Of a stretch of DNA of 24,000 nt, positions 1-24,000 are shown one piece after another. Each line of letters starts with the position of its first letter. Positions within the stretch are counted from its first letter, which is position 1. The notes below the pieces were generated by a model that was not told where the DNA came from, did not search any database, and saw only the letters and a program-made list of their open reading frames with translations. A program made the position numbers and the translations under genes. This DNA is from an uncultured Enterobacteriaceae bacterium (GTDB lineage Bacteria; Pseudomonadota; Gammaproteobacteria; Enterobacterales; Enterobacteriaceae), in NCBI GenBank assembly GCA_966185765.1, contig CBIFVZ010000008.1, positions 48,176 to 72,175 of the forward strand. Reading direction: 5' to 3'.

Positions 1-110
1 GTAAGCTGGCGCAGCGTGGCTAATAGCTGAGTCTCATCCAGCAGCAATGCCAGCCCCGGCAGTTGCGAGTCAGCGGCAATGAGCGCCTGCTCAAGCTGAT
101 GGGCGGTCAT
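1..110 (-). CDS. 5' end (36 codons) of an unidentified CDS that continues beyond the window; last visible gene of the glycosyltransferase/ABC operon
   Basis: ATG at 110..108 overlaps the ABC-transporter stop (ATGA, 110..107). The frame MTAHQLEQALIAADSQLPGLALLLDETQLLATLRQL stays open to the window edge. It is too short to assign a family. Confidence 0.4.
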   Translation of the reverse strand, partial: MTAHQLEQALIAADSQLPGLALLLDETQLLATLRQL

Positions 111-1915
111 AGCGCCACTCCTTTTTGAATATTCCACAGTTCGAAATAACGTCCCTGTTGTGCCATGAGCACTGCATGATTACCCTGCTCAATGACCTGC
201 CCGCCATCAAGTAGCAGAATGCTGTCGGCTTTTGCCGCCAGGGCCAGGTTATGGGTAATGATGACCGTGGTTTTACCCTGCATCAGGCGCGCGAGAGCGT
301 CGGTCACCGCCTGCTCGTTTTTGCTGTCAAGGCCCACACCCGGTTCGTCGAGCAGTAAAAATGCGCTGTTGCGGATGGCGGCACGGGCAATGGCAATACG
401 CTGGCGCTGCCCGCCGGAAAGTGACATGCCGCGCTCACTGACAACCGTGCCGTAACCCTGCGGTAGATGCAGGATAAAGTCGTGGGCGTTGGCAAGCTTT
501 GCCGCAGCAATCACCTCCTCGTCGCTGACCTCACCCTCAGCGCCCAGCGCGATGTTCTCCCGAATACTGACGCCAAACAGCAGACTCTCTTGCGGCAGGT
601 AGCCAATCTGGCGACGCAGGTTGTCTACGGCATAATCGCGTACATCCGTACCATTGAGCGTAATGCGTCCACGGTCAGGCTCATAAAGACGCAACAAGAG
701 TTGGCTGAGCGTTGATTTACCGGCACCCGATGGGCCTGTGATAGCAAGCGATTGTCCGGCAGGAACGGTAAAGCTGACGTCACGTAATACAGAGGCTGGC
801 TCGTTTTCATGGGGGCTGTGGTAGGCAAAATGCACGTTTTCGAATGCCAGGTTCAGACCAGCACGCGCAATCAGTGGTTTGCCCGCCTCGCGGTCAATAC
901 CCACTGGCTGGTGCAGCAGTTCAATAACGCGCTCACCTGCGGTTACGGCCTTTGCCAGGCGGCTGCTGTATTTTGCAAATTCGCGCACCGGTCGGAAGGC
1001 GTTTTTCATATAGGAAATAAAGATAAGCAACTCGCCTGCCGACATTTTGCCGCCCAGCACGCTGCGCGCGCCAAGCAGCAACACCAGCGCTGTTACCACG
1101 GCAATGAGTACATCAACCTGGCGCTCCAGCCCCGCAGCAAGACGTTTTGCCCGCACGTTTTGTTGCAGGCTCTGGCTGTCGCTGCCGTTGAAGGTTTCGG
1201 TCGCCGCCTTTTCCAGCGACATCGCCTGGAGTGTCGCAATGCCTGTCATATATTCTGCTGAACGTGCCGCCAGATGCCCTTCGCGCTTGCGTTGGGCGCG
1301 GCTGACATCGCGAATTTTTCCTCCGCTGCGCATTGTCGCAAGCGCGAGCAGCGGCATAGGCAGTAGCGTAAGCAACGTAAGCTGCCAGTCCAGAAAGAAC
1401 ATGATGCCAAGCATCCCGGTAAAAATGACGATGCTGGAAAGCAGCGGCATGATGGCGGTGACGGTCGCTTCACGCATCATGCCGATGTCATTTATCAGGC
1501 GCATCGTCAGATCGCCCGTGCGGCTACGCTGGTGAAACGACAACGGCAGGTGCAGCAGATGGGCGAATAACGCGCGGCGAATAGCGCTCATGACCCGGCT
1601 GCCCGCCAGCGCCATGCCTATCGTGCTGGCATAACCTGCAACCGCCCTGAGAATGGCAATCACCACCACTGCAATCGCACACAGCCACAGCAGTTTTTCA
1701 GTCTCCAGTACGTTGATGCTCAGGCCATTTAACAACGTATTGTGTTTGATATCGCCCATGACCACGTCAATGGCAAACGCCAGCGGCCACGGTTCCAGCA
1801 GGCGAATCACGCTTGCCAACAGCAACACGATAAACGAGCCAGCAATCAGTCCTTTTTGCTGGCGAATCCAGGGCCAGAACGCGCGCAGGACCGACGTGGA
1901 TGATTCAACGGCCAT
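107..1915 (-). CDS. ABC exporter, fused permease/ATP-binding half-transporter (MsbA/NdvA-like architecture)
   Basis: 602-aa ORF with a hydrophobic N-terminal half containing multiple TM segments. The C-terminal NBD has Walker A GPSGAGKST, ABC signature LSGGQRQR, Walker B LLLDEP and an H-loop ITHNL. Confidence 0.9.
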   Translation of the reverse strand: MAVESSTSVLRAFWPWIRQQKGLIAGSFIVLLLASVIRLLEPWPLAFAIDVVMGDIKHNTLLNGLSINVLETEKLLWLCAIAVVVIAILRAVAGYASTIGMALAGSRVMSAIRRALFAHLLHLPLSFHQRSRTGDLTMRLINDIGMMREATVTAIMPLLSSIVIFTGMLGIMFFLDWQLTLLTLLPMPLLALATMRSGGKIRDVSRAQRKREGHLAARSAEYMTGIATLQAMSLEKAATETFNGSDSQSLQQNVRAKRLAAGLERQVDVLIAVVTALVLLLGARSVLGGKMSAGELLIFISYMKNAFRPVREFAKYSSRLAKAVTAGERVIELLHQPVGIDREAGKPLIARAGLNLAFENVHFAYHSPHENEPASVLRDVSFTVPAGQSLAITGPSGAGKSTLSQLLLRLYEPDRGRITLNGTDVRDYAVDNLRRQIGYLPQESLLFGVSIRENIALGAEGEVSDEEVIAAAKLANAHDFILHLPQGYGTVVSERGMSLSGGQRQRIAIARAAIRNSAFLLLDEPGVGLDSKNEQAVTDALARLMQGKTTVIITHNLALAAKADSILLLDGGQVIEQGNHAVLMAQQGRYFELWNIQKGVAL

Positions 1916-3074
1916 CGCACGCTCCTGCCGGTAACCGCAGACCGGCCAGTTGCCAGATGCGGTTCACCGCCTGAGTCCAGCTGTGGTGCTGTTCGGCTTC
2001 GCGACGCCCTGCGCTACCCATTTTCTGGCGTAGCGCAGGGTTGTTAATAAGGGCAATGACTGCCTGCGCCAGCGCCGCCGGGTCTTCTGGCGCAACCAGC
2101 AGCCCGGTCTCTCCATCATGAACCAGTTCAGCAAGGTGGCCGACACGCGTGGTGATAACGGGTAGCCCTGCGGCCATGTATTCATAAATTTTGAGCGGTG
2201 AAAAATAGAAATTTTCCAGCTGCGGATAAGGCGCAATGGCAATATCCACCCCTGAAAGCAATGGCGGCACCTGCGCTGGCGTGACAGCGCCGTGAAACTG
2301 AGCGCCGCAGACACCGCTTTGCGCCAGCCTCTGCTGAAGTTCGCTTGCCTGCGGTCCGTCGCCAATAATTGATAGCGTGACGTTGTAACCTTTCTGTCGC
2401 AGTAAGATGAAGGCATCAACCAGCGTATGTAGCCCGTGCCAGGGTTTGAGTGTCCCTACGAAGCCCAGCGTTAGCGCATCCCGCTCGTCGTTATCGGTGC
2501 GCGGTGCAAAGCGCGTTGGGTCAACGCCGTTTTCAACCACGTGCACCTTGCCCTGCGCCGGTGCGAAGGTTTCAAGCCAGTTGCGTACACCTGCTGAGAC
2601 CGCAATGATGGTGTCGGCGTGGTTGAGCAGGTTATCGAGTACGGCAAATGCCTCCTGCTCCAGCACCAGTTTGCGGTACTGGCGCTGCTCCTGGGGTAAT
2701 GGCGCATTCACCTCCAGCACCGTCGGTATACTCGCATTGTGTGCCCAGGTAATCGCAGCATGGCTCCACAGCGAGTAGCGCTCATACACCACATCAAACG
2801 GCCCTGCCGCGCTAAGCTGTTCTGCCAGCATCGTGTTAGCGTTGAGGGCGGCGCGTGCACGCGTTTCTTCATCCGTACCCGGCAGTGTGGGTAACGTGAT
2901 TATTTTCAGTGCACGAAACGCCTGAGGCACGTCACCCCCGAGCCTTTGGGCAAACAGCGTAATCTCAGCACCCTGTTGCAACAGCACGCGCAGCACTTCC
3001 TGGATATGAATCGACGCACCCTTTTGACCGAAAACCGGAATGCCCGGATCGGCGCAGATATAAGCCACTTTCAT
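1905..3074 (-). CDS. Glycosyltransferase, GT4-like (GT-B fold)
   Basis: 389-aa ORF. N-terminus MKVAYICADPGIPVFGQKGASIHIQE. The C-terminal GT4-type motif is EYMAAGLPVITTRVGHLAELVHDGETGLLV. Its stop overlaps the ABC start by 11 nt. Confidence 0.88.
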   Translation of the reverse strand: MKVAYICADPGIPVFGQKGASIHIQEVLRVLLQQGAEITLFAQRLGGDVPQAFRALKIITLPTLPGTDEETRARAALNANTMLAEQLSAAGPFDVVYERYSLWSHAAITWAHNASIPTVLEVNAPLPQEQRQYRKLVLEQEAFAVLDNLLNHADTIIAVSAGVRNWLETFAPAQGKVHVVENGVDPTRFAPRTDNDERDALTLGFVGTLKPWHGLHTLVDAFILLRQKGYNVTLSIIGDGPQASELQQRLAQSGVCGAQFHGAVTPAQVPPLLSGVDIAIAPYPQLENFYFSPLKIYEYMAAGLPVITTRVGHLAELVHDGETGLLVAPEDPAALAQAVIALINNPALRQKMGSAGRREAEQHHSWTQAVNRIWQLAGLRLPAGACDGR

Positions 3075-4300
3075 CAGGCGGTTTCCTTACCCTTGTGGGA
3101 AATGGCGTTACAGAAGATATTCCGCAAACGTGCGGCGTTACGGTCAATATCGAACTCACGCTCAATCAATGCCCTTGCCGTTTGTGAGAGCTGAGAACGC
3201 AGTGCGTGGTTAGTGACCAGCCCGGCAATAGCCTCAGATAATACCTGCGCATTTTGTGGCGCAACGCAACGCCCGGTTTCACCGTCAATAACCAGCTCAG
3301 GGATACCGGCGACATCCGTTGAGATAACCGGCGTGCCGAGTGCCATCGCCTCAAGTAAGACGGTTGGCAGGCCATCGCGATCCCCTTCTTCGCTAATAAT
3401 GCAGGGAGCGACAATCAGCGTGGCATGACGCATGGCGGCGATGATTTCCCGCTGGGGTAAAAACCCCGTCAGCGTGATGATGTCTTCAAGCTGTGCGGCT
3501 TTAATCTGGGCTTCAAGCGCCGCCCGCAGCGGACCGTCGCCGATAATGCTGCAGCGCAACGGATGTCCCGCATCGCGCAGCAAGCGTATTGCCTCAACCA
3601 GGTAGCAGAATCCCTTTTTCTCAACCAGCCGCCCTACGGCAAGAATTTTCGTTTCCTGGGCTGTGTCTGGTGCAGTAAAAGTGAATTTCTGCAGATCGAT
3701 ACCGTTGTACAGCCGCGTTGTTGAGGCTGCACTGTCGCCATATCGCTCACGCAACCAGCGCAGGTTGTAATCTGAAACGGTCACGGTCTGAAAGGCATCA
3801 CGCAGCTTGCCTTCAAGCTCGGTGCTTTCTTCGTAGGGGTAATAAATATCTTTCGCGTGGGCGGTAAAGCTGTAACTGATCCCGCTTAGCTGCGCTGCAA
3901 GTCGTGCCACAGTGGTTGCACGCGTGCCGAAATGGGCATGCAGGTGCTCAATACCACGTTCGCGCACGGTGAGCGCCAGCTGTAGCGCCTGGGAAAACTC
4001 ATGCACATTGCGGTGGCGGCCCTTGTCCAGACAGTGGGCAAGACCCGGTAGCTCGCGCCATGCCCTGTCAAGTAACGCCCAGAAGGCTTCAGCGCTGCGC
4101 TGTTTATCATTCAGTCGGCTTACGGGGGCTTTCACCAGAGCAATGGTGTCCTGAAAATGGGTTTCTTCCACATTTCCCAGCGCAAAAATATCAATCTTTA
4201 ACCCTGCGCGTTCATGGGCGAGGATTTCATTTACAATGAAGGTTTCTGAAAAACGCGGATAGCGTTTGACAACGTAGCCGATATAACGTTGTGGTGACAT
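3074..4300 (-). CDS. Glycosyltransferase, GT4-like (WcaL-like N-terminus)
   Basis: 408-aa ORF. N-terminus YVVKRYPRFSETFIVNEILAHERAG is typical of WcaL-type GT4 enzymes. C-terminal motif is LLEAMALGTPVISTDVAGIPELVIDGETGRCV. A GAGGT Shine-Dalgarno sits 5 nt before the ATG. The stop overlaps the next ATG (TGATG). Confidence 0.88.
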   Translation of the reverse strand: MSPQRYIGYVVKRYPRFSETFIVNEILAHERAGLKIDIFALGNVEETHFQDTIALVKAPVSRLNDKQRSAEAFWALLDRAWRELPGLAHCLDKGRHRNVHEFSQALQLALTVRERGIEHLHAHFGTRATTVARLAAQLSGISYSFTAHAKDIYYPYEESTELEGKLRDAFQTVTVSDYNLRWLRERYGDSAASTTRLYNGIDLQKFTFTAPDTAQETKILAVGRLVEKKGFCYLVEAIRLLRDAGHPLRCSIIGDGPLRAALEAQIKAAQLEDIITLTGFLPQREIIAAMRHATLIVAPCIISEEGDRDGLPTVLLEAMALGTPVISTDVAGIPELVIDGETGRCVAPQNAQVLSEAIAGLVTNHALRSQLSQTARALIEREFDIDRNAARLRNIFCNAISHKGKETA

Positions 4301-4301
4301 G

Positions 4302-5504
4302 CTATACCTCGCACTGCACAGATGCGGTTAACTGACTTTTCTGTGTTAACAGCGCATTCATTTTTTCAGTGAAGGTATACAGACCATTCAGACTCATATG
4401 CTGACGGGGATTTTCCGGCTGCCATTGTGATGCCATCCAGTTATTCAGTGCCTTAACGGTTAATTCATCAGGATGAATACAGCTCACCAGATTAATTTGC
4501 GCCAGATGTGAGGCACGAATCCATTGTTCCTGCCGGGGTGAAACACGTGGAATAATGAGCGCGCGTTTATTGAGCGATAATATTTCAATGGTTGTGTTAT
4601 ATCCACCCATAGCTACCACGCTGTGTGCCTGGCGTAATAGCGCGAGTGGGTTGGGTACGAAGCGAATAATGCGCAGGTCAGCGCGTGTGGCCGCTATTTT
4701 TTGTAGCGCTTCGAATTCGGCCGTAGGCATCATCGAGCCGGTAATTAATATGCCGGTAAATCCCTCGGGAAATGAGGACTGCGCAAAACGTGAGGCCAAA
4801 CGGAAGCCATCCTGACCGCCGCCAACCGTACATAATACATAGGGTTCGTTAAGTTCAGCCAACAGGCTGTCGGCAGATTGCGGCTGCTGGGCATGGTGCG
4901 TTGCGTCCAGATAACCCATAAATGACACCTTGCGCCTGACCTCCTGGTCAAGCCCATAAGCCTGCGTTAAGTCGTAGAAACTGGCATCGCCGTAGACCCA
5001 GACATTACTGTAGTAATCGCGAATGGCACCTGCGTTATCAAGCTTTTGCCACTGGCGCTGCACTGCCTGTGGCTCATCGATGATATCGCGAAGGCCAAGT
5101 ACCAGATGTGCGTTTTCCTCTCTTAGCATAGGGAGCACGCTATCAAGCTCTGACATCGCGCCACGCGGGACATTGTCTACCACCACCACGTCAGGGCGGA
5201 AGGACTTGAGGGCCGCATGAATAATACTGACTCGCAAAGAGACCAGACGATGGATATCGTTACCCAGTGAATGCGGTAAATATTCACCGGCCGGGGTTTT
5301 CAGATACGTGGGAAGCGTGACCGAATCCATCCCTTTAGGAAAATGAAATACGCCGGATTCACGTACGCCGTTAATGAGGAGAATTTCTGTATCAGGTCTG
5401 GACTTTAAAACGGAGTTCGCCAGCAGCATGTTACGCCGGACATGACCGAGGCCCATTGTGTCGTGAGAATAAAAAGCAAGTCGTGCGGGACGATAACCAC
5501 CCAT
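4302..5504 (-). CDS. Predicted GT-B glycosyltransferase (COG4671 / GT28-C-terminal-like)
   Basis: N-terminal RLAFYSHDTMGLGHVRRN motif and C-terminal MGGYNTTIEILSLNKRALIIPR motif. The maximal ORF starts at 5594. The ATG at 5504 (MGGYRPARLAFYSHD) is preferred because a GGGAG SD lies 8 nt upstream and the N-terminus then has a family-typical length. Confidence 0.8.
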   Translation of the reverse strand: MGGYRPARLAFYSHDTMGLGHVRRNMLLANSVLKSRPDTEILLINGVRESGVFHFPKGMDSVTLPTYLKTPAGEYLPHSLGNDIHRLVSLRVSIIHAALKSFRPDVVVVDNVPRGAMSELDSVLPMLREENAHLVLGLRDIIDEPQAVQRQWQKLDNAGAIRDYYSNVWVYGDASFYDLTQAYGLDQEVRRKVSFMGYLDATHHAQQPQSADSLLAELNEPYVLCTVGGGQDGFRLASRFAQSSFPEGFTGILITGSMMPTAEFEALQKIAATRADLRIIRFVPNPLALLRQAHSVVAMGGYNTTIEILSLNKRALIIPRVSPRQEQWIRASHLAQINLVSCIHPDELTVKALNNWMASQWQPENPRQHMSLNGLYTFTEKMNALLTQKSQLTASVQCEV

Positions 5505-5594
5505 ATTGAAAACTCCCATTCCATGGAAAATAAATAATTTCTGGTGATGTATGTAACATGGCGGAAATAAAATATCACCAGGATAAATGGACAA

Positions 5595-6067
5595 TCTTTG
5601 TTATTTTTTTATTTGTAGCTGCTTCTTTATCACGCCTTTCTTAACTGATTATTAAGAGGTGAAAAAATAAGTTTCAGATATGGGTGGAATAAAAATAGCG
5701 TGATATTTCTTATTTTTCGTTGCCGAATGTGCGCAGATTAAACTCAGGTGCAAGCGGGTGGAAGGCTCAGCTTATTAAGCGCAGGCAATGGCATCATTTA
5801 TGGGATGAAAGTGATAATGCCAGTGTAACCCGGCACGTTTATCATGATTTATTGTTTTTTTAACCTGAAGTAGGTCGCATTTTTTGGAGAAAATTTCCCT
5901 GGTGTTACATTACTGCGCTATGTGCGGATCGCACGACTAACTTTTTAAACAGTTGCCATTATATTCCTCTCTGACAGATATGTAAGATGTACTAATATAC
6001 TGCCGTATCCTGTTCTTAAGTACAGGTGATATGACATGATTTCAGGCACACGCGGAGGGAGCAGCGT
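5595..6067. promoter_or_regulatory. AT-rich divergent intergenic/control region between the GT-ABC operon and the luxR-family gene
   Basis: ~470 bp with no ORF longer than 20 codons and visibly lower GC than the flanking genes. It contains two LuxR-type-box-like palindromes (5922..5934 and 6008..6027). Confidence 0.55.
6008..6027. promoter_or_regulatory. lux-box-like 20-bp inverted repeat (candidate LuxR-family operator)
   Basis: TCCTGTTCTTAAGTACAGGT is 16/20 self-complementary. The CCTGT...ACAGGT arms match the V. fischeri lux box ACCTGTAGGATCGTACAGGT at 13/20 positions. It lies 41-60 bp upstream of the luxR-family ATG. Confidence 0.5.
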
Positions 6068-6799
6068 ATGTTATCTGTCTTTAGAGAAAATACAGTAATG
6101 AGTGGCGCTCTCAGAGAATATATTGAGCGGCGGTTACAGCCCTGTGGGCTGACGACCTATGCCTACATTGTGTTGAGCAAGCATAACCTTGCCGATGTGT
6201 TAATGATCTCTAACTACCCAAAAGCCTGGCAGGAGCAGTACCTGTCTAACAATTATTACCAGCGCGATCCGGTTGTGTTAAGTGGGCTTAAGCGAAGCTC
6301 ACCCTTCTGTTGGGATGAGAACATCACCTTCCGGCTATCCGAAATCTTCAGGTTGTCAAAACCTTACAATATTGTGAACGGTGTGACATTCGTCCTGCAT
6401 GACCACCTTAACCACGTGGCCATGCTGTCGCTGGTGACTGACTGTTTCGTCTCACAATATGAGCAACTCAAAACGCACAGTGCTAATCTGCAAATGCTGT
6501 TGATAGATATCAATGAGCAAACCCACCGTTTGCTGGATACGCCGCCGTCACTCACCTCCACAGGGCCGTCCTCAGAGCGTGACAGGTCGATGTTCACCCC
6601 GCGCGAGCATGAGGTACTGTACTGGGCAAGCATGGGAAAAACCTATGACGATATTGCCATTATTCTCGGTATCACCGAGCGCACGGTAAAGTTTCATATG
6701 GCGAATCTGGTTCGCAAGATGGGGGTCAGCAATGCGCGTCAGGCTATTCGCCTGGGTGTTGAACTGAACATGATAACACCCACCACTCTACTGCAATGA
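6068..6799 (+). CDS. LuxR-family transcriptional regulator with an N-terminal autoinducer (AHL)-binding domain and a C-terminal GerE/LuxR HTH; no cognate luxI in the window (LuxR solo within this window)
   Basis: 243 aa with a GGAGG SD at 6054..6058. The motif NYPKAWQEQYLSNNYYQRDPVV...FCWDE...NGVTF aligns with TraR W57/Y61/D70/P71/W85/G113. The HTH is TPREHEVLYWASMGKTYDDIAIILGITERTVKFHMANLVRKMGVSNARQAI, with the E-x3-L-x5-G pattern. Confidence 0.9.
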   Translation: MLSVFRENTVMSGALREYIERRLQPCGLTTYAYIVLSKHNLADVLMISNYPKAWQEQYLSNNYYQRDPVVLSGLKRSSPFCWDENITFRLSEIFRLSKPYNIVNGVTFVLHDHLNHVAMLSLVTDCFVSQYEQLKTHSANLQMLLIDINEQTHRLLDTPPSLTSTGPSSERDRSMFTPREHEVLYWASMGKTYDDIAIILGITERTVKFHMANLVRKMGVSNARQAIRLGVELNMITPTTLLQ

Positions 6800-6891
6800 T
6801 GAAGTGCTTCCTCCCAACCCAATGGGTCAGGAGCGAAACAGATGGGGGTATATTTGTCCCCGCTCTGCGCGGTATTGCATGTGCCGGGGCA

Positions 6892-7080
6892 TCAGGAAAA
6901 CGTTCTGCTCGTCCACCTGCTCTGGCTAGAGTTACAAGAGCTGTGATAGAAAGTTTCACTGCGCGAAACAGTGTCATTGTTGTTGCCCGTGAATGCACAC
7001 CACTCGGTAAAACCATTCTCAGGGCGAAAGTTGCATGCAGTGCCGCAGGGCGGGCTGTGGTAGATGGTTATGTTGCTCAT
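6892..7080 (-). pseudogene. arsC: arsC (glutaredoxin-type arsenate reductase) remnant; only the first ~14 codons are recognisable
   Basis: The ATG lies 12 nt after the arsB stop, in the usual arsB-arsC position. MSNITIYHSPPCGT matches E. coli ArsC MSNITIYHNPACGT, including catalytic Cys12. After ~7036 the frame no longer resembles ArsC and stops at 62 codons, versus ~141 expected. A full-length arsC would run into the luxR-family gene. Confidence 0.65.
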
Positions 7081-7092
7081 ATCAGCATCTGA

Positions 7093-8382
7093 TTACAAAG
7101 TGGCAGAAAGCCGCAGCGCCAGCGCGGCCAGCGTGACAAACAGCACTGGCAGGGTCATGATGATGCCCGTGCGAAAGTAATATCCCCAGCTGATGGTCAT
7201 GTTTTTCTGCGACAGGACGTGCAGCCACAACAGGGTCGCCAGACTGCCTATTGGTGTGATTTTGGGACCTAAATCGCAGCCAATAACGTTGGCATAGATC
7301 ATCGCTTCCTTAATGACGCCAGACGCTGTGCTGGCGTCAATCGACAGTGCTCCAACAAGAACGGTTGGCATATTGTTCATGACCGATGACAGGAATGCTG
7401 TCAGGAAGCCCGTACCAAACGTTGCCGCCAGCAGTCCCGTATTTGCCAGCATATTCAAAACCCCGGAAAGATATTCCGTTAAGCCTGCATTGCGCAGACC
7501 ATAGACCACCAGATACATACCCAATGAGAAAATAACAATCTGCCACGGCGCACCGCGCAGTACTTTTCCGGTATTGATGGCATGGCCGCTTTTCGCGACG
7601 ATGAATAGCACCGCAGCGCCGACGGCCGCAATAGCGCTAACAGGAATCCCCAATGGCTCAAGGACGAAGAATCCGGTAAGCAACAGAAACAGAACAACCC
7701 AACCTGCTTTGAAGGTTGCGGGATCTTTAATTGCGCTTGCAGGTACTTTGAGCAAAGTGACGTTGTAGGTTGCAGGAATGTCCCGGCGGAAAAACAGATG
7801 TAGCATGCCCAATGTGGCCGCGATAGCAGCAATATCAACGGGGAGCATGACGGATGCGTATTCCGTAAAGCCAAGCTCGAAAAAGTCAGCGGAGACAATG
7901 TTGACAAGATTCGACACGATAAGCGGTAGGCTGGCGGTATCGGCAATAAACCCGGCGGCCATAACAAAGGCCAGCGTTGTCTGTTGGCTGAACCCGAGTG
8001 CAAGCAGCATAGCGATGACAATGGGGGTCAGGATAAGCGCTGCACCATCGTTAGCAAACAAGGCCGAAACAGCTGCGCCCAACAGGACAATCCAGGTAAA
8101 CAGCAGACGACCACGCCCGTTACCCCAACGTGATACATGCAGTGCAGCCCATTCAAAAAAGCCCGACTCATCGAGCAACAGGCTGATGATAATCACCGCA
8201 ATAAAGGTCGCCGTTGCGTTTCAGACGATGTTCCAGACTACCGGAATATCCCCCACATGAATAACACCGGCTACCAGGGCTAGTGCAGCACCAATGCTGG
8301 CGCCCCAGCCAATACTGAGTCCTCGGGGTTGCCAGATAACCAGGATCAGCGTCAGTAAAAATATACTCCCTGCCAGTAACAT
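7093..8382 (-). pseudogene. arsB: arsB arsenite efflux pump interrupted by a single in-frame TGA at codon 54
   Basis: Hand translation from the ATG at 8382 (GGAG SD upstream) gives [73 protein letters not shown]. This is collinear with E. coli ArsB (429 aa) except for TGA at 8223..8221, where ArsB has Trp54 (WNIVWNATAAF). The remaining 375 codons are in frame and highly ArsB-like. Confidence 0.85.
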
Positions 8383-8426
8383 CTCCGACTCCATTATATA
8401 TGATTACAAGAATGTGTTGATTCAGG

Positions 8427-8747
8427 TCAGCAGGATGATGCTGCTGATTTATCCAGCCACTGACCAATTTCCTCCCGCAGGCAGTGCCAGGATGTCGTGA
8501 TGGTATCTGCCGCCCATGCGGGCATATATGGAGAAAGCCGGTAGTGGATCCATTTCCCTTCTCTGCGATCAAGCACCAGTTTAGCCTCTCGCAGGATTGC
8601 CATATGTCGGGAAATTTTGGGCTGAGACTCGGAAGTGGCCCCACAAATATCACACACGCACATCTCGCCCGATTCCCTGAGAAGCATCACGATAGCCAGA
8701 CGGGTTTCGTCTGACAGAATTTTGAAAAGCTGAACAGGCTGTAGCAT
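8427..8747 (-). CDS. arsR: ArsR arsenic-responsive transcriptional repressor (ArsR/SmtB family)
   Basis: MLQPVQLFKILSDETRLAIVMLLRESGEMCVCDICGATSESQPKISRHMAILRE closely parallels E. coli ArsR, including the CVCDxC As(III)-binding cysteines. The ATG at 8747 is preferred, because the upstream GTG at 8774 lies inside the promoter/operator. Confidence 0.9.
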   Translation of the reverse strand: MLQPVQLFKILSDETRLAIVMLLRESGEMCVCDICGATSESQPKISRHMAILREAKLVLDRREGKWIHYRLSPYMPAWAADTITTSWHCLREEIGQWLDKSAASSC

Positions 8748-8770
8748 TTTTCTTCCGGTAAACGTAGACA

Positions 8771-8812
8771 ACACATATGATAAATCATATGTGTTATTTT
8801 TAACATTGTCGA
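8771..8812 (-). promoter_or_regulatory. Candidate ars promoter with palindromic operator
   Basis: The 24-bp palindrome ACACATATGATAAATCATATGTGT (8771..8794) is 22/24 self-complementary. On the minus strand there is a -35 TCGACA (8812..8807), a 17-bp spacer and a -10 TATGAT (8789..8784) inside the palindrome. Confidence 0.5.
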
Positions 8813-9247
8813 TTTCAGCGAAGAAGGAAATGGATCAATTTCCGCTCCTCAATACTGACTGTGCCGACAACGCATCCTGAAGTGACTGAGCTGCATGAAC
8901 TGGTGCAATGGTCTGGCTACGGGGCGACGTGCGCGATAATGAACAGACTGATTGGCCGGATCCCTTTGTCAAAAGGAACGGTTCGTCCTTGCCGGGGAAA
9001 ACGCTGGCGGTCATGCAGGTCTGCGGCGGTTTTCAGTCATTCAATGACGTTAATCAGAGGCATATCATGGGACGCTGAATGCGCATGTTCACTATCCCGA
9101 ATGAGTCCTCCATGACAAAAGCCAGGCCAGGATTTGATAACAACGGCGCACGAAACGATGGATAGATCAGACGTTCAGGGACAGGCTGCACAACCGTTAC
9201 GAGAAAATCGCGACATGCTGGGTGCCACCGCTCATGGCAAATATACC

Positions 9248-9454
9248 TTAACGCCCTGCTCCCAACCGCTGCAGGCACGTTATCAATTCGCTTTCACTGA
9301 TATTGATATATTCCAGTACCCGACCGTAAAGCATTGCGGTCGGCACTGGTCTTCCTGCCATTTCCTGCTGCGTGTGGTGTAACACATAAAGCACGGTGCG
9401 CTCTATGTCATTTAGGCCGTCGCGCACGTTGGGAATTGAATCCTGCAATTTCAT
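9248..9454 (-). CDS. Hypothetical 68-aa protein, possible small winged-helix protein
   Basis: This is the only protein-like ORF in the 8795..9515 gap. IPNVRDGLNDIERTVLYVL resembles the LPDVRDGLKPVHRRVLYAM motif at the N-terminus of type IIA topoisomerase A subunits. The SD is weak and no family could be confirmed. Confidence 0.35.
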   Translation of the reverse strand: MKLQDSIPNVRDGLNDIERTVLYVLHHTQQEMAGRPVPTAMLYGRVLEYINISESELITCLQRLGAGR

Positions 9455-9515
9455 GACAGACTGCCTGCCTGTATACGTATCTGTAGTGTGAGTCTATGCA
9501 TTCACATACAGACGG

Positions 9516-9857
9516 TCAAAATGGTTGCACAGACGCGTTTTTACGCCATGCGCCAGGCGGTTGGTGGAATGTTTTAGTGAAGATGCGGGTGAACGTTTGT
9601 TGTGAGTCAAATCCGTAACGCAGGCAAATTTCGAACACTTTTTCGTTGGTATTACGCAGATCGCGCGCTGCCATGTATAGCTTACGTGTGCGGATGTAGC
9701 GCCCGAGGCTTTCGCCTTTGTGCTGCATAAATAGCCGCTGTAGATGCCATTTTGAATACCCGGCGTGACGGGCAATGTCGTCGATGCGCAAAGGCTGGTC
9801 CAGGTTGTGCTCTATCCAGTCAATCAGGGTTTCAATGACCTGCTCAGGTATGGACAT
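9516..9857 (-). CDS. ramA: RamA, AraC/XylS-family (MarA/SoxS/Rob-like) multidrug-resistance activator
   Basis: MSIPEQVIETLIDWIEHNLDQPLRIDDIARHAGYSKWHLQRLFMQHKGESLGRYIR...YGFDSQQTFTRIFTKTFHQPPGAWRK is near-identical in pattern to Klebsiella/Enterobacter RamA (~113 aa). It lies directly downstream of romA. The GTG-initiated 14-codon extension to 9899 was rejected. Confidence 0.9.
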   Translation of the reverse strand: MSIPEQVIETLIDWIEHNLDQPLRIDDIARHAGYSKWHLQRLFMQHKGESLGRYIRTRKLYMAARDLRNTNEKVFEICLRYGFDSQQTFTRIFTKTFHQPPGAWRKNASVQPF

Positions 9858-9877
9858 ACGATTTCCCTTCTTACGGT

Positions 9878-10990
9878 TTATTGAACGCGCGTTTCCCACC
9901 AGGCGCTCATGTGTGGCTCTGTGTGAGCCGGATACACCACTTCACCCATCACAGGTGTCAGCAGTGTGTAAGGTTTGCCCTGGCTTGCTGTTGTCAGCCG
10001 CTGCCAGGGATCGTTCCAGGTATGTTTTGCCAGTACAAAACGTCCTGCATGACCGGGCATCACCGTACGGGCATTAAGGTCAACTGCACCCTGCGCCGCT
10101 TCTTGCGGATGCATGTGAATGTTTTTCCAGTCCGGGTCGTACTGACCGTTTTCCATGAGAGCGATATCAATAGGGCCAAACCGCTCACCGATGTCTTTGA
10201 AGTGCGGACCATAACCGCTGTCCCCACTGTAATAAATTTTGCGCTCAGGAGTGACGAACAGAAAGCTCGCCCACCGTGTGGGATTGGTTTTCAACCCACG
10301 ACCGGAAAAATGACGGGCAGGCAGCACATGCACGGTTAGCGAGTCAGAAAACGACCACGCCTGCTGCCAGTCGGACTCCTGAATCCGTGCTGCGTCCATT
10401 CCCCAGTGCTCCAGATGTGCGCCAACGCCGAGCGGCACCAGCGCCAGACCGACTTTCGGCAGCAGTGCTCGCACCGTCGCGTAGTCCAGGTGATCGTAAT
10501 GATCGTGGGAGATAATCAGATAATCAATGAATGGCATGTTCTGCGCGCGCCAGGGGTAAGGACCGGTGAAGGCTTTATTGATAAACGAAAACGGTGACGC
10601 ATAACTGCTGAATACCGGGTCAACCAAAATACGCTTGCCCGCCAGCTGGAGATACCAGGATGAGTGGCCGAGCCACACCACTACGTCTTCTTCCGGGGCC
10701 AACGCGCTAAGGTCAGTGGGCTGTAGCGGCAACGCCGCGCCCGGGCGCAGGTTTTCGCGCTTTTGCGTCACAAACTCCCACAAGAGTTGGATGCGCCCTT
10801 TCTCGCCTGTCAGCATGGGTGTGGGCTGGGCGTTGTGAAATTGTCCGTCACGGTATTGCGGCGATTGCGTGAGCGCCGCAAGCCGCTCTCCCTCAGGCGC
10901 ACGGCCAAACACAGGATGCATTAAGTAAGACAGACTTCCCATTGCGGCTATCAGCATTACGATTACCACACTTATTTTCAGGTTCTTCAT
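9878..10990 (-). CDS. romA: RomA, MBL-fold metallo-hydrolase with an N-terminal signal/anchor
   Basis: 370 aa with a hydrophobic N-terminus MKNLKISVVIVMLIAAMGSL and the metallo-beta-lactamase motif SHDHYDHLD. It sits between ramR and ramA, as in Klebsiella/Enterobacter. Confidence 0.85.
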   Translation of the reverse strand: MKNLKISVVIVMLIAAMGSLSYLMHPVFGRAPEGERLAALTQSPQYRDGQFHNAQPTPMLTGEKGRIQLLWEFVTQKRENLRPGAALPLQPTDLSALAPEEDVVVWLGHSSWYLQLAGKRILVDPVFSSYASPFSFINKAFTGPYPWRAQNMPFIDYLIISHDHYDHLDYATVRALLPKVGLALVPLGVGAHLEHWGMDAARIQESDWQQAWSFSDSLTVHVLPARHFSGRGLKTNPTRWASFLFVTPERKIYYSGDSGYGPHFKDIGERFGPIDIALMENGQYDPDWKNIHMHPQEAAQGAVDLNARTVMPGHAGRFVLAKHTWNDPWQRLTTASQGKPYTLLTPVMGEVVYPAHTEPHMSAWWETRVQ

Positions 10991-11038
10991 CAGACGTTAG
11001 CGGGACCACATTTAGCAGTGACGGGATGCGCTATATTT

Positions 11039-11058
11039 TTGAGTGAGTAAACACTCAT
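11039..11058. promoter_or_regulatory. RamR operator-like palindrome in the romA-ramR intergenic region
   Basis: TTGAGTG-AGTAAA-CACTCAT matches the published RamR binding palindrome ATGAGTG-N6-CACTCAT at 13/14 arm positions. Confidence 0.65.
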
Positions 11059-11180
11059 TTATTGGGTTATTATAGAAAGGCGCGTTATTTCGTCAAGTGG
11101 ATTCCTGGTTGCCCACCGGGCGTTGCGGCCTGCGACGCGACGTGCTTCAATCTGCACCTTAACGTAACCGGAGGTTAAAA

Positions 11181-11756
11181 GTGGCTCGTCCCAGAAGTGA
11201 AGATAAAAAACTGGCGTTGCTGGAGGCCGCCACCGTCGCGATTGCCCGTGCGGGTATTGGTGCCTCCACGGCACAAATTGCTCGTGGTGCTGGCGTGGCT
11301 GAAGGCACTCTGTTTCGCTACTTCGCCACCAAAGACGATCTGCTTAATGCGTTATATCTTCACCTGAAGCGAGGTTTGCTGGAAAATATGCTGGCAGGCC
11401 TGGACAGTAGTGCTGCACCTGAAGAGCAGTTGCGCTACACATGGAACAGCTATATTGACTGGGGAATCACCCACTCGCAGGCCAACAGTGCCATTCGCCA
11501 GCTGGCAGTGAGTGAAAAAATTACTGAAGAGACCCAGCGGCAGGTGACAGCGCTGTTCCCTGAACTGGATAAACTGTGCGATCTACGCGTGCGCCCTGGT
11601 TTTCGCAACGGCCCCTACCGCACTTTTGGTGACAGCCTGTTTCTGGCACTGGCTGAAACCACAATGACTTTTGCGGCCCGTGAACCTGAACGTGCAGCAG
11701 AGTATAAAGAGACAGGATTTGAAACGATGTGGCGGGCGCTCGCCAGCGCGGACTAG
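11181..11756 (+). CDS. ramR: RamR, TetR-family repressor of romA-ramA
   Basis: GTG start with a GGAGG SD at 11170..11174. MARPRSEDKKLALLEAATVAIARAGIGASTAQIARGAGVAEGTLFRYFATKDDLLNALYLHLK matches the RamR N-terminal HTH. It is divergent from romA-ramA. Confidence 0.9.
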   Translation: MARPRSEDKKLALLEAATVAIARAGIGASTAQIARGAGVAEGTLFRYFATKDDLLNALYLHLKRGLLENMLAGLDSSAAPEEQLRYTWNSYIDWGITHSQANSAIRQLAVSEKITEETQRQVTALFPELDKLCDLRVRPGFRNGPYRTFGDSLFLALAETTMTFAAREPERAAEYKETGFETMWRALASAD

Positions 11757-11765
11757 CGCCCAACT

Positions 11766-11785
11766 GCGCCGCCCGAAGGCGGCGC
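11766..11785. terminator. Hairpin between convergent ramR and maeA (candidate bidirectional terminator)
   Basis: GCGCCGCC-CGAA-GGCGGCGC forms a perfect 8-bp GC stem with a 4-nt loop. It lies 10 nt after the ramR stop and 7 nt after the maeA stop. There is no strong U-tract on either side. Confidence 0.5.
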
Positions 11786-11791
11786 TGGATA

Positions 11792-13486
11792 TCAGATAGA
11801 GGTCCGGCGATAGCTGCGATATTCCGGCTGCCAGAAGTTATCTTCAATCGCCTGTAACAGCGCTTCAGATGACGTTTTCACCGCTACACCCTGCTGCTGT
11901 GCCATGCTGCCTACGGCAAATGCGATATCTTTTGACACCTGCTTAATCCGGGAAAGTTCCGGTAACACCAGCGTACTTTCACCCGTCACCAGCGGTGAGT
12001 GTTGTGCCAGCGCCTGACTGGCGGCCATCATCATCTCATCCGTTACGCGCGATGCTCCTGACGCCACCACGCCAAGTCCAATGCCTGGGAAGATATAGGC
12101 GTTATTACACTGAGCAATAGCGTAAGTCTCACCTTTAATCAGCACTGGCGGAAACGGGCTACCGGTGGCGACCAGTGCCGCGCCGTCTGTCCAGTTGAGA
12201 ATATCATGCGGTGTGGCTTCCACCCGCGAGGTTGGGTTAGACAGCGGCATGATAATAGGCCGTGGGCAGTGCTTGTGCATTTCCCGTATGATATCTTCCG
12301 TAAACAGTCCCGCCTGCCCTGAAACGCCTATCAGGATGTCGGGTTTGACGTTGTGAACCACGTCGAGCAACGACACCGTTTCGGTGGTGACGTTCCAGTC
12401 GCTCAGTTCGTCGCGTTTTTGCACCAGGCGTGCCTGGAAAGGCAGCAGGTTTGGCATGTTGTCCATTAACAGGCCAAAACGGTCAACCATGAACACCCTT
12501 GCACGTGCCGCCTCGTCACTCAGCCCTTCTGTACGCATCCAGGCAATTATCTGCTCGGCGATACCACAGCCTGCGGAGCCTGCGCCCAGAAACACAATCT
12601 TCTGTTCGCTGAGTTTGCTGCCGGCAGCGCGGCTTGCGGCAATCAGCGTACCGAGCGTAACGGCAGCCGTTCCCTGAATGTCGTCGTTGAAGCTGCAAAT
12701 CTGGTCGCGATAGCGCTCCAGTAGCGGCATGGCGTTTTTTTGGGCGAAATCCTCAAACTGCAACAGTACGTTTGGCCAGCGGTGCTGAACAGCCTGGATA
12801 AACTCATCAACAAACGCGTAATACTCTTCGTCGGTGATACGCGGATGACGCCAGCCCATATACAGCGGATCGTTAAGCAGTTGCTGGTTGTTGGTGCCAA
12901 CATCAAGCACGATTGGCAGCGTGTATGCCGGGCTGATGCCGCCGCAAGCGGTGTACAAAGACAGCTTACCAATCGGAATACCCATGCCGCCAATTCCCTG
13001 GTCGCCGAGACCCAGAATGCGTTCGCCGTCTGTCACCACAATGACTTTAATATTGTGTGTGGAAACGTTTTGCAGGATGTCATCCATATTATGACGATTG
13101 GGATACGAGATAAAAACACCGCGCGCCCGGCGGTAAATCTCGGAGAAACGTTCACAGGCTGAGCCGACCGTTGGCGTATAGATAATGGGCATCATCTCAT
13201 CAAGATGATTTTCAAGCAGGCGATAAAACAGCGTTTCGTTGGTGTCCTGAATATTGCGCAGATAAATATGCTTGTCGATATCGGTCTTAAAATCCTGATA
13301 TTGACGCCAGCCGCGCTCTGCCTGCTCTTCGATGGTTTCCACCACTTCGGGCAACAGGCCGGTGAGGTTAAAATTGCTGCGTTCTTCCGGGCTGAATGCG
13401 CTGCCTTTATTTAGCAGCGGAAATTCCAGCAGTACCGGACCGGCGTAAGGGATATAAAGAGAACGGTTTTTTTTCTGGGTTTCCAT
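11792..13486 (-). CDS. maeA: NAD-dependent malic enzyme
   Basis: [36 protein letters not shown]...YRRTSI is collinear with E. coli MaeA/SfcA (565 aa) along its full length. The 28-codon upstream extension to 13570 is absent from MaeA and was rejected. Confidence 0.95.
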
Positions 13487-13781
13487 GTTACTCACTCTTT
13501 CTTTTCTTATGTCCGGGGCCGCGCCGGGCGACCCGTCGCCGTGAGGCGGGTTCGGATAGGGCGCACTCATGATATAAGAAAATGGTTAACATCTCTCTTA
13601 CAATATATTGCATGGCAATGTTTTCATCTTCAACGCGAAAAATTGCATGCTTCAGCCCATACCGGGCCACAGTACAGTAAGCAAATCTTGCTCCCAATCA
13701 TCTTAATGAAGCGGCATTACTTAACCCACTTTTTGTGGTATATGTTATTGTTTTATATGTTGAATGTTTTTAAGGTAAATC

Positions 13782-14033
13782 ATGGAATGGGATTCACTTT
13801 TAGTATTGTTCAGCATGTTGGTGTGTGGGTTGTGGATGGTTTTTCACTCAGCCAAAGCACTTAGAAGCGGAGTATTTGTCGGCTGGTATAATGGCACGTA
13901 TAAGAACTACTACATCTACCGTTGTAAAACCCCTGTCTACTTCTACGGGTACAACGCTGTTTTTTCTCTATTCGGCTCCTTTATGATTGGTTTAGCTGTC
14001 TATCTTTTAGATGGCTATTATCAGTTTTTATAA
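13782..14033 (+). CDS. Hypothetical small membrane protein (83 aa, two predicted TM segments, Tyr-rich)
   Basis: An AAGG SD precedes the ATG. Hydrophobic stretches are LLVLFSMLVCGLWMVF and VFSLFGSFMIGLAVYLL. The sequence context is AT-rich and 11 of 83 residues are Tyr. No recognised family. Confidence 0.4.
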   Translation: MEWDSLLVLFSMLVCGLWMVFHSAKALRSGVFVGWYNGTYKNYYIYRCKTPVYFYGYNAVFSLFGSFMIGLAVYLLDGYYQFL

Positions 14034-14173
14034 ACACTTTTCTTCTGACGTCTGACTGATAAATGTGGCCGAACATTCGACGACATTTTCGCCTGCTGGA
14101 CGCCGCTGCCTGGCTTTCGCCAGGCGTGCGTGAGATGATTTCATGCTGTGTGAATGGCAAAAAGGACACAATA

Positions 14174-15472
14174 ATGCTGCAATCCAGAGGGCGACGCGGA
14201 TTTCTCGCCTTTTCACTGTTGGCCTGCCTGCTGGCCGGATGTGGCGATCGTGAGAAGCCTAAAGAGCAGCCGCAAAGGCCACCGACAGAACAAAAAACAC
14301 AGCCGGTGCGCGGCGTGTGGCTCACAACTGTCTACGGACTGGACTGGCCGTCACGCGCTTCAGTTGCGACGTTTTCTGATGCCGAGCGCATCCGTATGCA
14401 GCAACAGGAGCTGATTGCCAGGCTCGATAATATGGTGCGTCTTGGCATTAATACCGTTTACTTTCAGGCTAAACCGGACGGCACCGCGCTTTATCGCTCT
14501 GCCCTGCTCCCGTGGTCGCCCGTCCTGACTGGTACGGTCGGTAAAAACCCGGGCTACGATCCGCTGGCATTTGTCATTGAGCAGGCGCACCAGCGTGGTC
14601 TGAAGGTCCATGCCTGGCTCAACCCCTATCGCGTCACTATGGATACCTCGTCCCAGACGGTGGCCGCGCTGAACGCTATCCGTTACGCAGAAGTCGCCAG
14701 CGTTTATACCCAGCATCCCGACTGGATCCGCACGGCCAGCAACCGTTATGTGCTCGACCCTGGCTTGCCAGAGGTCAGAAACTGGATAACGCAGGTGGTG
14801 AGTGAACTGGTGAGCCACTACGCTATTGATGGCGTACAGTTTGACGATTATTTCTATTATGAAACACCGGCTTCCCGACTCGACGATAACGTCAGCTGGC
14901 AACGCTATGGCGGCGAGTTTGCCAGCCGTGGTGACTGGCGGCGCAGCAATACACTGGCGATGATTCGTGACGTTTCCAGCGTCATCCGCACGTTAAAACC
15001 AGACGTTGAGTTTGGCGTTAGCCCAGCCGGTATCTGGCGTAATGTTGCCGATGATGAACGCGGTTCCGCAACCCGGGGTGGCAATACCGCGTACGAAGCG
15101 GCGTATGCCGATACCCGCCAATGGGTGCAACAGGGACTGCTGGACTACATCGCACCGCAGTTGTACTGGCCGTTTGGCCGTGAGGTGGCACGTTACGACA
15201 CGCTGGCACACTGGTGGGCCAATACTGTGGCAGGCACGCGCACCCGACTTTATATCGGGATTGCGTTATATAAAGTGAACCAGCCTGCGGCGAACGAACC
15301 TGACTGGACAATCGACGGCGGGGTGTCCGAACTTAAGCGACAACTCGATCTTAACGAAAGCCTGCCGGGCGTAGACGGCACTATTTTGTTTCGTGAGGAT
15401 TTTCTCCATCAGCCGCAAACCCACTATGCCGTTGAGTATTTGCAGCAGCGCTGGGGGCGAAAGAGCAGATAG
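14174..15472 (+). CDS. digH: Lipoprotein glycoside hydrolase of the GHL10/DUF187 family, YddW/DigH-like (divisome-associated denuded-glycan hydrolase)
   Basis: An AAGGA SD precedes the ATG at 14174. Signal peptide plus lipobox LLAGC. RGVWLTTV, GINTVYFQAKPDGTALY, GLKVHAWLNPYRV, DGVQFDDYFY and LDYIAPQLYWPF are collinear with E. coli YddW. The upstream extension to 14063 was rejected. Confidence 0.8.
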   Translation: MLQSRGRRGFLAFSLLACLLAGCGDREKPKEQPQRPPTEQKTQPVRGVWLTTVYGLDWPSRASVATFSDAERIRMQQQELIARLDNMVRLGINTVYFQAKPDGTALYRSALLPWSPVLTGTVGKNPGYDPLAFVIEQAHQRGLKVHAWLNPYRVTMDTSSQTVAALNAIRYAEVASVYTQHPDWIRTASNRYVLDPGLPEVRNWITQVVSELVSHYAIDGVQFDDYFYYETPASRLDDNVSWQRYGGEFASRGDWRRSNTLAMIRDVSSVIRTLKPDVEFGVSPAGIWRNVADDERGSATRGGNTAYEAAYADTRQWVQQGLLDYIAPQLYWPFGREVARYDTLAHWWANTVAGTRTRLYIGIALYKVNQPAANEPDWTIDGGVSELKRQLDLNESLPGVDGTILFREDFLHQPQTHYAVEYLQQRWGRKSR

Positions 15473-15479
15473 TTTATAT

Positions 15480-15511
15480 GCCGGTCAGCTAAATACTGAC
15501 CGGCATTGTTT
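15480..15511 (+). terminator. Rho-independent terminator after digH
   Basis: GCCGGTCAG-CTAAATA-CTGACCGGC forms a 9-bp perfect stem followed by ATTGTTT. It starts 8 nt after the stop codon. Confidence 0.65.
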
Positions 15512-15587
15512 AAACGGGCTGGATGCCGGGCGCGGTTGAGATTAACGCAGGGCTTTGCACAGTTCATTCCAGTAGGCTGCCCTGCGG

Positions 15588-15773
15588 CTACGGTGTATTA
15601 GATGGTCTTTCACGGTTAAATAACTCCTGCGTCACGTTCCCGAGGTCGACGCCGTAAAGGTGAAGGCCGTATACGGCAGACTCCAGCGCGCGGTCTGCAT
15701 CATGAACGCCAGACGCTGCTTGCCATGCATGCAGGAGATTACGCCAGAAAATGCGGGTGAGAACCTGTCGCAT
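15588..15773 (-). CDS. Hypothetical 61-aa protein
   Basis: The ATG at 15773 has a GGAG SD 6 nt upstream. Sequence: MRQVLTRIFWRNLLHAWQAASGVHDADRALESAVYGLHLYGVDLGNVTQELFNRERPSNTP. No family recognised, and the longer 96-aa version lacks an SD. Confidence 0.3.
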   Translation of the reverse strand: MRQVLTRIFWRNLLHAWQAASGVHDADRALESAVYGLHLYGVDLGNVTQELFNRERPSNTP

Positions 15774-15906
15774 AATTAACTCCACGTTGAAGGTATGTAT
15801 GAAGTTAATCACCGTCACGTGCAGGACGGAAATACGTATTTTGACAACGCTTATGCGCAGAGGTGAAAAGGCGTGCACGCCCCGCCCCTGCGCATTTCCC
15901 CTTCAA

Positions 15907-17355
15907 CTACTCAATGATCTGCGCGATTTTATTTTCCATCCACGGATAAAACGGATTGGATGAAACGCGAATCAGTGACTCAACGCCTGCATTCAGCACC
16001 CCGGTTTCCCCACGAATACTGATAGCCCCGATACTGATGCCAAATTCATTGCGTTTATCGGGCGTGCGACCATACAACGAGTCACTTTCCGGGAACGGCA
16101 ACGCGATGTGTGACAGCGAGTAAACATCCGGGGGCCAGCGCAGATTAAGGGGTTCGGCCTGGGAGCCAGGTTGCCCTGCGGGGGTGACAAGCGCGTGCAC
16201 CTGCGGCGTGTCGGCAGACAGATTGGTGATAACCGTTGTCTGGTAGCGACGCGGTGCAGAAGGCAACAGCCGTGACACCGCAGTCCATGCATCGGGTGTC
16301 AGTAGCGGGCGATAGATTGCTGCCTGGTTGATATCAAACAGCACCAGTTCGCTGCCATTTGCGGGCAAGTGCTGGTAAAACGCACTCACAACGGCGTCTG
16401 TACGTACGGTGGCATCGACAACCGACTGAAACGTCAGCACTGGCGGTAGCCTGGCAATATCGCCATTATCCGCCGCGCCAGCGAGAGATTTTTGCAGTTT
16501 TTTGGTCAAAAGCCAGGACTGGCGTGCTGCATTGACGGGAAATGAATTGTACTTAAAGGGGTTAAACTCTGGCTGTGTGCTAAGCCAGGCCGAGCGTGCA
16601 AAAGCCGGAAATACCGCTGGTAATCCGGCCAGTCCCGCAAAGCGCGCAAAACTTGTCACACCAATCATCGGAGAAATTAGTACGATGCGTTTTGGCATAC
16701 GCAGCGTATTGTCGTGCAGCGCATCCAGCGCGTACTGCATCGCCAGTGCCCCGCCGTTAGAATAACCAACCAGATGCAATGGCACTGTTGGGTCTGTCAG
16801 CGACGCTGCTTCTCGCACAGCAAGGCGCGCCGCAGCCTGCCAGTGAGTCGTTGTCACATCTGTCAATGCGCCGGGCACCGTACCGTGGCCTGGCAGACGA
16901 ATGCCTACCGCGACATAACCGTGTTGGCGATAAAGTTCTGCCACATGGCGAAGACTATAGGGGGAGTCCGTTAAGCCGTGCAGCAGAACGACGGCCCCCC
17001 GAGGTTTGCCTGCTGGCTTTAGTACATAAGAACGGTTCCAGTCGGTGGTAAATTTTTCTGGCCAGACCAGCCCGTCAGCATAATACCGATTAAGTGGCGT
17101 TTTTGACTCAGGTTTAAGCTTATCGGCAAGGTGCGTTTTTTCAGCCTCAAACAGCTGGTTTTCACGGTACAGGTAGTCGCTCCAGCGGGCGCTATCAATA
17201 GCCGCCGCGTCCATCTCTGGTGCAACCCAGGTATGCCACGGCTCCAGCGGTGGCCCACGCAGGGTGTCATACATACGCAGTGCCAGCATTCCGGCACCAA
17301 ACAGAAACAACGCCAGCAACGCACGCTTTGCCCACCTGCGGGTAAATTTCAGCAT
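15907..17355 (-). CDS. Alpha/beta-fold hydrolase with an N-terminal membrane anchor (lipase/esterase-like)
   Basis: 482 aa. N-terminal TM segment ALLALFLFGAGMLAL. Oxyanion-region motif VVLLHGLTDSP. Nucleophile elbow GYSNGG (G-x-S-x-G). Confidence 0.8.
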   Translation of the reverse strand: MLKFTRRWAKRALLALFLFGAGMLALRMYDTLRGPPLEPWHTWVAPEMDAAAIDSARWSDYLYRENQLFEAEKTHLADKLKPESKTPLNRYYADGLVWPEKFTTDWNRSYVLKPAGKPRGAVVLLHGLTDSPYSLRHVAELYRQHGYVAVGIRLPGHGTVPGALTDVTTTHWQAAARLAVREAASLTDPTVPLHLVGYSNGGALAMQYALDALHDNTLRMPKRIVLISPMIGVTSFARFAGLAGLPAVFPAFARSAWLSTQPEFNPFKYNSFPVNAARQSWLLTKKLQKSLAGAADNGDIARLPPVLTFQSVVDATVRTDAVVSAFYQHLPANGSELVLFDINQAAIYRPLLTPDAWTAVSRLLPSAPRRYQTTVITNLSADTPQVHALVTPAGQPGSQAEPLNLRWPPDVYSLSHIALPFPESDSLYGRTPDKRNEFGISIGAISIRGETGVLNAGVESLIRVSSNPFYPWMENKIAQIIE

Positions 17356-17437
17356 TGTTGAACCATTATTATGAGAAAGTGATTATCAGGCATAGTAGCG
17401 CTGCGTGCTGGTCGGGTACACATCCTGTATGCCATAT

Positions 17438-18220
17438 TCAGCTTTCCGGCAGGAGCATCACCATTTTCACCGCGCGATTGCCGCTAAGATGCCAGGACAC
17501 CTGGGTATAACGCAGCTCACCAGAAACAATATGGTGAAAATGACGCTCTCCGCCCCGGCGCTCTACTACCTGCTGGCGCGCCCACTGTGTGCGAAACGCG
17601 TCACTTGTCGTCGACATCTCGTGGATAAATGCCTGTAAGCGCGGCTCCTGCATATAATGAATCCCTTCGGCGCGCAGTTCAGCCACAATGCGCCCACAGC
17701 GCGTGTCCCAGTCCGGTACCAGGCTTTTCGCCAGCGGATGCATAAACATAAACTTCATCATGTTAGGTGCGTTATCACTATCGAGCCAACCGCTGAACAA
17801 GGTTTCGGCAGCATGGTTCCAGGCCAGCAAATCCCATGTTAAATCCAGCACATAACATGGCGTGCTGACCTGATGTACGCATGCGAGTACGCTGCTGTTC
17901 ACACCACTCGCTTGTTCGTCACGGCTGTCGGTTAACTGCGCCAGACGAAACAGATAGCCGCGTTCGGTCGCGTCCATGCGTAACGCATTGGCGATACTGG
18001 AAAGTGTTCTGGCGGAAACCGCTACATCGCGCCCCTGCTCTATCCAGGTATACCAGGTGGTACTTATTCCACTGAGCTGTGCCAGTTCCTCGCGGCGTAG
18101 TCCGCGAGTGCGACGTCTTGGCGTAGCAGGTAGCCCCAGTGTTTCAGGTAGCGTATTTTCACGCCGGGTACGCAGGAATTGGCCCAGTGCTTTGGGGCCG
18201 GAAAGTGCGTCATCGCTCAT
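17438..18220 (-). CDS. MmyB-like transcriptional regulator (N-terminal XRE-type HTH plus C-terminal ligand-binding domain)
   Basis: LGQFLRTRRENTLPETLGLPATPRRRTRGLRREELAQLSGISTTWYTWIEQGRDVAVSARTLSSIANAL is the hallmark N-terminus of MmyB-family regulators. Length is 260 aa. Confidence 0.8.
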   Translation of the reverse strand: MSDDALSGPKALGQFLRTRRENTLPETLGLPATPRRRTRGLRREELAQLSGISTTWYTWIEQGRDVAVSARTLSSIANALRMDATERGYLFRLAQLTDSRDEQASGVNSSVLACVHQVSTPCYVLDLTWDLLAWNHAAETLFSGWLDSDNAPNMMKFMFMHPLAKSLVPDWDTRCGRIVAELRAEGIHYMQEPRLQAFIHEMSTTSDAFRTQWARQQVVERRGGERHFHHIVSGELRYTQVSWHLSGNRAVKMVMLLPES

Positions 18221-18268
18221 CGTGGTATCAGCCAGTACTAGTATAAATGCTCATATTGTACCCGTATG

Positions 18269-18296
18269 TTGTGCAACGTATAGTCGATTTGCACAA
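18269..18296. promoter_or_regulatory. Inverted repeat in the divergent regulator/methyltransferase intergenic region (candidate operator)
   Basis: TTGTGCAA-N12-TTGCACAA has perfect 8-bp arms. It lies 25 bp upstream of the methyltransferase ATG and 49 bp upstream of the regulator ATG. Confidence 0.35.
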
Positions 18297-18320
18297 CAAC
18301 GACAGATAAGGAAGCAAATC

Positions 18321-19079
18321 ATGAATAATAACCACCGGGCGCTGGTCGACGGCCAGTTTGGTGAACAGGCACAGGCCTATCTGCACAGTGCGGTACATGC
18401 GCAGGGAAGCGATCTTGAACGACTGGCCGCCTGGCTTGCCGCCACGCCTGACGCACGGGTGCTTGATATGGGTTGCGGTGCAGGACACGCCAGTTTTGTC
18501 GCTGCGAACGTTGTGGCATCCGTGGTCGCCTACGATCTGTCGGATCGTATGCTGGCGGTGGTGAATGAAGCCGCGCAGGCACGAAATCTCAGCAATATCA
18601 CCACCTGTCAGGGAATGGCCGAATATCTCCCCTTTGGTGATGGCGAGTTTGATGTGGTTATTAGCCGTTACTCGGCGCACCACTGGCACGACGTGGGCCG
18701 TGCCCTGCGTGAGGCAAAACGGGTATTGAAACCTGGCGGCACACTGATCGTCATTGATATCTGCTCACCTGGTCGCCCGACGCTGGATGTTTTTTTACAG
18801 ACCATCGAAATGTTACGCGACCCTTCTCACGTACGTGATTACACTCAGGGCGAGTGGTTAACTCAGGTGAACGAGGCTGGTTTTACCGTACGCGACCTGC
18901 GTAACGAACGGCTGGCGCTGGAGTTTAGTAGCTGGGTGAGCCGTATGAACACACCGCCTGAGCTGGTTGAGGCTATTCGTCTTCTGCAAAGTAAAGCGAC
19001 AGATGACGTGCGCCGTTATTTTGAGGTTGCTGCTGATGGTTCCTTTGCCAGTGACAGACTGATGTTCATGGCACAATAA
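18321..19079 (+). CDS. Class I SAM-dependent methyltransferase (Methyltransf_11-like)
   Basis: An AAGGAAG SD precedes the ATG at 18321. SAM motif I is VLDMGCGAGH, followed by DLSDRML, FDVVISRYSAHHW and LKPGGTLIVID. The 115-codon upstream extension is antisense to the MmyB-like gene and was rejected. Confidence 0.85.
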   Translation: MNNNHRALVDGQFGEQAQAYLHSAVHAQGSDLERLAAWLAATPDARVLDMGCGAGHASFVAANVVASVVAYDLSDRMLAVVNEAAQARNLSNITTCQGMAEYLPFGDGEFDVVISRYSAHHWHDVGRALREAKRVLKPGGTLIVIDICSPGRPTLDVFLQTIEMLRDPSHVRDYTQGEWLTQVNEAGFTVRDLRNERLALEFSSWVSRMNTPPELVEAIRLLQSKATDDVRRYFEVAADGSFASDRLMFMAQ

Positions 19080-19086
19080 AGCCTGT

Positions 19087-19112
19087 GCCGCCCACCGTGG
19101 CGGCGTTTTTTT
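19087..19112 (+). terminator. Rho-independent terminator after the methyltransferase gene
   Basis: GCCGCC-CACCGT-GGCGGC is followed by GTTTTTTT, starting 8 nt after the stop. Confidence 0.65.
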
Positions 19113-19180
19113 GACCTGATGTTCACTGTTTACAAGCTTGTGTTAATGTGGCTCTTTTATCACTTAATGGAGAGGCCGGG

Positions 19181-19420
19181 ATGGCTGAAGTGAGCATCAG
19201 CGAAAGCGAAAAAGATCTCATCCGCGATAAACTGGAAGCGTATTGCCGCGATAATCTGGATGTAGAGCTGGAACAATTCGACGCAGAGTTTTTATGTGAC
19301 TTTGTCGTAAAAGAGTTTGGTCCGCTGTTTTATAACGCCGGTATTGAAGAGGCTATTCGCACTCAGGCAGCATGGAGTGAACGTATCCAGGAAGAAATGG
19401 ATTTGAAGAAAATATTCTAG
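19181..19420 (+). CDS. DUF2164-family small acidic protein
   Basis: A GGAGAGG SD precedes the ATG at 19181. MAEVSISESEKDLIRDKLEAYCRDNLDVELEQFDAEFLCDFVVKEFGPLFYNAGIEEA fits the DUF2164 pattern as remembered. Confidence 0.6.
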   Translation: MAEVSISESEKDLIRDKLEAYCRDNLDVELEQFDAEFLCDFVVKEFGPLFYNAGIEEAIRTQAAWSERIQEEMDLKKIF

Positions 19421-19455
19421 TATCACGTTTTTGCGGCAGTTTTACGGCATAAGCG

Positions 19456-19507
19456 CGACGTGCAATGGGCAACGTCAGTGTGCTGCAACGTCGGTCCCCC
19501 TTTTTCT
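19456..19507 (+). terminator. Possible terminator/structured element after the DUF2164 gene
   Basis: CGACGTGCA (19456..19464) pairs with TGCAACGTCG (19484..19493), giving 9 bp with one bulged A. GTCCCCCTTTTTCTT follows. The loop is long and the U-tract is offset from the stem. Confidence 0.3.
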
Positions 19508-19706
19508 TGCGCGAATATAGTATATCGACAATCACAGACTTATCTCGTCTGCCCTCGGGCGTTGCTGCGTTGCCAGCGCTTGCCCTTACACCAGACCCTT
19601 TTAATCACTTTTGACCCGTAAGCGTCTGTCACGCCTGAAACTGCTGCTTTTTTTAAAACTGACCCGCAGATCGCGGGCCAGTAAAAATAAGCACATGACA
19701 CGGGCG

Positions 19707-21083
19707 TTAACGTGACACTGTCACCCCTTCTTTTTGTGTCTCGCTCACGCGCAGGAACAGCGCACAGGTGGCGGCCAGCCCACAGAATGCGGCGCACATT
19801 AGCCACCAGGCCGGTGCGCTACGGCTACCGGTAAACTCAACCAGTGCGGTGGAAATCACCGGCGTGAGGCCACCAAACACCGCCGTTGCCAGGCTAAACG
19901 CCAGCGAGAATCCCACGGTTCGCACGTAGACGGGCATGATTTCAGTGAGTGCAGCCACCATTGCACCGTTATACATGCCAAAAAAGAATGAGAACCACAA
20001 CAGCACCACCGTCATGCGGGTAAAATCTGGCGCGGCCGTAAGCCAGGTCATGGCAGGCCAGGTGGTCAGCAGCGCCAGTACGGTAATGCTCAGCAACACG
20101 GCACGGCGCCCGACGCGGTCTGAAATGGCCCCGCCTATCGGTAACCAGAAAAAGTTAGAAATACCCACCAGCATTGTCACCGTCAGACTCTCTTCTGCAC
20201 TCAGATGCAGCACCGTTTTGCCATAGGTCGGTGTGTAAACGGTAATAAAATAGAACGTGGTGGTGGTCATGGCTACAAGCAGCGTACCTGCCAGCACTCG
20301 CCGCCAGTTCTGCGCAATGGTGCGGAAAATCTCTTTACTGTCCGGGCGGTGGCGACGTTGCAGAAACGCTTCGGTTTCCTGCAACGAGCGGCGCAGGACA
20401 AAAATGAGCGGAATTATCATACAACCGATAAAAAACGGAATGCGCCAGGCCCACTGGCTGATTTCATCCGGGCTGAACAGCTGGTTAAGACCGTAGCCAA
20501 GCAGCGCGGCAAATACAATCGCGACCTGCTGGCTGGCAGACTGCCAGCTGGTATAAAAGCCCTTATGCCCTGGCGTGGCAATTTCAGAGAGATACACCGA
20601 CACGCCGCCAAGCTCTACCCCTGCGGAAAACCCCTGCAATAACCTGCCCACAAGCACCAGCAGCGGCGCGGCAATACCGAGTGTGGCGTAACCAGGCACA
20701 AGCGCAATCAGCAGCGTGCCACAGCCCATTATTCCGAGCGTGACCATCAGCCCCTTGCGCCGCCCAATACGGTCAATATAGGAACCGAGTACGATAGCGC
20801 CGATGGGGCGCATCAGGAACCCGGAGCCAAACACGGCAAATGTCAGCATGAGTGAGGCAAACTCACTTCCCGCAGGAAAAAACACATGTGCGATGTGCGT
20901 GGCGTAAAAGCCAAACAGGAAGAAGTCGAACTGCTCAAGGAAATTACCGCTGGTGACGCGCAGGATCGCACCCACCTTTCCTCTGCGCCCGTTTGGGTGT
21001 TGAGAGACAGGATTATTCACGGTCAGGTTCTCCATTGTACATTGCTGTAGGGCGGCTCTGCGGCCGCAGGTTTTTTTAGTCAT
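19707..21083 (-). CDS. tcuC: Tricarballylate/proton symporter, MFS family
   Basis: [30 protein letters not shown]...[28 protein letters not shown] is collinear with Salmonella TcuC, and the gene lies downstream of tcuAB. The true start may be the ATG at 21035 (MENLTVNN...). Neither candidate start has a strong SD. Confidence 0.85.
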
Positions 21084-21114
21084 ATCAAGCGCCGCCTGCC
21101 TGGCAGCGCGAGTT

Positions 21115-22236
21115 TTAACGCTGGCGTTTCTCTATTGCCCACTTCAGTAACGCGGCGCAACGGTAGAAGCCGTGGGCAAACTTGCCGTACGGCAGAGTCA
21201 GAAACAGGGCCATCACCATTCCCAGATGCACAGCAAGCAGTGCCCCCATAGCGGTACTGTCACGCCACGCCAGTAGCGCTAGCCCACTGAGACTGATAAG
21301 CAACAGCAGCAGGCAAAAGCCACGGTCCATCCCTTTTTGCTGAGCGTCACCATGCAATGGCGCACGTTTGATATTGAGCCACAGTAAACCGGCTGGCCCG
21401 ATGCAAAGCCCGATACCGCCGAGCGTGCCAAGTACCACCGGTAAGCTGAACAGTGGATATGGCGCTTCCTGCCCCAGCAGGTAGTGATAACCCGTCGCAA
21501 CAAGGGTTGCGGCAAAACAGAGCATGAACCCGTAAAACGTAAAGTGGTGAAACAGGCGGCGGCGCTGGGTAAAGCGGTCGTTTTCATCGTTGCAGCCTTC
21601 GCCGTGACCACCGTCGAGGTATTTGAGCGTCAGTGCGTTGCCCGCGGCTTCAAGCGCTGCCGGTGCCTGTGGTATGCCGCCCGAAATACCGCGCCAGAAA
21701 CGCACCACGCCGGTCATCAGCACCACCAGTGCGCAGATAAAAACGCTGCCAAACATGGCTGCCAGCAAACCGTGAGGGAAAATGCGGTAGAAATTACCTG
21801 CCAGAGGTTCATGCATCAGACCGCCCTGCATCGCCACGGCCAGCAGTAAAAACAGGCTCAGGCAACCCGCCAGCGCCAGTACGGTAGTCATACCGGCGTG
21901 GCGGTAAAGTGACGCGAATCGCGGTGGCCATGCGTAGCTCTGGTAAGTTTCCAGACGTACTTTTGCCATTGCCTGCGGTACGGTAATCGCAAACTCATGC
22001 GGTGGCGCATACTGGCAGGCGTGCAGGCAGGCACCACAGTTGTGACACAGGTTCGCAAGGTAGTTCACGTCCGCCTTGTTGAATTCAAGCCGGTGGGTCA
22101 TAGCGGGAAAAACGGCACAGAACCCTTCGCAATAGCGACAGGCATTGCACACCTGCATAACGCGCGCGACTTCCGCTTCATTCGGACTCAGCACCTGAGC
22201 CTCTTCAATTAAGACATCAATATTAAGCCGCTGCAT
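21115..22236 (-). CDS. tcuB: Tricarballylate utilisation protein TcuB (membrane 4Fe-4S protein)
   Basis: [14 protein letters not shown]...[15 protein letters not shown]...[19 protein letters not shown] shows two Cys clusters followed by a multi-TM C-terminal half. A GAGGTG SD precedes the ATG at 22236, and the gene overlaps the tcuA stop by 14 nt. Confidence 0.9.
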
Positions 22237-23629
22237 GGCGCACCTCACGTTTCACGGCAGCCCGGGCTGCTTCACGTCCGGCAATACAGCCAAAGGTGGT
22301 GCCAATCGACATGCCCACGCCTGCGGTATAGCCTTTACCCAGCACGTTACCTGCCATCATTTCACCAGCCACAAAAAGGTTGTCAGAGGGTTGTCCGTTA
22401 AAGTGGACCGCAGCATGTTCGTTCACCTTTAGTCCCAGGTAGGTAAAGGTGATGCCGGGGCGCAGTGCATAGCCGTAAAAAGGCGGTGTATCAATCGGGC
22501 GCGCCCAGTGGCTTTTCACGGGGGACAGCCCTTCTGTGTGGCAGTCATCCAGGATAGCGTGGTTGAAATGACCTGTACGGCAGGCGCGGTTATAGTCATT
22601 AACCGTCTGCTCAAACCGGGTTGCGTCCAGCCCCAGCTGTTGTGCCAGGCCGGCAAGGGTTTGCGACTGCGCACCGGGAAATACCGGCGGCATGAAATGG
22701 CCAGGCGCTTTCGCATCAATAATTGAAAAACCGATTTGTCCGGGCTGCTGCGCCACCAGGCGGCCCCAGATGGCATAGCGTTTTGGCCAGAAGTCCTCAC
22801 CTTCGTCGTAAAAACGCGCTGCATCACGGTTGACCACAATGCCCAGCGACACGCAGTCAACGCGGGTACAGATGCCGCCGTCATAACGCGGTGCGCGGGC
22901 ATCAATCGCGACGCAATGGGACTGGGACGGCTCGCCAATGATATCGGCCCCGGCGTCCATCATGAATTTCAGCAACACGCCCTGGTTAAACCGCGTGCCG
23001 CGAATAAGAAAGTTATCGGCGGGCCATTCGCCTGCGGCATTCTGTCCCCAGGCCTCCCGCAGCCAGTCCCGGTTGGATTCAAACCCTCCACAGGCCAGCA
23101 CGCAACTGCGGGCAGTAATACGTTCTTTTCCAGCATGCGCCGCAATAAAGCGCCCGTCTTTCAGCTCCAGCGCATCAACCGGCGTGTCATAGCGAATCTG
23201 CACACCGAGCTTTTCCGCGCTGCGATAATAGGCATTTACCAGCGCTTTACCCCCGCCCATGAAAAACGCATTGGTGCGTGCGACATGTAATGCGCCGGAA
23301 AGCGGTGGTTGAAAATGCACGCCGTGGCGGCGCATCCAGTCGCGGCAGGTGGATGAGGTACGGATCACCAGTCGCGCCAGCGCCTCGTTAGTTTGCCCCT
23401 GCGTTACACGCAGTAAATCCTGCCAGAACTCTTCTTCCGGGTAGCTGTCGACCAGCACATCCTGTGGCCCGTCGTGCATACAGCGTAAATTGCGGGTATG
23501 AGCAGAGTTGCCACCGCGCCACGCTCTGGGCGCGGCTTCCAGCAACAGCACTGAGGCTCCGGCTTCACGTGCGGTGAGGGCCGCGCACAACGCCGCATTG
23601 CCGCCGCCAATAACAAGCACGTCAAACAT
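22223..23629 (-). CDS. tcuA: FAD-dependent tricarballylate dehydrogenase TcuA
   Basis: [31 protein letters not shown] is an FAD Rossmann motif. Length is 468 aa and a GGAG SD precedes the ATG. It sits at the head of tcuABC. Confidence 0.9.
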
Positions 23630-23713
23630 AGTCAGACTCCATTGTTACTTACTTGTTATGGAACTGTATGTTTTATGACAAGGCAGCGACACGCTGAGTG
23701 GCTAAAGGGGGGT

Positions 23714-24000
23714 TTACATTTCGTAAAGGCGGGCACCTGGCCAGCGACCATCGGTGACTAGTCGGGTCATGACATCAAGCAAGACCACTCTGGCCGCCAT
23801 TCCGGCAGGTGAAAGCTCATCGTCATTAAGGCTTACCAGCAGATTTACCCGACGTGATGCCGGTGCGTCCAGTGCCAGCACGCGTAACGGTTCATCATGC
23901 AGACGCGAGACGGCAGCGCCTGGTTGTATTGTTACCCCCAGACCGCCGCGTACTGCCTCCATCAGCAGTGCCAGACCATCAATATCTATCACTGAATTGA
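23714..24000 (-). CDS. tcuR: LysR-family regulator, C-terminal part only (probable TcuR); the N-terminus lies beyond the window
   Basis: The frame is open to the window edge. The C-terminal effector-domain-like sequence is ...LLMEAVRGGLGVTIQPGAAVSRL...RVNLLVSLNDDELSPAG. The gene is immediately upstream of, and co-directional with, tcuA, as in Salmonella tcuRABC. Confidence 0.7.
   Translation of the reverse strand, partial: NSVIDIDGLALLMEAVRGGLGVTIQPGAAVSRLHDEPLRVLALDAPASRRVNLLVSLNDDELSPAGMAARVVLLDVMTRLVTDGRWPGARLYEM

Follow-up and report, generated by a model that had tools for sequence, protein, structure and literature searches.

Gene layout at the locus

We analyzed a 24,000-nucleotide stretch (the window) of contig CBIFVZ010000008.1 from an uncultured Enterobacteriaceae bacterium. 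At its left end lies a minus-strand operon, whose gene set as given in the first-pass annotation (a GT-B enzyme, two GT4 enzymes, an ABC exporter, and a gene cut by the edge) was confirmed by open reading frames and domain searches. The first gene (4302–5504) encodes a GT1/GT28-like, inverting GT-B glycosyltransferase of 400 amino acids with weak matches to PF04101/PF13528. It is followed by two retaining glycosyltransferases, GT4a (3074–4300, 408 amino acids; PF00534, PF13692) and GT4b (1905–3074, 389 amino acids; PF13692, PF00534, PF13439), and by an ABC exporter of 602 amino acids (107–1915), an MsbA/ABCB-type half-transporter with fused TMD and NBD (PF00664 and PF00005). Translation of positions 1–110 gives the first 36 codons of a tandem small-molecule kinase gene. 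The genes are packed as tightly as had been described, with successive junctions of a 1-nt gap, a 1-nt overlap, an 11-nt overlap, and a 4-nt ATGA overlap, in which the kinase ATG at 110 overlaps the ABC stop codon.

The reading frame of the first glycosyltransferase was listed as 4302–5594 with a TTG start. Because its homologues are about 400 amino acids long and the ATG at 5504 and its GGGAG ribosome-binding site are conserved, this ATG is most likely the start. The region between the operon and the divergent luxR gene is thus 563 bp, not the ~470 bp first given, and it is AT-rich as claimed (GC 36%). The luxR gene (6068–6799, plus strand) is complete, as annotated, and encodes an AHL-type LuxR-family regulator of 243 amino acids, with PF03472 (92.7 bits) and PF00196 (61.6 bits) both above cut-off. 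The lower GC content reported for luxR and the first glycosyltransferase gene is present but mild (0.47–0.53 versus 0.55–0.59), and the right flank is equally low out to position 9500.

Domain searches and synteny identified a decayed ars cassette on the minus strand at 6781–9201, which is outside the system. The block had been described as ending in a broken arsC, consistent with horizontal acquisition. The arsC gene is indeed broken, with only its first 17 codons recognizable (7041–7092). The arsB gene (7093–8382) carries an in-frame stop at about 8221–8223, arsR lies at 8427–8774, and 240 bp at 6800–7040 have no assigned gene. The cassette stands in place of the FMN-reductase, cytochrome b, and IclR genes of strain 4M9, the closest complete genome, whereas the operon adjoins malic-enzyme and GHL10 genes in a synteny that holds across genera. 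Because the operon is syntenic and the ars segment was swapped in, the broken arsC is no evidence for transfer of the operon. By this comparison, the horizontally replaced segment is the decayed ars cassette and not the operon.

The complete operon and its proteins

In relatives, the full operon has six genes, with the tandem kinase after the ABC exporter and an AlgE-family outer-membrane barrel as the last gene, both beyond the left edge of the window. Full-length kinase orthologues (759 amino acids) lie 3' of the ABC gene in loci L001, L006, and L086, and the 36-codon stub of the window matches the invariant N-terminal residues of the kinase alignment (D14, L17, G19, and L20). We confirmed 543 species-level relatives by tblastn among 185,579 species genomes. 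Virtually all of the best 80 of these 543 keep the GT1-like/GT4/GT4/ABC/kinase core in collinear order, and the module spans Alpha-, Beta-, and Gammaproteobacteria, cyanobacteria, and Rhodothermales. Over 86 tallied sources, the GT1-like enzyme was found in 86, GT4a and GT4b in 85 each, the ABC exporter in 83, the kinase in 81, and the AlgE-like barrel in 37. A UDP-glucose dehydrogenase gene adjoins the module in 25 loci, and in about 28 distant loci the module neighbors genes for a histidine kinase and a response regulator of the NarL type. None of the operon proteins reached an NCBIfam cut-off and a literature search found no published description of the module, in keeping with the initial remark that the gene set was not recognized as a characterized locus.

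No Wzx, Wzy, PCP/OPX protein, or priming phosphoglycosyl transferase was found in the window or in the complete operons and flanks of relatives, and the window and the relatives' flanks contain no Wza/Wzc or KpsMT. A Wzm/Wzt or KpsMT-type capsule or O-antigen system was rejected on the fused PF00664 and PF00005 transporter and the lack of OPX and PCP proteins. The genes added by the leftward extension in relatives bring no conventional pathway. The locus fits neither the Wzx/Wzy, the Wzm/Wzt/KpsMT, nor the synthase pathways, as had been anticipated when it was set apart from standard capsule and O-antigen loci. These results support a non-canonical operon for glycoconjugate synthesis and export.

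The AF2 model of the first glycosyltransferase (pLDDT 87.7) has the GT1 enzymes OleI/OleD, YjiC, UGT109A1, and CalG as its top Foldseek PDB matches (E ~1e-15). As modeled, the enzyme is similar to GT1 glycosyltransferases whose substrates are small aglycones. Among solved structures, GT4a is closest to PimB', PimA, BshA, and GlgM, and GT4b to MshA, the sucrose-phosphate-synthase-like Tll1590, GlgM, and PimA. The acceptors of these solved enzymes are small phosphorylated molecules or lipid head groups; compared with actinobacterial GT4s, the two window enzymes are nearest to those glycosylating Glc-1-P, Ins-3-P, Fru-6-P, malate, or the phosphatidylinositol head group. Matches to PF20706 (GT4-conflict) were weak and lay beneath stronger GT4 families. 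The anti-phage models of PADLOC gave only generic ABC-ATPase matches, and no defense-system membership was found with them.

The kinase model (pLDDT 92.9) matches mycobacterial maltokinase best, followed by PsiK, choline kinases, MTR kinase, and APHs, and the HxD and DxD catalytic motifs are kept in both halves. Maltokinase Pep2/Mak has the closest fold, yet its sequence identity to the kinase is only 12–16%. A natural fusion of the kinase with a GT1-like protein exists (P0315). The module is further set apart from the actinobacterial maltokinase/GlgM/MshA/PimA systems by the lack of GlgE and TreS, by its tandem kinase, and by a host range that is Gram-negative and cyanobacterial.

The terminal barrel resembles its counterpart in the Pseudomonas alginate system in its PF13372 domain, signal peptide, and C-terminal Phe, although it has no NCBIfam match. 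Unlike that system, the module lacks the Alg8/Alg44 synthase, AlgK, and AlgX. An alginate biosynthesis system was rejected, the PF13372 barrel being the only one of its parts seen in relatives. The barrel is dispensable in many lineages; it is missing in Pasteurellaceae, Neisseria, and Rhodobacterales, and cyanobacterial loci carry an OprB carbohydrate porin instead.

The ABC exporter shares its fused TMD-NBD half-transporter organization and type IV exporter fold with MsbA, PglK, NdvA (ChvA), and HepA, and like them it is encoded together with cytoplasmic glycosyltransferases. Its PDB neighbors are ABCB1/ABCB4, Sav1866, MsbA, and BmrA. However, it reaches the curated cut-off of none of MsbA, PglK, NdvA (ChvA), and HepA. 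An MsbA lipid A flippase was ruled out on scores under the equivalog cut-offs (MsbA TIGR02203, 407 against 602; NF008381, 355 against 867), and the MsbA_rel model likewise gave 414 against 780. Cyclic-glucan export of the NdvA/ChvA type was rejected on low scores (NdvA NF010178, 290 against 733; TIGR01192, 234 against 585) and on the giant NdvB/ChvB-type synthase, which was found in no locus. For the HepA heterocyst polysaccharide exporter, both the window protein (351) and the Nostoc orthologue L073 (387) fell below the cut-off of 725. The context of the exporter also differs from those of NdvA, MsbA, and HepA in having no NdvB-type synthase, lipid A genes, or HEP island; exporters of the window type pair with the tandem kinase and an AlgE or OprB porin.

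Regulatory sites and the LuxR protein

A BLASTP alignment with TraR showed identity at all nine hallmark positions of the LuxR protein (W57, Y61, D70, P71, W85, G113, E178, L182, and G188) and agrees with its match to PDB 1h0m. Its best PDB match is YenR (5l07), and it is 50–55% identical to the EsaR/ExpR/SpnR proteins of Hafnia and Serratia, which places it by sequence in the EsaR/ExpR/YenR/SpnR clade. No luxI was found in the window, as already reported, or in the flanks of L001, L006, and L086. The label of a LuxR solo applies locally and fails genome-wide, for strain 4M9 has a separate luxR/luxI pair 1.9 Mb away. With no adjacent luxI and a separate pair in 4M9, the protein is therefore an orphan paralogue, and its unit would have arisen as a paralogue of the canonical luxR/luxI locus.

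A palindrome search found one lux box, CCTGTTCTTAAGTACAGG (CTG-N10-CAG), at 6009–6026. The box stands 42 bp 5' of the luxR ATG, with a luxR promoter-like site (5971–5998) on its own 5' side. It is conserved in L001, L006, and L086, and the layout is the same in L087. The several LuxR-box-like palindromes claimed for the region reduce to this single one, as the remaining palindromes are not of lux type. Next to the box and divergent from luxR, a predicted sigma-70 promoter (CTTACA-17-TATAAT, 5986 to 5958) matches at 10 of 12 positions, with conserved hexamers and a variable spacer. It would start a candidate yenS/esaS-like small RNA unit (5806–5986, minus strand) that points toward the operon and is recognized by conservation of promoter, core, and hairpin. 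The predicted RNA is about 146 nt, with the core TAACACCAGGGAA at 5895–5907 and a terminal hairpin at 5817–5836 that shows compensatory changes and a poor U-tract; it is predicted from five sequences and the yenS/esaS analogy, with an atypical terminator. It has no Rfam family. In 4M9, the paired luxR is preceded by the same box, promoter, and RNA core.

Divergent small RNAs have a precedent in yenS/esaS (PMC3493969). The window arrangement resembles the 'quorum-hindered' regulators EsaR with esaS (Pantoea stewartii) and YenR with yenS (Yersinia enterocolitica) in the clade of its LuxR, the AHL-pocket residues, the lux box at its own promoter, and the predicted divergent promoter and RNA. In contrast to them, it has no convergent luxI, and its small RNA would be without the luxI mRNA that such RNAs usually target. 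The candidate RNA further differs in a terminator that lacks the U-tract and in its direction, which is toward a glycosyltransferase operon.

The operon has sites of its own. A palindrome, CTTAA-N7-TTAAG (5640–5656), is a candidate operator for a regulator of the operon and overlaps the −10-like hexamer of a promoter-like site (−35, 5677–5672; −10, 5653–5648). It keeps a fixed position of −151 to −156 from the glycosyltransferase start in the window, where it was taken from coordinates, and in L001, L002, L003, L006, L007, and L008, a set that includes loci without luxR. Both the promoter-like site and the operator are kept in LuxR-less Tenebrionibacter and Enterobacillus. An inverted repeat found in the predicted 5' leader of the operon, CTGGTGAT-N25-ATCACCAG (5541–5581, minus strand), is intact mainly in the window and L001; its first arm is largely conserved in LuxR-less relatives, whereas the second is not.

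The locus had been proposed as a candidate quorum-signal-responsive glycoconjugate system. In a dedicated system of this kind, the neighboring LuxR solo would itself control the operon upon sensing AHLs. The AHL-type LuxR next to the operon is real, with an intact AHL pocket and HTH and a lux box inside the shared intergenic region. The promoter associated with this box points at the operon, with a hairpin lacking a good U-tract, and the divergent arrangement is retained in four close relatives (the window, LSJC7, 4M9, and one Logan contig), whose LuxR proteins are 74–91% identical. This stable adjacency is compatible with real regulatory coupling. EsaR controls exopolysaccharide genes in Pantoea stewartii, and regulators of the LuxR type can work from remote or degenerate sites that escape recognition. 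However, about 500 bp separate the lux box from the operon start codon, no second box was found near the operon promoter, and the layout is that of the canonical luxR/luxI locus, where the box serves luxR and the small RNA. The neighborhood check of LuxR against the glycosyltransferase-ABC set also went against a general association. Because LuxR was found in only 3 of the 86 tallied sources and 4M9, all close relatives, the link is not a property of the module, and LuxR is a recent neighbor; the LuxR unit sits in a 6-kb segment between the operon and the malic-enzyme gene in the LSJC7/4M9 lineage only. The operon's promoter and operator are common to LuxR-less relatives, so quorum control of the operon is possible on this evidence, and we regard direct control by LuxR as doubtful. 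The conservation of these sites without luxR, together with the NarL-type two-component neighbors, argues for autonomous regulation of the operon. Acting at the lux box, LuxR most likely regulates its own gene and drives the small RNA. Any influence it has on the operon would come about indirectly, for instance if transcription reads through the weak terminator of the small RNA or if this RNA acts on the operon.

Proposed product and export route

The analysis shows gene content, gene order and conservation, folds, catalytic motifs, and the positions of regulatory sites; from these we infer what the product is, which way it is transported, and how each regulatory link runs. An oligomer, a polymer, and a glycolipid cannot be distinguished as products at this level. 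The operon might make a true secreted exopolysaccharide or capsule-like polymer, with a lipid-carrier repeat primed elsewhere (e.g., by WecA), the kinase as a WbdD-like terminator or modifier, and export through the ABC exporter and the AlgE-like barrel. A primer, WecA or another, could be encoded elsewhere in the genome, and WbdD sets a precedent for a kinase that terminates chains. Polymer export is known to involve barrels of the AlgE family, and Pseudomonas AlgE passes a long polymer. The exporter has HepA-like and PglK-like similarity, and MsbA-type exporters can also flip lipid-linked polymers (PglK, perhaps HepA). GT4a matches EpsE-like and WcaL-like models, and the linked UDP-glucose dehydrogenase would fit a polymer as well. 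However, in none of 85 loci does the module come with a conserved OPX protein, PCP, polymerase, or primer, and no chain-length regulator is conserved with it. All NCBIfam scores are far under cut-off (190 against 400 for GT4a and the EpsE-like model), the kinase fold is nearest to maltokinase and choline-kinase types with no methyltransferase or coiled-coil ruler region detected, and whole lineages lack the porin. These points make a polymer unlikely.

The same folds could also suggest detoxification or resistance, in which the module would glycosylate and phosphorylate toxic small molecules entering the cell, for instance macrolides or aminoglycosides, and pump them out. The best structural neighbors of the first glycosyltransferase are the macrolide-inactivating OleI and OleD, the kinase falls within the fold group of APHs and macrolide phosphotransferases, and multidrug exporters are among the best PDB matches of the ABC exporter. 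Against this, two further glycan-building GT4 enzymes are always present, UDP-glucose dehydrogenase is linked, dedicated carbohydrate or alginate-type porins go with the module, and NCBIfam resistance models gave no match. The collinear operon is also ancient, spread across phyla, and accompanied by its own two-component system, and we consider a resistance function highly improbable.

The best explanation in our view, with a probability of about 0.5, is two side-by-side units, an operon for a small phosphoglycoside and an orphan LuxR/small RNA unit. The kinase fold and motifs, the GT4 and GT1 relatives, the P0315 fusion, and the lack of a conserved polymerase or primer point to a small phosphorylated product. 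The AlgE-family barrel, the cyanobacterial OprB, and the adjacent UDP-glucose dehydrogenase point to export of an anionic sugar. The combination of an ABCB-type exporter with a GT1-type transferase that may use a small lipophilic acceptor bears a resemblance to fungal and bacterial glycolipid biosurfactant clusters, such as those of sophorolipid (UGTA1/UGTB1 and an MDR exporter) and rhamnolipid (RhlB). Unlike those clusters, the module has no aglycone-forming enzymes (P450, RhlA) and has two GT4s, kinases, and an outer-membrane porin.

The module would assemble a short, defined glycoside in the cytoplasm, making about three glycosidic bonds on a ubiquitous small or lipidic acceptor and adding one or two phosphates, probably with glucuronic acid included in some lineages. 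Carrying the anionic product across the inner membrane would fall to the homodimeric ABC exporter, and its release through the outer membrane to the dedicated porin, whereas the actinobacterial counterparts make products that are stored or that stay in the membrane. If LuxR controls the operon at all, this control would be lineage-specific.

Gene content and distribution of the module

The ORF map and domain scans bore out the gene list of the first-pass annotation. The minus strand carries a fused ABC exporter (107-1915; PF00664 and PF00005), two GT4 enzymes, GT4b (1905-3074) and GT4a (3074-4300), and a GT-B enzyme with weak PF04101/PF13528 matches (4302-5504/5594). Another minus-strand gene runs from position 110 off the left edge, leaving 36 N-terminal codons inside the window. 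Neighbouring minus-strand genes overlap by 11, 1, and 4 nt, and at one junction they stand 1 nt apart. The LuxR gene (6068-6799; PF03472 and PF00196) lies on the plus strand. Homologues of the first glycosyltransferase (GT) are about 400 aa long, and relatives conserve both the ATG at 5504 and the GGGAG ribosome-binding site before it. The GT therefore most likely starts at 5504, which makes the intergenic region 563 bp long rather than the ~470 bp proposed earlier; its AT-richness was confirmed (36% GC).

Exact-sequence look-ups of three window proteins gave no match, and the whole locus was recovered on contigs found through first-GT homologues. Two further genes follow the ABC gene in a Logan contig (L001), Enterobacteriaceae bacterium LSJC7, and Enterobacteriaceae bacterium 4M9. 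The product of the first has 759 aa and two APH-type kinase domains, and the 36 codons of the edge-cut gene agree with its invariant N-terminus. The last operon gene encodes a 432-aa PF13372 ‘alginate export’ barrel. In these relatives the left flank holds the kinase, the barrel, and then unrelated genes, so a conventional Wzx/Wzy or Wzm/Wzt pathway, which would have spoken against the first-pass reading, was not found there. A plasmid or E. coli element was also considered and rejected, as megablast against E. coli genomes and plasmids gave nothing.

Relatives were searched with the first-GT alignment using one genome per species, and 543 were confirmed. In the best 80 of these 543 loci, tblastn placed the GT1-like, GT4a, GT4b, ABC, and kinase genes in collinear order. 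These 80 loci come from Enterobacterales, Pasteurellaceae, Neisseria, Cardiobacterium, Lautropia, Thauera and other Burkholderiales, Granulosicoccus, Rhodobacterales, Nostoc and other cyanobacteria, and one Rhodothermales MAG. Across 86 sources, the GT1-like gene was counted in 86, GT4a and GT4b in 85 each, the ABC gene in 83, and the kinase in 81, and the gaps fall at contig ends. The AlgE-like barrel was found in 37 of the 86 and LuxR in three. Cyanobacteria have the second kinase domain only, and an OprB-type, SLH-anchored carbohydrate porin replaces the AlgE-like barrel. A UDP-glucose dehydrogenase (Ugd) gene often adjoins the module in Pasteurellaceae, Neisseria, Lautropia, and Cardiobacterium. 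In about 28 distant loci (for example L018, L041, L047-L060, and L073-L084), genes for a NarL-type response regulator (REC and GerE) and a histidine kinase lie upstream of the module, joined in about nine loci by a PepSY protein gene. This two-component pair is likely the ancestral regulator set of the module. The module also occurs in a record titled Erwinia amylovora strain CEB_12 (L030) and in many Erwinia, Brenneria, Pantoea, and Mixta genomes.

Operon proteins and the predicted product

None of the operon proteins reached any NCBIfam cut-off. The ABC exporter scored 407 against a cut-off of 602 for MsbA, 351 against 725 for HepA, and 290 against 733 for NdvA, and its Nostoc orthologue likewise stayed below the HepA cut-off (387 against 725). 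The model of the first GT (pLDDT 87.7) is nearest to OleI/OleD, YjiC, UGT109A1, and CalG, which are GT1 enzymes glycosylating small aglycones. The nearest solved relatives of GT4a and GT4b are PimB'/PimA, MshA, BshA, an SPS-like enzyme, and GlgM; the solved relatives of both GT4s act on small phosphorylated or lipid head-group acceptors. The kinase model (pLDDT 92.9) is closest to mycobacterial maltokinase, followed by PsiK, choline kinases, MTR kinase, and APHs. Each half retains an HxD and a DxD motif, as H309-G-D311 with D329/D331 in the first and H640-R-D642 with D662/D664 in the second. A 760-aa metagenome protein (P0315) is a single second-half-type APH kinase naturally fused to a GT1/GT28-like transferase. 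In the Rosetta-stone sense, this fusion ties the module's first gene to its fifth. The AlgE-like protein carries a signal peptide, and its C-terminal residue is Phe.

We read the operon as a system that exports a glycoconjugate by way of an ABC exporter and is unusual in its kinase and porin set. Its three soluble GTs are invariably accompanied by one or two small-molecule kinases, none of the loci examined links a polymerase, chain-length determinant, or primer to the module, the half-transporter belongs to the amphipath/lipid-exporting class, and a sugar- or anion-type outer-membrane channel often accompanies it. For these reasons, the best fit is that a short phosphorylated glycoside or glycolipid head group would be assembled in the cytoplasm and then exported. 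In some lineages the exported product would contain uronic acid. A lipid-linked polymer as the product is a live alternative. Detoxification is an unlikely role, since the GT4 pair is invariant, Ugd is linked to the module, and carbohydrate porins accompany it. A defence system was rejected, as a PADLOC scan returned no defence-system match. Curated family libraries hold no name for the module. Our literature search found no description of it but was incomplete, so an earlier characterization is possible.

The divergent LuxR and control of the operon

The nearest solved structure to the window LuxR is YenR, and the protein shares 50-55% identity with proteins named EsaR, ExpR, and SpnR. It retains every one of the nine residues that mark AHL-type receptors. 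No luxI was found in the window, as the first-pass annotation had noted, nor in the flanks of relatives. The orthologue in 4M9, the closest complete genome, is 91% identical. At a distance of 1.9 Mb, 4M9 carries a second luxR in a canonical convergent pair with luxI, and this paired LuxR is 47% identical to that of the window. Given this separate pair, the window LuxR is an orphan paralogue in an AHL-capable lineage. The 4M9 pair (L087, 646960-657706) adjoins genes for a serralysin-type metalloprotease (Peptidase_M10 and HemolysinCabind) and the inhibitor of this protease (Inh).

Several LuxR-box-like palindromes had been proposed for the intergenic region, and we found only one of lux type, CCTGTTCTTAAGTACAGG at 6009-6026. 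It lies 42 bp upstream of the luxR ATG, directly after a promoter-like site for luxR. A minus-strand promoter, CTTACA-17-TATAAT, adjoins it, matching at 10 of 12 positions, with conserved hexamers and a variable spacer. Past this promoter a conserved block of about 146 nt includes the motif TAACACCAGGGAA and runs up to a hairpin that shows compensatory changes, and together these outline a candidate small-RNA unit (5806-5986, minus strand). The canonical 4M9 luxR has the same box, hexamers, spacing, and RNA core, with a proper terminator at the end. The arrangement agrees with the published one for yenS and esaS, divergent small RNAs that are driven by YenR and EsaR (PMC3493969). An Rfam scan of the intergenic region gave a chance-level match only. 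RNAduplex predicted pairing between the small RNA and the operon leader at -46.6 kcal/mol, yet 17% of dinucleotide shuffles reached this value, and we do not claim control through such pairing.

The operon-proximal 160 bp contain another promoter-like site; its -10 falls within the palindrome CTTAA-N7-TTAAG (5640-5656), a candidate operator. Tenebrionibacter, a JGI contig, and Enterobacillus, all three without luxR, have the palindrome with unchanged spacing to the GT start. It is present in the closest clade only, and the idea that the whole module shares it was rejected. The inverted repeat CTGGTGAT-N25-ATCACCAG (5541-5581) lies in the predicted leader of the operon, immediately upstream of the ribosome-binding site. 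Its first arm is largely conserved in LuxR-less relatives, and the repeat may be an attenuator or a protein-binding site.

From the layout shared with the canonical 4M9 luxR, the yenS/esaS precedent, and the operon's own promoter-like site and palindrome, the lux box is best read as serving luxR and the candidate small RNA. The quorum-responsive control of the operon that headed the first-pass annotation is the weakest part of the case, and its strongest part is the conserved module that spans phyla. The small-RNA promoter is directed at the operon and the hairpin has no U-tract, so read-through from this promoter could possibly couple LuxR to the operon, although this is speculation.

Genome history and significance of the module

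Window 4-6780 is collinear with 4M9, and collinearity returns at 9202. The intervening ars remnant (6781-9201) stands in place of the 4M9 FMN-reductase, cytochrome b, and IclR genes. It holds an apparently intact arsR (8427-8774), an arsB (7093-8382) with an in-frame stop near codon 54 (8221-8223), and an arsC stub of the first 17 codons (7041-7092). A frameshifted full-length arsC was rejected, as ArsC likeness covers these 17 codons only. The ~240 bp between the luxR stop and the stub (6800-7040) matched neither arsC nor the sequence downstream of luxR in 4M9 and LSJC7. Tenebrionibacter is collinear over window 9-5662, after which its sequence resumes at the malic-enzyme gene (11792). The 6.1-kb segment thereby skipped, which carries the small RNA, luxR, AraC, MBL, and TetR genes, is accordingly an indel specific to the LSJC7/4M9 lineage. 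The chromosomal position of the operon is conserved, beside the malic-enzyme and GHL10 genes. The broken arsC had been taken as consistent with horizontal acquisition of the operon block; it is no evidence for this, as the ars cassette is the swapped element and the operon keeps its position. The lower GC reported over luxR and the first GT is present as a mild dip, and the right flank is equally affected. The malic-enzyme and GHL10 (glycosyl-hydrolase-like 10) genes (window 11792-15472; L002 and L007, 6445-9617) flank the operon in all close-clade members, and in Tenebrionibacter they directly abut it.

Taken as a whole, we give roughly a 0.3 probability to the following tentative reading. 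The GT1-like/GT4/GT4/ABC/kinase set with its AlgE- or OprB-type porin would be an undescribed ancient pathway that makes and secretes a defined phosphorylated oligosaccharide or phosphoglycolipid, in bacteria as different as the oral Neisseria and Aggregatibacter and the plant-associated Erwinia and Nostoc. A dedicated two-component system would normally switch it. In the LSJC7/4M9 lineage, an orphan receptor of the EsaR/YenR type would have brought the pathway under quorum sensing, its small-RNA promoter reading into the operon.

The duplicated luxR and small-RNA unit beside a new potential target offers a test case of how an orphan receptor gains a regulon. Experiments have a clear handle in the collinear five-gene core, the kinase-GT fusion, and the interchangeable porins, and the Erwinia, Brenneria, Pantoea, and Mixta carriers may give genetically tractable plant-associated hosts. 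If the product is a defined secreted phospho-glycoside or phosphoglycolipid, the module would represent a glycan-export route beyond the Wzx/Wzy, ABC (Wzm/Wzt), and synthase schemes. With hundreds of carrier species, including oral microbiota, plant pathogens, and symbiotic cyanobacteria, one biochemical characterization would annotate many genomes.

Follow-up and report, generated by a model that had tools for sequence, protein, structure and literature searches.

A predicted EsaR/YenR-type operator in a divergent control region upstream of an orphan luxR-family gene of an uncultured Enterobacteriaceae bacterium

The window analysed here is a stretch of 24,000 nucleotides (24 kb) of DNA from an uncultured Enterobacteriaceae bacterium. 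It carries a luxR-family gene encoding a protein of 243 aa (6068..6799, + strand; Pfam Autoind_bind and GerE), preceded by a Shine-Dalgarno sequence, GGAGGG (6055..6060, +), which is kept in orthologues. The divergent, syntenic neighbour of luxR is an operon assigned by Pfam and NCBIfam as GT1-GT4-GT4-ABC exporter (107..5504, − strand). The mechanical ORF start of this glycosyltransferase (GT) operon is a TTG at 5594, but the ATG at 5504 is the likelier start, with GGGAG 8 nt upstream. Immediately upstream of luxR lies a 20-bp palindrome, TCCTGTTCTTAAGTACAGGT (6008..6027, no strand), which the initial annotation described as lux-box-like and more than 400 bp from the GT operon; the distance is indeed 415 bp to the TTG and about 505 bp to the ATG. 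Comparison with six orthologous loci (L001, L002, L036, L030, L031 and the probably decayed L021) resolves the intergenic region into two conserved modules, 5505-5745 and 5826-6067. The stretch between them varies in length, with large insertions in L030 and L031, and the synteny of luxR with the GT genes is kept in L030 and L036. A metagenome scan for more orthologues returned nothing closer than 40% identity, and megablast of 5400-7000 against plasmids, run for a possible plasmid origin, gave no match.

What kind of regulator is encoded here? Its amino-acid identity to the aligned canonical relatives (Hafnia, Erwinia, Serratia with SpnR, Yersinia and Pantoea) is 48-55%, and to the luxI-paired LuxR paralogue of the relative 4M9 it is 47-48%. 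Six hallmark residues of the acyl-homoserine lactone (AHL) pocket (W54, Y58, D67, P68, W82 and G105) are invariant in the alignment, and the helix-turn-helix (HTH) region is conserved with the canonical relatives. The closest solved structure is 5L07, which we take to be the N-terminal domain of YenR. Judged by its sequence, the protein belongs to the EsaR/YenR/SpnR/ExpR group. No sizeable ORF of the 24-kb window encodes an Autoind_synth domain, and the LuxR protein is a solo (orphan): it has the AHL-binding and HTH domains and no adjacent luxI in the window. This layout recurs in L030 and L036, and 4M9 has the same solo locus plus a separate luxR/luxI pair. The ORF at 6744-7016 was considered as a luxI remnant and rejected, having no Pfam match at E up to 1. 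The intact AHL pocket and the missing adjacent synthase are shared with other Enterobacterales LuxR solos, namely SdiA and YcoR of Y. enterocolitica 8081. The protein differs from SdiA, however, reaching 74.1 bits against the NCBIfam equivalog cut-off of 350 (NF007561), and an identity as TraR likewise fails the NCBIfam cut-off. The upstream region of ycoR is described in PMC6027161 as unlike the Yen boxes, whereas the solo in the window keeps a full upstream region with two boxes and a predicted divergent RNA.

Direct reading of the sequence bears out the palindrome as first described: TCCTGTTCTTAAGTACAGGT is self-complementary at 16/20 positions, and its 18-bp core (6009-6026) at 16/18, with one T:T mismatch pair. 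It has the properties of a lux-type box, a site of about 18-20 bp, with dyad symmetry, CTG at positions 3-5 and CAG at positions 16-18; the lux-type core is defined as NNCT-N12-AGNN in a quotation in PMC13286868. The identity of 13/20 with the V. fischeri lux box ACCTGTAGGATCGTACAGGT (taken from PMC4444344) was reproduced, and comparison with the P. stewartii esa box GCCTGTACTATAGTGCAGGT (the PesaR28 oligo, PMC4169570 supplement) gives 15/20. Could such a site arise by chance? A PWM trained on seven boxes, all from other genera and scoring 17-27.5 bits themselves, gives the palindrome 25.7 bits, with 7.6 bits for the runner-up site in the 24-kb window. Among 300 first-order Markov randomisations of the window the maximum was 19.5 bits, and 0/300 reached 25.7. 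The exact pattern CCTGT-N8-ACAGG has a single occurrence in the 24 kb. When up to two mismatches are allowed, the number found (8) is at chance level (8.8 expected), so the arms alone are uninformative and it is the exact site that carries the meaning. Weak arm matches at 13932-13949 (CCTGTCTACTTCTACGGG) and 10964-10983 were judged to be chance occurrences. The palindrome thus fits esa/yen-type boxes better than chance, and better than it fits the lux box (15/20 vs 13/20).

The initial annotation had linked the value of the palindrome to its conservation in orthologous loci, and here the outcome is divided. The core is identical (18/18) in L001 and L002, the same core is found in L036, and L030, at 74% protein identity, keeps 15/18 positions and scores 20 bits. 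The flanks vary around this conserved core, with 2-3/5 matches in the adjoining 5-bp spacer and 19/28 in the downstream flank of L002. In L031, the most divergent orthologue (72% protein identity, gene intact), the proximal box is lost: 8/18 positions match and no site exceeds 8 bits. This locus retains the distal site and the divergent promoter described below; at least one lineage can thus do without the proximal box. Where the box is present, its position is stable. Its start falls 52-61 bp before the ATG in the window and its close orthologues alike, and does so too in six canonical luxR/luxI loci (Hafnia, Erwinia, Serratia, Yersinia, Pantoea and the paired locus of 4M9), each with a convergent Autoind_synth gene. 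The Yersinia representative (L039), on a 49-kb contig, comes from a species other than Y. enterocolitica. All six canonical loci share the box, a second box-like stretch ~23 bp upstream, a reverse-complement TATAAT ~27 bp further and the motif ACACCAGGGAA, and the box of the Pantoea rodasii locus matches the experimentally defined esa box at 17/20 positions. No such site was found in more distant LuxR-family loci (30-45% identity).

Three elements of this arrangement are absent from the initial annotation: the degenerate box 23 bp further upstream, the divergent promoter, which is conserved, and a predicted RNA resembling esaS and yenS. The distal box, AGATGTACTAATATACTGCC (5985..6004, no strand), lies 23 bp start-to-start from the proximal one; it retains the inner TGTACT..A..TAC and is without the outer CC/GG arms. 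Its PWM score of 6.95 bits ranks third in the window and is not significant by itself. The 23-24 bp offset recurs in Hafnia, Serratia, the 4M9 pair and Izhakiella, the loci in which a second box was scored, and the distal box aligns with the corresponding stretch of Erwinia, Yersinia and Pantoea. Closer orthologues, including L031, match it at 15-17/18 positions, and Izhakiella at 12/18. Two YenR sites, Yen box I and Yen box II, are described in PMC6027161, and the distal box is probably the counterpart of one of them. The PWM scan detected no further esa-type site in 5505-6067 or in the rest of the window, the best other candidate in 5505-6067 being this distal box.

How would a protein bound to the proximal box affect luxR? 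The centre of the box (6017.5) lies 50.5 bp from the luxR ATG, in agreement with the ~50 bp first given. Two candidate luxR promoters are predicted, and both place the box in a repressive geometry. The hexamer TTAAGT in the box centre (6016..6021, +), the positional equivalent of the TATAGT in the esa box, would by homology be the −10 of one; it is a weak −10 match, whereas TATAGT is a good one. The alternative, from a consensus scan, is CTGACA-16-TAATAT (5971..5998, +), with a start near 6005 and its TAATAT −10 in the centre of the distal box, which places the proximal box at about +4 to +21. Neither candidate has a −35 conserved among the orthologues. With the box over the −10 or at about +4 to +21, luxR would repress itself. 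The −10-like hexamers favoured at first, GATATG (6028-6033) and CATGAT (6035-6040), exist as strings, but they match a −10 poorly and are not kept even in L002, a 90%-identical orthologue (GATACCCCACAG). The geometric argument built around them does not hold. A class II position of −42.5 would nevertheless set the start at ~6060, inside the Shine-Dalgarno sequence, and the core suggestion of an EsaR-like, promoter-occluding autorepression gains support from the protein group, the esa-box match, the homologous position and the published PesaR geometry. In P. stewartii the esa box lies over the −10 of PesaR (PMC4169570; bioRxiv 10.1101/2025.04.03.643276), and its occupancy without AHL represses PesaR (PMC4169570).

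On the opposite strand a sigma-70-type promoter is predicted at 5958..5986 (−), with the −35 CTTACA (5986-5981), a 17-bp spacer and the −10 TATAAT (5963-5958), scoring 10/12 in the scan. Its predicted start is near 5951; relative to that start the proximal box is centred at about −66.5 and the distal box at about −43.5. The scan likewise calls this promoter in L035 and L036. Its −10 reads TATAAT in 7/8 aligned sequences, with TAGAAT in L031; L037, read apart from the eight-sequence alignment, has TACAAT. The CTTAC core of the −35 is largely conserved. The initial annotation had cautioned that control of the GT operon from this box would need a long leader or a second site. The caution is apt: the divergent promoter, found here, points towards the operon, but no second site near the operon emerged from the PWM scan.

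What does the divergent promoter transcribe? An esaS/yenS-like RNA is predicted at 5826..5951 (−), although its 3′ end is uncertain. It would comprise a 5′ hairpin (5935-5921), the motif ACACCAGGGAA (the reverse complement of 5895-5905) and, at 5848-5826, a conserved 3′ hairpin with a weak U tract after it; if the RNA ends at this hairpin, it is about 125 nt long. The 3′ hairpin shows some compensatory changes, and AACACCAGGGAA is near-invariant in the eight-sequence alignment of the RNA region. The motif ACACCAGGGAA lies 172-183 bp before every luxR ATG examined. An nhmmer model built from the canonical loci only had its top window match at 5918-5887 (−) with E = 0.022, confined to the motif, and homology of the predicted RNA beyond this short motif is weak. 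At gathering thresholds Rfam places no family in the window, with chance-level matches only in 5450-6120; the divergent RNA is thus not a curated family. A simple scan found no intrinsic terminator on the minus strand in 5951-5504. The same scan misses the terminators of the canonical small RNAs, so it is uninformative on whether the transcript is a short RNA or a long leader. RNAduplex found no consistent site for the conserved seed in the luxI 5′ regions of the six canonical loci. Within the window, 5893-5912 is complementary to 5551-5582. Pairing of the window seed with the 5′ region of the GT operon gave −20.7 kcal/mol, equalled or bettered by a fraction of 0.096 of shuffled seeds; the 5893-5912/5551-5582 pairing is therefore unproven.

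Comparison with characterised systems places the region closest to those of Pantoea and Yersinia. In the esa system of P. stewartii (PesaR/PesaS), the esa box, ~60 bp upstream of where PesaS transcription starts, activates this promoter, and AHL releases EsaR (bioRxiv 10.1101/2025.04.03.643276; PMC13365800). The window shares with it the 20-bp palindrome with CCTGT...CAGG arms and a divergent TATAAT-type promoter; the box centre is ~66 bp away from its predicted start, a distance published as 'about 60 bp' for the esa system. The distance from box to luxR-type gene is the same as in the Pantoea rodasii locus, and ACACCAGGGAA is common to both downstream RNAs. The window differs from the esa system in lacking a convergent luxI partner, in having another hairpin in place of the first RNA hairpin and in that its predicted RNA points at the glycosyltransferase/ABC operon. 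In Yersinia enterocolitica, Yen boxes I and II lie upstream of the divergent small-RNA gene yenS, an arrangement to which the two sites here may correspond. According to PMC3493969, signal-free YenR activates yenS, giving RNAs of 165 and 105 nt; the predicted RNA of the window, if it ends at the 5826-5848 hairpin, falls within this range. The same account has YenS acting on yenI mRNA, whereas the window has no adjacent luxI. The likeness to the V. fischeri lux box lies in length, dyad symmetry, CTG/CAG contact positions and overall identity. The placement of the box before luxR is, however, incompatible with the class II (−42.5) activation of that system, and the regulator is most similar to proteins that bind DNA without signal. 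A caution comes from Dickeya oryzae, in which a predicted lux box upstream of expR turned out to play no part in the autorepression of ExpR (PMC13286868); box predictions in this group may mislead.

These comparisons favour, with a probability of roughly 0.7, the reading of TCCTGTTCTTAAGTACAGGT as the operator in an EsaR/YenR-type control region that is bidirectional and "quorum-hindered". From homology we infer binding by the adjacent LuxR, the direction of regulation, the response to ligand and the transcription starts. A signal-free dimer of LuxR, the presumed cognate binder, would occupy the proximal box, probably with a second dimer on the degenerate box 23 bp upstream. Bound LuxR would occlude the luxR core promoter, resulting in autorepression. 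From the same position it would activate the divergent promoter (TATAAT 5963-5958, −), with the two box centres ~66 and ~43 bp upstream of the start, yielding an esaS/yenS-like small RNA directed toward the glycosyltransferase/ABC operon. Binding of AHL would free LuxR, reversing both repression and activation; signal-free binding and release by AHL are expected by analogy with the related EsaR and YenR. As there is no luxI nearby, the AHL is presumably supplied from elsewhere, either by a separate luxI/luxR pair, as in 4M9, or by other bacteria.

Does the box serve the GT-ABC operon in the first place? It could mainly activate this operon through a co-opted divergent promoter (5958-5986) and a ~450-nt read-through leader, in which case the operon would be expressed at low cell density and silenced as AHL accumulates. 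This reading is compatible with autorepression, and we consider it unlikely. In its favour the divergent promoter points at the operon, the LuxR-GT synteny holds in L030 and L036, there is no other esa-type site near the operon, and the simple scan shows no minus-strand terminator between promoter and operon (5951-5504), the 3′ hairpin having a weak U tract only. The silence of that scan is, as noted above, uninformative, and the two conserved blocks with a variable-length stretch between them argue against a single long leader; modules split by insertions fit an RNA unit on one side and, apart from it, a promoter and leader belonging to the operon. The product in the characterised relatives is moreover a short RNA (PMC3493969). 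Might a different LuxR-family protein be the chief binder, for instance a luxI-paired paralogue that would wire the orphan under the main quorum-sensing circuit? The second LuxR of 4M9 is paired with luxI, and lux-type boxes do cross-react, as LasR does on the esa box (bioRxiv 10.1101/2025.04.03.643276). The box of the 4M9 paired gene (TACTGTCCGAAAGTGCAGGA), however, is markedly unlike that of the solo gene (TCCTGTTCTTAAGTACAGGA), and the paired and solo proteins differ in the HTH region, which together suggest separate specificities. A box before its own gene is also autoregulatory in the characterised relatives (PMC4169570; bioRxiv 10.1101/2025.04.03.643276), which makes control by another protein decidedly improbable as the principal arrangement.

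The remaining readings concern the nature of the site itself. If the site were a lux box of the classical kind, activating in class II fashion and dependent on AHL as in V. fischeri PluxI, luxR would be under positive autoregulation. This reading can draw on the 13/20 positions, CTG/CAG arms among them, that match the lux box, but the start it demands would be 8 nt from the ATG, no −10 lies near 6048-6053, and the box position is homologous to that of the repressive esa box. The protein is also most like the EsaR/YenR group, characterised members of which bind DNA without signal (PMC6027161; bioRxiv 10.1101/2025.04.03.643276), and we regard this reading as very improbable. The LexA core has the spacing CTGT-N8-ACAG, within a consensus of TACTGTATATATATACAGTA. 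The palindrome does contain CTGT-TCTTAAGT-ACAG with an A/T-rich centre, which would link luxR to the DNA-damage (SOS) response; it matches the consensus at 12/20 positions, counted by hand. The homologous boxes of Serratia and Yersinia read CTAT...GCAG or CTAT...TCAG, breaking the LexA core and keeping the lux-type CT-N12-AG, so the feature conserved in the family is not a LexA site, and an SOS function here is highly improbable. The probability that the palindrome arose by chance, or is a hairpin of the luxR 5′ UTR without a protein partner, is close to negligible. The RNA form folds into a 5-bp stem and an 8-nt loop at −6.6 kcal/mol including flanks, but the fully self-complementary centre CTTAAG cannot pair in such a stem-loop; centres of this kind are typical of sites bound by dimers. 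None of the 300 randomised windows reached the PWM score, the box is conserved while its flanks vary, and it occupies the same position across genera.

What follows for the biology of the organism and of the family? The operator reading yields a confident annotation, open to experimental test, for the region controlling an orphan quorum-sensing receptor; it covers the operator and a likely second site, together with two candidate promoters and a probable small RNA. The box is a well-preserved but ordinary further example of a known control element, and it leaves the understanding of the family unchanged. The EsaR/YenR module of two boxes and a divergent RNA is also present in Hafnia, Erwinia, Serratia, Yersinia and Pantoea, and survives here in a synthase-less paralogue; it can guide the annotation of such loci and the choice of orthogonal esa-type parts for synthetic biology. 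A tentative, rather doubtful extension is that a duplicated EsaR-type regulator in a small 4M9/LSJC7-related Enterobacteriaceae lineage lost its synthase, kept the two-box divergent-RNA module and was rewired to the glycosyltransferase/ABC-exporter operon. The rewiring could proceed by read-through from the esaS/yenS-type promoter (a ~450-nt leader) or by pairing of the small RNA with the operon 5′ UTR. If it is true, the cells would produce an exported glycoconjugate at low density and stop doing so in response to AHL. This putative link between the module and the neighbouring glycosyltransferase/exporter operon is the only potentially new biology of the locus.

The 20-bp palindrome at 6008-6027, TCCTGTTCTTAAGTACAGGT, is real and lies far beyond chance. 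As the initial annotation had it, 16 of its 20 positions are self-complementary and 13 of 20 are identical to the V. fischeri lux box, ACCTGTAGGATCGTACAGGT (PMC4444344). The 18-bp core (6009-6026) is self-complementary at 16/18, with one T:T mismatch pair, and the identity to the Pantoea stewartii esa box GCCTGTACTATAGTGCAGGT, taken from the PesaR28 oligonucleotide (PMC4169570 supplement), is 15/20. How informative is such a site in 24 kb? The window has a single exact CCTGT-N8-ACAGG; when up to two mismatches are allowed there are 8 matches versus 8.8 in shuffles, so only the exact site is informative. A position matrix was built from seven boxes, none from this locus or its orthologues: the published esa box and those of six canonical luxR/luxI loci (Hafnia, Erwinia, Serratia, Yersinia, Pantoea and strain 4M9). 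On this matrix the palindrome scores 25.7 bits (training sites, 17-27.5), the second-ranked site in the 24 kb reaches 7.6 bits, and none of 300 first-order Markov randomisations of the window exceeded 19.5 bits.

The palindrome precedes a luxR-family ORF (6068-6799, plus strand; GGAGGG 8 nt 5' of the ATG) whose 243-aa product has an autoinducer-binding domain and a GerE/LuxR HTH. Which kind of LuxR protein is this? SdiA was rejected (74 bits against a cut-off of 350), as was TraR. Beyond a few close orthologues, its nearest database relatives are LuxR proteins of Hafnia, Serratia, Erwinia, Brenneria, Rahnella, Yersinia and Pantoea with 50-55% identity, among them SpnR and proteins labelled EsaR or ExpR by their sources, and the top solved-structure match is 5L07, which we take to be the N-terminal domain of YenR. 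In an 11-sequence alignment the HTH region is highly conserved and W54, Y58, D67, P68, W82 and G105, the six residues defining AHL-binding LuxR proteins, are invariant; their spacing is that of TraR W57, Y61, D70, P71, W85 and G113. Directly after the conserved WDENIT motif in the ligand-binding domain (residues ~87-88), four residues that read LMSD in the relatives are missing from the window protein and its close orthologues. The 24-kb window encodes no autoinducer synthase. The 4M9 orthologue (91% identical) is likewise solo and adjoins the same glycosyltransferase/ABC operon, and that genome carries elsewhere a second LuxR, 47-48% identical, with a convergent luxI.

Upstream-region scans show that the palindrome, here the proximal box, is one element of a conserved multi-part module. 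Read upstream from the luxR ATG, the proximal box starts 52-61 bp before the ATG and a degenerate second box starts 23-24 bp further upstream; abutting the latter is GTAAG, the reverse complement of a CTTAC(A) -35, followed 17 bp beyond by ATTATA, the reverse complement of TATAAT, then by an A-run and a hairpin and by a near-invariant minus-strand motif, AACACCAGGGAA, 172-183 bp before each ATG. The second box keeps its 23-24 bp offset wherever scored (window, orthologues, Hafnia, 4M9 pair, Izhakiella, Serratia), and Erwinia, Yersinia and Pantoea have the equivalent stretch in the line-up; in the window it reads AGATGTACTAATATACTGCC (5985-6004, the distal box), and its Hafnia and Erwinia counterparts include TTGTACTTAAGTAC, a clean palindrome. 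The divergent -10 is TATAAT in seven of eight aligned sequences and TAGAAT in the orthologous locus L031; the Pantoea locus (L037), read separately outside that alignment, has TACAAT. A promoter scan finds minus-strand CTTACA-17-TATAAT (10/12) in the window and at both the paired (L035) and solo (L036) loci of 4M9. A convergent Autoind_synth gene accompanies luxR at each of the six canonical loci, and LuxR-family loci at 30-45% identity have no comparable site. The Pantoea rodasii proximal box, GCCTGTACTTTAGTTCAGGT, is 17/20 identical to the esa box, which therefore maps onto the proximal position, that of 6008-6027. The EsaR-type reading proposed initially is supported in substance.

What would a regulator do at this position? 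In P. stewartii the esa box is placed at the -10 of PesaR, which it serves to repress when AHL is absent (PMC4169570). It also lies ~60 bp upstream of the divergent PesaS start, EsaR activates PesaS from it, and both EsaR effects, repression and activation, arise without AHL and are reversed by 3-oxo-C6-HSL (bioRxiv 10.1101/2025.04.03.643276; PMC13365800). In Yersinia enterocolitica, yenS is activated by signal-free YenR and yields RNAs of 165 and 105 nt, which inhibit yenI mRNA; P. stewartii has an RNA similar to the yenS product (PMC3493969). YenR is described as binding at two sites, named Yen box I and II (PMC6027161). At the window locus a divergent start is predicted at ~5951 from the minus-strand -10 at 5963-5958, which puts the centres of the proximal (6017.5) and distal (5994.5) boxes at ~-66.5 and ~-43.5, offsets that fit both the 'about 60 bp' of the literature and activation from upstream. 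Two candidate promoters are found for luxR. One, by homology to the esa box, whose centre TATAGT is a -10, uses the weak hexamer TTAAGT (6016-6021); the other, from a consensus scan, is CTGACA-16-TAATAT (5971-5998), with a -35 that is not conserved, its -10 in the distal box centre and a predicted start at ~6005 that puts the palindrome at +4 to +21. Under either promoter, a dimer on the proximal box would obstruct RNA polymerase. Class II activating geometry was rejected, as it needs a start at ~6060, within the Shine-Dalgarno sequence, and the -10 hexamers that the initial annotation named at 6028-6040 proved weak and not conserved.

The predicted divergent RNA runs on the minus strand from ~5951 through two hairpins, at 5935-5921 and 5848-5826, with the conserved motif between them. 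The structure of the second hairpin is conserved in five orthologues with some compensatory changes, and only a weak U tract follows it. A profile built from the canonical loci only, boxes excluded, has its top window match at 5918-5887 (E = 0.022), the expected place and strand; it detects no homology beyond the motif, and Rfam has no family for this RNA, so that the transcript is predicted to be esaS/yenS-like with moderate confidence. Read on the plus strand, the hairpins at 5921-5935 and 5826-5848 are hairpin-plus-T-run intrinsic terminators pointing toward luxR. Such terminators, which may insulate luxR from upstream transcription, are very clear in canonical loci (ACCTGACC...GGTCAGGTTTTTTTT; L032:3844-3864, L035:3852-3873 and, in Yersinia, L039:2343-2362).

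How well is the palindrome kept? Six orthologous loci were found, with protein identities to the window luxR product of ~91% (L001, L002, L036), 74% (L030), 72% (L031) and 48% (L021, Izhakiella). The 18-bp core is identical in L001 and L002, where the 5-bp spacer immediately 5' of it retains 2-3/5 and the 28 bp downstream retain 26/28 and 19/28, respectively; L036 has the same core. The proximal box keeps 15/18 in L030 (20 bits) and 14/18 in L021 (21 bits). It is lost in L031 (8/18; region 590-640), which has an intact luxR, no site above 8 bits besides the distal one, and a retained distal site, divergent promoter and RNA motif; one lineage thus does without the proximal box. Conservation at orthologous loci had been proposed as a check, and since the core is kept there, non-conservation does not count against the operator overall, the loss in L031 apart. 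The Izhakiella capsodis homologue (L021, 6001-6703) has no intact ORF and none of at least 100 aa, so it has probably decayed; both boxes are retained (5731-5759). Further upstream of them lies an unrelated long palindrome, AATCCTGTATGATTACATCATACAGGATT, imperfect at the central base only.

Could the palindrome be something else? LexA boxes share the CTGT-N8-ACAG core, but this reading is disfavoured because the homologous Serratia and Yersinia boxes break that core and retain the lux-type one. An RNA hairpin is a weak explanation, as it would reach only -6.6 kcal/mol and leaves the self-complementary centre unexplained. The paired paralogue may be the binder instead. In 4M9, however, the proximal box of the pair (L035:3926-3968), TACTGTCCGAAAGTGCAGGA, is clearly unlike that of the solo, and the HTH sequences of the two proteins have clearly diverged too, which hints that the paired and solo circuits are insulated from each other. 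Dickeya oryzae, where a predicted lux box before expR proved irrelevant (PMC13286868), calls for caution with predicted boxes, although the symmetry of that 'box', CTAATAGTGATCAGAG, is far poorer. The site at 6008-6027 is best described as a genuine, conserved, predicted esa/yen-type operator before an orphan LuxR-family gene, whose product is related to regulators that bind DNA without signal. We infer the functions of operator, regulator and RNA from homology.

On the far side, the GT operon (107-5504, minus strand) comprises genes for one GT1-like and two GT4 enzymes and for an MsbA/HepA-like ABC exporter; no product reached a curated NCBIfam equivalog, and in 4M9 (L036:1-1987) a 759-aa APH-domain protein follows. 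Is the divergent RNA part of this operon? The intergenic alignment has two conserved modules, 5505-5745 and 5826-6067, and in the 72-74% orthologues insertions of ~100-190 nt opposite window 5746-5825 (L030, 5243-6000; L031, 1-680) part the operon-proximal from the luxR-proximal block, a split that favours separate units. A simple scan found no minus-strand terminator in the window, but it found none in the canonical loci either, so this negative carries no weight as to whether the RNA ends near 5826 or may run on into the operon. A conserved stretch at 5551-5582, 47-78 nt ahead of the GT start codon, is complementary to the small-RNA motif region at 5893-5912 (inverted repeats I1 and I5); at -20.7 kcal/mol the predicted duplex does no better than shuffled controls (p ~0.1). 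At 5639-5655, CTTAACTGATTATTAAG (CTTAA-N7-TTAAG) lies inside the block TTCTTAACTGATTATTAAG, invariant in 4/4 orthologues. It overlaps AATAAT, a weak minus-strand -10 in front of the operon, and looks like an operator of another type than the lux box.

In the downstream direction, luxR is followed by an ars gene pair and by AraC-like, metallo-beta-lactamase-fold, TetR and malic enzyme genes. The gap between luxR and the AraC-like gene (6800-9500) is occupied by arsB and arsR; the equivalent gap holds an FMN-reductase-type gene in L030 and L036, with cytochrome-b and IclR-type genes also in L036, and this side of luxR is a variable insertion spot. In arsB (7093-8394, minus strand) an in-frame TGA stands at 8221-8223 where a conserved Trp is expected, which explains why the mechanical ORF does not begin until 8196 and why the ArsB match begins at profile position 61; either the gene is a nonsense pseudogene or the stop is a sequencing error. 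Two more strong palindromes, ACATATGATAAATCATATGT (8773-8792, 18/20 self-complementary) and AGGAAATGGATCAATTTCCG (8825-8844), found at the arsR start and shortly before it, probably belong to the ars promoter or operator.

The predicted operator at 6008-6027 fits a known kind and would not surprise a specialist. Of modest interest are the retention of a complete two-box, divergent-RNA module by a synthase-less paralogue and the position of this module, facing a glycosyltransferase/ABC-exporter operon.
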